A stretch of DNA of 64,000 bases from an uncultured Solirubrobacterales bacterium (lineage in GTDB: Bacteria > Actinomycetota > Thermoleophilia > Solirubrobacterales > Solirubrobacteraceae). Positions 1 to 64,000 of this stretch are shown piece after piece. Position numbers and translations under genes: made by a program. The notes beneath the pieces were generated by a model. That model ran no database searches. It saw nothing but the letters and a program-made list of their open reading frames with translations, and was not told the DNA's origin. The stretch covers positions 480,983 to 544,982 of the forward strand of contig CAVVKF010000001.1 of assembly GCA_963748895.1 (NCBI GenBank). Reading direction: 5' to 3'. Numbering within the stretch: position 1 is the stretch's first letter; each line of letters starts with the position of its first letter.

Positions 1-644
1 CGTCGGGCACCGGCAAGTCGGTGTGCATCAAGCACATCGTCGGCCTGCTGTATCCCGATGAGGGCGATGTGATCGTGCACGGACACTCGATCCCGAGCCT
101 GCCCGACGAGGAGCTGTTCGAGCTGCGCAAGAAGTTCGGCGTGCTGTTTCAGGACGGCGCGCTGTTCGGGTCGATGAACCTGTATGACAACGTCGCCTTC
201 CCGCTGCGCCAGCACACTGAGAAGAGCGAAGAGGAGATCGCCGAAATCGTCAACCGGCGCATGCGCGAGGTCGGCCTGGGGGGCGAGGGCACGAAGATGC
301 CAAACGAGCTCTCCGGCGGGATGCGCAAGCGCGCCGGCTTCGCGCGCTCGCTGGTGCTCGACCCCGAAATCCTGCTGTTCGACGAGCCCGACTCGGGCCT
401 TGACCCGGTGCGCACCGCACTGCTGTGCGAGCTGATCAAGGAAGTCCACGCGGAGAACGGCGGGGCATATGTGGTGATCACCCACGACATCATGAGCGCG
501 CGGCGCGTCGGCGAACACATCTCGGTCCTGTGGAAGGGCAAGGTCGTCGAGTCGGGCCCGGCGGCTGAGCTGTTCGCGAGCGAGAACCCCTTCGTCCGCC
601 AGTTCCTCTCGGGCGAAGCACAGGGTCCTCTCGGTATGGAGTGA
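1..644 (+). CDS. ABC transporter ATP-binding protein, MlaF/Mkl (Mce-associated) family; 5' truncated by window edge
   Basis: Walker A ..SGTGKS at window start, FQDGALFGSMNLYDNVAFPLRQHT, LSGGMRKRAG signature, LLFDEPDSGLDP Walker B. Confidence 0.85.
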   Translation, partial: SGTGKSVCIKHIVGLLYPDEGDVIVHGHSIPSLPDEELFELRKKFGVLFQDGALFGSMNLYDNVAFPLRQHTEKSEEEIAEIVNRRMREVGLGGEGTKMPNELSGGMRKRAGFARSLVLDPEILLFDEPDSGLDPVRTALLCELIKEVHAENGGAYVVITHDIMSARRVGEHISVLWKGKVVESGPAAELFASENPFVRQFLSGEAQGPLGME

Positions 645-3391
645 GCTCAGCGCGGCTCCTAGCCGCCCTGACGGGCGCTGCGACGCGCAAGCCGGTGCTG
701 GTGATCGTGCTCGCGACGGTGCTCGGGCTGGTGGGCGCGGCCTTCGCGCTGAAACTGAGCCCGACGGCGGCGACGAATACGTTCGTGTCGAGCTCCAGCC
801 CTGAGTACAAGGCCACCCAGAAGTTCTACAAAAACTTCGGCGAAGAGCCGATCGAGGTGCTGGTGAAAGGCAACCTGCAGCAGCTCGTGCTCAGCTCGGA
901 CGTCGACCGGCTGGTGGGGCTGGAGGGGTGCCTGTCGGGCAACGTGCCTAAGCAGGCGCTCGCGCAGGAGGGCGGCGTGGACGGACCGTGCGGGCAGCTC
1001 GCGAAGGCAAAGACGGTGAAGGTGGTGTTCGGGCCGGGGACGTTCATCAACGAGGCGGCCGAACAGATCGACGAGCAGCTGAGGGTCCAGACCAAGCAGG
1101 CCGAAGCCGCGGCCAAGCAGGCAGAAGTTGTCGTGAGGAAGGCCGCGCTCGCGCGCGGGGAAAGCACCGAAGCAGCGGAGAAGCTCGCCGAGCAGGCGAG
1201 CTCGATCACGCTCGCGCGCTTCAAGGAGGGTCTCGCGACGCTGGCGCTGCAGTACGGGCTCACCGCGCGGCCGAGCCTGGACGACCCGAGCTTCGTCTCA
1301 GCGCTCCTATTCGACTCGAACAAGCCGGCGGGCACGCCGAAGGCTCGCTTCGCCTACCTGTTCCCGAGCCGCGAAGCGGCGTTGATCTCGGTGCGCTTGA
1401 AGGCTGGGCGCAGCGAAGGCGAGCGGACGCGCACGATCGCGCTGATCCGCCAGGCGGTTGCGATGAAGCAGTGGCGGTCCCAGCACGGGGAGAGTTACCT
1501 GATCACCGGCCAGCCGGTGATCGTCGCGGATCTGACGGGGAAGATCACGCGCTCGATCGCGCTGCTGCTGGTGGCGGTGATGCTGGTGATGGCGCTCACC
1601 CTCAGCCTGATCTTCCGCGGGCGGCCGCGGCTCTTGCCGCTGGGGATAGCGCTGCTCGCCGCCGCGCTCACGTTCGGCGCGCTGTCGGTCGTGGGGGCGT
1701 CGTTGACGGTGGCCTCGATTGCTGTGCTGCCGGTGCTGGTGGGGCTCGCGGTGGACTACGCGATCCAGTTTCAGTCGCGCGTGGAGGAGGCTTTTGCAGA
1801 AGAGACCGATGGCTTGGAGACCCACCGATTAGGAACCCACCCACCCGAGGACGCGCGCGCGGCGGTCAGGCGCGCGGCCACCACGGCCGCGCCGACGATC
1901 GCCACGGCCGGGATCGCGAGCGTCGCGGCGATGCTGGTCCTGTTGCTCTCGCCGGTGCCGATGGTGCGAGGCTTCGGGCTGTTGCTGGCGGTGGGCGTCG
2001 TGATCGCGTTCCTGTGCGCGCTGACCGCGGGGTCGGCCACGCTGGTGCTGGCCGAGCGCCGAGCGACCGCACGCAGTGCAGCCGGACGAGGAGTGCCCGG
2101 ACCGCCGCGAGCGACGCGTGTGGATCTGGGAGCGTTCGGCGCGTCGCTGGGCGCGGCCTGGCGCGGAGCCCGCGAGCTGCTGCTGGAGAATCCGGTCAAT
2201 CGCTTCGTGGGAAGGGTGGCGCTGATCGAGGCGGTGCGCCGGCCGGGACGGGTGCTCTGTGTGGGGCTGGCGCTGGCGGCGCTCGGCTGGGGCCTGGATA
2301 CGCAGACGCACGTGGAGACCAACATCGAAAAGCTGGTCCCGCAGAACCTGGAATCACTGCAGAACCTGAACGCGCTCGAGCGCGCCACCGGCGTCGGAGG
2401 GCAGCTCGACCTGTTGCTCAGCGGGAAGGATCTGGCCAAGCCGGCGACGATCGAATGGATGAGCTCGTATGAGAGCGCGATGCTGAAGCGCTTCGGCTAC
2501 AGCTCCACGCGCGGCTGCGGGCAGGCGCGACTGTGCCCGGCGTTCTCGCTGCCGGACCTGTTCGCCGGGACCTCCACGACCGCCAAGGCGCCGAAGCTCA
2601 CGCGGGCCGATGTGCAGGGCCTGCTCGACGCGATCCCGCCGTACTTCTCTCAGGACGTGATCACCCCCGATCGCCGCACGGCGACGCTGGCGTTCGGCAT
2701 CCGGCTGATGTCCTTGGAAGAGCAGCAGCAGCTGATCGAAGCGATGCGCTCGAGCCTGCATCCGCCCGCGGGGGTGAGCGCGCGGCTGGCCGGGCTGCCG
2801 GTCCTGGCGGCCCAGTCCGGTACGCAGGTGGCGTCCCCATGGCGACGCCTCCAGGCCCTGCTGATCGGACTGGCGGCGGTTGCGCTGGTGCTCTTGATCG
2901 CCTTCCGCGGCGACCGTCGCCGGGCGCTCGTGCCGCTCGTGCCGATCGCGCTGGCGACGGGGTGGTCCGCGCTGATCCTGTTCGCGGTGAGGGTGCCGCT
3001 GAACCCGATGTCGGTCACCCTGGGCGTGCTGGTGATCGCGATCTCTACCGAGTTCAGCGTGCTGCTGTCCGAGCGCTACCGCCAGGAGCGCTTGCGCGGG
3101 CGGGACACGATCGCGGCGTTGCGCCGCACCTACACGCGCACGGGGGCTGCGGTCGCGGCCTCGGGGGTGACGGCGATCGCGGGCTTCGGTGTGCTGGTGC
3201 TCTCGGACATCCGCATGCTCCGCGACTTCGGGCTGGTGACGCTGATCGACTTGACCGTCTCGTTGGTGGGGGTGCTGGTGGCGCTGCCGGCGGCGCTGAT
3301 GCTCGCGGAGCAACCGCGAGCGATCGCCGTCAGCGTCCCGCCTCTTCGCCGGATGCGGCGAGACGGGCGCACACGTCATGAGTCAGCCTGA
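641..3391 (+). CDS. MMPL/RND-superfamily lipid transporter (916 aa)
   Basis: Two TM blocks, each preceded by an extracytoplasmic domain; GLAVDYAI motif; overlaps the ATPase stop (GTGA). Confidence 0.8.
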   Translation: MSSARLLAALTGAATRKPVLVIVLATVLGLVGAAFALKLSPTAATNTFVSSSSPEYKATQKFYKNFGEEPIEVLVKGNLQQLVLSSDVDRLVGLEGCLSGNVPKQALAQEGGVDGPCGQLAKAKTVKVVFGPGTFINEAAEQIDEQLRVQTKQAEAAAKQAEVVVRKAALARGESTEAAEKLAEQASSITLARFKEGLATLALQYGLTARPSLDDPSFVSALLFDSNKPAGTPKARFAYLFPSREAALISVRLKAGRSEGERTRTIALIRQAVAMKQWRSQHGESYLITGQPVIVADLTGKITRSIALLLVAVMLVMALTLSLIFRGRPRLLPLGIALLAAALTFGALSVVGASLTVASIAVLPVLVGLAVDYAIQFQSRVEEAFAEETDGLETHRLGTHPPEDARAAVRRAATTAAPTIATAGIASVAAMLVLLLSPVPMVRGFGLLLAVGVVIAFLCALTAGSATLVLAERRATARSAAGRGVPGPPRATRVDLGAFGASLGAAWRGARELLLENPVNRFVGRVALIEAVRRPGRVLCVGLALAALGWGLDTQTHVETNIEKLVPQNLESLQNLNALERATGVGGQLDLLLSGKDLAKPATIEWMSSYESAMLKRFGYSSTRGCGQARLCPAFSLPDLFAGTSTTAKAPKLTRADVQGLLDAIPPYFSQDVITPDRRTATLAFGIRLMSLEEQQQLIEAMRSSLHPPAGVSARLAGLPVLAAQSGTQVASPWRRLQALLIGLAAVALVLLIAFRGDRRRALVPLVPIALATGWSALILFAVRVPLNPMSVTLGVLVIAISTEFSVLLSERYRQERLRGRDTIAALRRTYTRTGAAVAASGVTAIAGFGVLVLSDIRMLRDFGLVTLIDLTVSLVGVLVALPAALMLAEQPRAIAVSVPPLRRMRRDGRTRHESA

Positions 3392-4034
3392 GCCCACCGG
3401 CCCACGCTACGGGCGCTACGTGGGCGCCCTCGGGGTGCTGATCGCGGTGCTGTTCGTGATCAACACGACGCTGAGCAACTCGCATGGTGTCGGGGGCATC
3501 GCACCCGGCCACAAGCTGGCGCCGTTTGCCGTGCCGCTCGCGCTGGGAGAGGTGAACGGCGACGCCAATATAGCCACCCACGCCGACGAGGGCGAAGCCG
3601 GGAAGCGTCCCGCGTGTGTGGTTAGGGGGGCTGGGATCCTGAACGTCTGCGAGCTTTACGAACAGGGGCCGGTGGTGCTGGCGCTGTTCGTCGACGCGGG
3701 CTCCTGCCCGCAGGTCCTTAGCGAGATGCAGGCGCTCGTGCCCTCCTTCCCGGGTGTGCGTTTCGCTGGGGTGGCGCTGGAGGGGCAGCGGGGTAAGTTG
3801 CGCGCGCTGATACGGGCGCGAAACCTGGCCATCCCGGTCGGCTTCGATCGCGATGGGGTGCTCGCGGCGCTCTACAAGGTGGTGAGCTGCGCGCAGCTGA
3901 CCTTCGCTTATCCGGGGGGTGTCGTGCAGAGCAAGTCGCTGCTGGAAGTACCGGCGCCGGCGACGTTGCGCACGCGTGTGAGCGAGTTGGTGCAGGCGGC
4001 ACGCGCGCGCGGTTACAGGCCACGGCTGCCGTGA
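3378..4034 (+). CDS. Membrane-anchored thioredoxin-fold (TlpA/redoxin-like) protein, no canonical CxxC
   Basis: N-terminal TM; GPVVLALF..C and PVGFDRDGVLAALYKV resemble the redoxin fold. Confidence 0.5.
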   Translation: MSQPEPTGPRYGRYVGALGVLIAVLFVINTTLSNSHGVGGIAPGHKLAPFAVPLALGEVNGDANIATHADEGEAGKRPACVVRGAGILNVCELYEQGPVVLALFVDAGSCPQVLSEMQALVPSFPGVRFAGVALEGQRGKLRALIRARNLAIPVGFDRDGVLAALYKVVSCAQLTFAYPGGVVQSKSLLEVPAPATLRTRVSELVQAARARGYRPRLP

Positions 4035-4744
4035 GCCACGATTCGTCATTCGCCGGACGCGAGGGGCCTGCGGGAGCGGAGTCCGGCCCCCCAGAGCTCG
4101 AGCTGGGTTGGCGTGCGCGCGAGCTCGAACAGGATCTGCCCGAGCTGGGACTTGTGATCGCGCAGGTACGGGTCGGCCAGCCCGGGTCGTTGAGGGCGCG
4201 CTCGCCGTCCGGGATCGAAGGCCGCCTGCACGAACTGTCCAATCGGTTTCGGGGAGCGCGGGCGGTGGCGGTTCGTAGCGAGCCGGTGCCGGCGGCTTAC
4301 CGGGTCTTCTTCCGCCAGATCGGTCTCGACCCCGATGTGGTGCGCACGCCGATCGAGGCGGCCGCGCTCGAGCGCATGATGCGTGGCGGCTTCCCGTCGG
4401 GCGGGATGCTCGAGGATGTCCTGCTGATCGCGCTCGTGGACACGGGCGTGCCGGTGTGGGCGCTGGACTCAGAGGCCGTGAGCGGTCCGCTCGGCATCCG
4501 CTCGAGCAGTGAGGGCGAGCCCTTGGGGCGGTCCGCCGGCGCCCCAGCGCTGCCGGCCGGCCGGCTGGTGGTCGCGGACGCTTCGACGGCGCTGGCTTCA
4601 CTGTTCGGCGAGTTGGCTTCGGGGCATGAGGCCAAAGCCCGTACGGACCGATTGACGCTGTTCGCGATCCAGGTGGCCGGTGTGCCTGCGCTGTTCGTGG
4701 AGCAGGCACTGTGGACATGCCGCATGGCGCTGGAAGCACCCTGA
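4031..4744 (+). CDS. B3/B4 domain protein (PheT-related, stand-alone tRNA editing-like)
   Basis: AYRVFFRQIGLDPD..RTPIEA, TGVPVWALD motifs typical of B3/4 proteins. Confidence 0.7.
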   Translation: MSHDSSFAGREGPAGAESGPPELELGWRARELEQDLPELGLVIAQVRVGQPGSLRARSPSGIEGRLHELSNRFRGARAVAVRSEPVPAAYRVFFRQIGLDPDVVRTPIEAAALERMMRGGFPSGGMLEDVLLIALVDTGVPVWALDSEAVSGPLGIRSSSEGEPLGRSAGAPALPAGRLVVADASTALASLFGELASGHEAKARTDRLTLFAIQVAGVPALFVEQALWTCRMALEAP

Positions 4745-4790
4745 GGGACACTGGTAGACTCGGCGATTCCGGCACTAGGAGGAGATCGGT

Positions 4791-5297
4791 ATGACCCAGT
4801 CCGGCCTTGTCATAGATCGTGACCGACCAGATATCGAGGCCGCCTCAATCGCGAGCCCTCGTCAGATCGAGGTCGGTGAGCGTGACGCTCGCCTCGCCCT
4901 GAGGACGCAGATCGGAAAGCTCGAGCGCGAAAGCTCGGCGATCGTCGCCAACGGGTTCCCGCACATCTCCCCGGCAGCCATGCCAGAGCTCCCGGGCGAT
5001 CTCGCCGCCGGCCCCTGCCTGCTCACGTTGGCGGAGCTCGAGCGGATGCGCGACCACTTGGCCGGCCACACAGAGGACCTGCGCCGGCTCGCCGCCGAGC
5101 GGGTCGAGCACGAGCGCCGAGCGCGTGAGCTGCTCGATGGGATGAAGCTCGAACCGGGCCGCTACAAGTTCGTACGTCTGCCCGTGAGGGATCTGGGCCA
5201 GGGGGGGTGCGGGGTGTGGGAGGTGCGTCCGCGACTCGGGCTGATCGGGATGCTGGCCGGATGGTGGCACGTCAAGCTCTCCTCCGGCTGTCCCTAG
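4791..5297 (+). CDS. Hypothetical protein
   Basis: SD AGGAGGAG upstream; coding-like ORF with C-terminal W.VRPRLG.IGML.GWW.VK.SSGCP. Confidence 0.65.
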   Translation: MTQSGLVIDRDRPDIEAASIASPRQIEVGERDARLALRTQIGKLERESSAIVANGFPHISPAAMPELPGDLAAGPCLLTLAELERMRDHLAGHTEDLRRLAAERVEHERRARELLDGMKLEPGRYKFVRLPVRDLGQGGCGVWEVRPRLGLIGMLAGWWHVKLSSGCP

Positions 5298-5300
5298 GGA

Positions 5301-5467
5301 TAGGGGTCACGCGAAAGCGTGACCCCGGGGTGGGTGGTTTTTAGAAAACGTCCGAAAACTCCCCAGCACGCACCGAAGCGTCCTCTGAGGGTAGATCCAG
5401 GAGTTTTCGGACGCTTTCTTAATCGGTCGTAGGGGCCGTGCATGATGCGCGGCCTCGGGGTGGGTGG
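5301..5467. repeat. Structured intergenic element: two TAGGGG-hairpin-GGGGTGGGTGG units flanking a 20-bp inverted repeat
   Basis: Unit 1 5301-5337, unit 2 5430-5467; IR 5343-5362/5400-5419 with 1 mismatch; lies between convergent genes and probably also terminates transcription. Confidence 0.7.
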
Positions 5468-5478
5468 GTCTTGATCGA

Positions 5479-5928
5479 TCAGTGACTGAGCGCCATCGCG
5501 CGATGCTCACGCGGAGCATGGTGCGCTGATATCCCAAATGGCCGGTTGTAGAGCTCGGCGGCCTGATCGCTGTCCTGCTGCGCCTCAGCGGCCTCCGCAC
5601 AGCTTTGCGGAACGGCGGTGAGCATCGCCGCGAGCGTGCGGCGCTGGCGGTCGGTCATCGATCCGACGGTCTTCTTCTCGGACATTGCGATCTGGGCGAG
5701 AAATTTGCGACAACGTGTCTGGCCCCAGCGACGCTGGCTCATCAGTAGGTCCGCGACCGCCATCGAGTCGGCCTCCCACGGGCAATCGAGGATCACCGCG
5801 GCGACGCAGAGATCACCAAGCGCGACCCGGCGCTTGAGCTCGGCGCGGGCGAGGCGGACCTGATTGGCGCGTTCCAAAGCGCGCATGTACTGCGGACCGG
5901 CAGGGGCGACCGTCGCTGTCGCGTTCAT
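5479..5928 (-). CDS. Actinobacterial integration host factor (mIHF/sIHF)-like nucleoid-associated protein
   Basis: ALERANQVRLARAELKRRV...MAVADLL....WG..R..KFL..I.MSE.K.VGSMTDRQR matches the mIHF pattern ALEKA...R.ARAELK..L...MKVS.LL..LP.VG..KA..I...L.I...RR.RGL.DRQR. Confidence 0.65.
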   Translation of the reverse strand: MNATATVAPAGPQYMRALERANQVRLARAELKRRVALGDLCVAAVILDCPWEADSMAVADLLMSQRRWGQTRCRKFLAQIAMSEKKTVGSMTDRQRRTLAAMLTAVPQSCAEAAEAQQDSDQAAELYNRPFGISAHHAPREHRAMALSH

Positions 5929-6247
5929 GTGAGCACTCTCCCCGTTGCCGCCGCAAGCAACGCGGCGGGCAACATCCTTGCTTGAATTTTGACGGGTATG
6001 CGCTCGCCACGGCCGCCTGAAGACGATCCGCGACGAATCGCGAATAATCTCGACAATCGCCCCCGTTCCTAAGGTGCGAACTTCAGACGGTCATACAGAG
6101 CGCTCCAAGAAGCTACGTCAGGACGGGGTTCGCGGTCAACAGCGCGAGCGCGGTTCGTGCGCTAGAAGCGATCTTTTTTCTTGCCCGGAGGACTTGTGAA
6201 GAAATGGACAAGCGCAATCGACTGGTGGAACGCCGATCGACGTGGAC

Positions 6248-7537
6248 TCAGGCCTGCTCCGGCAAAGGCAGTGGACCGTGCTCGGCCTCGAACTCAGACT
6301 TGACCCGCGCGAAGACGTCGAGCGCTCGATCGAGCACGGCGCGGTCGTGGGTGGCCATCACGCTGGTGCGCAGCAACGCCCCGCCCGGCGGCACGGCGGG
6401 GTGCAGCGCGCAGTTGGTGAAGACCCCGCCGTCGTACAGGGCGCGCCACAAAAGCGCCGCCTTCCAGTCGTCGCCGACGAGCACGGGGACGATCGGCGTG
6501 ACGACGGTCTCAACAGGAGCATCCTCATCCGGGCCGAGCCGCACGGGCTCACCGCTGAGCACCCGGAATCCGAGCGCGCGCAGGCCGTCGGCGAAGTAGC
6601 GCGCCTGCTCGAGCACGGTCGCCAGCAAAAGTGGGCCGTCGGGCGAGCGGATGATCCGCAGCGCGGCCAGCGTCGCGCCCAGCGCGGCGGGGACCCCTGA
6701 GGCGGTGAAGAGGAATGCGCGCGAGGAGATCCGCAGGTAGTCGATCACCTCCGCCGGGCCGGCGACGAAGCCGCCGCAGGAGGCGAAGGACTTGGAGAAG
6801 GTGCCCATGCGCAGGTCGACGCGCTCCTCGACTCCGAGCAGCTCGGCCGTCCCCGCGCCGCGCGCGCCCAGCACGCCGGCGCCGTGCGCCTCGTCGACCA
6901 TCAGGCGCGCGCCGTAGCGGGCGCACAGCTCGACGATGTCGACTAGGGGCGCGACGTCGCCCTCCATCGAGAAGACGCCGTCGACGACCACCAGGACGCC
7001 ACCACCGTCTCCCTGAGCGCGCTCGAGAGCACGCTCCAGCTTGTCCATGCGGTTGTGGCGGAAGGGACGCATCTTGGCCTTCGAGAGCAGGACGCCGTCG
7101 AGGATCGAGGCGTGATCGCCGGAGTCGACGATCACGGTGTCAGAGGGGCCGAGCAACGTTCCGAGCGTGCCCACGTTGGCCTGATGGCCGGTGGTGAAGA
7201 CGATCGCGTCGTCGGTGTCCATCCACTCGGCCAGCTCGCGCTCAAGCTCGAGGTGCAGGGGGGTTGTGCCGTTGAGCAGGCGTGAACCGGTCAGGCCAGT
7301 GCCGTAGCGGTGCAGGGCGTCCTCGGCGCCTGCCATCACGCGCTCGTCGGCGGTGAGGCCGAGGTAGTTGTTGGACGCGAGCATGATCCGGGGTGAGCCC
7401 TCCATCTCGACGACCGGCATCGCCGGGGACTCGACGGTCCGGAAGTAGGGCATCAGGTCGGCCTCGCGTGCGGCGCGCAAAAGCTCCTCGCGCTCGTGGC
7501 CGCGGACCTTGGAAAAGACGTCTGTCGAAGTGGGCAT
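6248..7537 (-). CDS. PLP-dependent alpha-oxoamine synthase, serine palmitoyltransferase-like
   Basis: PYFR, SNNYLGL, GSRLLNGT, DHASILDG, DEAH, PLP-Lys motif GTFSKS; start trimmed to ATG 7537. Confidence 0.75.
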   Translation of the reverse strand: MPTSTDVFSKVRGHEREELLRAAREADLMPYFRTVESPAMPVVEMEGSPRIMLASNNYLGLTADERVMAGAEDALHRYGTGLTGSRLLNGTTPLHLELERELAEWMDTDDAIVFTTGHQANVGTLGTLLGPSDTVIVDSGDHASILDGVLLSKAKMRPFRHNRMDKLERALERAQGDGGGVLVVVDGVFSMEGDVAPLVDIVELCARYGARLMVDEAHGAGVLGARGAGTAELLGVEERVDLRMGTFSKSFASCGGFVAGPAEVIDYLRISSRAFLFTASGVPAALGATLAALRIIRSPDGPLLLATVLEQARYFADGLRALGFRVLSGEPVRLGPDEDAPVETVVTPIVPVLVGDDWKAALLWRALYDGGVFTNCALHPAVPPGGALLRTSVMATHDRAVLDRALDVFARVKSEFEAEHGPLPLPEQA

Positions 7538-7552
7538 ATAGGGTCTGGGCCA

Positions 7553-8702
7553 GTGAGCGTGTCTGAGCGAACAGCAGGCGTCCAGGTCACACCGGTGAAC
7601 GGCAGGCGGGAGACGAAAGCGTTCATCGACCTGCCGTTCAAACTGCATGCTAACCACCCGTTGTGGATCCCCCTGCCGAAGCTCGAGCGCTGGGTCTTCC
7701 TCAACCGACGTATGAACGCCTTCTTCAGTCACGGGGAGGCCGAATACTTCCTCGCCAAGCGGGACGGGCGAGTCGTGGGACGGATCAGCGCCCAGGTCAA
7801 CCACGCGTTCAACGACTACCAGAAGAAGAACTGGGGCTGGTTCGGCTTCCTCGAGTTCGAGGACAACCAGGAGGTGCTGGACGCGCTGCTGAGCGCCGCC
7901 GAGGGATGGTGCAAGGCGCGCGGCAAGGAGCGGATGGTTGGGCCTGCGGACTTCTCGATGAACGAAGAGAGCGGCATCCTGATCGAGGGCTTCGAGCTGC
8001 GTCCGATGATCAAGCAGCCATGGCACCCGCCCTACTACCAGCAGCGCATGGAGCAGGCGGGGATGAGCAAGGCGATGGACCTGTTGATGTGGAAACTGGA
8101 GGTCGAAGATCGCGACAAGGTGCTGCCGGTGATCTGGGAGCTGGCGGAGAAGGCGCAGTCAGAGCATGGGATCAGGGTGCGCCCGATGAGAAGGCGCCAA
8201 CTGCGCAAAGACATGGACTCCTTCGCCGAGGTCTACAACGCCGCGTGGGCCAAGAACTGGGACTTCGTGCCGTATTCGAAGAAGGACCTGGATGCCTACG
8301 CCCAGGAGATCCAGCTGGTGTTCGACAAGCACTGGTGCATGATCGCCGAGAAAGAAGATACGGGCGAGGTCGTGGGCATGGCGATGACCTTCCCCGACCT
8401 CAACCAGGTGCTGGAGAAGATGCAGGGCAAGTTCCTGCCATTCGGCTGGTGGCACTTCCTGAACAAGGGCAAGATCACCGATCGGGTGCGCGTCGGCTTC
8501 CTCGGCGTCAAGCCGGAGTACCAGCACACGGGCGTCGCGGCGAGGCTCTACCAGCTGCACTTCGACGCGGCCGAAGCAGCGACCGCAGAAGGGCGGCGAG
8601 ATGGGCTGGATCCTGGAGACGAACACGTCGATGAACAGGGGCATGGAAGCGATGGGCGGGAAGGTCGTGAAGCGCTACAGGGTCTACGAGCGGGAGTTTT
8701 AG
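7553..8702 (+). CDS. GNAT-fold N-acyltransferase, bacterial ceramide synthase (bCerS)/YghO-like; one indel near 8580
   Basis: FIDLPF..H..HPLWIP, EAEYFLA.RDG.VVGRISA, GWFGFLEF, GP..FSMNEESGILIEGF, PYY; C-terminal WILETN..MN..ME.MGG...KRYRVY in the shifted frame. Confidence 0.7.
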
Positions 8703-8850
8703 GGGGACGAGCCGCCGCGACGCGGAGAACCCACAGGGACCGCCCGGTCGAGGCTGGGTGGAGCAACAAAGTGCTTTCGACACAGGCTCATCCCCAATGC
8801 ACAGAGGCGGCGGCGTGAAGCAGTCTGGGCGGCCGCGTACACTGCGCGGG

Positions 8851-9198
8851 ATGGCTGACACCGAGGAAGTCGATGCCCTGCCGGTGCTCGCGGATGAGCC
8901 GACGGTGCTGGCGTCCGCCGCGCGGGCGCTGCCGACCGAGGTGGGACCGGGCCGCGCCGTCGTGCCGGCCGTGCAGGCCGCCGCCGTGGCGGCCGGAGGC
9001 TTCGTGGCGGGGGCGGCCGTCGTCGGTCTCGTACACCGTCGCCGCCGGCGCGCGACGCTCGCGAAGGGCCGCCGCGCCGGGCGACTGAGCCGCGGCGGGC
9101 GCGACGGGCGCTCCGCGAACAAGGCCGGCGAGCTGCTGCAGATCGTCGGCAGCAGATCGCTGCTCGTGGACGTGCATTTGCTGGGCGGCGAGCGCTGA
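8851..9198 (+). CDS. Small membrane hypothetical protein
   Basis: Single TM; TACACT -10 box 7 nt before ATG 8851. Confidence 0.55.
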   Translation: MADTEEVDALPVLADEPTVLASAARALPTEVGPGRAVVPAVQAAAVAAGGFVAGAAVVGLVHRRRRRATLAKGRRAGRLSRGGRDGRSANKAGELLQIVGSRSLLVDVHLLGGER

Positions 9199-10095
9199 GC
9201 GACCGCAGCAACCTGGTCGAGCTGCGCGAGGAGGTACGGCCGGCCGGTCCGTACAGGCTGCCAAGGCGAAATGGCATGGATGGGGTGACGCGTCGCCGCG
9301 GCGGCGTGTTGGAACGACTGCTGCATCACGAGGACGCGCCGGTGGTGGTGCGCGTTGCTCAAACGGCCCCGGACAGAGTCATCTTCGGCGCACGCGCCCA
9401 GACACACGAGGCCGCGAGGTACGGCATCGCAAGGATGCGGTTCGCGCTCGCGGTGGACGACGACCTGGGGGCATTCCACCGCCGCTTCGCAGACGACCAA
9501 ATGATCGGGCGCTCGGTGCGGGCGCGCCCGTGGCTGCGGGTGGGACGCCGCCCGGAGCCGTTCGAGGCGCTCGTGTGGGCGGTATGCGAGCAGCTGATCG
9601 AGTACGAGCGCGCGGCAAAGATCCAGAGCCGGCTGGTGACGCGCCTCGGACGGCGCTGGACGGGCAGCGGGATGCAGGCGTGGGCAAGCGGGTTGCGCGA
9701 TCTGCCGACGGCCGCGAAGCTGGCCGCAACGGCGCCGGCGATGATCGAGTCCTGCGACCTCGCGGCGGCGCGCGCGATCGCGTTGAGAAGGGCCGCGCGC
9801 GAGGTTGCACAGGGACGCGTGAACCTGCGCGACCCCGCCGAGCACGAGCGCGGCTGGAAGCGGCTGCGCGCGATCGCGGGCATCGGCGCGTGGACCGTGG
9901 AGATGATGGCGCTGTGCGGCCAGGGCCGCTACGACCAGCTGCCCGCGGGCGATCTCGGCCTGCTCGAAGCTGGTCGGACGCAGACTAAGCGGCGGCAATC
10001 CAAAGGCCCGCGCGGAAGAGCACGAGGTGCGCGCGTTCTTCGCCGATTACGGCGAGTGGGCCGGGCTCGCCGCCGTGCACATGCAGGGTCTGTAG
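9195..10095 (+). CDS. alkA: DNA-3-methyladenine glycosylase AlkA (HhH-GPD family); indel near 9966; start approximate
   Basis: PFEALVWAVCEQLI, HhH L.AIAGIGAWT, LPAGDLG. Confidence 0.75.
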
Positions 10096-10112
10096 GCCCT
10101 CGCGACAGGCCC

Positions 10113-11142
10113 TTATTCTTCGCTCTTCCCGATCCCTTCCCCGGGCAGGAACTCATTGGTGAACGGCGGCAGGGCGGTGTTCGGGCTGTGGCGCAGCAGG
10201 CCGTGGGCGAACATCCAGCTCGCCGAACGCCACCCACGCCGTGGGGTTCTGGTAGCCGATAGGGCTTGCCGCCGGCGGGGAGCGCCGCGGGCAGAGTCCG
10301 TTCGATCGAGGCGAGCTGCAGCTTTCCTTCGAGCGAGGGGTTGGCCTTCACGAGCAGCGTCGCCGCGGCGGCCGGATCGGCCCGCACGGCGCGCTCGCCG
10401 CGGGTGAGCGCCTGCAGGAACGCGCGCAGGTCCTGGCCGTCGGTGCGCGCCTCGTCTTCGCGGACGACCAGCACGAGCTCGTCGTAGGTGGGCACGCCCG
10501 CCTGGTCGATCGGGATCGTGACGGGGTGCTTGTGCAGCAGCTGCGAGCTGGAGCGCCTCGTAGTTCCAGTAGCCGCCGAGCGTCGCTGCGACCTTGCCGG
10601 AGAGCATCGCGGGGACGAGGTTGAAGCCGACGTTCACTTCGTGCACCGAGGACGGATTGACGCCGGCGCTCTGCAGGGCGGTCTTCAGCTCGGCCGCCTG
10701 GTAGGGGATGCCCGCCGTGCCGACGGTCTTGCCGGCGAGCTCGGCGACGCTCGAGATGTGCGATGAGGGCAGCGCGATGATCGACGTCAGCGGGTCGCTG
10801 GACGAGCGCGCCGATCGAGACCAGCTTCAGGCCTTCGTCGCGGGCGAGCAGCAGCTCGGGCTCGTAGGAGATCGCCATGTCGACCTTGCCGGCCGCCAGC
10901 AGCTTCAGCGGTTCGGCGGTTTCGGCGGGGATCACCGGCTTCACGTCCAGCCCCGACGGCGCGGAAGTCGCCGGCGGCGATCGCCGAGTAGAGCGGCGCG
11001 TGGTCGGCGTTGGGGAACCAGTCGAGCATCACCGTGAAGGGCTTGGTGTGAGCCGCGGTAGATCGTGTCCTGCTTGGCGCCGCAGGCGGACAGGGCAAGG
11101 GCGCAGGCGACGGCGAGCACAGGCGGCGAGTCTGATCTTCAA
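10113..11142 (-). CDS. ABC substrate-binding lipoprotein, NMT1/THI5 (ThiY-like); several indels
   Basis: LDWFPNADHAPLY, KVDMAISYEPELLLAR, GGYWNYE, PTYDELVLV spread over shifted frames. Confidence 0.8.
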
Positions 11143-11926
11143 CGGAGGTCTCCTCTTGGTTGGTTGGCCCACGGCGCCAGGCGGCGCTCGACCAGGGCAA
11201 GGGTGTAGAAGCAGGCGATCGCGAACGCGAACAGCACGACCGCGGCCGCGTAGGCGCGCGCGGTCTGCAAGCGAGGTGAGGTCGGCGTTGATCTCGTGGC
11301 CCAGCCCGGCGTAGGCACCGGAGGTGGCAGTCTGGGACTCGGCGATGTAGGCGCCGATCACGCCGACCGTGACGGCGATCCGCGCGCCGCTGATCGCTGC
11401 CGGCAGCGCCGCCGGCAGCTCGGCGAAGCGAAAGGCCTGCCAGCGCGAGGCGTCGAGCGTGCGCAGCAGCTTCAGCTGGTCGGGGTCGACGGCGGCGAGC
11501 CCGTCGACGGTCGTGACGACGACCGGGAAGAAGCAGATCAGGACGATCACGATCAGCTTTGGGAGCAGACCGAAGCCCCAGCAGGAAGACGAGCAGCGGG
11601 GCGATCACCGCGATCGGCACCGCCTGGGAGCCGACCGTGAGCGGGTAGCAGGCGCGGCGCAGGGGCGGCGAGAGGTGGATCAGCACCGCCGAGCGCGAAC
11701 CCGAGCGCCAGCGCGAGCGCCAGCCCGAGCGCGACCTCCTCGGCGGTGACGCGAGGTTGTGAGCAGAGCAGCCCGGCGTTGCCCCACAGCGACTGCGGCG
11801 ATCGTGTGGGGCGCCGGGAGGATCGAGGAGCTCGTCGCGCCCGAGTCGACGTAGAGCTCCCACGCGCCGAGCAGCGATGGCCACGAGCACGATCGCCGGC
11901 AGGGCGTTACGACGGCGGCGCCTCAT
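11139..11926 (-). CDS. ABC permease, SsuC/ThiX-like; several indels
   Basis: SQAVPIAVIAPLL, FFPVVVTTVDGL, EAA-like loop ASRWQAFRFAELPAALP. Confidence 0.8.
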
Positions 11927-12713
11927 CTGACGTCGCCCAGCCCCAGCGCGATCAGAGCCTGCTCGCGCAACGCGAGCGACCGCGGCGTCCGTGCGCGAGC
12001 GGGGGCGGGGGAGGTCCACCTCGAGCTCCGCGCGCACACGGCCGGGCCGGGGGGAGAGCACCGCGACGCGATCGGCCAGCACGACCGCCTCCTCGACGTC
12101 GTGGGTGACGAGCACGACCGTGCGCGGCTCGCGCTGCAGAGCCCGGCCCAGCCAGCCCTGCATCTCCGCGCGCGTGATCGCGTCGAGCGCCCCGAACGGC
12201 TCGTCCAGGCACAGGACGGGCTTGCCCGAGAGCAGCGTGCGCAGGAACGCCACGCGCTGGCGCATCCCTCCGGAGAGCTCGTGCGGGTGGGCCGCCTCGA
12301 AGCCCTCAAGCCCAAGCTCCGCGAACAGCTCCGCCGCCTGCGCGCGCGCCTGCGGCGCGCGACGGCCGGCGATGCGCAGCGCGAGCGCGGCGTTGTCGAC
12401 CGCGCTCAGCCACGGCAGCAGCAGGTCGCGCTGGGGCATCAGCGCCGCCGGCGCGCACTCGACCGCGCCCGCGATCGGGGGCTTGCAGGCCGCAGATCAG
12501 CTCCAGCAGCGTCGTCTTGCCGCAGCCGCTCGGACCGACCACCGCGAGCAGTTCGCCGTGGTCGGCGTGCAGCGACACGCCGGCGAGCGCCTGCACCGAG
12601 CGCGCCGTCGCCGATCGAGGTAGGCGCGGCTGACATCGCTGAGGCTGATGCCGTCGCTGCGCGCGAGCCATCCGAGGTGTACGGTGCGCGCGGGACTGCA
12701 GTTCGGTCGGCAC
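11923..12713 (-). CDS. ABC ATP-binding protein, SsuB/ThiZ-like; several indels; start approximate
   Basis: GPSGCGKTT, MPQRDLLLPW, LSGGMRQR, CLDEPFGALD. Confidence 0.8.
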
Positions 12714-12715
12714 TG

Positions 12716-12820
12716 TCGCTCCCTCCGCGGGCATTACCCCACAGGTTCAAAGGGTCGGCGCCGGGGGAATCGCTTCCTGTGCGCCATCTCAGCCGGCCTT
12801 GCCCGCCAGCCCCCCTGTTA
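12716..12820 (-). ncRNA. TPP (THI-box) riboswitch
   Basis: Minus strand AGGGGG..GGCTGAGA..ACCCTTTGAACCTG..GGTAATGCC.GCGGAGGGAG matches the TPP aptamer consensus; directly upstream of an NMT1/THI5 ABC operon. Confidence 0.92.
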
Positions 12821-12915
12821 TCTCTGCCCGCTGATGCTACCGCGCGGGATGGGCGTGTTGCGATCCCTTGCCAGCGATCCCGGTCGCCCGTATGGCGCCT
12901 GCCGCGTGGCGCCGC

Positions 12916-14309
12916 CTACAGCGCCGAGGAGACCGGCCGGGTGAGCGCGCGCACGAAGTCCTCCAGCTGAGCTGTCGTCCAGCACTCAAACGCGGTGCAG
13001 AACTGCTCGTAGGCGGCGATCACCGAGTCGCCGTAGTTCCAGTACAGCCGCGGCTCGGGGTTCAGCCAGAACGTGCGTCCGGCGCGGGCCGCGAGCCGGG
13101 CGAACAGGTCCGCGCGGGGGTCGCGGCCGTTGGTGCGCGCGTCGCCCAGCACGATCACCGTGGCGCGCGGGTGCAGATCTTCGCCGACCAGCTCCAGCAT
13201 CTCCGACCAGACGCGCCCGTAGTCGGTGTAGCCGGAGATGTCGGCCACGCCCGCGTCGGAGGAGATCCGTTCGTAGACCGCTTTGAAGTTGCGCTCGTGC
13301 GCGAAGATGTCGGTCACCTCCGAGACGCGCTCGATGAACACGAACGAGCGCATCTTGCGAAACGAGTCGTGCAGAGCGTGGAGCACCGACAGGAAGAACA
13401 CCGACGCCGAGGTGACGCTCGTGGATACGTCGCACAGCACGTAGATCTCCGGACGTCGCGGGCGCCGCGGGCGGTACTTCAGCACCACCGGCACGCCGCC
13501 GGTCTGCAGCGACGCGCGCATCGTGCGCCGCACGTCCACGTGCGCGTGGCGGCGGTGCCCGCGCGCCTGCATGCCCTGCGTGGCCAGGCGGCGGCGCAGC
13601 TGGATCACGACGCGGTGCACGGCGGCCAGATCGGCCAGCGGCCCGGAGGGCAGCGCGCGGTCGAGCTCGCCCAGCGGTCGCGACGGGGGCAGGCTGCCGG
13701 TGCGCTCGATCTGGCCGCGCTCGAGCTCGCGTCGCAGCAGCGCCTCGAAGCGGCGCAGCGCATCGCGCGGCAGGCCCTCGCGCCGGGGGTCCTCGGCGCG
13801 GCAGCTCGGGCTGGGGCTCGGTGCGCAGGCCGAGCGCGCGGCGGATGCGCTGAACGTCGACGCCGATCACGCCCGAGCCCTCCTCGCGCCGGCCGAAGCG
13901 CGGCGATCGCCATCCGCGCGAGGTCGCGCATCGCCGCCTCCGAGCCATCCCTCAGTGCAGCCGCGATGCGGGCTCGCAGCGCTTCGAGGTCTTCGGGGGA
14001 GAGCTCGTCGAGGTCGATCGCACCCGGGGACTGCGATGGATCGCCCTCGCGCACGTCCTCGCGCAGCGCCGCGAGCTCGACGGCGCGGAAGAAGAAGCGC
14101 TCGAACACCAGCTCGAACACGCGCCGGTCCTCCTGGCTCTTGGCCAGAGTCGCGGCGAGCGCCTCGCGGAAGTCCTCCTGCTCGGTCCAGGACACCTCGC
14201 GCAGCACAGCGAACGCGTCCAGCAGCTCAGAGGTACCGACCGCCACGCCTTCGAGGCGCAGCTCCTCGCCGAGCTCGAGGATGCGGGCCGGCAGGCCCTC
14301 AGGCGGCAT
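12916..14309 (-). CDS. VWA-domain CoxE-like protein; indel near 13890
   Basis: DVRRTMRASL.TGG.P, MIDAS LCDVSTSV, TDYG, LGDARTN, WLNPEP; N-terminal half in ORF 13605-14309. Confidence 0.8.
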
Positions 14310-15201
14310 CGGCGGCGGGCGCCCGGAGCTTCAGGCCGACGCGCTCGGAGACGATGTCCATGTCGGTGCGGTGCTTGACGATCACCGACATCGTTTCCCT
14401 GAACGTGACCTCGTCGATGTCCTCGGCGCCGAGCAGCAAGAGCGCTCGTGCCCAGTCGATCGACTCGGCGATCGACGGCGGCTTCTTCAGGTCCAGCTCG
14501 CGAACCATGCCTACGACCTCGACGAGCCTGCGGGCAACGGTCTCCGACAGTTCCGGTGCGTGCAGGCGCACGATTTCCAGCTCGTGCTCGAGCTCGGGGT
14601 AGTCGAGCCACAGGTACAGGCAGCGGCGCTTGAGCGCCTCCGTCAGCTCGCGCGAGTTGTTCGAGGTGAGTAGTACCACCGGGTGCGTGCGCGCCTCCAC
14701 GCGGCCGAGCTCTGGGATCGAGATCTGGAAGTCGGAGAGCACCTCCAGGAGCATCGCCTCGAACTCCTGGTCGGTCTTGTCGATCTCGTCGATCAGCAGC
14801 ACGACCGGCTCGGCGGAGGCGATCGCGCTCATCAGCGGACGGGCCAAAAGGAACTCCTCGCCGAAGATGTCCTCCTGCACCGCCTCCCAGCCCGTGTCTG
14901 AGGCCTCCGCCTGGATGCGCAGGAGCTGCTTGCGGTAGTTCCACTCGTACAGCGCCTTCGCCTCGTCCAGGCCCTCGTAGCACTGCAGCCGCACGAGCTC
15001 GCGGCCGAGATACAGCGCGAGCGACTTCGCCAGCTCGGTCTTGCCGACGCCCGCCGGCCCCTCGACGAGCACCGGCTTACCGAGCTTGGTCGCGAGGAAT
15101 GCCACGAGCGCGGTCGACTCGCCGGGCAGATATCCGACCGCGCGCAGGCCCGCGGCGACATCTGCGACGGAGGCGGGCGCCGAGGACAAAGGGGCGGACA
15201 T
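14299..15201 (-). CDS. MoxR-family AAA+ ATPase (CoxD-like)
   Basis: [47 protein letters not shown]. Confidence 0.9.
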   Translation of the reverse strand: MSAPLSSAPASVADVAAGLRAVGYLPGESTALVAFLATKLGKPVLVEGPAGVGKTELAKSLALYLGRELVRLQCYEGLDEAKALYEWNYRKQLLRIQAEASDTGWEAVQEDIFGEEFLLARPLMSAIASAEPVVLLIDEIDKTDQEFEAMLLEVLSDFQISIPELGRVEARTHPVVLLTSNNSRELTEALKRRCLYLWLDYPELEHELEIVRLHAPELSETVARRLVEVVGMVRELDLKKPPSIAESIDWARALLLLGAEDIDEVTFRETMSVIVKHRTDMDIVSERVGLKLRAPAADAA

Positions 15202-15222
15202 CGTCCGCGCAATAATAGGCGC

Positions 15223-15984
15223 CTACCGCTGGTCGGGCTCGGGCGCCGGGTCGGACACGAGGTTTGGCTCGGGGTGTAAGGCGTGGTCCTCGAAGGACAG
15301 CTGCTCGGTCGCGTCGTCCGCGCCGACGGGGCGGCGCGGCGCGCGGTGGGGCGGCGCGGTGCGCGGCGCCGGCGGGCGGCGTCCGATGCGCGCGATCGGC
15401 GCCTCGCGATCGCTCGGGGATTGGTTGAGGGGCTCAGAGGAGGGCGCCCGGCGCGCGAGCGGCGGCTCGGGCTCGCGTGGAGAGTCAGGCCGCCGCGGAC
15501 GACGCACCAGCGGAGCCTCGGGCCGAGCGCCGGCGCGCATTCGCGAGCCGGCGGCCGCGAGTAGCCCGGCGGCCGCAAGCGCGAAGAAGATGCCCCATTG
15601 GATGCCGACGTTCGCGGCGACGCCATGGGTCGTGATCCCGGGCTTGTCGAACAAGCGCAGCACGAGCAGCAGAGCTACCCAGACCCCCGCGGCGAACACG
15701 ACCGCGCCGTCGCCGCCGGGCAGCTGGAAGGAGCGTCGCTCGCCGCGCGCGAACAGCAGGTACAGCACGGCCAGGGCGACGAGCATGACGGCGGCCTCGA
15801 CGAACGAGAAGACCTGGAACGCGTTCAGATTGCGACTCTGCAGCGGCGCCGCGCGCGGGGCGTTGACGACCGCGTTCTGTTGGTACCACGGCAGGAACAT
15901 CGTCACGAACAGCGCCGCCGAGGCGCCGCCCGCAAGACGCTGGTCGGGCGTCAGTGCTCGCCATGCGCTGCTCAATCGTGTCAT
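15223..15984 (-). CDS. Four-TM membrane protein with Pro/Arg-rich tail
   Basis: FLPWY motif, hydrophobic segments, TAGACT 6 nt before ATG. Confidence 0.6.
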   Translation of the reverse strand: MTRLSSAWRALTPDQRLAGGASAALFVTMFLPWYQQNAVVNAPRAAPLQSRNLNAFQVFSFVEAAVMLVALAVLYLLFARGERRSFQLPGGDGAVVFAAGVWVALLLVLRLFDKPGITTHGVAANVGIQWGIFFALAAAGLLAAAGSRMRAGARPEAPLVRRPRRPDSPREPEPPLARRAPSSEPLNQSPSDREAPIARIGRRPPAPRTAPPHRAPRRPVGADDATEQLSFEDHALHPEPNLVSDPAPEPDQR

Positions 15985-16135
15985 GCAAGCAGTCTAGGGT
16001 TGCCCCCCGGCGGCAGGGCCCGGTTAGCTCCCCTCAGGTATCTCATCCCCAACGAAAAATACGGGCTAAAGGCCAAAGGCCCTCACCCGCAAAATCACAC
16101 GATACCGGTGGACGCTTCGCAGTAAAGTCCGCTAC

Positions 16136-17707
16136 TCAGTGCGCCTTCGCGCCCTTCGCGACCGTTATCGTGCCGCTGGCGGTGGCGAAGTTGCCGGCCA
16201 GGTCGGTCGCGGTCAGCGTGACCGCATAGTTGCCGCCCTTCGCGGGGGTGGGCCACAAAAGTTTCGGCTTGCCGCGTTCGACGGTCGCGCTGTTGCTGTA
16301 GACGACCGTGCCGCCGAGGCGGACGGTCAGGTGGACAGTCGAGACCTTCGACAGCGACAGTTGCACGCCGGCGCGTGAGCTCGTCGGCAGCGTGGAAGTG
16401 ATCAAAGAGATCACCGGCGGCGTGTGCTCGTCGGCGGTGAAGGCTTCGGCGGTCGTGCAGTAGATCTGATCGCCGGCGATCTGCGTCGGGGTGGTGGTCG
16501 CCGTCGAGGTCGCCTGCGCGGTGTAGCGCGCGGCGCTCGCTCCGCCACTCGCGCCGCTCGTTTCCGTCGTGCCCCCGGCTGTGCCCCCAGCGGGCGTCGT
16601 CGTGGCGGGCGTCGTCGGCGTGGCCGGAGTCGCCGGAGCGGGCGTTGGCGTGGTCGCGAGCGGCTCGCCTTTGCGCGTGCGTTCGCAGAGGTGCTGCAGG
16701 AATTCCGTGAGCAGTTCGTGGTAGTTGAGGTCCGATTCGCCGAACTGGTCATACATCGACCAGGCGCCGGTGTCATAGAGGGACGTGTGCACCCGCTCTT
16801 CGGCGTCGCCCGCTTCGAACAGTGCCAGCCCGACGGAGTCCTTCGTGATCGACGTGTAGTCGTAGAGCCCCACCAAAGCCTGGATTTCCCCATTGAGGAT
16901 GCGGTCGGTGGGGGCGTAGGTGTACTCGAGGTAGTGCGCGCCCAGGGAACTGGTGACGCGCACTCCGGACGGAGGAGAGGTCTTGAAGATCCCGAGTGCT
17001 TCCTGGGCCGCCGTCAGAACGGCCGGTTCTTTGAAGCGCGACCAGTCGCGCGAGAGCACCTGCAGCGCAGTGCCTTGGGAGAGGCCGCTCGTCCAGGGGG
17101 GTAGGCCGCCGTCGAACTGGAACATGTACTCCCATGCGATCCCGTCGGCGCGCTTGGTCGCGAGCGGGATCAGTTCGGAGACGAGCTGCTTGAGGTTGTT
17201 GTTCTGGCCACCTGAGTAAAACCCGTTGCCCTCGCCGAAGGTGCCGAGCCATTGGATCTCGATTCCCTGACCTGAGTAGTACTCCCAGATGAGCTTGGAA
17301 CCGGGGAAGCTGATCCGCACCCGCGAGGCGAGCAGCGAGCCGGTCGTCCACCACGTGCGGTTGCGTTCCAAGGTCAGGAATAGCGCGGGCAGCCGCGAGG
17401 GGATGAACCCGCCGGCGGCGGCGATCGCCCGCACGTTCGCAACGATGGCGCCGAGTTCTGAGCGCCGCGTGCCAGAGAGCTTCTTCAGCGAGTTGACCGC
17501 CGCAACATAGGCCGAGTAGTCCTGCTGGTAGACGGCCGGCGTGATCGCGCCGCTGCGCTGCAGGCGCGAAAGCGCCGCCGAGACGCTCGGCCCGCTAGCC
17601 GGCTTGCCGGTGGCTTGGGCGGAGGCGACCCCGCCCAGGAGCGAGATGATCGAGACGAGCACGCCCAGGGCGAGCGCCCGCGGATGTGAGACGCGCACGG
17701 CGCGCAT
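16136..17707 (-). CDS. Secreted D-glucuronyl C5-epimerase family protein with T/P-rich linker and C-terminal beta domain
   Basis: Signal peptide; W.Y.F...PPWTSGLSQG, YLEY....RILNG...LVGLYDY, YDTGAWS.YD...NYH motifs. Confidence 0.7.
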   Translation of the reverse strand: MRAVRVSHPRALALGVLVSIISLLGGVASAQATGKPASGPSVSAALSRLQRSGAITPAVYQQDYSAYVAAVNSLKKLSGTRRSELGAIVANVRAIAAAGGFIPSRLPALFLTLERNRTWWTTGSLLASRVRISFPGSKLIWEYYSGQGIEIQWLGTFGEGNGFYSGGQNNNLKQLVSELIPLATKRADGIAWEYMFQFDGGLPPWTSGLSQGTALQVLSRDWSRFKEPAVLTAAQEALGIFKTSPPSGVRVTSSLGAHYLEYTYAPTDRILNGEIQALVGLYDYTSITKDSVGLALFEAGDAEERVHTSLYDTGAWSMYDQFGESDLNYHELLTEFLQHLCERTRKGEPLATTPTPAPATPATPTTPATTTPAGGTAGGTTETSGASGGASAARYTAQATSTATTTPTQIAGDQIYCTTAEAFTADEHTPPVISLITSTLPTSSRAGVQLSLSKVSTVHLTVRLGGTVVYSNSATVERGKPKLLWPTPAKGGNYAVTLTATDLAGNFATASGTITVAKGAKAH

Positions 17708-17801
17708 CCTACGGACGATCCTCCTCGACTCTGCAGGGCCCATTGCAGCCCCCGAAACTCTCGCGAGGAGAGGGAGTTGCGAAATAAGCGACAATCGAGT
17801 G

Positions 17802-18245
17802 ATGCTGGAGAGCATCTTCCCGATCGTGGTGTTCGGAGCGGTCGGCGTGTCGGTTGTGATGTCGGTTGTGTTCCTGCTCGGCCGCTCCGGGAGCGTGTAC
17901 GACGAGATCGGCCAGGGCGGGATGACGCGCGACGACGAGGCCTTGGAAATGATGAGCGCACCGCCGCTGAGCAGCGCCGCGGACCGCGCCGAGCAGGAGC
18001 GGGAGATTAGGCAGATGCTCGGCGCGCGCAGCGCGCGGATGGTGCAGCGGGGCGAGCCGGCGCTGGACATCGACGCGGAACTCGCAAAGCTGCTGCTAGC
18101 GCCGGCGGCAGGGCAGGATGCAGGGCTCGAAGGGGAGGTGCGCCAGCTCGTGATCGCAAAGAACGAACGCCGCGCGCGTCAGGGGCTGGAGCCGTTGGAC
18201 GTCGCGTCTGAGGTGCAGCGAACACTCGCCGAGTTGAATCCTTAG
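17802..18245 (+). CDS. Hypothetical protein with N-terminal TM
   Basis: Coding-like ORF from ATG 17802; internally repeated R..RG..LD...E..R motif. Confidence 0.55.
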   Translation: MLESIFPIVVFGAVGVSVVMSVVFLLGRSGSVYDEIGQGGMTRDDEALEMMSAPPLSSAADRAEQEREIRQMLGARSARMVQRGEPALDIDAELAKLLLAPAAGQDAGLEGEVRQLVIAKNERRARQGLEPLDVASEVQRTLAELNP

Positions 18246-18290
18246 GCGTCGGGATTGCGGAGGGATGGGGAGGTCGGATATAAACGCCCC

Positions 18291-18620
18291 ATGGCCGACC
18301 CGCGTAGATACGAGCTCGACGAGCTGAGCATCCGCCCCGGGATGTATTTCAACCCGCAGACGGAGGTCGTCCTGATCGTCGACGACACGCCGGACGTCGA
18401 TCATGAGATCTTCGACGACGTCGAGCCGGGCGAGGGCGCCGATTGGGTGCTGATCTCCGACGAGGCGCCGGTCGACGAGCATCACCGGGACGAGCTGATC
18501 GAGAGCTTCCAGGTGACCTATCACCCCGCGGGGGAGCTGGTGGTGGTGGGGGAAGTGGACGAGGATGACGTCGAGAATGAGGAACTGGAGCCCGACGAGG
18601 ACCCCGACGAGCTGGATTAG
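18291..18620 (+). CDS. Small acidic hypothetical protein
   Basis: RPGMYFNPQTEVVLIVDD core, D/E-rich tail. Confidence 0.6.
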   Translation: MADPRRYELDELSIRPGMYFNPQTEVVLIVDDTPDVDHEIFDDVEPGEGADWVLISDEAPVDEHHRDELIESFQVTYHPAGELVVVGEVDEDDVENEELEPDEDPDELD

Positions 18621-18643
18621 TCGTGCTGAGCTCACGGCCGTCA

Positions 18644-18694
18644 TTGAAAAAACGCCCGTCTCTCCGCTACCCTTCACGTTGACTGACCAGTCAA
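18644..18694 (+). promoter_or_regulatory. Sigma-70-type promoter with a palindromic operator (TetR-like) at the start site
   Basis: TTGAAA 18644-18649, 18-bp spacer, TACCCT 18668-18673; perfect IR TTGACTG-AC-CAGTCAA 18679-18694. Confidence 0.6.
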
Positions 18695-18749
18695 TCTATT
18701 CCCGCGCGGTGCTCCCAACCCGCGCCCGCCCTTAGGAGAGCACGCAAGC

Positions 18750-19922
18750 ATGGTCGATTTCACGCTCACAGACGAGCAGAAGAACCTGCGCGAGATGGCG
18801 CACGATTTCGCCGAGAAGGAGATTCGCCCCGTCGCCTGGGAGTACGACAAGGACGGCACTTGGCCGCAGGACATCATCGAGAAGGCCTGGGACGTCGGCC
18901 TGATGAACTCGCACCTCCCGGAGGAGTACGGCGGCGCCGGCGCCAGCTACCTCGACGGCTGCCTGATCGAGGAGGAGCTGTCATGGGGATGCTCGGGCAT
19001 CCAGACCTCGCTCGGCTGTAACGGCCTGGCGACGGCGCCGATCGCGCTCGGCGGCTCGGAGGAGACCAAGAGGAAGTACCTCGGGATGCTCACCGAAGCG
19101 CCGAAGCTCGCGTCGTTCTGCCTGACCGAGCCGGACGCCGGCTCGGATGTCTCCGGTATGCGGACGACGGCCGTCAAGCAGGGCGATAAGTACGTGATCA
19201 ACGGCTCGAAGTGCTTCATCACCAACGGCGGCTACGCCGACTACTACACGGTCTACGCGAAGACCGACAAGGACGCCGGGCACCGCGGCATCAGTGCGTT
19301 CGTGGTCGAGCGCGACTGGGGTGTGGTCGTCGACAAGAAGGAGGACAAGCTCGGCCAGCGCGCGTCGAATACCGCGACGATCTCATTCAACGATGTCGAG
19401 GTCCCGGCCGAGAACCTGCTCGGCGAGGAAAACGCCGGCTTCAAGCTCGCGATGATGACGCTCGACCGCACGCGGCCCGGCGTCGCCGCGATGGCCACCG
19501 GCATCGCCCGCGCGGCCTTCGAGTTCGCCACCGACTACTCAAAGGAACGCGTCCAGTTCGGCGTGCCGATCGCGATGCACCAAGCGATCCAGTTCATGAT
19601 CGCCGACATGGCCACCGAAATCGAGGCCGCGCGCCTGTTGACCTGGAAGTCGGCGACGCTGCTCGATCAGGGCGCGCGCAACACGCTCGTCTCCTCGCAC
19701 GCTAAGCGCTTCGCAGCTGATGCGGCGATGAAAATCGCCACCGACGCGGTGCAGGTGTACGGCGGGTACGGATTCATCAAGGAGTACCCGGTCGAGAAGC
19801 TGTTCCGCGATGCCAAGATTATGCAGCTCTACGAGGGCACATCGCAGATCCAGCGGTTGGTGATCGCGCGCGAAACGCTGCTCCCGCGGCGCGTCGAGGA
19901 ACCCGCGGCGGTCGCCGTGTAA
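18750..19922 (+). CDS. Acyl-CoA dehydrogenase
   Basis: FCLTEPDAGSD, NGSKCFITNG, ERVQFG.PI, GGYGFIKEYPVEK, YEGTSQIQR. Confidence 0.95.
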   Translation: MVDFTLTDEQKNLREMAHDFAEKEIRPVAWEYDKDGTWPQDIIEKAWDVGLMNSHLPEEYGGAGASYLDGCLIEEELSWGCSGIQTSLGCNGLATAPIALGGSEETKRKYLGMLTEAPKLASFCLTEPDAGSDVSGMRTTAVKQGDKYVINGSKCFITNGGYADYYTVYAKTDKDAGHRGISAFVVERDWGVVVDKKEDKLGQRASNTATISFNDVEVPAENLLGEENAGFKLAMMTLDRTRPGVAAMATGIARAAFEFATDYSKERVQFGVPIAMHQAIQFMIADMATEIEAARLLTWKSATLLDQGARNTLVSSHAKRFAADAAMKIATDAVQVYGGYGFIKEYPVEKLFRDAKIMQLYEGTSQIQRLVIARETLLPRRVEEPAAVAV

Positions 19923-20034
19923 GACGGGCCGTGTGAAGCCTGCGCGTCTCCTCGGCGCGCGGGCAGCAGCTGGCCCCTTTATCTGTAAGGGAAAGTTCTT
20001 AAAGTAACTTTTACGAACTGCCGATCGCTCGATC

Positions 20035-22008
20035 ATGGGTTCGGGAGAGGTTCACGTCGACCGGATGAATACGCCGCCGCCGGCGCAGGCGTCGTCCGCG
20101 GTCGATTCTGAGCAGCTGCGCCGCCTCGGTGAGGCGCTCAGCGCGCGCACCGACGACGTGGTCGCGGGGATCCGCCGACGCTCCGAGAATTCGGGACCCA
20201 CCCTCGACGCCGCCGTCGAAGACAGCTTCGTGCGCGTCGGTACGGTCTCCACGCTCGCCGTGGCCCGCTGGATGGCCGGCGAGGGTCCCGTCGTGGCGCG
20301 CGAGGTCGGGCAGGAGTCCTGGCGAATCTTCGGTCATCTGGCCGCCCAGCGCGAGGCGCCGCTGAACGAGGTCACCAAGCGCTGCCTGCGCTGGCGCGAC
20401 GCGGCCGACGAAGTGCTGCGCGAGACGGCGGAGCAGCTCGACGTTCCAGCTGACGTGCTCGCCTGGGCCTTGGGCATGCTGCAGCGCAGCCTCGACGTCA
20501 CGCTCGTGCGGATGTGCCAGTCCTTCGAGTCAGAGCGTCGGCGCTCCCACGAAGAGCTCACCCGCCGCCAGGAGGAGCTCGCGTTCCTGGCGACCCACGA
20601 TGCCCTCACAGGGCTGCCCAACCGCACGCTGATCCTCGACCGCGTCGAGCAGATGCTGGTGCGCGCGCGCCGCAGCCAGACGCCCGTCGCCGCGCTGTTC
20701 GTCGACGTCGACAACTTCAAGACGATCAACGACACGCTCGGCCACGGCATCGGCGACGAGCTGCTGCGGGCCGTCGCCGCGCGCCTGGACGGCGTCGTGC
20801 GTGACATCGACGCGCTCGGGCGCCTCGGCGGTGACGAGTTCGTGATCGTCGCCGAAGGGATGTCGTTGGACTCGGGTCCCGAGATGATCGCCGAGCGTCT
20901 GCTCGAAGCGCTCAAGCAGCCCTTCGAATTGGACGGGGCCGAGCAGAGTCGTTTGACCGTCACGGCGAGCATCGGCATCGCGGCCGGCGATCGGGTCTCT
21001 GCCGAAGAGCTGCTGCGCGACGCGGACATCGCGATGTATCGCGCCAAGTGGGACGGCAAGAACCGCTACGTCGTGTTCGAGTCTGGCATGCAGGACGCGG
21101 TTCAGAGCCGCATGGAGCTCGAAATGGATCTGCGGGTCGCCTTCGAGAACGACGAGTTCTTCCTCGTCTACCAACCCACGTTCAACCTCCAGGAGATGAC
21201 CCCGACCGGCATGGAGGCGCTGATTCGCTGGCGCAGCCCCGTGCGCGGCGTCGTGCAGCCAGATGACTTCATTCCGCTGCTCGAAGAGACCGGCCTGATC
21301 TGCGAAGTCGGCGCGTGGGTGCTGCACGAGGCCTGCCGGCAGGGCGCCGCCTGGCGGCGCAACGGTTATCCCATCGGCATGGCCGTCAACGTCTCCGCCC
21401 GCCAGCTCGACACCGACGAGTTTGTGACCGAGGTGCGCGACTCGCTGGCTCAGAGTGGCCTGCAGCCAAGCGCGCTGACGCTCGAGATCACCGAGACGAC
21501 GCTGATGTCAAACGCCGATGAAACCGCGCGGCGGCTCGTCGCGATCAAGGAGCTCGGGGTAAGGATCGCGATTGACGACTTTGGCACCGGCTACTCGTCG
21601 CTCGCCTATCTCCAGCGCTTCCCCGTCGATGCCCTGAAGATCGACCGTTCGTTCATCTCCCGCGTCAGCCAGGACCCCGAAGGGGACACCCTGATCCGCA
21701 CCCTCGTCCAACTCGGCAAGTCGCTCTCGATCGAGACGCTCGCCGAGGGCATCGAGCAGTCGCGCGAGCTTTCACTGCTGAAGGAGGAGCACTGCGACTC
21801 AGGCCAGGGCTTCCTCTTCGCCCGGCCGCTAGACCTCGAAGCCTGCGACCTGTTCCTAAAGGATTGGATCGGCGGCTCTGCCTCACCGGACACGGATACG
21901 GACATGGACGCGGACGTCACGAATATCACCGCGCGCGCCTCCGATGGGCCGCCGGCCGCCCCGGATGTCTTCCGGGTCACCGTTGCTGACTTGCCTCCGT
22001 CCGCTTAG
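20035..22008 (+). CDS. Diguanylate cyclase/phosphodiesterase (GGDEF-EAL) with N-terminal helical sensor-like domain
   Basis: HDALTGLPNR, RxxD I-site, intact GGDEF, EALIRW, DDFGTGYSS, QGFLFARP. Confidence 0.93.
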   Translation: MGSGEVHVDRMNTPPPAQASSAVDSEQLRRLGEALSARTDDVVAGIRRRSENSGPTLDAAVEDSFVRVGTVSTLAVARWMAGEGPVVAREVGQESWRIFGHLAAQREAPLNEVTKRCLRWRDAADEVLRETAEQLDVPADVLAWALGMLQRSLDVTLVRMCQSFESERRRSHEELTRRQEELAFLATHDALTGLPNRTLILDRVEQMLVRARRSQTPVAALFVDVDNFKTINDTLGHGIGDELLRAVAARLDGVVRDIDALGRLGGDEFVIVAEGMSLDSGPEMIAERLLEALKQPFELDGAEQSRLTVTASIGIAAGDRVSAEELLRDADIAMYRAKWDGKNRYVVFESGMQDAVQSRMELEMDLRVAFENDEFFLVYQPTFNLQEMTPTGMEALIRWRSPVRGVVQPDDFIPLLEETGLICEVGAWVLHEACRQGAAWRRNGYPIGMAVNVSARQLDTDEFVTEVRDSLAQSGLQPSALTLEITETTLMSNADETARRLVAIKELGVRIAIDDFGTGYSSLAYLQRFPVDALKIDRSFISRVSQDPEGDTLIRTLVQLGKSLSIETLAEGIEQSRELSLLKEEHCDSGQGFLFARPLDLEACDLFLKDWIGGSASPDTDTDMDADVTNITARASDGPPAAPDVFRVTVADLPPSA

Positions 22009-22115
22009 AAACCTTCCTCTGGAACCGGAGGTTCTTGGCGCCGGCCCGCTAGGCTGCGCGGGGCTGGGTGGGCCCCAATCAGATCAGAGCAATCAGATCA
22101 GAGGAGACAAAATCG

Positions 22116-24134
<2,019 letters not shown>

Positions 24135-24183
24135 GGCGCGGAGCTACGCGGCGGGCCGGAGCGTCGCCCGAGGAGGACGACGG

Positions 24184-25329
24184 TTACGCGGCCGGCGCCT
24201 GCGTCAGCTGGGTCAGGTCGCGCTCCGGCGCGATCTCCCAGCGCGCGGCGAGCTCTCCGAGCTCATCGTCCATCCCCCAGCGGTCCGGCTTCGCCGGACC
24301 CTCGTGGTCGGGGTTTGCGCCCTTTAACGCCATGCTCCCGCTGTTGTCGCCGATCGTGCGCAGCTCCTCGACCTCGTCGGGGCTGAGTAAAATCTCCCCG
24401 GGCAGCGAGGCGAGCTCCGCGCGCTTGTCCTCGATCGGGCGCGCGTCCGCTCCGCTCTCCTGGATCAGCGTCGGCGCGACGCAGCGCACCGCCGGCTGGG
24501 AGAGGTTCCAATGGCACGCGAGCTGGAGCATGCTCAGCCCGTGCCGCTCGGCGTAGGGGCGCATCCGCTCGAGCTTCTCGTTCCCCGCCCGCACCCAGCC
24601 GTCGGGGCGGAACTTGCGGTGGTCATACTCCGCGAAGGAGTGCCCCGGCCTCACGTCGTCGTGGAACACACCGCCGTAGTCGACCACGCGTGTAATCAGG
24701 CTCACATCGTTGGCGGCGGCGGCGTCGAGCACCAGCTCACCCGGCCACGGCTCCATCGGTGAGAGGATCACCATCGCCCAATCGATCAGCTCCGAGAAGC
24801 GCTCGAAGCAGTCGATCAAATCGAGCGTGAACCCGTTGGCCGGTCCCGGCGCGACGCCGAGCGAGCGCGTCAGCCCCGCCGCGCGGACCGCCTCCATCTC
24901 CGCCCATACGGCATCGCTTGTGTAGCCCGTGCGATCGGGGTTGTGCAGCAGTAGCAGGTCGAAGCGCTCGGCGCCAAGGCGCTGCAGGCTGCGCTCGGTT
25001 GCCATCCGGATGTAGTCCCCGTAGTCGCGCTCTGCGCGCAGCTGCGGGTCGGTGAAGCGGGGAAAGCCCTTCGCCCCCTCGCGCTCGCCCTCGTAGAAGT
25101 CGTGTCCGATCGCGCCGATCAGGCAGTAGCTCTCGCGCTCGACTCCCGCCAATGCCTTCCCCAGCAAGCGGTCGGCCTCCCCGGCCCCGTAGGCGTCGGC
25201 GCTCATCACCGTGTCGATGCCTTCTCCCGGGCGCAGCAGTGCCTCCAAGCGGGAGTCGTCGAGCGGCTCGCCAAAGTGCATGAAGCGCCCCCCGGACCAG
25301 GTTCCAATCGCTGTGCGCGTGGGATTCAT
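24184..25329 (-). CDS. Aldo/keto reductase
   Basis: AIGTWSGG, ADAYGAG, SLQRLG..FDLLLLHNPD, QLAC.W.L. Confidence 0.8.
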   Translation of the reverse strand: MNPTRTAIGTWSGGRFMHFGEPLDDSRLEALLRPGEGIDTVMSADAYGAGEADRLLGKALAGVERESYCLIGAIGHDFYEGEREGAKGFPRFTDPQLRAERDYGDYIRMATERSLQRLGAERFDLLLLHNPDRTGYTSDAVWAEMEAVRAAGLTRSLGVAPGPANGFTLDLIDCFERFSELIDWAMVILSPMEPWPGELVLDAAAANDVSLITRVVDYGGVFHDDVRPGHSFAEYDHRKFRPDGWVRAGNEKLERMRPYAERHGLSMLQLACHWNLSQPAVRCVAPTLIQESGADARPIEDKRAELASLPGEILLSPDEVEELRTIGDNSGSMALKGANPDHEGPAKPDRWGMDDELGELAARWEIAPERDLTQLTQAPAA

Positions 25330-25337
25330 CGTAGGCC

Positions 25338-26126
25338 TTACTTTACGTGGCTGGGGCAGGGCACCGAGGTCCGTGCGCTCGCCGTGCTGCCGTCCACGAA
25401 GCCGAGCTCGGCGGCGAAGGGAAAACCCCCGCGGGGACAGCTGTCGGGCAGCAGCACCCCCCGGGGGTGGTAGGCGATCGTGCGACTGTGCACCCGTTCG
25501 TAGTAGATGATCCCCAGCGGCCCGAGCGTGGCGGTCAGCTGCACGACGGCGACGTCGGGAGAGTCGGGGAAGCTGGGCACGAGCGGCACGCCGATCTGCA
25601 CGCTCCCGCCGAATGGCGCGGCGGCGGGGAGCAGCATGCTGGGTAGCGCGATCTGGACGCCGATGGGGTTCGCGGCGGTGACGTAGAGCAGCAGCGCGAT
25701 CTGTCCGTTTTTATCGGGCGCGCGGAAGATCGACACGGGTGCGTTCTCGTGGACGATCTCCAGGCCGACTGGGAACTCCGCAATCGCGCTGCCGGTTCCC
25801 ATCACCGAGTCTGCGGGGCAGTGGTTGGGTCCAAAGGCTTCGACCCTCGCGGCGCTGCAGGTGGCAAGGCCCAGGCCGCTGGTGGCGACTCCGAGGTTCT
25901 CCGGGTAGCGCAGGTTGATCCCCGTCAACGGCGCCGGAATTTCGCCCGCGGGCGTTTCGATCTGAAAGCTGAAGCCGATCGTGGTGCCCTGACCGAGGTG
26001 CTCGGGTGTGAGCGTCGCGCCGAGCTTCACCGACTGTGTGGCCTCTGCCGCGGCCGGCGGGAAGACACACACGCAGGCCAGTAAAACGGCCAGGACAAGG
26101 TCTCTGGCCCGTCTCACCGCACTCAC
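25338..26126 (-). CDS. Secreted beta-rich hypothetical protein with paired cysteines
   Basis: Signal peptide; C..CP..S.MG.G and LP..CPRGGFPF...VPCP; start approximate. Confidence 0.6.
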   Translation of the reverse strand: MSAVRRARDLVLAVLLACVCVFPPAAAEATQSVKLGATLTPEHLGQGTTIGFSFQIETPAGEIPAPLTGINLRYPENLGVATSGLGLATCSAARVEAFGPNHCPADSVMGTGSAIAEFPVGLEIVHENAPVSIFRAPDKNGQIALLLYVTAANPIGVQIALPSMLLPAAAPFGGSVQIGVPLVPSFPDSPDVAVVQLTATLGPLGIIYYERVHSRTIAYHPRGVLLPDSCPRGGFPFAAELGFVDGSTASARTSVPCPSHVK

Positions 26127-26133
26127 CGCACTC

Positions 26134-26622
26134 TCAATACGAGAGCTTGCCGGTTGTCTGGACCGTGAGGTCGTAGTTCTTGCGGTCAAAGGTGCCGTAG
26201 AAGCCGCCGTGACCATGGGCGTGTGCGTAGCGGCCGGTGCCGCCGGTGGCGACGAGCGAGCCGGCGAAGCTTTCGTAGGTGCCGGAGCCGTGCGTCCTCC
26301 CCATCCCGCGGCCTGTGATCGTGCCGCCACTCGCGTAGATCGTGAAGTTGGCGGTCAGCGTCGCACCGATCGCCAAGTTGGCCTTCATGTTGCCCGGGAG
26401 CGTCCCGGAGGCTGTTCCCTTCTCGTGCAGCAGCGACCCCGAGCCGCTGGTGTAGTGCATGTCGGCCGTATCGGTGATCTTCAACGTTGCGGCCGCCTGT
26501 GCTGTGAGGGGGCGTTTGGCCCCGACTCCTCTTGCGGATGCGGGAGCCCCGACGAGCGCTATGGGAACGAGGATCGCCAGCAGCGCTACCCCTGCGGCCA
26601 CTGTTACCGATGATTTGACCAT
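26134..26622 (-). CDS. Secreted Gly-rich beta-barrel-like hypothetical protein
   Basis: Signal peptide; TGGTGRYAHAHGHG motif; TAGAAT 7 nt before ATG. Confidence 0.6.
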   Translation of the reverse strand: MVKSSVTVAAGVALLAILVPIALVGAPASARGVGAKRPLTAQAAATLKITDTADMHYTSGSGSLLHEKGTASGTLPGNMKANLAIGATLTANFTIYASGGTITGRGMGRTHGSGTYESFAGSLVATGGTGRYAHAHGHGGFYGTFDRKNYDLTVQTTGKLSY

Positions 26623-26688
26623 TGGGGCCATTCTACCCTTCCCGGGCTGCGGTGGCGACACATGCAGGGCGAGGCAGCGAGGGCAGTT

Positions 26689-29223
26689 CTACTCCTCCAG
26701 CGCAAGCGTCGGGGAGGTTCGCGCGGCCAGGAAGCCGGGGACGGCGACGAGCGCGAGCACGATCGCGATCACGAGCGCGAGCAACTCCAGCGGACGCAGG
26801 CCTGCGGTCAGGGTGACGATCGGAAAGCCCGTTACGTTGCGCAGGTAGCGGTCGATCACGACCTGGCCGTAGAGGCCGACGAGCGCGCCGGTGAGGCAGC
26901 CGGCACCGAGCAGCAGCATCGATTCGAGCAGCAGCAGCCTGCGCAGGCGGGCCGGTGTTGCGCCGGTCAGCCGCAGCTCGGCCAGCGCCACGCGCCGTTG
27001 CCAGATCGCCGAGGCGAGCGCGGTCGCCAGCGCGAGGATCGCGGCGATCGTGAGCAGCGTTGAGATCTCCCCGATCCGGCTGAGCCCGGCGTCGGCGATC
27101 ATGTCGAGCTGGCCCGCGCGCACCGTTGCGGTCGCGACTTCCAGCCCGCTCTGGGACCCCGCCGCCCCCCCGAGCGCGCGCATGATCGCCACGCGCACAC
27201 GCGCGGCGATCGCACCCGGGGCGAGCTGTACTCCGAGCGCGGTCGGCGCCGTGGTCTGCCAGTAGCGCCGGTAGTCGACGGCGCTCATGAAGATCACCCC
27301 CGGGCTCCAGACGAGCGTGGTCGTGATCGCGGCGACCGCAAAGCGGACGTTCCCGCTGGGGGTCGGCAGCGTCAGGCTGCCGCCGACGCCGACGTGATGT
27401 TCGGCGGCGATCTGCCGTGAGATGGCGACCTGACCGCCCGCGGCGAGCCGCGCGCTCGCGACGCCCGCGCCGGGAGCAATGACCTGGGTGCGCAGCAGTT
27501 CGCGCGCGCCGCCGGACGGGCGGGCGATGATCCACACGCGGCGACCGTCGAGGTCGAGGTAGCCGCCGAAGAAGGAGCGGACGGCGCTGACCCCGGGCAC
27601 GCGGGCGATCCGCGCGGCGTCGTCGCCGGGCAGGAAATCGGTGGTCCCCTGGTAGGCCCCCGGGGGGTTGACCCAGATGCTCGCGTCGGCGGTGTAGCTG
27701 CGCGTGAACCCACCGATCCCCTGCCGCAGGTCGGCGCGGGCGCCGCCGAGGGCGCCGCTGCCGAACAGCGCCACGGCGCCGGTGGTCGCGAGCGCGAGCG
27801 AGCGCAGCGTCGCGCCTCGCAGCGAGATCAGCGCGACCGGCAGCAGCGTCAGCTCCTGCCGGCGCGCGGCCAGTGCGCGTGTGGAGCGCAGCACAAGGCC
27901 GAGCGCTAGCGGGACCGTGAGCACGCACACCAGCGCGAGCGCCATCAGCGCGGCGAGCGACAGCGAGGACCATAGCGCGAAGGTGGCGCTCGCGAGCGCC
28001 AGCACGCCGGCGGCGGCGAGCGCCAAGCGCAGCTGGGCTCTGCGCCCGAGCGCGTCCCCCGAGGCGCCGTCGGCGAAGTGGGCGGTGTCGAGCGCCCGGC
28101 CGCCGCGCACCTCGAGCAGCGTCAGCGCCGAGGCCAGGCAGGTGGCGAGGATCCCGCCGCCGAGCGCCAGCACCAGCGGCCCCGTACCGATCACGGTGCG
28201 CGTGCCGAGCGTGAACGCCTCGGCGAGGTAGGCCGGCGATTGATGAAACGGCCCGACCGCCAGCGCATAGCCGGCGAGCAGCCCCACGAGCGAGGCGGCC
28301 AGGCCGAGGCACAGCGCCTGGAAGATCACCATCTGCACGACCTGCGCGCGCCGCGCGCCGAGCAGGCGCAGATCGGCGATCGCGTGGCGTCGCTCGGGGA
28401 CCGTCAAGAGGATCGCGTTGAACGCGAACAGGAAGCCCAGCAGCGCGCAGATCGCGGCGAAGAAGTCGCTCGACTGGTCGGTCGGGCGCAGCGCCTGGTG
28501 CAGCAGCGCGTCCTCTTCGTCGGCCGGCCCGACCGCGGTTTCCGGGCCGGCGAGCGCGCGCAGCTGCGCGCGTACTTCAGCTTCGCGCCCGGGCTTGGTC
28601 TCCACGAGGATCCGCGTGACCTTCTCCGGCAGCCCCGCGAGCGCCTGCAGACGCGCGAGTGCCATCACCGCCACCGGCGCGCTCGCCGGCGCGCCGAACG
28701 TCGCGTCATCCAGCACAGCGGTCACGTGCAGGGGTGTGACGCGCCCGCGCAGCTCCAGGGCGATCAGGTGGGGATCTCCGATCAGCCCGGCGGTGTGGGA
28801 GCTGAGGCCGATCCCGTTGGAGGAGAGGGTCGACAGCGGGATCGTGTGGGCGAGCCCGTCGAGCAGCGCGAGGCTCAGGTCCGCGCCGGCGATCTGAACC
28901 GTGGCGCGGTGTCCGTCCGGGCCGCGCACGCTCCCGGTCTGTTCGAGCAGCGGCGCGGCCTGCTTGACGCCGGGGAGCGCTTCGACGCGCGCGAGCACGC
29001 CTTCCTCGAAGCCGTCGCCGCGTGCGCGGAGCTGGAGGTTCGCGGGACCGATCACCGCGTGCACCACTTCGGTCGCGGAGCTCGCGATGCTGCCGTCGGC
29101 GACGGTGACAGCGAACAGCAGCGCGACGGCGATCGCGACCCCGAGACCGGCGAGCAGCTCCTGGGCCAGGTGCGCGCGCAGCCGCCGCCGGTAGAGGTAG
29201 ACGAGCGTGGTGGGCCGCATCAC
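26689..29223 (-). CDS. FtsX/MacB-like ABC permease (duplicated, 844 aa)
   Basis: Two MacB periplasmic + FtsX units (ERRHAIADLRLLGA, QRRVALAELRLTGA). Confidence 0.8.
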   Translation of the reverse strand: MMRPTTLVYLYRRRLRAHLAQELLAGLGVAIAVALLFAVTVADGSIASSATEVVHAVIGPANLQLRARGDGFEEGVLARVEALPGVKQAAPLLEQTGSVRGPDGHRATVQIAGADLSLALLDGLAHTIPLSTLSSNGIGLSSHTAGLIGDPHLIALELRGRVTPLHVTAVLDDATFGAPASAPVAVMALARLQALAGLPEKVTRILVETKPGREAEVRAQLRALAGPETAVGPADEEDALLHQALRPTDQSSDFFAAICALLGFLFAFNAILLTVPERRHAIADLRLLGARRAQVVQMVIFQALCLGLAASLVGLLAGYALAVGPFHQSPAYLAEAFTLGTRTVIGTGPLVLALGGGILATCLASALTLLEVRGGRALDTAHFADGASGDALGRRAQLRLALAAAGVLALASATFALWSSLSLAALMALALVCVLTVPLALGLVLRSTRALAARRQELTLLPVALISLRGATLRSLALATTGAVALFGSGALGGARADLRQGIGGFTRSYTADASIWVNPPGAYQGTTDFLPGDDAARIARVPGVSAVRSFFGGYLDLDGRRVWIIARPSGGARELLRTQVIAPGAGVASARLAAGGQVAISRQIAAEHHVGVGGSLTLPTPSGNVRFAVAAITTTLVWSPGVIFMSAVDYRRYWQTTAPTALGVQLAPGAIAARVRVAIMRALGGAAGSQSGLEVATATVRAGQLDMIADAGLSRIGEISTLLTIAAILALATALASAIWQRRVALAELRLTGATPARLRRLLLLESMLLLGAGCLTGALVGLYGQVVIDRYLRNVTGFPIVTLTAGLRPLELLALVIAIVLALVAVPGFLAARTSPTLALEE

Positions 29224-29304
29224 TGTCCTATGCCGCCCTGCGGTGCTGCACTCTGCCTTGCCCGGCCTTCCTCGCCTGGGCCGGCCGTCCTTGGCCCAAG
29301 CCGC

Positions 29305-30012
29305 TCACGCCCGCACGGCCGGCGCGCTGTCCTCGCTGAGTTTGCCGTCGCGTAGCGTGCAACGCCGGTCGGCGATCGCGGCCGCCTCCAGATCGTGTGT
29401 CACCAGCAGAACCGCGGCGTCGCGCTCGTGGGCAATCGAGTGCAGCAGCTCGATGATCTCGCGGCTACGGGCGCTGTCGAGGTTCCCGGTCGGCTCGTCG
29501 GCGAGGATCAGCCGCGGCTCGCCGGCCAGCGCGCGGGCGATCGCCACGCGCTGGCGCTCGCCTCCGGAGAGCTCACCCGGGGTGTGCTGCAGGCGATCGC
29601 CGAGGCCGACGCGCTGCAGCCACGGGATCGCGCGGGCACGGGCCTCGCGCATCCCGATGCCGCTGAGCAGCAGCTTGATCGAGGCGTTCTCGATCGCCGA
29701 GACGCGCGGCATCAGGTGAAAGCTCTGGAAAATGAAGCCGACGTCGCGCAGCAGGTAGTCGCTCGCCTGATTGGCTGTCAGCGACTCCAGGGCGCGTCCG
29801 GCGTAGCGGATCGAACCCTCCTCCGGGGTGAGCAGCGCGGCGATCAGCAGCAGCAGCGTCGTCTTGCCCGAGCCGCTCGGACCGTACAGCGCGACCATTT
29901 CACCCGGTGCGATTGTGAGGTTCACGCCATCGACCGCGCGCACCTCCTCGGCGCCGTGGTAGTGCTTGACCACGCGCTCCAGCTCTAGCCCTCCGGCAGT
30001 GTCCGCTCCCAT
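29305..30012 (-). CDS. ABC ATP-binding protein, LolD/MacB family
   Basis: GPSGSGKTT, GFIFQSFHL, LSGGERQRVAIARAL, ADEPTGNLD. Confidence 0.92.
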   Translation of the reverse strand: MGADTAGGLELERVVKHYHGAEEVRAVDGVNLTIAPGEMVALYGPSGSGKTTLLLLIAALLTPEEGSIRYAGRALESLTANQASDYLLRDVGFIFQSFHLMPRVSAIENASIKLLLSGIGMREARARAIPWLQRVGLGDRLQHTPGELSGGERQRVAIARALAGEPRLILADEPTGNLDSARSREIIELLHSIAHERDAAVLLVTHDLEAAAIADRRCTLRDGKLSEDSAPAVRA

Positions 30013-30069
30013 GGGGCGGACAGGCTATTGGAAGCTCAACGGGCCGGGATCACGAAGCGCCGTCCGGCC

Positions 30070-30968
30070 TCAGCTCCGTGCGAACCCCCCGGCCGTGCGC
30101 GCCCGCAGCGCGGCTTCCAGGCGCTCGAGCGCGTGGCGGACGGCCTCCTCGCCGGGCTCCGCGTCGTCGGTCATCCCATCGTGCAGGGCCCGCAACTCGT
30201 CCACACGTGGGGCGAGCGCCGGGTTGGCCTCTCTCGCCGAGCTCTCCGAGCGCGGCGGTCAGAGCCGCGTCCAGCTCGATCGTGGCGTGCTGCGAGGCGC
30301 CCGTGGTCGAGGTCGAGGCGCGCGCGCAGCGTTAGCTCCTCGCACAGCAGCTCCTCGATCGCGCGCGCCGAGCAGCTCCGCGAGGCGCTCCTGGGGGCGC
30401 AGCACGGCCGCGCGCCGCTTGCGTGCGCGGGGAGGCGCTCCAGGGCAGCTCGCGCGCGTGCTGCCACAGCCCGTCGGCCACCTGCTCGCCCTCGCCCCAG
30501 CCGGCCCGGATCACCAGCGCCTGGGCGGGGGCGACCTCGTGCGTGTGGGGGTCGGCGGTGGCGATGCGGTGGGCGAAGAGGACGCGGTTGAGCACTGTCG
30601 AGGGCCGCTTGCGTCTCGCGCTCGGCGTCGATCCCGGCCAGCCACGCCTGGGCCTGACGCTCGGCGGAGACGGACACCGGATCGACGATCGTCGCGCGCG
30701 CCGTGGCCACGGGGGCCGGGTCGGGCGTCGTCTCCCGCGGGCGGCGCGCACGGCGGGAGCCGACCCGCGGCAGGGTGATCGCCCCCAGCGCTGCGCCCGC
30801 GCGTCGCGGCGCGCCGAGCGTGCCTAGCACGACCACGCGCTCGGGCTGCGCCCGCCTCTGCCTCTGGGCCGGCCGCCTCCGCGCGTGCGCAGCAGGTAGC
30901 GCCCGTCGGGCGGGCCCGAGCTCCCAGGGGAACTCGAGCGCCAGGAACAGGAACAGGCGCTCGGGCAT
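30070..30968 (-). CDS. Hypothetical protein; several indels
   Basis: Coding-like segments in three minus frames (MPERLFLFL.., LVIRAGWGEGEQVADG, LLCEELTLRARLDLD). Confidence 0.5.
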
Positions 30969-30990
30969 GCTGCACCGTATCCTCCTTACG

Positions 30991-31494
30991 ATGTCCGATG
31001 CGAGCAATGCGACGAAGGGCCTGAAGGAGCGCCTGGCCGACGGGACCGAGGACAGGCTCGGCAAGGCGCTGAGCGGACCTCCTGGAGAACCCGCTGCTGA
31101 CCGGCGTCGCTCGGCGCGCGCGTTCGACGCGCGCGAGAAGGCCGCGCAGGCGCAGGAGGTCGCGATGGGCGCATTCAACATCCCCTCGGCCGCCGACATC
31201 GAACGGCTGACGCGGCGGCTGCGCTCGGTCTCGCAGCGCCTGGAGGGGATCGAGGATGGCGTGTACCGCCTGGACCGCGCGCTCAGCGGGCGCGGGGTCG
31301 ATGCCCGGCTGTCGGCGATCGAGGATCAGCTGGGAGCGCTCGCGAGCAAGCTCGGCCAGGCCGCAAAGCGTGCCCCCGGCGCGAAACCCAAGCCCGCCGC
31401 CAGGGCTAAACCGGCCGCCAAGGCTAAAGCGGCCGCGAAGGCGAAAGCGGCGACGAAAGCGAAACCGGCCAAAGGCAAACCCAAAAAAGCCTGA
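30991..31494 (+). CDS. Phasin/PhaF-like protein with histone-H1-like AKP-rich tail
   Basis: NIPSAADIERLTRRLRSVSQRLE coiled coil followed by AKPKPAARAKPAAKAKAAAKAK repeats. Confidence 0.55.
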   Translation: MSDASNATKGLKERLADGTEDRLGKALSGPPGEPAADRRRSARAFDAREKAAQAQEVAMGAFNIPSAADIERLTRRLRSVSQRLEGIEDGVYRLDRALSGRGVDARLSAIEDQLGALASKLGQAAKRAPGAKPKPAARAKPAAKAKAAAKAKAATKAKPAKGKPKKA

Positions 31495-31498
31495 GCGC

Positions 31499-32259
31499 TC
31501 AGACAGGGAGCGCGGCGACGGCCACCGCCCCCATCGCTTCGGCCGGCCGCGAGCAGGGGCATCGTCGTCGATGTGCGTGCGCGCGTCGAAGGCGTCGAAC
31601 GTGTCGGATACGACCAAGACACAGGCGACGGGTACCGACGCGGCGGCCCCGACGGCGAACAGCGAGGCGGCCTCCATCTCGATCGCGAGCGCGTCGGCGC
31701 GGATGGTTCCGGGCGCGCGAGGTCGTAGAACAGGTCGACGCTGACGATCGCGCCGACGTGGATGCGGCGCATCGAGGAGCCGACCCGCGACCGGCCGGCC
31801 CGCGGCGAGCGCCTCGGTGAGCGTCGGGTCCGCCGCGACGCGCTCACCCGCGCCGAGCGCTCGGGAGGTGCCGTCGGCGCAGATCGACTCGCGCGCGACG
31901 ACCAGGTCGCCGAGCGCCAGGCCGGGGGCGAGCGCACCGCAGGTGCCGACGCGGATCAGGCGCCGGGCGCCGAGGGCGATCAGCTCGGTCAGGACGATCG
32001 CCGCCGAGGGGCCGCCCATGCCGGTGGACTGGATCGTCAGCGGCTCGCCGTCGGCGCGCGCGGGGCCGGTGTAGCCCCACAGGCCGCGGTGGTGGTTGAA
32101 CATCAGCGGCTTGACGAGCAGCGTCTGCGCGAGCGCCAGCGCGCGGCCGGGGTCGCCGGGCAGCAGCACGCGCTCGGCCAGCGGGGCGGTGGGGTGCAGG
32201 TGGATCGCCTGGGGATACGCCGGCGCGGAGGGGTCGGGTGCGGGCTCAGGTTGCGACAC
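31499..32259 (-). CDS. deoD: Purine nucleoside phosphorylase (DeoD-type); indels in the 3' half
   Basis: VLLPGDPGRA, RGLWGYTG, STGMGGPSAAI, IRVGTCGAL, IEMEAASL. Confidence 0.8.
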
Positions 32260-32285
32260 CGGCCGCGACTTTAGACTCCCGCGCG

Positions 32286-33541
32286 ATGGCCACGTCTCCC
32301 GACAGCCGACGACGGCAGCCCCGCGAGACGATGCCCCCGAGGACGCCAAGGCAACCGAGCTGACGCTCAAGCAGGTCGCGGCGCGCGCGGGCGTGACGCA
32401 GGCGACGGTCAGGCGCTGGGTGAAGGAGGGGCTCGTGCCCCAGTACGAAGGCGACGTGGACGCCGGCGGCGGCCTCGCACGTAAGGATCGTCGCGCGGCT
32501 GCGTGAGCGCGGGCACAGCGTGAGGAGGATCAGGGAGGCGAGCCAGAGCGGGAAGCTCGCGTTCGGGTACATCGACGAACTGCTGCCGAGCTCCGAGGCC
32601 CGCTACACGCTGCAGCGAGGCGGCGCGCGAGCTCGATGTCGAGGAGGCGCTGATCGAGCGACTGGTCGGCCGCGATGGGGCTGAACGCGCTCTCGAGCGA
32701 GGAGATCTCCGAGGATGACCTGCAGGTGCTGCGCTACGGCGCGGAGGTGCTCGCGGCGGGGTTGCCGCTACCGGCGCTGTTGCAGATCGTGCGGGTGTAC
32801 GGGCAGGCGATGGCGCAGGTCGCTGACGCGGAGGTGCGGCTGTTTCATCTGTACCTGCACGAGCCGCTGATGCGCGAGGGCGTGCCCGGGGTCGAGGTCG
32901 CGCAGGCGATGGAGGGGATGACGCGCGAGATGCTGCCGTTCGCGGTGCCGTTCATCAACTACCTGCACGGGCGGATGCTCGGGTACTTCGTCGAGCAGGA
33001 CGTGATCGGGCACATCGAGTCGGACCTCGACGACGAGGAGACCGCGGAGGAGGGCAGGATGCGCGTGGCGATCGCGTTCGCGGACCTCGCGGGGTACACG
33101 AAGCTGACCGAGGAGCAGGGCGAGGCCGAGGCGGTGGGCGCGGTCGAGCGCTTCGTGGAGCGGGTCGAGCAGACGCTGCCGATCGACGCGCGCGTGATCA
33201 AGACGCTCGGCGACGAGGTGATGGTCGTCGGCGCGGACGCGGGCGCGCTGACGGGCTGGGCGGTCGGGCTGGGCGCAGAGCTGCCCGCCGGATCGCCGCC
33301 GCCGCGAATCGGGATCCACAGCGGCGCGGCGCTGTATCGCGACGGCGACTACTACGGTCGCGAGGTCAACCGCGCGGCGCGTGTGGTCGCCCGCGCGTCC
33401 GGCGGCGAGGTGCTCGTGACGCGCCCGGTCGTGGACGCCGCGAGCAGGCAGGACGGCCTCGAGTTCGAGCTGATCGGCGAGGTGGTGTTGAAGGGTTTCA
33501 CTGAGCCGACCGAGTTGTTCAACGTGTCGCGGAAGAGATGA
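32286..33541 (+). CDS. Class III adenylyl cyclase with N-terminal MerR-type HTH; indels at about 32455-32675
   Basis: LTLKQVAARAGVTQATVRRWVKEGL; FADLAGYT, KTLGDEVM, DYYGREVNRAAR. Confidence 0.82.
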
Positions 33542-33640
33542 TGGGATCTATTTTTTGGGAGACAAGACAGCGTCCTTACCCGCACGACAGCTGTTGGAGC
33601 TGGTCACCACAGTCTGCCGCCGCCAAGAGGTCTTGAAGAC

Positions 33641-34608
33641 GTGATCGTCGCGCAGGTCCGCGAGGCGGTGCGAGCAGGCGGCCTGCTGGGGGAGAATGAT
33701 CTGCGAACCCACCCGGTCGTGGCGATGCTCTCGGGCGGCCGCGACTCAGTCTGCCTGCTCGATGTGGCGGTCGCGCTGCGCGGGGGAGAGCAGCGTGCGG
33801 GCGCTGCATGTGAACTACGGGTTGCGCGGAGCGGAGTCCGAGGCGGACGAGCGCCACTGCGCGGCGCTGTGCGAGGGGCTGGGGGTGGAGCTGGAGATCG
33901 TGCGCGCGAGCAGGGGGCAGGGCGAGACGGGCAACCTGCAGGCGTGGGCGCGGGACGTGCGCTACGGGGCGGCGATCGAGCTGGCCGAGCGCGGACGGAC
34001 GCGCCTCGTCGCGGCCGGGCACACGGCGAGCGACCAGGTCGAGACGATCCTGTACCGGCTGGCGGCCTCGCCGGGGCGGCGCGCGCTGCTGGGGATGCAG
34101 GCCGACGAGGGGCGACTGGTGCGCCCACTACTGGGGGTGACGCGGGAACAGACGGGCGCGTACTGCGAAGCGCGGGGACTGAGCTGGCGCGAGGACGAGA
34201 GCAACGACACAGACGCGTACGCGCGCGTACGCGTGCAGACATGGACTCGGGGCGGCGCTGCGGCGGTGCACCCGGCGGCCGAGGCGAACGTGCTGCGGAC
34301 CGCGAGCTTGCTGCGCGAGGAGACCGAGCTGCTCGACGGCCTCGTCGCGGACGACGCTGGCAGGGGAGCGGAGCATCGCGCTCGCGCGCCTGGAAGAGCT
34401 GGAGGCGGCGCTGGCGCGACTGGTCGTGGTGAATCTGGCCGAGCAGGCGGCGGGAACCTACGTGCCCCAGGCGGGGGATCGCGTGGAGGAGATCCTGGAG
34501 CTGGGTAGGCGCGCCGGCGCCGGCGGCTTGGATCTGCACGTGGGGGGCAACGTGAGCGCGAGGATCGAGGACGGCTGCCTGAGCATGGTCAAGCTCCCGC
34601 CGCGCTGA
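33641..34608 (+). CDS. tilS: tRNA(Ile)-lysidine synthetase; indels
   Basis: MLSGGRDSVCLL, HVNYGLRG, GHTASDQVET, RPLL; upstream of hpt-ftsH. Confidence 0.88.
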
Positions 34609-34613
34609 GGACG

Positions 34614-35186
34614 ATGACGACGACTACACTCCCGCAGGTGGCGATCACCGTGCCCGAGCAGGCTAGGAGCGAGGTCGGCGAGGTGCTCGTCAGCGCCGAG
34701 GACCTGCAGCGCCGGGTGGCCGAGCTGGGCGCGCAGATCTCGCGCGACTACGCCGGCAAGCCGCTGCTGCTGGTCGGGGTGCTGAAGGGCGCGGTGTTCT
34801 TCCTGAGCGACCTGATGCGCCACATCGACATCCCGGTCGAGATCGACTTCATGGCGGTCGCCTCCTACGGGTCGGCGACCGATTCCTCAGGGGTCGTGCG
34901 GATCCTCAAGGACCTCGACGCGGCGATCGAGGGGCGCGACGTGCTGATCGTCGAGGACATCGTCGATTCTGGCCTGACGCTGCAGTACCTGATGCGCAAC
35001 CTGGGCTCGCGCAACCCGCGCACGCTCGAGGTCTGCGCGCTGCTCGTGAAGCCGGCGCGGCGCAAGGTCGAGCTGCCGACGAAGTACGTCGGCTTTGAGA
35101 TCGAGGACCGCTTCGTGGTCGGCTACGGCCTGGACTACGCGGAGCGCTACCGCAACCTTCCGTTCGTCGCCGCGTTGGAGAAGTAG
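34614..35186 (+). CDS. hpt: Hypoxanthine phosphoribosyltransferase
   Basis: VLKGAVFF, VLIVEDIVDSGLTL, FVVGYGLDY. Confidence 0.95.
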   Translation: MTTTTLPQVAITVPEQARSEVGEVLVSAEDLQRRVAELGAQISRDYAGKPLLLVGVLKGAVFFLSDLMRHIDIPVEIDFMAVASYGSATDSSGVVRILKDLDAAIEGRDVLIVEDIVDSGLTLQYLMRNLGSRNPRTLEVCALLVKPARRKVELPTKYVGFEIEDRFVVGYGLDYAERYRNLPFVAALEK

Positions 35187-35281
35187 CCGGAAAATCGGCT
35201 CTCCGTGGTACGCTGAGCGACTGGCGGCCACGTCCAAAGTCCGCGCCAGGACATCCAAATGGGAACCTTAGAGAGAACGTT

Positions 35282-37281
<2,000 letters not shown>

Positions 37282-37288
37282 ACCTCAT

Positions 37289-38269
37289 TTGAGTTCTCAG
37301 GCCACCGCGCCCGGCCGATTCCGCGTGATGGGGATCGTGAACGTGACCCCGGACTCGTTCTCCGACGGTGGAGAGTTCCTCGACGACGGACGCTGCGGTC
37401 GCGCACGGGCTGGACCTCGTGGGGGAGGGCGCCGACATCCTCGACATCGGCGGCGAGTCGACGCGGCCTGGTGCTGATCCGGTCTCCGAGCAGGAGGAGT
37501 TGCGCCGCGTGATCCCGGTGATCGAGGGGCTCACGGCGGCGGGAACGACCGCGCAGATATCGATCGACACGTCGAAGGCGAAGGTCGCCGCTGCGGCGCT
37601 CGGCGCGGGCGCGAGCCTGGTGAATGACGTGAGCGCGTTCCGGGTAGACCCGGGAATGGCCGGGATGGTGGCGGACAGTGGCGCTGAGTGCTGTTTGATG
37701 CACATGCTCGGCGAGCCGCGCACGATGCAGCGCGATCCGCGCTACGACGATGTGGTCGACGAGGTGAAGGCGTTCTTGGCGCAGCGCATGAGCTTCGCCG
37801 TGAGAGAGGGCGTGCGCGAGGAGCGGATCATGCTCGACCCGGGGATCGGGTTCGGCAAGACGGTGGCGCACAACCTCGAGCTGATTGAGCCGGCTGGACG
37901 AGTTGGCGGAGCTGGGTCGGCCAATCGTGATCGGAACCTCGCGCAAGAGCTTCCTGGGCCGGATCGCCGCCGACGCCGCCGGCCTGGCGGAGCCGCTGGA
38001 CGCCCAGCACCGCCTCGCGGGAACGATCGCGACGAACGTGCTGGCGCTGGAGCGCGGCGCGGAGCGTGTTCAGGGTGCACGACGTGGCCCCGGTGCGCGA
38101 GGCGCTGGCGGTGGCGGCTGCTACGTTGGGAAACGGACGATGGACGGCGAGCGACGGCACGACGATCCTGACGACGACGACCGAGCCGACCGGGAAGAGC
38201 TGGCCGAGGATCTCCTCGATGACCGCGCCGGCGGCGGTGGCGAGGATGACGACGGCGAGGACGAGCTGA
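37289..38269 (+). CDS. folP: Dihydropteroate synthase; indels; 3' end uncertain
   Basis: MGIVNVTPDSFSDGG, DIGGESTRPG, DPGIGFGK, GTSRKSF, RVHDV. Confidence 0.9.
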
Positions 38270-38670
38270 ACGAGGATCGCGACGACGATGCCGAGCGCGG
38301 CGCCGAGTCGGTCACGATCGAGATCACCGGATTGTCGCTGTACACCCACCACGGCGTGAGCGAGGCCGAGCGCGAGGTCGGCCAGCGCTTGGTGCTCGAC
38401 CTGCGCCTGGACGTGGGCGAGACCGACGCGACCGCGACCGACGCGCTGGAGGACACGATCGACTACGCGGAGGTCTGCCAGCTCGTCGCGCTGGTCGCCC
38501 AGCAGCGCTCCCACAAGACACTCGAGCGGTTGTGCAGCGTGGTCGCGGACCGGCTGCTCGGCGACTACGAGCTGGAGGGCGTGTGGGTGAAGGCGACCAA
38601 GCCCGAGCCGCCGATCCCACTGAGCGTGGACGAGGTCTCGGTGGAGATCTGGCGCGAGGCCGAGGAGTAG
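38140..38670 (+). CDS. folB: Dihydroneopterin aldolase with acidic N-terminal extension
   Basis: HHGV...E...GQR...D, TDALEDTIDY, LERL, KP.PP. Confidence 0.88.
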   Translation: MDGERRHDDPDDDDRADREELAEDLLDDRAGGGGEDDDGEDELNEDRDDDAERGAESVTIEITGLSLYTHHGVSEAEREVGQRLVLDLRLDVGETDATATDALEDTIDYAEVCQLVALVAQQRSHKTLERLCSVVADRLLGDYELEGVWVKATKPEPPIPLSVDEVSVEIWREAEE

Positions 38671-38735
38671 GCGCCGCCGCCGCGCTCCCCGGTCCGCTCC
38701 AACCGGTCGCCCGGTTCGTGCTTTTCAGTCAGGAG

Positions 38736-39329
38736 TTACTTTACTTCGCTCCCACTCGGGGTGAGCACGTACCACGGGGCGCCGAACGAGCTGATCGCCT
38801 GGCCGGAGGTCTCGCCGCCGCTCGTGCCGTCTCCGGCGTAGTAGTAGAGGGGGTGGCCCTTGTAGGTCACCTGCTTGGTGCCGTCTGATCGGGTGATCGT
38901 CCCGAGGTCCGCGGTATTTGCCCCGCCCGCTGCCTTAGGGCTGGCGGTCGTGACCACAGGCGGCCACACTTCCGCGCAGGCGCCCGAGCACGTCGAGGCC
39001 GGGCCCTTGTCGGCCGCGAACAGATAGACAGTCCGCTGCTTGGGACCTACGACGAGGATGCTGCCGAAGCTGCTGTGCGCTACGGAGACGGTCGCAACGG
39101 TGGCGCTCGCGCCTGTGCTCCCCGCGCCGGCTCCCGACGCTGCGGTCGTGGTGGTGGCAGGGGTGCTGGCGGTCGTGGCGGCGGTGCTGCTTTGTTCGTA
39201 GGCCGAGTTGCCGGCCGCGGAGGCGGCTGAACTAGATGTGCTCCCCCCGCCGCCGCATCCGGCGATCGCGAGCGCGACGAGGCCGGTGGCGCCGAAAGCG
39301 CCGAGGATGCCGACATTTGATCTCTTCAT
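38736..39329 (-). CDS. Secreted lipoprotein with Lipoprotein_15 (COG4315) repeats
   Basis: Lipobox AIAGC; TVYLF..D...STC.G.CA..WPP; R.DG..QVTYKGHPLYYY.GD. Confidence 0.8.
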   Translation of the reverse strand: MKRSNVGILGAFGATGLVALAIAGCGGGGSTSSSAASAAGNSAYEQSSTAATTASTPATTTTAASGAGAGSTGASATVATVSVAHSSFGSILVVGPKQRTVYLFAADKGPASTCSGACAEVWPPVVTTASPKAAGGANTADLGTITRSDGTKQVTYKGHPLYYYAGDGTSGGETSGQAISSFGAPWYVLTPSGSEVK

Positions 39330-39500
39330 TGAGAGCTCCGATTCGATTTCGGTAGTTGACGTTCAATCAAGAGGACGCCTTCGCGAGGCGATCCTTCCCG
39401 TTGTGTGTCCTGCTGCACGCAGATCCTCCCATGACGATCAGCACCGTCGAGTCAAGAGCCCCGGTGATGGCGTGCCGCTGAACGTGGGTGCTCAGGGCGC

Positions 39501-40007
39501 TCAGGGAGTCACCAGAGGCGGGCCGGCCCAGCGCACGCCCTCATCGAGCGGGAGCGCGGCGAGCGCGTCGGACAGACGCTCGCCGCCGGGCGTGGCCAGG
39601 GCGAAGTCGAGCTCGAGCGCGGGGATCAGGACGAAGCGTCGCGCCAGCAGCTGCTCGTGCGGGAGCAGCATGCGCTCATGACGCAGCTCAAGCGTTCCAA
39701 GCAGGAGGATGTCGATGTCGATCGCGCGCGGGCCGTGGCGTACGCCGTCCCGGCGGCCGAGCTCGCGCTCCAGGCGCTTGACCGCGTCGAGCAGCGCCAG
39801 GGGCTCGAGCTCTGACTCGATGCGCAGACAGGCGTTGAGGAAGCTCGGCTGCTCGAGCACCTCCCCGACGGGGTCGGTGTCGTATACCGATGAGGCCGCG
39901 AGCACTCCCACCCCAGCCGCGGGCAGCGCATCGACCGCCTGCTGCAGGTGTAGCCGGCGGTCACCGACATTGGAGCCGAGGCCGAGCAGGCCGATCCGGG
40001 TGGGCAT
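39501..40007 (-). CDS. folK: 2-amino-4-hydroxy-6-hydroxymethyldihydropteridine diphosphokinase
   Basis: LGLGSNVGDR, FLNA, GPRAIDIDIL, LPH...RRFVL.P. Confidence 0.93.
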   Translation of the reverse strand: MPTRIGLLGLGSNVGDRRLHLQQAVDALPAAGVGVLAASSVYDTDPVGEVLEQPSFLNACLRIESELEPLALLDAVKRLERELGRRDGVRHGPRAIDIDILLLGTLELRHERMLLPHEQLLARRFVLIPALELDFALATPGGERLSDALAALPLDEGVRWAGPPLVTP

Positions 40008-40059
40008 TCCCGGGACGGTATCTGCGCACCTGTTGATTCGCTACGCCCCCGTGGGTTGG

Positions 40060-42279
40060 CTACGCCCCCGTGGGTTCGCTCAGTACCTCGCTTGGCCTTT
40101 GGCCTCGACCTCCGTTGGGTCCCTCGCCGCGGCCTTCGCTCGGCGCCTCGCGCAGGCCGATCCGTGCGTGCAGCCGGCGCAGCGGTCGCGGCGCCCACCA
40201 GGTGCGCTCGCCGAGCTTGCCCATCAGCGCGGGGACGAGCAGCGCCCGCACGACCGTTGCGTCGATCAGCACCGCCAGCGCGGTGCCGACGCCGAACTGC
40301 TTGATGAAGAAGATGTGCGAAGTGGCGAATGCGCCGACCGCAACGCAGAACAGCAGCGCCGCGGCGGTGATCAGGCGCCCGGTGCGCTCCAGGCCCTGCG
40401 CGACGGCCTCGCGGGTCGGCAGGCCGTGGTCGTGGGACTCTTTGATGCGGGCGAACAGAAACACGCCATAGTCGGTCGATAGCGCGAACGCGACCGTGAA
40501 CAGCAACACGAGGTTCGACTCCTCCAGCCCGCCAATCGGGCTGAAGCCCAGCAGCGAGGAGAAGTGCCCATCCTGGAAGATCAACACGAGCAGCCCGGCG
40601 CCGACGGCGACCGTTAGCAGGTTCATCAGGAGCGCCATCAGCGGCAGCACAACCGAGCCGGTCATCAGGAACAGCGTGCCGAGCGTGACGCACACGAGGA
40701 TCACGAGCGCCAGGGGAAGGTTGGCGGCGATCGCGGCCTTCTGGTCGATGAACCAGGCCGTCGAGCCGCCTATCAGTGCTCCCTGCGGGTGGACGAGTGC
40801 GCGCAGCCGGTCCACCAGTTGCCGGTTGGCCGGCGAGGCGTCGGAGCCGCGCGGGAGCAGGTCGATCTCCCAGCTGCCGCGGCCGAGGTAACGCGGCGGT
40901 GAGGCCTCGCTCGCCTGGCCCGCGGCGGTCGCTCGCGCGCGGATGGCGAGCGCGTTGACGCTCGCGCCGGGGCCGGCGGATGCGGGCACGACCATCGTGA
41001 TCGTCTGCGAGCCATTGCTCGCGAAGTCCTTGCTGAGCACTTCCGCGATCTGGCGGCTCTGCGAGGAGGCCGGCAGGACGTGCGCGTCGGCAGGTACCAG
41101 CTGCATGTGCAGCGCCGGCGAGGCGATCGCGAGCAGTGTCACGGCGGTGACGAGCGCGACGAGACCGGGCCGGCGCATCACGACCCGGCCGAGGCGAAAC
41201 CAGGCGCCTTGCTCACTCGCCTGCGCGGAACGGGCGGCGCTGCGCTGCATCCATCCCGGCGCGAGCGAGTTCACGCGCGGCCCGAGCGCGATGAGCACCG
41301 CGGGCAGCACGACCAGCGCGACCGCTCCCGCCGACAGCGATACGACCATGCCGCCGATCCCCATCGAGTACAGGAAGCGCAGCGGGAACACGAGCAGCGA
41401 TGCGAGCGCCCCGGCGACGGTCAGCGAGCTGTACAGCACGGTGCGCCCGGCGGTCTGCAGCGTGCGCCTGATTGCGGCATACGTGTCGGACCCGTTGGCG
41501 AGCTCCTCGCGGTAGCGCGAGAGCACGAACAGGCTGTAGTCGATCCCCAGGCCGAGCCCCAGCCCGGTAACGAGATTGACCGCAAAGATCGACAGCCCTG
41601 TGGCCTCCGCGTTGATCAGGCGCAGGGCGAGGAACGTCAGCACGATCGCAAAGCCGCCCACGAGCAGCGGCAGCGCGGCGGCGATCAGACCGCGGAAGAC
41701 CCACAGCGAGAGCAACAGCAGGATCGGGAACGCCAGCAGCTCGGCATTCTTGAGATCGGAGGAGGTGCGCTTGTTGATTTCGCTGAAGGCGACATCGGGG
41801 CCGCCGAAGCGCACTCCCTGCCCAGCCAGCTCCGGGCGCAGCCGCGCGACGGCCGCTGCGGACCGTTCCTGTGTGGAGAACGCGGCGAGCACGGCTGTTT
41901 GGCGGCCGTCGCGCGAGACGAGCTCTGCCAGGTGCGTCGCTGGATAGTCGAGCACGCGCTGGAAGCCGGGCTGCGCGGCCAACATCGCGGCCACGTGTGT
42001 CGCCTCGAGCTGGGCGGCGCGATCGGTCCGTACTTCGCCTGTGCTGGGCACGAGCGCCGCCACGCCGTAGGCGGCTCGCTGGCCGGTCGCCCGTTCGATC
42101 GTTTTTTCGACTTGCTGGTTCTCGGCGCCCGGGTTCTGGAAGTCCTTGTTGGAGCTTTTCAGGATCCTCGTGACCGGCGCGCCGAACGCCGCCGCGAGTA
42201 GGAACAGGACGCCCGCGCCGATCAACACCCGGCGTGCGTTGCCGGTGCCGGTGGCAAGAGCCGAGAGCCGCGCGATCAC
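40060..42279 (-). CDS. MMPL family transporter
   Basis: GLGIDYSLF..SRYREE, TAGRTVLYS, LSTDYGVFL..RIKE, TGRLITAAA, IDATVVR.LLVPA. Confidence 0.9.
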   Translation of the reverse strand: MIARLSALATGTGNARRVLIGAGVLFLLAAAFGAPVTRILKSSNKDFQNPGAENQQVEKTIERATGQRAAYGVAALVPSTGEVRTDRAAQLEATHVAAMLAAQPGFQRVLDYPATHLAELVSRDGRQTAVLAAFSTQERSAAAVARLRPELAGQGVRFGGPDVAFSEINKRTSSDLKNAELLAFPILLLLSLWVFRGLIAAALPLLVGGFAIVLTFLALRLINAEATGLSIFAVNLVTGLGLGLGIDYSLFVLSRYREELANGSDTYAAIRRTLQTAGRTVLYSSLTVAGALASLLVFPLRFLYSMGIGGMVVSLSAGAVALVVLPAVLIALGPRVNSLAPGWMQRSAARSAQASEQGAWFRLGRVVMRRPGLVALVTAVTLLAIASPALHMQLVPADAHVLPASSQSRQIAEVLSKDFASNGSQTITMVVPASAGPGASVNALAIRARATAAGQASEASPPRYLGRGSWEIDLLPRGSDASPANRQLVDRLRALVHPQGALIGGSTAWFIDQKAAIAANLPLALVILVCVTLGTLFLMTGSVVLPLMALLMNLLTVAVGAGLLVLIFQDGHFSSLLGFSPIGGLEESNLVLLFTVAFALSTDYGVFLFARIKESHDHGLPTREAVAQGLERTGRLITAAALLFCVAVGAFATSHIFFIKQFGVGTALAVLIDATVVRALLVPALMGKLGERTWWAPRPLRRLHARIGLREAPSEGRGEGPNGGRGQRPSEVLSEPTGA

Positions 42280-42318
42280 TGCTGCTGTTCCTGGCTGGGC
42301 AGCCAACACATGGGCCGT

Positions 42319-42348
42319 ATTATGAGTGACTGCTAACTAATTTGTCAA
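42319..42348 (-). promoter_or_regulatory. Near-consensus sigma-70 promoter with an imperfect palindrome in the spacer
   Basis: Minus strand TTGACA (42348-42343), 18 bp, CATAAT (42324-42319); spacer AGTTAGCAGTCACT. Confidence 0.6.
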
Positions 42349-42381
42349 GGGGAATGCAAAAAGTTCTCTGCCGCACCCCAA

Positions 42382-42735
42382 TCAGTGGACGACGATCTTG
42401 CCCTTCATGCCTTCCGTCACGTGGAGCGTGCACACGTAGGAGAACGTGCCGCTGTGCGCGAAGCGCACCGTGTAGGAGCCGTGCGTTTGCGTGCGCGAGC
42501 GGAAGCCGTGAAAGGTCACGTTGTGTTCGGTTTCCCCGTCGCGCCATACCCATGTGACGCTGTCGCCGCGGTTGATGCTGAGATCGCCGGGGTGGAAGGC
42601 GATGTCCTTGAGCGTCACCGTATGACTGTCGGCTGATCGGGCGCCACCGCTGGAGCCACCGAAGGCGACCGTTGGCGCCAGTGCCGCGGCGGCTGCCGCG
42701 AGCGCCAGCAGTGTGCCGACTCTCTTTCTAGTCAT
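42382..42735 (-). CDS. Secreted cupredoxin (plastocyanin/azurin family)
   Basis: Signal peptide; HNV and YVCTLH..GM type-1 copper ligands. Confidence 0.85.
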   Translation of the reverse strand: MTRKRVGTLLALAAAAAALAPTVAFGGSSGGARSADSHTVTLKDIAFHPGDLSINRGDSVTWVWRDGETEHNVTFHGFRSRTQTHGSYTVRFAHSGTFSYVCTLHVTEGMKGKIVVH

Positions 42736-42742
42736 GCGCATC

Positions 42743-43408
42743 TCACGAGGCGCTCGCGTCACGATCGCTCCAGCTGGCCAGCCTCAACAGCGTGGCGCTC
42801 GAGACACCGCGGCCGGATACGACGCAGAGGTGGCCGTCGCGCAACCAACTCACCACCGAAGCGCCGTCCTCGCTCAGCAGCCGGTAGGGCACGCCGCCGC
42901 GCCATAAGACCGCGCCGCTGTTGATCTGCGGCGCGGGGTGCCCGGCGATGATCGCGTAGCCGATCCGCCGGCCGCTCGCATCGGCGTAGAACACCGTCGT
43001 GATCGTACGCCCGGCGATCTGGTCACTACGCATCCCGGTGCTGCGCCAGCCGAAGCGGTCCTCCCAGTAGGGGAACTTCACGCCGTCGACCGCGGCGGTG
43101 AGCTCAGTGTGGTTTGTGCTGCTCTCGGGCGGCGCGGACAGTGTTGCTGCGCGTAGGGTCGGCGCGGCGGCCAGATGCATGCTCAGCGTGGGGGAGCTGC
43201 CGCCGCTGAGGACGACGGCAAGCGCCACCACTACGACTACCGCGGCCGTCACTGCAGCGAGCACAGGAGGGTTAAGGGCAAGCCTGTGGCGCCGCCGGGA
43301 AGCGAGGAGCGTGCCCACCTGCCGGTGCAGCGAGTCCGGCGCGCGCTCCTTGCTCGATCGCACGAGCTCGATCAGCTCGGATTCGGTGTGTGGTGGCAGT
43401 TCTGTCAT
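42743..43408 (-). CDS. Putative transmembrane anti-sigma factor
   Basis: Single TM, directly downstream of an ECF sigma; C-terminal W..DG..CVV.G..V....L..LA. Confidence 0.6.
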   Translation of the reverse strand: MTELPPHTESELIELVRSSKERAPDSLHRQVGTLLASRRRHRLALNPPVLAAVTAAVVVVVALAVVLSGGSSPTLSMHLAAAPTLRAATLSAPPESSTNHTELTAAVDGVKFPYWEDRFGWRSTGMRSDQIAGRTITTVFYADASGRRIGYAIIAGHPAPQINSGAVLWRGGVPYRLLSEDGASVVSWLRDGHLCVVSGRGVSSATLLRLASWSDRDASAS

Positions 43409-43417
43409 GAGGTTTCC

Positions 43418-43978
43418 CTACTTGGTAGGACTCCGCTTGCCCTGGTCTCTTCCCGGCGGGCGACCGGAATCTGCGGTGGCTCGGGCGCGAGCCTCTGCAA
43501 CAAGCAGCCGCGCTACCTCCTTGCGTGCTCGGAACAGCCTGGTCGTGATCGTCGCCTCGCGCACACGCAGCGCGCGGGCGGCTTCCCGGTAGGAGAGGCC
43601 GAGCACGTCGACGGCCACCAGGGCGAGCCGGCGATCCTCTCCCAACGTCGCGATCGTCGCGTACACCTCTTGCATCTCCAGCGCCCGCTCGGGCTGGCCC
43701 AGCGGCCGGGGATCGGCCGCGACAACGTCATCGAGCGCGGCCACCGTGACTGGCCGCCGGCTCGCGGTGCGACGGCTCGTGAGGAAGGTGTTGCGCAGGA
43801 CGCGCATCAGGTAGTACAGCTCGTCGTCGCCGCTCAGCACGCGCGGCCGTGCGAGCACGCGCGCGAACGTCTCCTGCACGAGGTCCTCGGCGTCCTCGCG
43901 CGAGCCGCACAGCGCCCACGCGGCGCGATACAGACGGTCCACGTGTTGCGTCAGCGACTGAGGGTCCAGGGTGCGCAT
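43418..43978 (-). CDS. ECF RNA polymerase sigma factor
   Basis: LYRAAW.LCGS.EDAEDLVQETF; GLSYREAA..L......TRLFRAR. Confidence 0.9.
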   Translation of the reverse strand: MRTLDPQSLTQHVDRLYRAAWALCGSREDAEDLVQETFARVLARPRVLSGDDELYYLMRVLRNTFLTSRRTASRRPVTVAALDDVVAADPRPLGQPERALEMQEVYATIATLGEDRRLALVAVDVLGLSYREAARALRVREATITTRLFRARKEVARLLVAEARARATADSGRPPGRDQGKRSPTK

Positions 43979-44217
43979 TTGGGTTTGGTGGCGGAGCGTC
44001 CGGGTGGGAAAACGGCCGACCCCGCTCTGCGAGGGTAGCGCCGCGGGAGATCGACATGTGGTGGGAAGGATTGGCGCGGGGTGGCGTCTACGGAGAACCC
44101 ACGCCTGACGGTACGGATCGTGCTCACGCCTCTACACGGCGCGGCGTAACGGTCACCCGCGGCGTTCTCATTCACGCCTGAACCCCAGGGCCATTGACCG
44201 ATAGTCTCCCTCGCCCA

Positions 44218-45057
44218 ATGGAGACTGGCCACGAGTTAGAATTACCGCAGGGAAAGATCCGCTATCGCGACACCGGCGAGGGCAAGCCGCTCGTGTTTGT
44301 GCACGGCCTGCTCGTGGACGGCCTGCTGTGGCGTAAGGTCACACCTCTGCTGGAGGGCGAGTTTCGCTGCATCGTGCCCGACTGGCCGCTGGGCTCGCAT
44401 CGAATCCCCCTGGCCCCGTCGGCCGATCGCTCGCCCCGCGGCATGGCGCACCTGATCGCCGGTTTTCTGGAGGCGATGAAGTTGGAGGACGTGACGTTGG
44501 TCGCCAACGACACCGGCGGCGCGATCGCACAGCTGCTCGTGACCGAACGTCCCGAGCGGATCGGTCGGCTGGTGCTGACGCCTTGCGACTGCTACGAGAA
44601 CTTCTTCCCGCCTATGTTCAAACCGCTGCAATGGCTCGCGCGGGTCCCGAGCGCGCTGACACTGGCCGCGCAGCCGATGCGCAGCGCCGCTGTGCGCCGC
44701 TCCTCGCTGGGCTTCGGCCTGCTGACCAAGCGTCCGATTCCCCAAGAGATCACGTGGGGGTGGATCGAGCCGTCCCTGACCGATCGCGACGTGCGGCGTG
44801 ACGTGGTCGGGTTGCTGCGCAGGGTCGATTCGCGCGACACTCTCGCTGCGGCGAAGAAGCTGCGCGACTTCGATCGCCCGACGCTAATCGCCTGGGCGCG
44901 CGAGGACATCGTCTTCAGGCCGCGCTATGCCGAACGCCTGGCCCGCGACATCCCGAATGCGCGGGTGGAGTGGATCGAGGACAGCCGGTCGTTCGTATCC
45001 GAGGACCGGCCCGAGCGTCTCGCGGAACTGATCGGCGCGTTTTTGCGGGAGTCCTAG
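44218..45057 (+). CDS. Alpha/beta hydrolase with Asp nucleophile (epoxide hydrolase/dehalogenase-like)
   Basis: FVHGL, PLGSH, nucleophile elbow ANDTGG. Confidence 0.8.
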   Translation: METGHELELPQGKIRYRDTGEGKPLVFVHGLLVDGLLWRKVTPLLEGEFRCIVPDWPLGSHRIPLAPSADRSPRGMAHLIAGFLEAMKLEDVTLVANDTGGAIAQLLVTERPERIGRLVLTPCDCYENFFPPMFKPLQWLARVPSALTLAAQPMRSAAVRRSSLGFGLLTKRPIPQEITWGWIEPSLTDRDVRRDVVGLLRRVDSRDTLAAAKKLRDFDRPTLIAWAREDIVFRPRYAERLARDIPNARVEWIEDSRSFVSEDRPERLAELIGAFLRES

Positions 45058-45797
45058 ACGCCCACGGGCGCGGGGAACCACTCGGCGGGCAGCACGCCCG
45101 CCTCGACCTCGCCGATCATCGGCGGGAACCACTTCGTCAGCTGGGCCGCGGGGTGATTCTCGATCAGGGGGCGCATGTCGCCGATGCTCAGCAGCAGCCT
45201 GATCGTGCTGCCGATCTGCAGGTCGGCAGCGTTTGGACGCTCGCTTCCGAGCACGCCCTCGGCGATCCAGCCGTCGATCCGCTCGAGCTGACGCGGGAGC
45301 GCGGCGAGGCTCGCGCGGGCGCTCGCGTCGTTCGAGCCTCCCCGGTGCGCGATCAGCCGGGCGGTGAGCGGCATCGCCGGGCGCATCAGCGAGATCGGCA
45401 GCGGCAGCTTTGCGTCGCCGACGTAGCTCTCCATAGCTGCCGGCCTGCGGACCAGGCCTGTGCCGAGGATGTGGCGGGGCACGTCCTGGAAGACCTCATC
45501 GCCCCAGCGCTCGATCTCCAGCACGCGCGCGTACAGCGGGTCGCCGGGCGGTGGCAGCAGCGGCGGCTCGGGCTTCAGCTCGTCGAGGCGGCGCATGATC
45601 GTGCGCGAGCCCACGAGCTTCTCGCCGTCGATCCGCATCCCCGGCACCGTCGGCCCGCCGTAGCGCAGCGGTCCGATCAGTATCTGGGTCATCGGCAGCA
45701 GGTCGACACGGTCGTAGTCGATCGACTTCAACGCCAGCGCGGCTTCCACGGCGGCGCATGGGTGCGAGCCCGGAAGCACGTACAGCTTCGACTTCAT
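45054..45797 (-). CDS. Glutathione S-transferase-family protein
   Basis: SHPC, TVPG, GSR.I; C-terminal NAADLQI. Confidence 0.7.
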   Translation of the reverse strand: MKSKLYVLPGSHPCAAVEAALALKSIDYDRVDLLPMTQILIGPLRYGGPTVPGMRIDGEKLVGSRTIMRRLDELKPEPPLLPPPGDPLYARVLEIERWGDEVFQDVPRHILGTGLVRRPAAMESYVGDAKLPLPISLMRPAMPLTARLIAHRGGSNDASARASLAALPRQLERIDGWIAEGVLGSERPNAADLQIGSTIRLLLSIGDMRPLIENHPAAQLTKWFPPMIGEVEAGVLPAEWFPAPVGV

Positions 45798-45856
45798 CCC
45801 GCAATATCGGCTTCGCGCCGCCTCGTCGCCAAGCTCGTCAGCATAATGCCTCCTCA

Positions 45857-46621
45857 ATGCTCCTGGTCGTCGACGTCGGAAATACCCAGACCCACTTCGG
45901 GGCGTTCCGTGGCGGGGAGCTGCTCGAGCACTGGCGCTTTGCGACCGTCCGCCAGTCCACCGCCGACCAGCTGGGCGCGGCGCTGCGCAACTTGCTGGAG
46001 CTGCGCGGCTGCTCCTTCGAGGACCTGGAAGCGTCGATCGTGTCCTCGACCGTGCCTCAGCTCGAGCCCGAATGGGCGGCGATGGCCAAACGCTACCTCG
46101 GCCACGAGATGCTCGTGGTCGGCCCCGGGACGAAGACAGGAATGGCGATCCGCTACGACAACCCTCGCGAGATCGGCGCGGATCGGCTGGTGAACGCCGT
46201 GGCGATCCGCGAGCGCTTCGGTGGCCCCGCGGTGTGCGTCGACTTCGGCACCGCGACGACGTTCGACGTCGTCTCGCGCGAGGGCGAGTACCTCGGCGGG
46301 TCGCTGATGACCGGCATCGAGATCTCACTCGAGGCGCTCTCCGAGCGTGGCGCCCGGCTACCGAAGATCGACTTGGCGCCACCGAAGAGCGTGATTGGCA
46401 AGAACACGGTCGACGCGATCCGCTCAGGCGTCGTGTTCGGCTATGCGGGCGCGGTCGACGCGATCCTGCGCCGTCTGTACGACGAGCTCGGCGAGCGTGC
46501 GGCCGTGATCGCCACCGGCGGGCTGGCAGGGCTCGTGGTGCCCTACACCGAGGAGATCGAGGAGGTCGACGAGCTGCTGACGCTCACCGGGCTGCGGTTG
46601 CTGCACGAGCGCAACTCGTAA
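45857..46621 (+). CDS. coaX: Type III pantothenate kinase
   Basis: DVGNTQT, EIGADR, VDFGTATT, ATGG. Confidence 0.93.
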   Translation: MLLVVDVGNTQTHFGAFRGGELLEHWRFATVRQSTADQLGAALRNLLELRGCSFEDLEASIVSSTVPQLEPEWAAMAKRYLGHEMLVVGPGTKTGMAIRYDNPREIGADRLVNAVAIRERFGGPAVCVDFGTATTFDVVSREGEYLGGSLMTGIEISLEALSERGARLPKIDLAPPKSVIGKNTVDAIRSGVVFGYAGAVDAILRRLYDELGERAAVIATGGLAGLVVPYTEEIEEVDELLTLTGLRLLHERNS

Positions 46622-46653
46622 TCCGGCGGCGGCTCATGCCCATAATGGACGCG

Positions 46654-47724
46654 ATGTCACGCCAGCTCACTGACCCCTGGATGCTCGGCCCCCTGGAGGT
46701 GCCCAACCGCGTTCTCTTGGCCCCGCTGGCCGGAATCGGCAACTGGTTCGTGCGGTTGCAGGCCAAGCGCTACGGCGCGGGGATGGCGGTGTCGGAGATG
46801 GTCTCCTCGCACGCGATCTACCACCAGAATGAGCGCACCTGTAACGAGATGTTGCGGATCCACCCCGAGGAGCAAGAACCGGTCTCGCCCGCCCCGGGTC
46901 CGACTGGCGGTCCCGCCGGGGTCGTATCGATCCAGCTGTTCGGCGAGGACCCCGCGGTGATGCACGCGGCCGCGTCGCGCGTGGCAGCGGCGGGGGCCGA
47001 CGTGATCGACATCAACATGGGCTGCCCGGTGCCGAAGGTGCAGAAGACCGGCGCCGGCGCCGCGCTGCTGGCCGACCCCGACCTGGCGGTCGCCGTCGCC
47101 CGCGCCGCCCGCGAGGGCTCAGAAGGCCTGCCGGTGACGGTCAAGCTGCGCTCGGGCCAGCGTCCGGGAGAAACAAGCGGCTTCGATCTGGCCCACCGCC
47201 TGGTGGCCGAGGCCGGGGTGGCCGCGATCGGCTTTCACCCGCGCTCGGCGGCGGTTCACCACAAAGGCGTCCCCGACTACGAGCTGGCCGCGCGCCTGGT
47301 CAACTCGCTCGACGCGCCGGTGATCCTGACCGGCGGCCTGAACGAGCCCGAGCAGATCGAACAGGCCTTCCACAGCACCGGCGCCGCGGCCGTGATGCTC
47401 GCGCGCGGCGCGCTCGGCAATCCGTGGCTGTTCGAGCAGTTGCTCGGCTCGCGCCGGGTGCAGCCGAACAGGGAGGAGGTGCTCGCGGAGCTGAACTGGA
47501 CGATCGACCGCGCCGTCGAGCACCTCGGCGAGGCCCGCGCGACGCGCTACCTGCGCAAGTTCTACCCATGGTATGTCCAGCGCCTGGAACTGGAGGACCG
47601 CCAGACGGCAAAGGAACTGCAAGCCGCGCTGCAGGCCGCGGAGACGCTTCCAGAGGCTCGAAATCGGCTCGCTATACTGCTGCGCCCCCGCCAGCTCGCG
47701 GGGTTTTCTGCTGTCTCGACCTAG
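46654..47724 (+). CDS. dusB: tRNA-dihydrouridine synthase
   Basis: LAPLAG, SEMV, QLFG, IDINMGCPVPKV...GAGAALL, VTVKLR, RGALGNPW. Confidence 0.88.
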   Translation: MSRQLTDPWMLGPLEVPNRVLLAPLAGIGNWFVRLQAKRYGAGMAVSEMVSSHAIYHQNERTCNEMLRIHPEEQEPVSPAPGPTGGPAGVVSIQLFGEDPAVMHAAASRVAAAGADVIDINMGCPVPKVQKTGAGAALLADPDLAVAVARAAREGSEGLPVTVKLRSGQRPGETSGFDLAHRLVAEAGVAAIGFHPRSAAVHHKGVPDYELAARLVNSLDAPVILTGGLNEPEQIEQAFHSTGAAAVMLARGALGNPWLFEQLLGSRRVQPNREEVLAELNWTIDRAVEHLGEARATRYLRKFYPWYVQRLELEDRQTAKELQAALQAAETLPEARNRLAILLRPRQLAGFSAVST

Positions 47725-47747
47725 AACCCTAACCCGCGAAGGGTCAC

Positions 47748-48233
47748 ATGCCGAAGGACGTAATCCTCACCCCTGAAGGATTGGAGAAGCTCAACGACGA
47801 GCTCGAGCTGCTCTCGACCGCGAAGCGCCGCGAGGTGGCCGAACGGATCAAGGAGGCGCGCGAGTTCGGGGACATCACCGAGAACTCCGAGTACGACGAC
47901 GCGAAGAACGAGCAGGCGATGGTCGAGAGCCGCATCGCGCAACTGGAGGAGCGTCTGCGGATGGCGACGGTGATCGAGACGAAGGACCTCTCGACCGACA
48001 TGGTGCAGGTCGGCTCGGTCGTGCACGTGAAGGACGAGAAGACGGGCAAGTCGGTCAAGTACACGATCGTCGGCTCGGCGGAGGCCAAGCCCGAGGAGAA
48101 CAGGCTCTCCAACGAGTCCCCAGTCGGCCGCGCGCTGCTGGGCCACAAGCGTAACGAGACGGTCGCCGTAAAGGTCCCGCGCGGGCCCGCGCGCAAGTTG
48201 AAGATCACGAAGATCGACGTCGGTCTCAAGTAA
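47748..48233 (+). CDS. greA: Transcription elongation factor GreA
   Basis: AREFGDITENSEYDDAK, SNESPVG.ALLG. Confidence 0.95.
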   Translation: MPKDVILTPEGLEKLNDELELLSTAKRREVAERIKEAREFGDITENSEYDDAKNEQAMVESRIAQLEERLRMATVIETKDLSTDMVQVGSVVHVKDEKTGKSVKYTIVGSAEAKPEENRLSNESPVGRALLGHKRNETVAVKVPRGPARKLKITKIDVGLK

Positions 48234-48243
48234 CCTCGCCGCG

Positions 48244-49734
48244 ATGAGCGGCGATGACGAGCCCGAGACGGACAGCAGTGCCCGGCACGGCCTGAACGAG
48301 CTGATCGCTGAGCGCCGCGCGAAGGCGCTGCGGCTGAAGGAGTCCGACCCCGAGGCTTTCCCCTACTCGTTTCCAGGGGCAGAGCCGATCGCGGCGATCA
48401 TCGACGCCTACGCTCACCTGACCGCCGGCGAGGAGACCGAGGACGCCCACCGCGTCGCCGGTCGGATCGCCGCGCGGCGGGGCTCCGGCAAGGCCGCGTT
48501 TCTCGACCTCGTCGACCGCACGGGCAAGATCCAGCTACATGCACGCGTGGACGTGCTCGGCGAGGACCCCTTCGCGCGGCTGAGCACGCTCGATCTGGGC
48601 GATCTGATCGGTGTCGACGGCGCGGTGCTGCGCAGCCGCCGCGGCGAGCTGTCGCTGCGTGTCGATCGCTTTCAGATCCTCGCCAAGGCGCTGCGTCCGC
48701 CGCCCGACAAGTATCACGGTCTCAGCGACGTCGAGACCCGCTACCGCCGGCGCGAGCTCGACCTGATCGCAAGCGAGGACGCCCGCAAGTTGTTCATCGA
48801 CCGCGCGCGGATCATCTCGGCGATCCGCGCCTATCTCGACGGGCATGGTTTCGTCGAGGTCGAGACGCCGGTCCTGCAGCCGCTCTACGGCGGCGCGCTG
48901 GCGCGGCCGTTCACGACGCACCACAACGCGCTCGACCGCGACCTGTACTTGAGGATCGCCACCGAGCTGTATCTCAAGCGCCTGCTTGTCGGGGGCTTGG
49001 AGAAGGTGTACGAGCTGGGCAAGGACTTCCGCAACGAGGGCCTCTCGCCGAAGCACAACCCCGAGTTCACGGTGGTCGAGTTCTACGAGGCCTATGTCGA
49101 CTACAACGACGCGGCGGCCCGTCTGGAACAGCTCGTGGGCGCTGCGGCTATGGCAGTCGAGTACGCGGGCGAGCTCGACTTCTCGACCACGCCCTGGCGC
49201 CGCGTGAGCTTCGCCGGCGCAATCCAGGACGCGACCGGGATCGACGTGCGCGCCCATCGCGAGGGGGACGATCTGCGCGCGGCGATCGCAGAGCGCGGCC
49301 TGGACATGCCGACCGAGGGCCTCACCTGGCCGCAGCTGGCCGATGATCTACTGTCGAAGTACGTCGAGCCGACCCTGACTCAGCCGACATTCGTCTTCGA
49401 CTACCCGATCGAGCTCTCCCCGCTCGCCCGCGAGCACCGCTCCGAGCCGGGCTTGGTTGAGCGCTGGGAGGCGTTCGCCGGCGGGATCGAGATTGCCAAT
49501 GCGTTCAGCGAGCTGATCGACGCGGACGTCCAACGCGAGCGCTTCCGCGCCCAGGAGCGCCTGGGAACGCTCGGCGAGGAGGTCCAGCCATACGACGAGC
49601 TGTTCGTGCAGGCGCTCGAGCAGGGGATGCCGCCGGCCGGTGGGGTCGGGGTGGGGATCGACCGGCTCGTGATGCTGTTGACCGGACGCGACTCGATCCG
49701 CGAGGTCGTGCTGTTCCCGGCAATGCGCGACTGA
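48244..49734 (+). CDS. lysS: Lysine--tRNA ligase (class II)
   Basis: RYRRRELDLI, GGALARPF.THHN, FRNEG...KHNPEFT, GIDRLVM. Confidence 0.95.
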   Translation: MSGDDEPETDSSARHGLNELIAERRAKALRLKESDPEAFPYSFPGAEPIAAIIDAYAHLTAGEETEDAHRVAGRIAARRGSGKAAFLDLVDRTGKIQLHARVDVLGEDPFARLSTLDLGDLIGVDGAVLRSRRGELSLRVDRFQILAKALRPPPDKYHGLSDVETRYRRRELDLIASEDARKLFIDRARIISAIRAYLDGHGFVEVETPVLQPLYGGALARPFTTHHNALDRDLYLRIATELYLKRLLVGGLEKVYELGKDFRNEGLSPKHNPEFTVVEFYEAYVDYNDAAARLEQLVGAAAMAVEYAGELDFSTTPWRRVSFAGAIQDATGIDVRAHREGDDLRAAIAERGLDMPTEGLTWPQLADDLLSKYVEPTLTQPTFVFDYPIELSPLAREHRSEPGLVERWEAFAGGIEIANAFSELIDADVQRERFRAQERLGTLGEEVQPYDELFVQALEQGMPPAGGVGVGIDRLVMLLTGRDSIREVVLFPAMRD

Positions 49735-49744
49735 TGCTGTCGTT

Positions 49745-49840
49745 CCTGGCGGCGCATGCGCGGTCCGGGGCAGGGTCGCATGCGGCACGTCTCCGGTGGG
49801 CGCATGCGCCCACCGGTCGCCTCGCACATGTGCGAGGCCG
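49745..49840. repeat. Array of four palindromes at an exact 24-bp period
   Basis: CGCATGCG at 49753, 49777, 49801 and CACATGTG at 49825; perfect 24-bp and 20-bp palindromes at 49793-49816 and 49819-49838. Confidence 0.75.
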
Positions 49841-49965
49841 ACACCCAAAGAGGACCGGCGCATCCCAACTGCGGAAGGTCTCCCGGCCGGTTGGTAGACT
49901 GCCCAGGAGTCTTAACCAGGACCACATAGCGCTTGAGGCACGACCCTCGAGGAAGGAAATAGACC

Positions 49966-52542
<2,577 letters not shown>

Positions 52543-52628
52543 GCGTCCCCCGCGCGCGTTTGTCTGCCCGGGGTCGTCGTATCAGCCTGAAAGCCGTAGC
52601 CGTCCCAAGCGACGCGTAGGCTGAGGAG

Positions 52629-54090
52629 ATGGCGCGCGGAACGATCCAGGTCTGCTCGGAGTGCGGTTACCAAACCGCCCAGTGGCTCGGGCAATGCCCC
52701 GGCTGCGAGGCGTGGAACACGCTCGTCGAAGAGTGTATCCCGACCGCGCGCGGCGCGAATCGACGTGCCGGTGCCAGTGGGCGTGGCCGCGGCGCCCGCG
52801 CGGCGGGTGTGGGCGGCACGGCTGGCGGGGCCGCCGCGGGACTGGGGCTCGCGCCACGCTTGCTTAGCGAGGTCGGCACCGCGCCGGTCCAGCGCATGAG
52901 CACGGGTATCGGCGAGCTCGATCGCGTGCTGGGCGGCGGACTCGTCCCGGGCTCGCTGGTGCTGCTGGGCGGCTCGCCGGGGATCGGCAAGTCGACGCTG
53001 ACGAACATGGTGCTCGGCAACCTGGCCGGGGCGGGACGGCGCACGCTGTATGTGAGTGGCGAGGAGTCCGCCGAGCAGGTGAGGCTGCGCGCCGAGCGGC
53101 TCGTGTTGGACCCGGCGCACCCGGCGGGCTCGGCGTTGAAGGTCCCGATCCTCGCGGAGACAGACCTCGACACCGTGCTTGGCACACTCGCCGGTGAGTC
53201 CCCCGACGTGTGTGTGATCGACTCCGTGCAGACGCTTGAACGCCGCCGAGCTGACCGGTGCGCCGGGCTCTGTCGGACAGGTGCGAGAGGTGGCGGGCCG
53301 GATAATGGAGCTGGCGAAGGCGCGCCAGATCGCGGTGATCCTCGTTGGACACGTGACCAAGGACGGCGCGCTGGCGGGCCCGCGCGTGCTGGAGCACCTG
53401 GTCGACTGCGTGCTGCAGTTCGAGGGCGAGCGCGAGCGCCCCTACCGCGAGCTGAGGGCGCTCAAGAACCGCTTCGGTTCGACCAACGAGGCGGGGCTGT
53501 TCGAGATGCGCCAGGGCGGCCTGGTGGAGGTGCTGGACGCCTCCGCGCGATTCGTCGCCGAGGCCACGCGCGCGCCGGGGAGCGTCGTGCTGGCGGCGAT
53601 GGAGGGCTCGCGTCCGCTGCTCGTCGAGGTGCAGGCACTGGTCGCGCCTTCGGAGCTCGAGCAGCCGCGGAGGGTCGTCTCGGGTATGGACCGCAACCGC
53701 TTGGCGCTGGTGCTGGCGATCCTCGGTCGCCACGGCCGTGTCGGCACAGGCGGCGCGGACGTGTTCGTGAACGTCGTCGGCGGCATGCGCGTGGACGAGC
53801 CGGGCGTCGACCTGGCGGTCGCGCTGGCGGTCGCGAGCGCGAGCCGCGGCGTGCCGTTGAAGGGAACTCCGCGAGCGTGCTTCGGCGAGCTCGGGCTCAC
53901 TGGCGAGCTGCGCTGGGTCGGTCATCCTGAGCGTCGGCTCGCAGAGGCGGCAAAGCATGGTCTGGCGGGCACGATCGCCCCAACGGGCAGCGGCGAGGGC
54001 GCCTGCGAGGTCGCCACGCTGCGCGATGCCCTGCGGGCGGCATTGCCGGCCGGCGAGCGCGATCAGCGGCCGCTGACCGTGATCGCGTAG
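52629..54090 (+). CDS. radA: DNA repair protein RadA/Sms; indel near 53237
   Basis: C..C....W.G.CP.C..WNT zinc finger, GG.PGIGKST, KNRFG. Confidence 0.92.
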
Positions 54091-54223
54091 TCCGCGTCGT
54101 AATCCGGGTGTCTCCATAGCCGACGGGTGCGCCTGTGTCAAGGCGCGTGGGTTTGGACAGGATGGACGGATGTCCAGGCGGGGAGCGGCTTAACAAAGGC
54201 TAAATGCCCTAAAATGGGCGATC

Positions 54224-55333
54224 GTGCCCCTGCGTTCCGGTGAAGATTTCGATGTAGAAGCGAGGCCGGAGCCGGGATTGATGAAGGCGCTGGAGATGAT
54301 CGCGCCCGGGACGGCGTTGCGCGAGGGCATCGAGAGCATCCTCGATTCGCATACCGGCGGGCTGATCGTGATCGGCGAGCCGGAGGACCTCAGCTTCCTG
54401 AACTCGGGCGGGATCAAGCTCGACATCGATTACACGCCCGCGTTCCTCTACCAGGTGGCGAAGATGGACGGCGCGATCATTCTCAACGCGAACGCGACGA
54501 AGATCACGATGGCAAACGTCCAGCTGATGCCCGACCCGACGATCCTCTCGCACGAGACGGGCACCCGCCACCGCACGGCCGAGCGCGTGTCCAAGCAGAC
54601 CGATGCGCTCGTGATCGCCGTCTCGCAGCGTCGCGAGGTCGTGTCGGTGTATGTGGACGGGACGAAGTACGTGCTCGAGGACATCCCGGTGGTGCTGGCG
54701 AAGGCCAACCAGGCGCTGGCGACGCTCGACAAGTACCGCACGCGCCTGGACCAGGTGTCCACACGGCTGACCGCGCTGGAGTTCGAGGGCGGCGCGATGC
54801 TGCACGACGTGCTGACGGTGATGCAGCGCTCGGAGCTCGTGACGCGGATGGCGGTCGAGATCGAGCGCTACATCGTCGAGCTGGGCAGCGAGGGCCGCTT
54901 GATCGAGATGCAGCTCGAGGAGACGATGGTGGGCACCGCCGCCGAGAAGGCGGCGCTCGTGCGCGACTATCTGTCGAGCGACTCCGATGAGGCGTTCGCC
55001 GCGGCGCTGGAGGAGATCGGGCGGCTCGCACACCAGGACCTGCTCGACTTCGGGCGGCTCGCCGAGCTGCTCGGGTACGACCGCAAGCTGAACACGCTCG
55101 ACTACCCCGTCTCGCCGCGCGGCTACCGGGTGCTGGGGCGCATCCCGCGGCTGCCGCGACTGGCGGTCGCTCAGATCGTGAGCGAGTTCGGCGGCCTGGA
55201 CGAGCTGCTGGCCGCCGGCGACGCCGACCTGGAGGCGGTCGAGGGTGTGGGGGAGATCAGGGCGAAGGACATCCGCGAGGGCCTGCGCAGGCTGCAGGAG
55301 ATCAACCTCGTGGACCGCTACCTGCAGACTTGA
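54224..55333 (+). CDS. disA: DNA integrity scanning diadenylate cyclase DisA
   Basis: APGT.LREG, KMDGA, GTRHRTAER, C-terminal HhH VEGVG. Confidence 0.94.
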   Translation: MPLRSGEDFDVEARPEPGLMKALEMIAPGTALREGIESILDSHTGGLIVIGEPEDLSFLNSGGIKLDIDYTPAFLYQVAKMDGAIILNANATKITMANVQLMPDPTILSHETGTRHRTAERVSKQTDALVIAVSQRREVVSVYVDGTKYVLEDIPVVLAKANQALATLDKYRTRLDQVSTRLTALEFEGGAMLHDVLTVMQRSELVTRMAVEIERYIVELGSEGRLIEMQLEETMVGTAAEKAALVRDYLSSDSDEAFAAALEEIGRLAHQDLLDFGRLAELLGYDRKLNTLDYPVSPRGYRVLGRIPRLPRLAVAQIVSEFGGLDELLAAGDADLEAVEGVGEIRAKDIREGLRRLQEINLVDRYLQT

Positions 55334-55367
55334 TCACAGACGTGACGAAGACTTGACCAAGACGTGA
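55326..55367 (+). repeat. Four phased direct repeats AGAC(T/G)TGA upstream of carD
   Basis: Copies start at 55326, 55338, 55349 and 55360 (12/11/11-bp spacing). Confidence 0.7.
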
Positions 55368-55410
55368 GACACGGGCCGTCCGACGGTCGGCCGCAACGAA
55401 GGAGGACATC

Positions 55411-56000
55411 ATTCCGCCACAAGCAACCGCAGAGGTATCGCTGATCGAGGAGCTCGAGGTCACTCGCGAGGTCGAGTTCATCGAGTTCGAGCTCGGCGAC
55501 CAGGTCGTCTATCCCCACCACGGCGCCGGCAAGGTGCTGAAGAAGGAGGAGATGGAGATGCTCGGTGAAACCCGCGAGTATCTGACGATCAAGATCCTGC
55601 ACAACGACATGACGGTGCGGGTTCCCACCGAGAACGCCGCGATCGCCGGCCTGCGCAGGGTGATCGACGAGGAAACCGTGAAGAAGGTGCTGGACGTGCT
55701 CCGGGACGACGGTCTCGGAGATGCCGAAGAACTGGAACCGGCGCTTCAAGCACAACCGCGACAAGATCAAGACCGGCGACATCTACGAGCTGGCGGAGGT
55801 CGTGCGCAACCTCTCGCTGCGCGAGTCCGAGAAGGGTCTGTCGACCGGCGAGAAGCAGATGTTCACGCGTTCCAAGAAGATCCTTGCCTCCGAGCTGATG
55901 TATGCGCTCGACAAGGACGAGGAAGAGGCCGAGAACTACCTCGACGAGCTGCTCGCCAACTCGGCCACCAGCCAGATGGCCGTGCGCCGCGGCCGAGTAG
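55411..56000 (+). CDS. carD: CarD-family transcriptional regulator; indel near 55711; apparent non-canonical ATT start
   Basis: FELGDQVVYPHHGAG, VRVP.....GLR, NWNRRFK, AEVVRNL, GLSTGEKQM; SD AAGGAGG 55399-55405. Confidence 0.85.
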
Positions 56001-56015
56001 CGAGGCTTCGCGCGG

Positions 56016-56678
56016 TTGACGCTGATCGTTGCCGCCGGGCAGCGGCGAGCGTCTCGGGACGGATGCGTCCCAAGGCGCTCGTCGAGCTCGCGGGGCGCCC
56101 GCTCGTGCAGTGGAGCGTCGACGCCCTCCGCGCCGTTGCAGCGATCGAGCAGATCGTCGTGGCTCTACCCGTGGGCGCGGACGCGCCGGTGGGCACGAGC
56201 GGCGTGCAGGGCGGGGCGGTGCGCTCGGAGTCTGTGCGCTTGGCGCTCGCGGCGGCCGGGGGTGGGCGAGACCAGGATCTGGTGCTGGTCCACGACGCGG
56301 CGCGCCCGCTCCTCACGACGGAGCTGGCATCGGCCACGATCCGGCGCTCTCGAAGCTGACGAGAGCATCGACGGCACGATCGCCGCGGTGCCGCTGACCG
56401 ACACCGTCAAGCGGGTGAGGGACGGAGTGGTGCGCGAGACGCTGAACCGAAGCGAGCTGTGGGCGGTGCAGACGCCGCAGGTCTTCCGCCGCGCGGCGCT
56501 GGAACGGGCGCTGGACGTGCCGCAGGAGGTGCTGGCCCAGGCCACCGACGATGCCTGGCTGATCGAACGCGCGGGGGGTCGGGTGGGGGTTGTGGAGTCC
56601 TCGAGCGAGAACCTGAAGGTCACCACGCCGCTGGACCTTGCGCTGGCCGAGATGCTGCTGGCCTCGCGGGCTGCTTGA
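56016..56678 (+). CDS. ispD: 2-C-methyl-D-erythritol 4-phosphate cytidylyltransferase; indels; start approximate
   Basis: AAG.G.R, GG..RSESV, VLVHDAARP, QTPQ.F, TDD, NLKVTTP.D. Confidence 0.88.
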   Translation: MTLIVAAGQRRASRDGCVPRRSSSSRGARSCSGASTPSAPLQRSSRSSWLYPWARTRRWARAACRAGRCARSLCAWRSRRPGVGETRIWCWSTTRRARSSRRSWHRPRSGALEADESIDGTIAAVPLTDTVKRVRDGVVRETLNRSELWAVQTPQVFRRAALERALDVPQEVLAQATDDAWLIERAGGRVGVVESSSENLKVTTPLDLALAEMLLASRAA

Positions 56679-56690
56679 ATCGCGGCGGCG

Positions 56691-57541
56691 ATGCTCACCG
56701 ACTACCACGTCCACCTTCGCCCCGACGAGCCCGGCACAACCGCCGAGCTGTTCTTCACACCGGCGAACGCCGAGCGCTACCGGGCCGCCGCGAGCGAGCG
56801 CGGAATCGCCGAGCTGGGGGTCTCCGAGCACGTGTACCGCTTCGAGCAGGCGCTCGAGGTCTGGCCGCACCCCTTCTGGCAGGCGAACGCGCACGACGAT
56901 CTCGACGCCTACTGCGAGTTCGTGCGCGAGCAGACCGACCTGCGGTTGGGGATCGAGGCGGACTTCGTGCCTGGCGGCGAGGACCGCATGGCCAAGCCTG
57001 CTGGAGGCACGCGACTTCGACTACGTGATCGGCTCGGTGCACTTCCTGCGCGACGAGGCGGTCGACATGGACGACTACAGCGTGTGGGGAAAGCGCCACA
57101 GCCCCGAGGAGATCTGGAAACGCTATTTCGAGACGCTCGGCGAGGCCGCACGCAGCGGGCTGTTCGACGTGCTGGCGCACCCCGACCTCGTGAAGGTCTG
57201 GGGCGCTGATCGCCCACTGCCCTGAGGGCGATCTGCGCCGCTACTACGAGCTGGCGATGGACGGGATCGCGGAGTCGCGGATCGCGGTGGAGGTCTCCAC
57301 CGCGGGGCTGCGCAAGCCCGCTGGGGAGCTGTATCCCGCGCCGGCGTTCCTGGAGATGTGCCTGGAAACGGGCGCGCCCGTGGCGCTCTCCAGCGACGCG
57401 CACCGGCCCGAGGACGTCGGCGCCGATTACGAGCAGGCGCTAGAGCTGCTGGCGGCCTCGGGCGTTGAGGAGCTGTGCGTGTTCGAGCGGACGCGAGCGG
57501 CGGCTGGAGAGACTCAATCCGACCCACCCGGCGACCGATGA
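56691..57541 (+). CDS. PHP-domain histidinol-phosphatase (HisJ/HisK) family; indels
   Basis: DYHVH, SEH, GIEAD, DYVIGSVH, LAHPDL, E.STAGLRKP..E.YP, SSDAH. Confidence 0.8.
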
Positions 57542-58018
57542 GCTTCGCCGGGATCGGCTACGACTCGCACCGCCTGGCGCAGGGTCGCCGGCTGATCCTG
57601 GGCGGGGTGGAGATCCCCGGCGAGCGTCGGCTTGGAGGGGCACTCCGACGCCGATGTGCTGACCCATGCGGTGATCGACGCGCTGCTCGGCGCGGCCGGA
57701 CTGGGCGATATCGGCGAGCACTTCCCCGACATCGACGAGCGCTGGCGCGACGCCGACTCGCTGGAACTGCTCGGGAGCGTCGTCGCGACTGTGAATGCCG
57801 CAGGGCTGAAGATCGTGAACGTCGACTGCACCGTTGTGATGGAGCGGCCGAAGCTCGGCGCCCATCGCGAGGAGATCCGTGTGCGGCTGGCGCAGGTGCT
57901 CGGGTTGGAGGAGAAACGTGTGAACGTGAAGGCCACGACCGGTGAGGGGATCGGGTTCGTCGGCCGCGGCGAGGGTGTCGCGGCGCTCGCGATCGCCGGC
58001 CTCGATGAGCGGAGTTAG
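57538..58018 (+). CDS. ispF: 2-C-methyl-D-erythritol 2,4-cyclodiphosphate synthase; indel near 57630
   Basis: GIGYDSH, GHSDADVLTHA.IDALLGA, VNVKATT.EG.GF.GRGEG. Confidence 0.9.
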
Positions 58019-58029
58019 AGGCGCCGACG

Positions 58030-59415
58030 ATGCGCGAGATTCGACTGCACGACACTCGCACCGGCGAGCTGCTGCCCCTGCAGTCGCGCGACCCCGGCAG
58101 GGTGGGCATATATGCGTGCGGGCCGACGGTATACAGCCGCATCCACATCGGCAACGCGCGGCCGTTTGTGGTGTTCAGTCTTTTGAAGCGCTTTCTCGAA
58201 AGCGAGGGCTTGAAGACGACGCTGGTCGTGAACGTCACCGATGTCAACGACAAGATCTATGACGCCGCGAGTGCGCAGGACCGTCCGAGTGAAGGACTGG
58301 CGACGGAGATGACCGATCTTTACTTCGCGGACACCGACGCGCTCGGGCTCGGCCGTCCCGATCACGAGCCGCTGGCCTCGGAGACGATCGGGCCGATCGT
58401 CGAGTACATCCAAACGCTGATCGACAGCGGGCACGCCTATGCGGCCAAGGGCGACGTCTTCTTCCGTGTGCGCTCGGACTCCGGCTACGGGTCGTTGTCG
58501 CACCGGCGGATCGAGGAGATGGACCAAGGCGAGGATAAAGAGGGGTCCGACCGCAAGGAGGACTCGCTCGACTTCGCGTTGTGGAAGGGACGCAAGCAGG
58601 GAGAGGACACCTGGTGGGAGGCCCCCTGGGGGCAGGGTCGTCCCGGCTGGCACATCGAGTGCTCGGCGATGGCCGAGGATGCGCTCGGCGTTGGCTTCGA
58701 TATCCACGGTGGCGGTTCGGACCTTGTGTTCCCCCATCACGAGAACGAGGCCGCCCAGACCCGCGCCGCACGCGGGGGCAGCTGGCGCGGATCTGGATGC
58801 ACAACGGGATGATCCAGTCAACGGGCGAGAAGATGGCCAAGTCGGTCGGCAACATCGCGCCGCTGTACGAGGTGCTGGACGAGGCGGGCGAGGGGTGGGG
58901 ACGCCACGCCGTGGTGATGTATCTGATCGGCGGCCACTACCGTCAGCCACTGGCGTTCTCGCGCACCGAGCTGGGAGACGCCGAGCGGCGCGTCAACCGT
59001 ATCCGCGACGCGCTCAGACGGACCGTCGCGGGCGCGGCGAGCCCGCCGGATATGGCCGACCACAGGAAGGCGTTCAGCGATGCGCTGGCCGACGACTTCA
59101 ACACACCGAAGGCACTCGCCTCTCTGTTCGAGTGGGTGCGTGAGGCCAACCGCCGCGGCGAGGGGGTGGGCGATCGCGACCTACGCGAGATGCTCGAGAT
59201 CCTGGGGTTGGGAGATTTGACCGCGCTGGAGATGGTGGGTGACGTGGCCGGAATCGACCCCGAGGCGGTGGAGCTGCTGGCGCGGCGCGAGGCCGCTCGC
59301 TCGGAAACGGGACTTCGAGGCCGCCGACCGTCTGCGCGATGAGTTGAGCGCGCGCGGGTGGGAGATCCGCGACGGAGCCGGGGGCTCGGAGCTGATCCCG
59401 ATCGCCAAGCCGTGA
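58030..59415 (+). CDS. cysS: Cysteine--tRNA ligase; indels near 58780 and 59305
   Basis: CGPTVY, HIGN, DFALWK, GRPGWHIECS, HHENE, KMAKS, DDFNTP. Confidence 0.93.
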
Positions 59416-60133
59416 TCCTCTACGGACGCAACCCGGTGCGCGAGGCGCTGCGTGGGCGCCGCAAGCACGCGGTGGGAGAGGTGTGGGCGACAGCGGGTGT
59501 GGCGCGCGAGCCCTGGCTCGAGGATGTGCGGGTCAAGAGCGCCTCCGCCGAGGAGGTGCAGCGCCGCTGCGGCTCGACCGCCCACCAGGGGATCTGCGCG
59601 GAGGCGGGCGGCTATCCGTACTGCTCCGCCGCGGAGCTGCTCGCGGGCACGGACCCCTTGGTGGTCGCGCTCGACCAGGTGCAGGACCCGCAGAACCTGG
59701 GATCGATCTGCCGCACTGCCGAGTGCGCCGGTGCCGCCGGCGTGGTGATCCCCGAACGCCGCGCGGCCGAGGTCACGCCGGCGGTGTGCAAGGCATCGGC
59801 GGGCGCCGTCGAGCATCTGAAGGTGGCGCGGGTGCAGGAACATCGCCGACTTCCTCGCCGACGCAAGCAGGGCGGGATGCTGGTGCTATGGCGCCAGTGC
59901 AGAGGCGAAGGTAGCCTACGACGCGCCGGATTATAGCGGCGGCGGCGTGGTGCTGGTGCTGGGCAGCGAGGGGGAGGGCCTGCGCCCACGGGTCGCCAAG
60001 GCATGCGACGAGCTGATCGCGCTGCCGATGCAGGGGCGCGATCGAGTCGCTCGGTGTGAGCGCGGCGGCGGCGGCGGTGCTGTACGAGATCTTGCAGAAT
60101 CGGCAAAGCGCGCGTCTTGACAAGACTCCATAA
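59412..60133 (+). CDS. rlmB: 23S rRNA (G2251-2'-O)-methyltransferase; indels
   Basis: YGRNPVREAL, HQG, DPQNLGSICRTA, KASAGA, LGSEGEG. Confidence 0.88.
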
Positions 60134-60268
60134 CTGTGAGAGGCTCGCCCTGACATAACGCTGAACCTAAGGTTGATGAAACCTTAGGCAAACATAGCTT
60201 TGGCGCCAGGGGAGGAGTGCGCCACTGAGCAAATTCGGGCTGCAAGCAGCCCGAGAAAGGATCTGCTC

Positions 60269-60915
60269 GTGGCACGAATCTCCAGCAACAGTAACTCTGA
60301 AGTTAAGGTTGAGGATGGTTTCTTGATCGCCCTCGCCAAGCAGGGCGATCGCAACGCCTACGACCGTCTCGTCAGGCGCTACCACGGTTTCGTGCGCCTG
60401 AAGGCCTCCTCCTACTTTCTGGCGGGCGGAGACTCCGAAGACCTGATCCAGGAGGGCCTGGTCGGCCTGTACAAGGCGATCCGCGACTACCGCTTCGATC
60501 GCGAGTCGAGCTTTCGCAACTTCGCCGAGCTGTGCATCACGCGGCAGATCATCACCGCGGTGAAGACCGCGACGCGCAACAAGCACACGCCGCTGAACCA
60601 GTACGTCTCCTTCTCCTCGACGCCCGCGGGCGCCGGCGACGACGTGCCGACGCTCGACCAGGTGCTCCCCGGACCGAGCGTGCACGACCCCGTCAACCAG
60701 GTGATCTCCTCCGAGGAGCTGCGCTCGCTCGTGGGCTGCCTGTCGACCGCGCTCTCAGAGCTGGAGAGCCGGGTGCTGGGCTGTACCTGGACGGCTACTC
60801 CTACGAGCAGGTGGGCGAGCGGCTGGAGTGCGACACGAAGACGGTGGACAACGCACTGCAGCGGGTCAAGCGCAAGGTCGGCGCGCACCTCGACGCCCGC
60901 GCGGTGGCCGCCTGA
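60269..60915 (+). CDS. sigH: RNA polymerase sigma factor, Firmicutes SigH (Spo0H)-like; indel near 60780
   Basis: YFLAGGD.EDLIQEG..GLYKAIRDY, SFRNFAELCITRQIITAVK.ATR.KH.PLN.YVS, K.VDNALQRVKRK. Confidence 0.85.
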
Positions 60916-60991
60916 ACGAAGGTCCTTGTCCTTGGCTTTACCGGGAAGCCCTTACCCGGGGTGCGCCGCGCGGCCAACGTGACGGTGAACG

Positions 60992-61478
60992 TCACTCGCG
61001 GGTCAGCGGCTCTGTGTTGCCGGCGAGGGCATCGGCGAGGCCCTCGCGCGCGCCGTCCTGCGCGAGCTCACGTTGGTCGGCGGCGGCGGCAAGCAGCGAC
61101 TGCCAGCGCTTCTCGCTGCCGGCCGTCTCGCGGAGTCGCTCTAGATCGCGCCGCAGATCGACGACGCTTCCGAAGGCTAAAGTCATCGGCTGCTCTCTTA
61201 CGACATCGATCAATTCGCGTTGGGCCCAGGCCCGAACCGTCGGCTTTGAGACACCAAGCGCGGTGGCCGCCTGGGTGAGGTCTATCTCAGCAGGGCGCAT
61301 CGCGGCCGCTATCTGGTGCCCGGGCACGCCGGCGCTCATAGACATCGCCCAGTCCACGACCGAGCGCGTCCCCGCGATCTTCCTCGGATGGGCGTGAGGA
61401 GTAGGCCTCCCATACGATCTCCGCCTCAGGCTCGGTGAGGGAGAGGAGGATCTCCTGCAAACGCTCCTTACTCGTCAT
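60992..61478 (-). CDS. HTH DNA-binding protein (excisionase/MerR-like HTH); probably one gene split by an indel near 61380
   Basis: IDLTQAATALGVSKPTVRAWAQRELI. Confidence 0.55.
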
Positions 61479-61799
61479 GCTCATGACGCTGCCGAGAGAG
61501 GTTCGCGAACAGCCGGTGGCCTGTCTGGTTCGATCCATGCAGACAACTGTACGCCGAGCTTGCGACGGCTCGCTCGATCGGCACGGGCACAGTAAGACCT
61601 CAGCACAGCTTTGCGCGGCTGTCACCGGCATCTTGCGCATTTATTGGGTCGCCCTCCAAGTTAGGCCAACCCTCACTGACATTACAACGCTCTGGAAAGC
61701 CTACCGGCAGAGGGAATGCTGAGCGCGAGGCGTAACTGATATGGGCAACGTTTGTCAAGTTGGGCAGGGGTAGAGGGAGCCTGGTGGGTGTCGGGCTCC

Positions 61800-62025
61800 G
61801 TCCTTTTTGGGCTGTGGTTCGAGATGCGGGTGGCGGCCGGAGCTGCGAGGGCAGTCATGCTGATATGCGAGGGCTGGGTACCTCAAGGCGGTTCTTCGCT
61901 GCGCCTGGGCCGCAGTCTATAAACGAAACGAGCGCCCCAACGGTGGTTGGTGCTCATAGCTACGTCGCGGGTCCGTGTGACGCGGCGCCGGCCGCCACCC
62001 CCATACCGAACGGGATGTGTGGTGC
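61800..62025 (-). ncRNA. Putative bridge/seek RNA of the IS110 element; boundaries approximate
   Basis: Internal segments match the element ends (CTGATATG 61860-61867 = 61736-61743) and the flank (AGCTACG 61958-61964 vs AGTTACG). Confidence 0.55.
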
Positions 62026-62029
62026 GGGT

Positions 62030-63121
62030 TCAGTCGGGTTGCTGGGCGACCTCCCAGACGAAGCACGCGAGCTCGCGAGCGACCGCGACAGCGACAGTGG
62101 CGCGCTTCTTCGCGCATGCCGCGTCGAGGTGCGTCCAGCGGCGGTGCAGCCGGATCTGTGCACGCCACGCGGTCTCGATCGCGGCGGTCGGCTGGTCTTT
62201 CTGGCGGCGCTTGAGCGTGAGCGACACGCCGGGCGCTCGTCGGTAGTTCCAGGCCGCCTCGACGAGCAGCCTGCGGGCGTGACTGGAGCCGACCTTGGTG
62301 ATCGATCCCTGCCGGCGTTTGGCGCCGCTGGAATGCTCGGATGGGACCAAGCCGAGGTAGCTTGAGAGCTGCTTGGGGTGCGAGAACGCGCTGATGTCAC
62401 CGATCTCGCAGACCAGGCCGACCGCGGTGAGCGTCTCGATGCCACGCAGGCACCGCAGCCGCGCGACCTGTGGTGCCCACGGGCCTTGGATGGACTGCTC
62501 GAGGATCAGCCCGTCCAGCCTCTCACGCCGTGCGAGCAGCACCTCGTGGTGAGCGAGGTACTCGCCGAAGAGGACCTGCTGCAGCGGCTGCTGGAAGCGA
62601 ACCTTGCTCAGCCAGTGCAGGTGATGTTCTGCCCATGTCTCACCGGGTCCGGTCCAGAGGATGCCTTGGCGCAGCAGCAGCTTGCTGATGCGGTGGCGCG
62701 CTCTCATCAGATCGCCGCGGAGATCCTCACGGGCACGCACCAAGTCGCGCAGTGCCTCGAGCTCGCGCGCGGGCACCACGACCGCACGCAGCTGCCCGGC
62801 CGCGTGCAGCCTGGCGAGCTTGAGCGCGTCGCGCGTGTCGGTCTTGATTCGGTCTCCGGGTTGACGCGGGATCGCGCCCGGCGCGCAGACCATCAGCTCA
62901 ACGCCAACCGCCTTGGCGCTCCGCGCGAGCTCGAACCCGGTCGGCCCGGCCTCGTAGACCGCGCGCACCTGTCCCGGAAGCGACTGCAGCCACTCGATCG
63001 CGGCGGCCGAAGACCCTGGCAATTGTGCCTTCCAGACCTTATCCGAGCCCAACTGCACAGCCGCGGCCGCGGTCTTCCGGGCATGCACATCAAGGCCAGC
63101 AAAATAGATACCTTCAGACAT
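62030..63121 (-). CDS. IS110-family transposase/recombinase (DEDD RuvC-like + Tnp domain)
   Basis: AGLDVHA, YEAGPTG, KTDTRDA, GI...TA..L..EIGD...F, YLGLVPSEHSSG, AVARELA. Confidence 0.95.
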   Translation of the reverse strand: MSEGIYFAGLDVHARKTAAAAVQLGSDKVWKAQLPGSSAAAIEWLQSLPGQVRAVYEAGPTGFELARSAKAVGVELMVCAPGAIPRQPGDRIKTDTRDALKLARLHAAGQLRAVVVPARELEALRDLVRAREDLRGDLMRARHRISKLLLRQGILWTGPGETWAEHHLHWLSKVRFQQPLQQVLFGEYLAHHEVLLARRERLDGLILEQSIQGPWAPQVARLRCLRGIETLTAVGLVCEIGDISAFSHPKQLSSYLGLVPSEHSSGAKRRQGSITKVGSSHARRLLVEAAWNYRRAPGVSLTLKRRQKDQPTAAIETAWRAQIRLHRRWTHLDAACAKKRATVAVAVARELACFVWEVAQQPD

Positions 63122-63391
63122 GTCGACGTTCCCCTTAGCCATTGATGCGGTACCCATCCAGGGTCATGACTTCAACGGTAGACGAACACACGTTCGCCTC
63201 CAAGGGGGTCCCGGGCAGAAGTCGCAAAGCTGGCACATTTGCCCCCGTGTTTCCGGGGGAAGCGGGCGGGCGGGGGGCGAGCGGGCACTAAACCTGGCGC
63301 GAAAACGTCCAAGCCATCGAGGAATGCCGACCGATTTCAAAGGGCCAGAACGGCCTTCGCATCCGTACGAGGACGCAGCAGCCGGTCGATA

Positions 63392-63426
63392 TCTAAAGAT
63401 CTCTAAAAGTTCTAAAAATCTCTAAA
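63392..63426. repeat. Four TCTAAA direct repeats in an AT-rich intergenic tract
   Basis: Copies at 63392, 63402, 63411 and 63421. Confidence 0.6.
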
Positions 63427-63586
63427 GGAGCCTGTCTCATCCGCATGATTCAAAATAGACAAAACCAATCAATCCAAAAACCAAATGCCGGCAAGCCAAC
63501 AAACAAACGTGAGGCCATTCCCAGCTATACCCCAGCTCCCTCATCGAATCCGCAGCCCAGCCTAACCCGCGAGGCCTGGCCTCTCG

Positions 63587-64000
63587 CTACGCCGCCACCG
63601 CCCGCACGTCGCGCCTATAGCAGATCAACTCGAGCACGTCCTGGGAGCAGGAGACTGGGTGGGCCCCGTCGTACAGCAGCCTGAACAACCAGTTGCCTCC
63701 GGGGTCGGTGACGCGCCCGGGTACGACGGCGACCTCTGCGCCGAGGTCGGCGGCGATCTGCGCGGTGAATAGCCCGCAGGAGCGTTCTCCGACCTCGACG
63801 ACGATGATCAGGCCGGAGAGCGCGGCCATGATGCGCTGGCTGGCTATGAAGCACCAGCGCTCGGGATCGGAGTATCCGGGTGGGAGCTCTGACACGGCGG
63901 CGCCTTGGGCGAGGATGCCTCGGTGCAGGTCCTGGAGCCGTCTGGGGTAGGGGATCTCGGGGCCGGTGGACATCACGGCAATGCTGTTTGCGCTGGCGTG
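63587..64000 (-). CDS. DprA/Smf (SLOG) family protein, divergent; 5' truncated by window edge
   Basis: SE.PPG....F....RI.AALS...IVVE....S..L.TA..A..LG.EV.VVPG.V.DP......L..DGA. Confidence 0.7.
   Translation of the reverse strand, partial: HASANSIAVMSTGPEIPYPRRLQDLHRGILAQGAAVSELPPGYSDPERWCFIASQRIMAALSGLIIVVEVGERSCGLFTAQIAADLGAEVAVVPGRVTDPGGNWLFRLLYDGAHPVSCSQDVLELICYRRDVRAVAA

Follow-up and report, generated by a model that had tools for sequence, protein, structure and literature searches.

A divergent gene pair related to the first two enzymes of bacterial ceramide synthesis in Solirubrobacterales

Two divergent genes in the genome of a Solirubrobacteraceae soil actinobacterium, encoding an Spt-like alpha-oxoamine synthase (positions 6248-7537, minus strand) and a predicted tandem-GNAT acyltransferase of the YghO/bCerS family (from position 7553, plus strand), probably specify the enzymes for the first two steps of a bacterial ceramide-type pathway. 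Because both genes are related to the first two bacterial ceramide enzymes, the pair represents a known ceramide system in a new lineage and not a new kind of system. The pathway has already been predicted in the literature for some Gram-positive bacteria, and the sequence finding extends it to a further lineage; the supplement text of PMC11334938 mentions neither Thermoleophilia nor Actinobacteriota. Unless stated otherwise, positions refer to the window, i.e., the whole stretch of 64,000 nucleotides that was analysed, which derives from a genome assembled in 3 contigs and 65% "complete" by marker genes.

Characteristics of the Spt-like synthase

The synthase gene (P0001) is an intact, uninterrupted ORF of 429 codons, in which all four motifs that the initial annotation had listed for an alpha-oxoamine synthase (AOS) were located, namely PYFR (residues 30-33), GSRLLNGT (84-91), DHASILDG (141-148) and GTFSKS (245-250), the last of which contains the PLP lysine, Lys249 (codon 6791-6793). 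The product matches the Pfam family Aminotran_1_2 (E 7e-51), while Lys249, DHASILDG and DEAHG align with Spt structures, as is appropriate for an AOS-family enzyme of PLP fold-type I, with its Schiff-base lysine and conserved His and Asp. In alignments, the synthase and the Spt-like sequences share the pattern GTFSKS[LF]xSxGGF, whereas Kbl, ALAS and the BioF encoded by the source genome itself carry GTLGKA instead of GTFSKS, in line with the earlier view that GTFSKS suits Spt better than BioF or Kbl.

Profile searches returned the highest NCBIfam scores for Spt of the CFB type (378.5 bits) and the BetaP type (362.5), followed by Kbl (341.8) and BioF (334.4), yet the synthase falls below every NCBIfam Spt cut-off (CFB, 378.5 against 640; BetaP, 362.5 against 500; AlphaP, 287 against 670). 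The same applies to the synthases of Streptomyces and Rubrobacter that are encoded in a triad with a GNAT and a reductase, while the E. coli Spt passes the BetaP-type cut-off. Among solved structures the best match is the acyl-CoA-dependent Spt of Sphingobacterium multivorum (PDB 3a2b; 299.5 bits), followed by Sphingomonas Spt (255 bits), with BioF and Kbl at ~242 bits and a cysteate-C-fatty acyltransferase, also in the PDB match list, at 193 bits. The GTFSKS, DHASI.DG, GSR.LNGT and PAVP motifs of the Sphingobacterium enzyme align with the synthase, which differs from the Sphingobacterium/Bacteroidota Spts by an insert of ~18 residues (residues ~328-346) and is only ~41% identical to the Spt-like proteins of Bacteroides and Prevotella.

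A maximum-likelihood tree, whose references are PGAP-named or defined by gene context and only in part experimentally characterised, places the synthase inside a clade of Spt and Spt-like enzymes with 100/99 support. This clade also holds the E. coli Spt, the Spt-like proteins of Bacteroides and Prevotella, and the GNAT-linked synthases of Streptomyces, Rubrobacter and Aureispira; the ORF L030:5988-7163, which had been taken as the synthase of genome G121, was left out as a wrong frame owing to its branch length of 10. AU tests rejected a union of the synthase with Kbl (p 0.009) and with BioF (p 0.002), so that the phylogenetic check proposed at the outset separates it from both. A basal position within the Spt-like clade is compatible with the data (AU p 0.35), and since the position within this clade is ambiguous, the amino-acid specificity of the enzyme is not readable from sequence. 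Homology, phylogeny and gene context together support assignment of the putative enzyme to the Spt/Spt-like group.

The GNAT gene and its frameshift

The initial annotation described a GNAT gene at 7553-8702. The gene is indeed real and conserved up to position 8702, but its 382 codons are spread over two frames, with one extra base at 8576-8579 (plus strand). The N-terminal 342 codons are read in frame A (7553-8578), which is true to position 8578 and then continues as nonsense up to 8818, while the conserved C-terminal 40 codons and the stop (RPQKGGEMGWILETN...YEREF) lie in frame B at 8580-8702. Where homologues encode HFDAAE-x-RPQK, the window reads GAA GCA G CGA, i.e., GCAG in place of a single 3-base codon in relatives.

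This frameshift is probably a long-read assembly error, since a close relative from another assembly (L018) bears an opposite, -1 indel at the same codon, which points to a systematic long-read error, and since several other genes of the source genome are split as well. These comprise bioF, bioB, a GMC oxidoreductase gene and the neighbouring HhH-GPD-like glycosylase gene, located 3' of the GNAT gene (9204-10092, plus strand) and interrupted by a frameshift of its own near 9967-9986. Programmed frameshifting was discarded as an explanation, given that relatives carry the gene in frame and that the shift in the sole other broken copy runs the opposite way.

The GNAT protein matches Pfam Acetyltransf_1 and is 87-92% identical to Solirubrobacteraceae proteins of 375-385 residues. 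It aligns along its full length with its homologue E. coli YghO (32% identity, residues 17-380), which itself lies in a Caulobacter-type sphingolipid cluster, in accord with the family proposed earlier, and it shares 35-36% identity with the GNATs encoded by plasmid-borne AOS-GNAT-reductase operons of Streptomyces and Rubrobacter. An AlphaFold model of a 91%-identical orthologue (P0003; pLDDT 90.7) exhibits a tandem-GNAT fold, the best PDB matches of which are tandem-GNAT proteins (TM ~0.6). These data support classification as a putative YghO-family tandem GNAT, whose suggested tie to a characterised bCerS runs via the synteny of E. coli yghO and not via the sequence of Caulobacter CC_1154.

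Linkage and distribution of the gene pair

The complement of the synthase ATG ends at 7537 and the GNAT gene starts with GTG at 7553, leaving the 15 bp between start codons (7538-7552) that had been noted before. This gap contains a -10-like TAGGGT (7539-7544) that is kept in close relatives and would be compatible with a leaderless GNAT transcript, while a scan of 7538-7552 for a sigma-70 consensus returned no match.

Within a class sample of 151 genomes, 25 of which belong to the order Solirubrobacterales, the synthase-GNAT pair is present in all 25 genomes of the order. The GNAT is found in 25/25 of these and in 5/125 elsewhere, and a synthase of at least 46% identity occurs in every GNAT-positive genome but one and in none of the GNAT-negative genomes. 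The two genes are adjacent and divergent in 19 of the 25 order genomes, and an AOS-GNAT fusion protein of 780 residues (P0254) also exists. In two relatives (G089 and G017) the GNAT is missing beside the synthase and a distant copy alone is left, while the source genome holds, in addition to the gene described here, a second, intact GNAT paralogue of 55% identity (G000:C2:156161-157282). Solirubrobacterales-type actinobacteria have inherited the pair vertically, as a trait of the whole order.

Comparison with known ceramide gene clusters

In Caulobacter crescentus, the ceramide genes spt (CC_1162), cerS/bCerS (CC_1154), cerR (CC_1164), acpR and aasR have been reported (PMC11324152, PMC11087976), the cluster being composed of aasR-cerR-acpR-spt plus cerS and lptF2/G2 (PMC11324152). 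Condensation followed by N-acylation is the order proposed for this pathway (PMC11087976, PMC10191378). The window pair resembles this system, as judged from gene sets and not from Caulobacter sequences, in combining an Spt-type AOS with a soluble GNAT-type N-acyltransferase, both proposed steps being cytoplasmic. It differs in that its host is an actinobacterium, in that no CerR, AcpR or AasR gene adjoins the pair or is recognisable in the genome, and in that an MMPL gene and an Mla-like ABC system, instead of LptF2/G2-type genes, lie upstream. The Caulobacter composition (PMC11324152) is mirrored by uropathogenic E. coli (UPEC_U013), in which yghO is divergent from genes for a fatty acyl-AMP ligase, an NAD epimerase, an ACP and Spt, with lptF/G-like genes present. 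This non-K-12 locus is similar to that of the window in that yghO, homologous over its full length, diverges from an adjacent synthase operon whose Spt shares 41% identity with the window synthase, although it holds the whole five-gene set, compared to two of the five in the window.

Closer to the host taxonomically, plasmids of Streptomyces sp. NBC_01001 and Rubrobacter radiotolerans (plasmid 1), members of the same phylum, carry AOS-GNAT-NAD(P) reductase operons. Their synthases are 42-45% identical to that of the window and display the same NCBIfam profile, with Spt of the CFB type as best hit, at a score below the cut-off. In contrast to the divergent window pair, which lacks a reductase gene, these operons consist of three co-directional genes including a CerR-like reductase, and the gene that comes next encodes a condensation-domain protein or a member of the LTA-synthase family. 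BioF and Kbl (from E. coli, Ralstonia, Paracoccus and Azospirillum, plus the source genome's own BioF) have the AOS fold and the catalytic Lys/His/Asp positions in common with the synthase, yet they form separate clades, and bio or tdh context is missing at the window locus.

Alternative readings of the locus

It is rather unlikely that the pair makes a non-sphingoid N-acyl amino-ketone or amino-lipid, with the synthase using alanine, glycine, cysteate or a similar substrate and the GNAT acylating its product. Such a product would agree with the sub-threshold scores against all Spt equivalogs, the possible basal branching in the Spt-like clade, the failure to find CerR in a 65% complete genome and the use of other substrates by AOS enzymes near Spt, such as the above-mentioned cysteate enzyme. 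The latter, however, scores clearly below the nearest characterised and solved relatives, which are Spts; the triad-linked synthases of Streptomyces and Rubrobacter share the NCBIfam profile of the window synthase, and the partner gene encodes a GNAT of the bCerS/YghO type. A housekeeping BioF or Kbl that merely lies beside an unrelated acetyltransferase is very improbable: the AU tests reject grouping with either, synthase and GNAT co-occur across genomes and are fused in one protein, and neither a tdh nor a bio gene adjoins the synthase, even though orthologues bear the name '8-amino-7-oxononanoate synthase' in source databases and the Kbl and BioF models trail the Spt models by no more than ~40 bits. 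The genome's own bioF is located between bioB and bioD in a bio cluster at ~436.9-439 kb of its contig (G000:C1), ~43 kb upstream of the window start, and the earlier remark that biotin genes are absent nearby thus holds true within the window.

A true pseudogene state of the GNAT gene, in which case the locus would make the free keto base only or depend on the 55%-identical paralogue, is improbable. While the assembled sequence does contain the frameshift, an intact paralogue is available, and G089 and G017 do with a distant copy alone, the 40 codons beyond the shift are still conserved at the protein level; moreover, the split glycosylase, bioF, bioB and GMC oxidoreductase genes, as well as the -1 indel that L018 has in this very codon, alongside its many other indels, argue against gene decay.

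A proposed two-enzyme pathway and its genomic context

In the favoured ceramide-type reading, the PLP-dependent Spt-like synthase would, by analogy with its family, form a 3-keto long-chain base by condensation of a long-chain acyl thioester with an amino acid, most likely L-serine. With neither a dedicated ACP gene nor an acyl-ACP synthetase gene beside the synthase, acyl-CoA is the probable thioester; Bacteroidota-type Spts likewise lack a partner ACP gene, in keeping with the use of acyl-CoA (PMC11324152). The cytoplasmic tandem GNAT would then N-acylate the keto base to an oxo-(dihydro)ceramide, as members of its family are expected to do, and the product may either stay in the 3-oxo form or be completed by an unrelated reductase.

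As regards the last step, the window contains no CerR-type gene detectable with the queries used, which is what had been noted earlier, and the genome-wide search then proposed recovered no CerR orthologue in the 65% complete source genome with queries from Streptomyces, Rubrobacter, E. coli and Aureispira. Only generic SDRs were returned, as partial matches of 50-70 bits, the best of which (~60-70 bits) covered the Rossmann half only, compared to full-length matches of 100-150 bits when CerR-like proteins from four phyla are matched to each other; across the class sample, partial matches of this kind were equally common in families without the GNAT. Of the Spt-bCerS-CerR set that makes up the complete pathway, the NDUFA9-like NAD-dependent reductase was hence the component not recovered. 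A search of the source genome for an FA2H-type hydroxylase (PF04116) was also negative.

Upstream of the gene pair, a block conserved across the order encodes MlaE, MlaE, an ABC ATPase, an MMPL-family transporter (641-3391, plus strand), a Trx-like protein, a B3_4-like protein and a protein of unknown type. The block is regarded as context for the pair, with a purely candidate functional tie. A possible, if tentative, extension is that Solirubrobacterales run a two-enzyme pathway ending in 3-oxo-(dihydro)ceramide or completed by a CerR-unrelated reductase, and that the MMPL protein and the Mla-like ABC system export the lipid. Caulobacter CerR is periplasmic, while Solirubrobacterales are an abundant soil order without a periplasm. 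If the lipids are confirmed, the order would offer a natural test of whether the CerR-dependent last step is dispensable or replaceable in the absence of this compartment; very common, poorly cultured soil actinobacteria would be added to the bacteria that make sphingolipids, and the reading of environmental ceramide signatures would be affected. Bacterial sphingolipid transporters are still unidentified (PMC11087976), and the two-enzyme reading with MMPL/Mla-like export, if true, would provide a first handle on them.

Finally, a small conserved gene located 3' of the synthase (5614-5928, minus strand; no Pfam match) was considered as a potential ACP gene, an identity that was rejected; in sequence, its predicted product resembles the actinobacterial mIHF.

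A divergent synthase-acyltransferase gene pair

The alpha-oxoamine synthase (AOS) gene of the window (P0001; 6248-7537, minus strand), which lies on contig 1 of a 2.2 Mb source genome (three contigs, 65% marker completeness) and in a region of 65-75% GC, is uninterrupted over 429 codons and encodes a Pfam Aminotran_1_2 protein. The initial annotation had proposed a ceramide-type pair here, and all four synthase motifs that it cited are indeed present in the intact protein, i.e., PYFR (residues 30-33), GSRLLNGT (84-91), DHASILDG (141-148) and GTFSKS (245-250), while the ATG of the synthase and the GTG (position 7553) of the divergent, plus-strand GNAT gene are, as described, 15 bp apart. The TANNNT-type, -10-like hexamer TAGGGT at 7539-7544, located 8 bp ahead of this GTG and retained in two relatives (L007 and L008), is compatible with a leaderless GNAT transcript.

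The synthase groups with serine palmitoyltransferases

Family and structure searches favour Spt as the probable identity of the synthase. Its NCBIfam matches, each below the cut-off of the model concerned (Spt, Kbl and BioF alike), were ranked in the order Spt of the CFB type (378.5 bits), Spt of the BetaP type (362.5), Kbl (341.8) and BioF (334.4). Matches to solved structures comprised Spt of Sphingobacterium multivorum (299.5 bits), Spt of Sphingomonas (~255) and BioF/Kbl (~242), and the catalytic motifs align with those of the Spt structures.

The rival assignment, by which the synthase would belong with BioF or Kbl, was assessed using a maximum likelihood tree with references from annotated records: BioF, Kbl and Spt of Escherichia coli, BioF of Azospirillum, two ALAS, Kbl of Ralstonia and Paracoccus (each encoded beside tdh), Spt-like proteins of Bacteroides and Prevotella, GNAT-linked synthases of Streptomyces, Rubrobacter, Aureispira and Pseudomonas veronii, the N-terminal half of a fusion protein (see below), and the BioF of the source genome, read through with X at its break. 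The window synthase and its orthologues fall inside a clade (support 100/99) with all Spt and Spt-like sequences, with Kbl, BioF and ALAS outside. AU tests reject a clade of the synthase with Kbl (p 0.009) or BioF (p 0.002); its placement at the base of the Spt-like clade is not rejected (p 0.35). Furthermore, GTFSKS[LF]xSxGGF is common to the Spt-like sequences, while Kbl, ALAS and the source genome's BioF carry GTLGKA, which in this BioF holds the PLP lysine. It is thus the rival BioF/Kbl grouping, named beforehand as the outcome that would refute the Spt hypothesis, that fails this test, and the Spt hypothesis withstands it. Biotin synthesis is, moreover, already covered by a second AOS gene, situated between bioB- and bioD-type genes in a cluster ~43 kb upstream of the window (G000:C1:~436900-439100, equivalent to L028:7180-10024) that comprises a fragment of bioB, a bioF split over two frames and a bioD-like gene.

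The GNAT protein belongs to the YghO/bCerS family

The GNAT gene product (Pfam Acetyltransf_1) is 87-92% identical to 375-385-residue 'GNAT family' proteins of Solirubrobacteraceae MAGs and belongs to a family of 6,870 clusters at 50% identity, with no NCBIfam model and no PDB match by sequence. A confident AlphaFold model (pLDDT 90.7) of an intact, 91%-identical orthologue exhibits a tandem GNAT fold, closest to tandem-GNAT acyl-CoA N-acyltransferases (TM ~0.6).

Aligned over its full length, the protein shares 32% identity with E. coli YghO. In strain UPEC_U013 (L017), yghO is divergent from genes for a fatty acyl-AMP ligase, an NAD-dependent epimerase, an ACP and spt (so named by PGAP, its product scoring above the NCBIfam cut-off), followed by lptF/lptG-like and flippase-like genes. 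This gene set corresponds to that of Caulobacter, in which ceramide requires aasR, cerR, acpR, spt and cerS, with lptF2/G2 and a flippase nearby (PMC11324152); by synteny, therefore, YghO is the E. coli counterpart of CerS/bCerS. In K-12 (L015, 3129043-3131340), yghO borders on IS5, and the ligase, epimerase, ACP, spt and lptF/G-like genes that stand next to it in UPEC_U013 are missing there; a Caulobacter-type sphingolipid cluster has apparently been lost.

A probable assembly error in the GNAT gene

The GNAT gene annotated at 7553-8702 stands as a gene, on the strength of its Pfam domain and homologues, but not as a single open frame: the frame from 7553 runs beyond 8578 into nonsense, with a first stop at 8818, and the conserved C-terminal part is encoded out of frame with it, at 8580-8702. 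Alignment with intact homologues and with the DNA of two relatives shows GCAG (8576-8579) to be one base too long.

This frameshift is probably not real, and the pattern fits systematic long-read error, given that protein-level conservation is retained over the 40 codons past the shift, that other genes are split, and that the closest relative compared is indel-rich. Compared with L007, two of 13 neighbouring genes are split across frames, i.e., the GNAT gene and the downstream HhH-GPD-like glycosylase gene (9204-10092, plus strand; break near 9967-9986), the latter being one of several signs of many assembly indel errors. Elsewhere in the source genome, bioF occupies two frames, bioB is a 141-residue stump and a GMC oxidoreductase gene is split into two ORFs. 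The relative in question, L018, stems from a different assembly with 92-94% DNA identity to the window, from which it differs by 22-56 gaps per 3-5 kb, and its MMPL gene is in three pieces; its GNAT orthologue (L018:4833-5875, ENA contig_31070) carries a -1 indel at the very codon of the +1 shift, and two more 1-bp indels near its 5' end. Systematic error of this kind would also explain a completeness of 65% in a three-contig assembly. It is improbable that the broken frame marks a true pseudogene in the source strain; in that event, an intact, 55%-identical YghO-family paralogue (G000:C2:156161-157282, equivalent to L027:8159-9289, minus strand) could substitute. This paralogue has a DUF899 gene on one side and an enoyl-CoA hydratase gene on the other, is ~4 kb from a lipid kinase gene of the DAGK_cat/YegS type, and groups with the non-adjacent GNAT copy of the relative G089.

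The reductase step and a proposed pathway

A ceramide pathway of this type is already published; what stands out here, in a bacterium that has no periplasm, is that a CerR-type reductase was not found. CerR-like proteins of four phyla match each other over their full length with 100-150 bits; the genome-wide search that the initial annotation had called for returned at best 50-70 bits in the source genome, confined to the Rossmann half, the top match being a generic NAD_binding_10/Epimerase protein 328 kb away. No dedicated CerR was thus found with these queries in the 65%-complete genome, and none of the genes up to 10 kb from the pair in L007 and L008 encodes a reductase. Across the class sample, partial matches of this kind are equally frequent in families with and without the GNAT.

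Based on protein families and the published Caulobacter model (PMC11087976, PMC10191378), a soluble synthase would condense serine, its putative substrate, with an acyl thioester to a 3-keto long-chain base. The thioester would probably be acyl-CoA, as for Bacteroidota Spt, since an AcpR/AasR pair is absent. The GNAT would then N-acylate this base to a putative oxo-dihydroceramide, and reduction would either be absent or be performed by another enzyme.

Genomic linkage and neighbourhood

Among 151 genomes sampled across the class, every one of the 25 from the window's order carries the GNAT, against 5 of 125 others. With one exception, the GNAT-positive genomes also encode a synthase that shares at least 46% identity with P0001, and no GNAT-negative genome encodes such a synthase. 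In 19 of the 25 genomes of the order, the two genes stand side by side in divergent orientation. These counts are descriptive, as the sampled genomes are related and non-independent.

The pair is part of a block conserved across the order and ending at its boundary: two MlaE genes, an ABC ATPase, MMPL, Trx-like, B3_4-like and unknown genes, an mIHF-like gene and the synthase, then GNAT, an unknown gene and HhH-GPD. The small mIHF-like gene (5614-5928, minus strand), located downstream of the synthase, is so named for its resemblance to the integration host factor of actinobacteria and has no Pfam match. In two relatives (G089 and G017; L044 and L046), the GNAT alone is gone, HhH-GPD directly following the synthase, and the sole GNAT copy is located on a different contig or at a distance of 138 kb. 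Because of this loss and of the housekeeping-type genes in the block, a functional tie between transporters and lipid genes is only a lead.

Co-directional AOS-GNAT-NAD(P) reductase operons are found on a Streptomyces plasmid and on plasmid 1 of Rubrobacter radiotolerans, and Aureispira likewise possesses the three genes. In P0254 (780 residues, ENA metagenome contig), AOS (57-396) and YghO-type GNAT (409-779) are naturally fused. P0243 (784 residues) is a GNAT-GNAT duplication. The Rubrobacter operon is directly followed by an LTA-synthase-family gene (L021:12431-14500), whose product may act as head-group transferase on the lipid.

Follow-up and report, generated by a model that had tools for sequence, protein, structure and literature searches.

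Insertion sequences of the IS1111 group in which a seekRNA or bridge RNA is encoded 3′ of the recombinase gene are exemplified by ISEc11, ISKpn4 and ISPa11 (Siddiquee et al. 2024, PMC11187229; Durrant et al. 2024, PMC11208160). These elements are laid out with a short left end, a long right end and subterminal inverted repeats (PMC11208160), and the motif GL-P----S(T)G is the IS1111-type form of the recombinase signature (PMC11187229). Invertases of the Piv/MooV type are IS110-family recombinases that work for the host (PMC11187229).

The locus analyzed here lies on the minus strand of a 64,000-nucleotide stretch of DNA (the window) from an uncultured Solirubrobacterales bacterium (Actinomycetota), a host unlike those of the IS1111 examples. 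With the IS1111 group it shares a DEDD recombinase with a GL-P----SG motif, an RNA encoded downstream of the gene and a −35 hexamer facing outward, and its full-length relatives have the short left and long right non-coding ends and the subterminal inverted repeats. As in IS1111 seekRNAs, the guide complementary to the top strand lies 5′ of the guide complementary to the bottom strand, and the two overlap at the core dinucleotide. Unlike the group, the window copy lacks both the left end and the left repeat, is preceded by a LexA-box promoter, and is single-copy and vertically inherited under selection; its recombinase has 363 amino acids, against the 330–350 quoted as typical. IS621, of the IS110 group, has the core CT, and the RNA described here resembles its RNA in having two internal loops, each with one guide per DNA strand, and four guides that share the core. 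It differs in being encoded 3′ of the gene in the right end, rather than 5′ in the left end, and the IS1111-type element here, unlike IS621, has long subterminal repeats. As with Piv/MooV, an IS110-family recombinase is kept at a fixed chromosomal place, apparently without transposing; unlike Piv/MooV, the window locus also keeps a conserved guide RNA, and neither an invertible segment nor a second site was found. LexA-controlled recombinases of mobile elements exist, the integron integrases among them, and here too a LexA box overlaps the promoter of the recombinase gene, although the enzyme belongs to another family and the promoter would have been gained by replacing the element's own end. 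The family is thus IS1111-type and already known, whereas the left-end-less, LexA-box-driven and conserved form is new. We read the locus, with a probability of roughly 0.6, as a stranded, 5′-truncated and immobilized IS1111 recombinase–bridge RNA pair that is vertically inherited, maintained by selection and probably under SOS control.

The recombinase and its downstream RNA

The recombinase gene (62030–63121, minus strand) was assigned to the IS110 family, IS1111 group, from Pfam and NCBIfam matches, invariant residues and a conserved start. Its longest reading frame spans 62030–63157, and the start was placed at ATG 63121, which is conserved in 12 copies. The protein matched both PF01548, the N-terminal DEDD RuvC-like domain, and PF02371, the C-terminal domain with the catalytic Ser-Gly (E values of 1.4e-14 and 1.5e-21, respectively), a combination that marks IS110-family RNA-guided recombinases, and it scored 217.7 bits against the NCBIfam model NF033542 (“IS110 family RNA-guided transposase”), for which the cut-off is 140. 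In an alignment with 24 homologues (38–54% identity), Asp-11, Glu-57, Asp-95, Asp-98 and Gly-266 were invariant, and Ser-265 adjoins Gly-266. Residues 257–266 read GLVPSEHSSG, with Ser-265 as the catalytic serine; GLVP....SG was invariant among the 24 homologues, and the C-terminal domain therefore carries the GL-P----S(T)G form that characterizes the IS1111 group. The intact DEDD and catalytic-Ser motifs that an earlier note had read on the minus strand were thus all in place. A phmmer search of the PDB found no solved structure with similarity to the recombinase. The locus occurs once in the 2.2-Mb assembly (G000).

Relatives were sought in 300 genomes of the same genus, together with one GTDB-wide scan and one metagenome scan. 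The close relatives of the window locus fall into two groups. Group A (n = 10; G107a, G093, G103, G005, G230, G044, G203, G123, L155 and L156) consists of full-length copies with 79–85% nucleotide identity and unrelated flanks. Group B (the window copy, G043, G253, L046 from G317, L047 from G318, and metagenome contigs L151–L154 and L157) consists of copies that all lack the left end; their proteins are 91–93% identical to the window recombinase, the figure being 85% for the error-rich contig L157.

Between the recombinase stop codon and the right end lie 294 nt, in agreement with the ~290 bp of 3′ non-coding DNA that had been noticed earlier. The 198 nt after the stop codon were predicted to fold into a long closing stem around two internal loops, each capped by a hairpin. 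The RNA core, of ~175 nt (61828–62002, minus strand), was delimited by folding and by a covariance model; it contains a target-binding and a donor-binding loop and is closed by a stem of 13–15 bp in which 62002–61988 pairs with 61840–61828. A covariance model (R1) built from 13 copies detected the RNA immediately downstream of the recombinase gene at 66 of 73 related, more distant loci, which belong to Actinomycetota, Proteobacteria, Acidobacteriota, Myxococcota and Planctomycetota. In the R1 alignment, 87.8% of paired cells were filled by pairs, against 35–42% in slid controls, and compensatory changes were seen in 48 of the 54 RNA pairs; both figures come from a model-fitted alignment and lean towards structure. 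No Rfam family was matched at E ≤ 1 over 61000–64000. The fold and its covariation, which the note had proposed to check, support its central claim of an IS1111-type recombinase with a readable downstream bridge/seek RNA.

The guides were assigned by comparison with the element ends and with the insertion sites of relatives. In the target loop, the 5′ guide CGTAGCT (61958–61964, minus strand) is reverse-complementary to the core AG followed by CTACG of the right flank. The 5′ strand of this first loop has the general form NNNN-GCT, in which the 3′ variable bases together with GCT are reverse-complementary to AG-C-NNN at the right flank. Covariation was scored over 10 insertion junctions of related elements, in nine genomic contexts, and 25 of 30 variable positions of the right flank matched the guide, against 9.7 after shuffling (p < 1e-5). 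The window flank, AG-TTACG, pairs with one G-T wobble, as had been seen from the window sequence, whereas the flank of L046, AG-CTACG, is a perfect match. The 3′ guide of the target loop, TCGTTTAT-AG-AC (61915–61926, minus strand), runs in the sense of the left target flank and continues through the core into the opening 2 nt of the left end. Among full-length copies, the match of NN-T-AG-AC at the left junction is weak (11 of 18 positions against 7.2, p = 0.04), and among left-end-less copies this guide is the most variable part of the RNA, with both substitutions and indels. Target guides for both strands therefore overlap at the core and co-vary with the insertion site, weakly so for the left flank. 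The programmed target proposed earlier, about CGTTTAT-AG-CTACG and written here as about (T)TCGT(T/C)TAT-AG-CTACG, comes close to what the guides encode, and its right half is found perfectly at L046.

The donor loop likewise carries guides that match the donor ends. Its 3′ guide, CATATCAG (61860–61867, minus strand), is identical to the right end plus core at 61743–61736, so that both occurrences reported earlier, and their reading as a donor match, held. It is invariant in 12 of 13 aligned copies, with one A-to-G change in G005, and the right end that it matches is identical in all copies. The 5′ guide, placed by alignment, is ACCGCCT (61886–61892, minus strand) in the window. Full-length copies have ACCGTCT, which is reverse-complementary to a left end AGACGGT; their real left end is AGAC(A/G)GT. 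The pentamer CGCCT, at 61890–61886 as the note had it, belongs to the 5′ strand of the donor loop, but its pairing with a left end AGGCG was fortuitous, full-length copies having CGTCT instead. Because both guides are nearly invariant, the assignment of the donor-end guides rests on matching rather than on covariation. AG or its complement is present in each of the four guides, and the core is therefore AG, as had been suggested. Scans of G000 for the target and for the donor junction returned only chance-level matches, with at least two mismatches.

In the intact element, the DEDD/Ser recombinase would be loaded with the RNA encoded 3′ of its own gene. The target loop would pair with both strands of NN-T-AG-C-NNN and the donor loop with the joined ends CATATC-AG-ACAGT, and recombination at the AG core would insert the circle.

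Element ends and the upstream promoter module

At the right end, the repeat GCCCATA (61746–61740) is followed by TC and by the core AG (61737–61736), all on the minus strand, and homology to relatives stops there. There is no uncertainty in the position: eight full-length relatives, independent of one another, end in ...CCCATATCAG and then diverge, as does every sister copy; this ending is common to the whole of Group A, and in G023 and G007 the homology break also falls precisely at the right end. An outward-facing −35 hexamer, TTGACA (61753–61758, minus strand), lies 17 nt from it, and a full-length circle would be expected to form a TTGACA-N17-CAGTAT junction promoter. Both the end at 61736 and the hexamer had been correctly located from the window alone. 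The adjoining right target flank, TTACG (61731–61735, minus strand), is part of the flank TTACGCCTCGCGC common to all left-end-less copies. No tRNA genes were found near the insertion.

The left end was read from the full-length relatives. The ancestral element, of ~1.49 kb, is intact in sister genomes, and wherever the left side of a Group A copy is available it starts with (C/T)T-AG-ACAG-TATGGG(C/G). Eight full-length copies have the left end (C/T)T-AG-ACAGTATGGGC, with AGACAGT at the terminus where L155 has AGACGGT. TATGGGC at the left of these copies is the inverted repeat of the right-end GCCCATA, and only ~113 nt precede the start codon, a short left end. In the window, homology to every relative begins only at 63167, corresponding to nt ~68 of the full-length element (offset counted on L024 1434–1500). 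What remains of the IS-derived 5′ leader (63122–63167, minus strand), including the ribosome-binding site AAGGGGA, is homologous to nt ~68–113 of full-length elements, and the first ~65–67 nt, which hold the core and the left subterminal repeat, are absent. A sequence search found no left end in the window or the rest of G000 beyond chance. The family of origin therefore shows the subterminal inverted repeats of at least 7 bp at both ends that typify the IS1111 group, in the form of TATGGGC in full-length relatives, whereas the window has only the right-hand GCCCATA; the long downstream non-coding region with its guide RNA, and the short left end of the full-length relatives, also conform to the group. 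Since homology starts at 63167 and the core and left repeat are absent, the left end AGGCG that the note had placed at 63199–63195 is wrong; AGGCG there overlaps the left edge of a predicted LexA box, and sister copies do not conserve it. A left-end-like 15-mer at G000:C2:397684, also present in G043, was considered as a partner site and rejected: it is absent from G253 and G318, a reversed-pattern control yields equally many matches (chance level), and the neighboring Fic gene is not orthologous to the Fic gene beside L047.

The missing left end is replaced by a module, termed X (63168–63307, minus strand), that is conserved in G043, L046, L047 and L151–L154. Its ~140 nt (63307–63168) are common to Group B upstream of 63167, G253 instead being deleted from the dprA stop codon. 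The module comprises a hairpin (63259–63242), a −35 hexamer TTGGAG (63203–63198), a −10 hexamer TACCGT (63180–63175) and, between the two hexamers, a predicted LexA box, CGAACGTGTGTTCG (63196–63183), recognized by a perfect sequence match; all are on the minus strand. Positions 63178–63168 may stem either from the promoter module or from the IS. A simple sigma-70 scan called no promoter at the module, whose agreement with the sigma-70 consensus of E. coli is weak; its reading as a promoter derives from comparison among copies and not from that scan. At six further sites in the genus a module of the same kind lies ahead of unrelated sequences, the box again standing between a −35-like hexamer and a TAnnnT hexamer 6–8 nt before ATG. 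A search for a hidden recombinase remnant at G043b, a second X-promoter copy, found none.

The pattern CGAAC-N4-GTTCG occurs 11 times in G000 against 2.3 expected, and one occurrence lies ~44 nt upstream of a match to the lexA DNA-binding domain; we take it to be the host LexA box on account of this enrichment and of its position upstream of lexA. Among 230 loci, a box 35–70 nt upstream of the recombinase start was found only in Group B. It is perfectly conserved in all left-end-less copies that still carry the module, and none was found in full-length or distant copies. The promoter thus has, as a predicted site, the host-type LexA box that members of an SOS regulon carry, and the recombinase locus is probably SOS-controlled.

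An 8-mer within the module, TTCGTCTA (63179–63186, minus strand), is equal to the left-target guide of sister copies, and we estimate the chance of such a match at this place at ~0.004. It may have survived from the original left target flank, a reading that is only suggestive because the 8-mer shows no covariation. The left-target guide of Group B, TTTCGTCTAT-AG, shares this 8-mer with the promoter module at 63186–63179. Separately, the −10 region of other X-type promoters is similar to the programmed site TTCGTCTAT-AG-CTACG.

The arrangement could have arisen in two steps. The ancestor probably inserted into an X-type promoter; a deletion would then have taken the core along with ~65 nt of the left end, subterminal repeat included, and put the recombinase gene directly behind the LexA-box promoter. 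DNA damage would most likely derepress the recombinase gene, and probably also the RNA, which has the same orientation. Other copies of the element, which the note had proposed to look for, were found, but a clean empty site was not, either among relatives of the window copy, among those of the G005 copy or at the HTH locus of G011; the history of left-end loss is accordingly reconstructed rather than observed.

Inheritance, selection and rival explanations

The left-end-less form occurs in at least five sister Solirubrobacterales species, as a single copy per genome, and the 363-amino acid reading frame is intact in the copies of all five. Group B copies have a common right flank, TTACGCC(T/C)CGCGC, and most also share the downstream HTH and sigma-factor genes. 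The upstream neighbor varies (dprA, a PBP-domain gene or a Fic gene), and the sequence downstream of L047 diverges after ~35 nt; these differences point to some movement or rearrangement of the unit. Independent metagenome contigs from peat (2016) and soil (2024) bridge both junctions with 2–4 differences, which rules out an artefact of assembly.

Pairwise dS of the recombinase between Group B copies is 0.12–0.19, similar to that of flanking host genes (sigma factor, 0.12–0.17; HTH, 0.23; dprA, 0.20–0.22). The dN/dS of the same pairs is 0.15–0.31, with p values for omega < 1 from 7e-6 to 3e-12. Full-length Group A copies have values of 0.08–0.15, about half as high, which indicates that constraint is relaxed in the left-end-less copies. 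In the RNA core, Group B copies differ by 0.02–0.056 substitutions per site, 3–8 times below synonymous sites. Change is distributed unevenly over the locus. All 10 copies of Group A keep the outward −35 TTGACA, but of about 9 in Group B only 2 do; the left-target guide has lost its AG in G043 and G253, and the 5′ donor guide of the window has C where full-length copies have T. By comparison, the guide for the right flank is invariant, as are CATATCAG, the terminal 10 nt of the right end and the TTACG flank. The pattern suggests that features needed only for transposition erode while those of the retained junction stay fixed.

These data bear on what the locus now is. It is rather unlikely to be a plain decaying relic, functionless and so recently deprived of its left end that disabling mutations have not yet gathered. 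Such a relic would account for the missing end, the single copy, the drift of the outward −35 and of the left-junction guides, and a dN/dS above that of mobile relatives, but the loss is common to at least five species whose copies have diverged to the dS given above, and yet every reading frame is intact. Purifying selection is significant in every pair (p ≤ 7e-6), and the RNA is conserved well beyond synonymous sites. Continued mobility, whether of the whole unit from the promoter module to ~35 nt past the right end or in trans on matching ends, seems quite improbable. The three upstream contexts and the one different downstream context among sister copies speak for it, and purifying selection is expected of an active element; against this, each genome has one copy, nearly all copies sit at one downstream locus (HTH/sigma), their dS equals that of host genes, and the left border of the unit has no terminal or subterminal repeat. 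Nor did G000 contain further left-end or right-end sequences beyond chance, and no contig skipping the element, excision product or circle joint was found in four metagenomes, although contigs can miss rare forms.

We give almost no credence to an intact autonomous IS at 63199–61736 that inserted off-target, a reading that the comparative data refute; off-target insertion was one of two explanations that the note had offered for the poor left-flank match, the other being a misplaced left end. The complementarity of AGGCG at 63199–63195 to CGCCT of the RNA is what recommends it. That pentamer lies within the LexA-box promoter and varies among sister copies, relatives place the left end elsewhere and with a subterminal repeat that the window does not have, and CGCCT is CGTCT in relatives, where it matches their true left end. 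An autonomous IS would be known by two functional ends, by circle junctions and by either multiple copies or empty sites, and the window copy does not present these; with its left end missing, the known mechanism implies that it cannot excise or transpose as one. The note was therefore sound in its core observation and in the RNA, the right end and the AG core, but not in the left end, the off-target insertion or an autonomous, programmable IS. As a programmable recombinase tool the window copy is unsuited, the intact donors being the full-length relatives in other genomes. The stranded, immobilized pair remains our preferred reading, and vertical inheritance together with purifying selection on both gene and RNA suggests that the pair is still used in a role that does not need the left junction.

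A possible host-level role

That role might be one for the host. A domesticated bridge recombinase, in the sense of a DNA damage-induced, RNA-guided system and a true host-level exaptation, is a tentative possibility that we consider doubtful at present. If domesticated, it could, for example, have as its substrate the right junction that is still present, or X-type SOS promoters similar in sequence to the programmed target.

The locus is of interest in two further respects. It amounts to a natural dissection of the RNA: the scaffold is fixed, and so are the guides that serve the surviving junction, whereas those that served the missing one drift. The full-length relatives, with their clear AG-core guides and the R1 model, are ordinary but usable new IS1111-type systems from Actinomycetota.

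To our knowledge, bridge/seek-RNA recombinases are known only from selfish insertion sequences and engineered tools, whereas exaptation has already been seen for relatives of TnpB and IscB. A non-jumping recombinase and its RNA, kept intact across species behind a DNA damage promoter, is the signature that would be expected of exaptation and, if that reading is true, this would be the first exapted bridge/seek-RNA recombinase.

Surroundings of the element in the window

The C-terminal part of dprA, the upstream neighbour of the recombinase gene (positions 63587-64000 of the window), evolves almost neutrally among sister species, with dN/dS of 0.7-0.9; the adjoining recombinase gives a value of about 0.2. 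An AT-rich stretch at 63440-63586 is not present in the orthologous spacer of the sister species G043. Contig C1 of the window's genome (G000) carries six or more further copies, diverged to 68-80% identity, and the stretch therefore resembles a small MITE-like repeat. Just downstream of the element, at 61530-61580, is a motif of ~50 nt (..GTTGTCTGCATGGATCGAACCAGACAG..). G000 has three more copies of it, all diverged, and the related genome G007 has one; ARAGORN does not identify it as a tRNA.

Element ends and insertion sites elsewhere

The metagenome contig Ga0136614_10048325 (L156) carries the same element as the full-length locus L155, with identical guides. Its right flank, AG-ACCTGG, is mismatched to its own guide, and L156 is a candidate for either an off-target insertion or a later rearrangement. 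On contig C2 of the window's own genome (G000:C2:397681-397698), a 15-mer (AG-ACAGTATGGGCG) matches exactly the core and left end of full-length elements; it adjoins a Fic/DOC gene and is kept in G043. By a reversed-pattern control, the match is at chance level.

RecA and LexA-box modules away from the IS

G000, a MAG of 2.2 Mb in three contigs with completeness rated at 65%, has two full-length RecA matches of 435 and 418 bits (G000:C2:217566-218351 and G000:C3:13986-14774), which point either to two genuine paralogues or to a bin that is mixed.

The LexA-box promoter module was also found without any IS at several further places in related genomes. In G007 (contig C9, locus L014), two non-coding units of ~375 nt (2379-2752 and 3674-4047) lie in tandem, each with the module at its head, spaced 1295 bp apart and with small genes interleaved. 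At the remaining sites (G043:C9:253216, G304:C139:15479, G315:C12:267566, G253:C3:1395494 and G295:C3:423171), the module is followed by short ORFs starting 6-8 nt past the -10. These IS-free units are putative SOS-type units.
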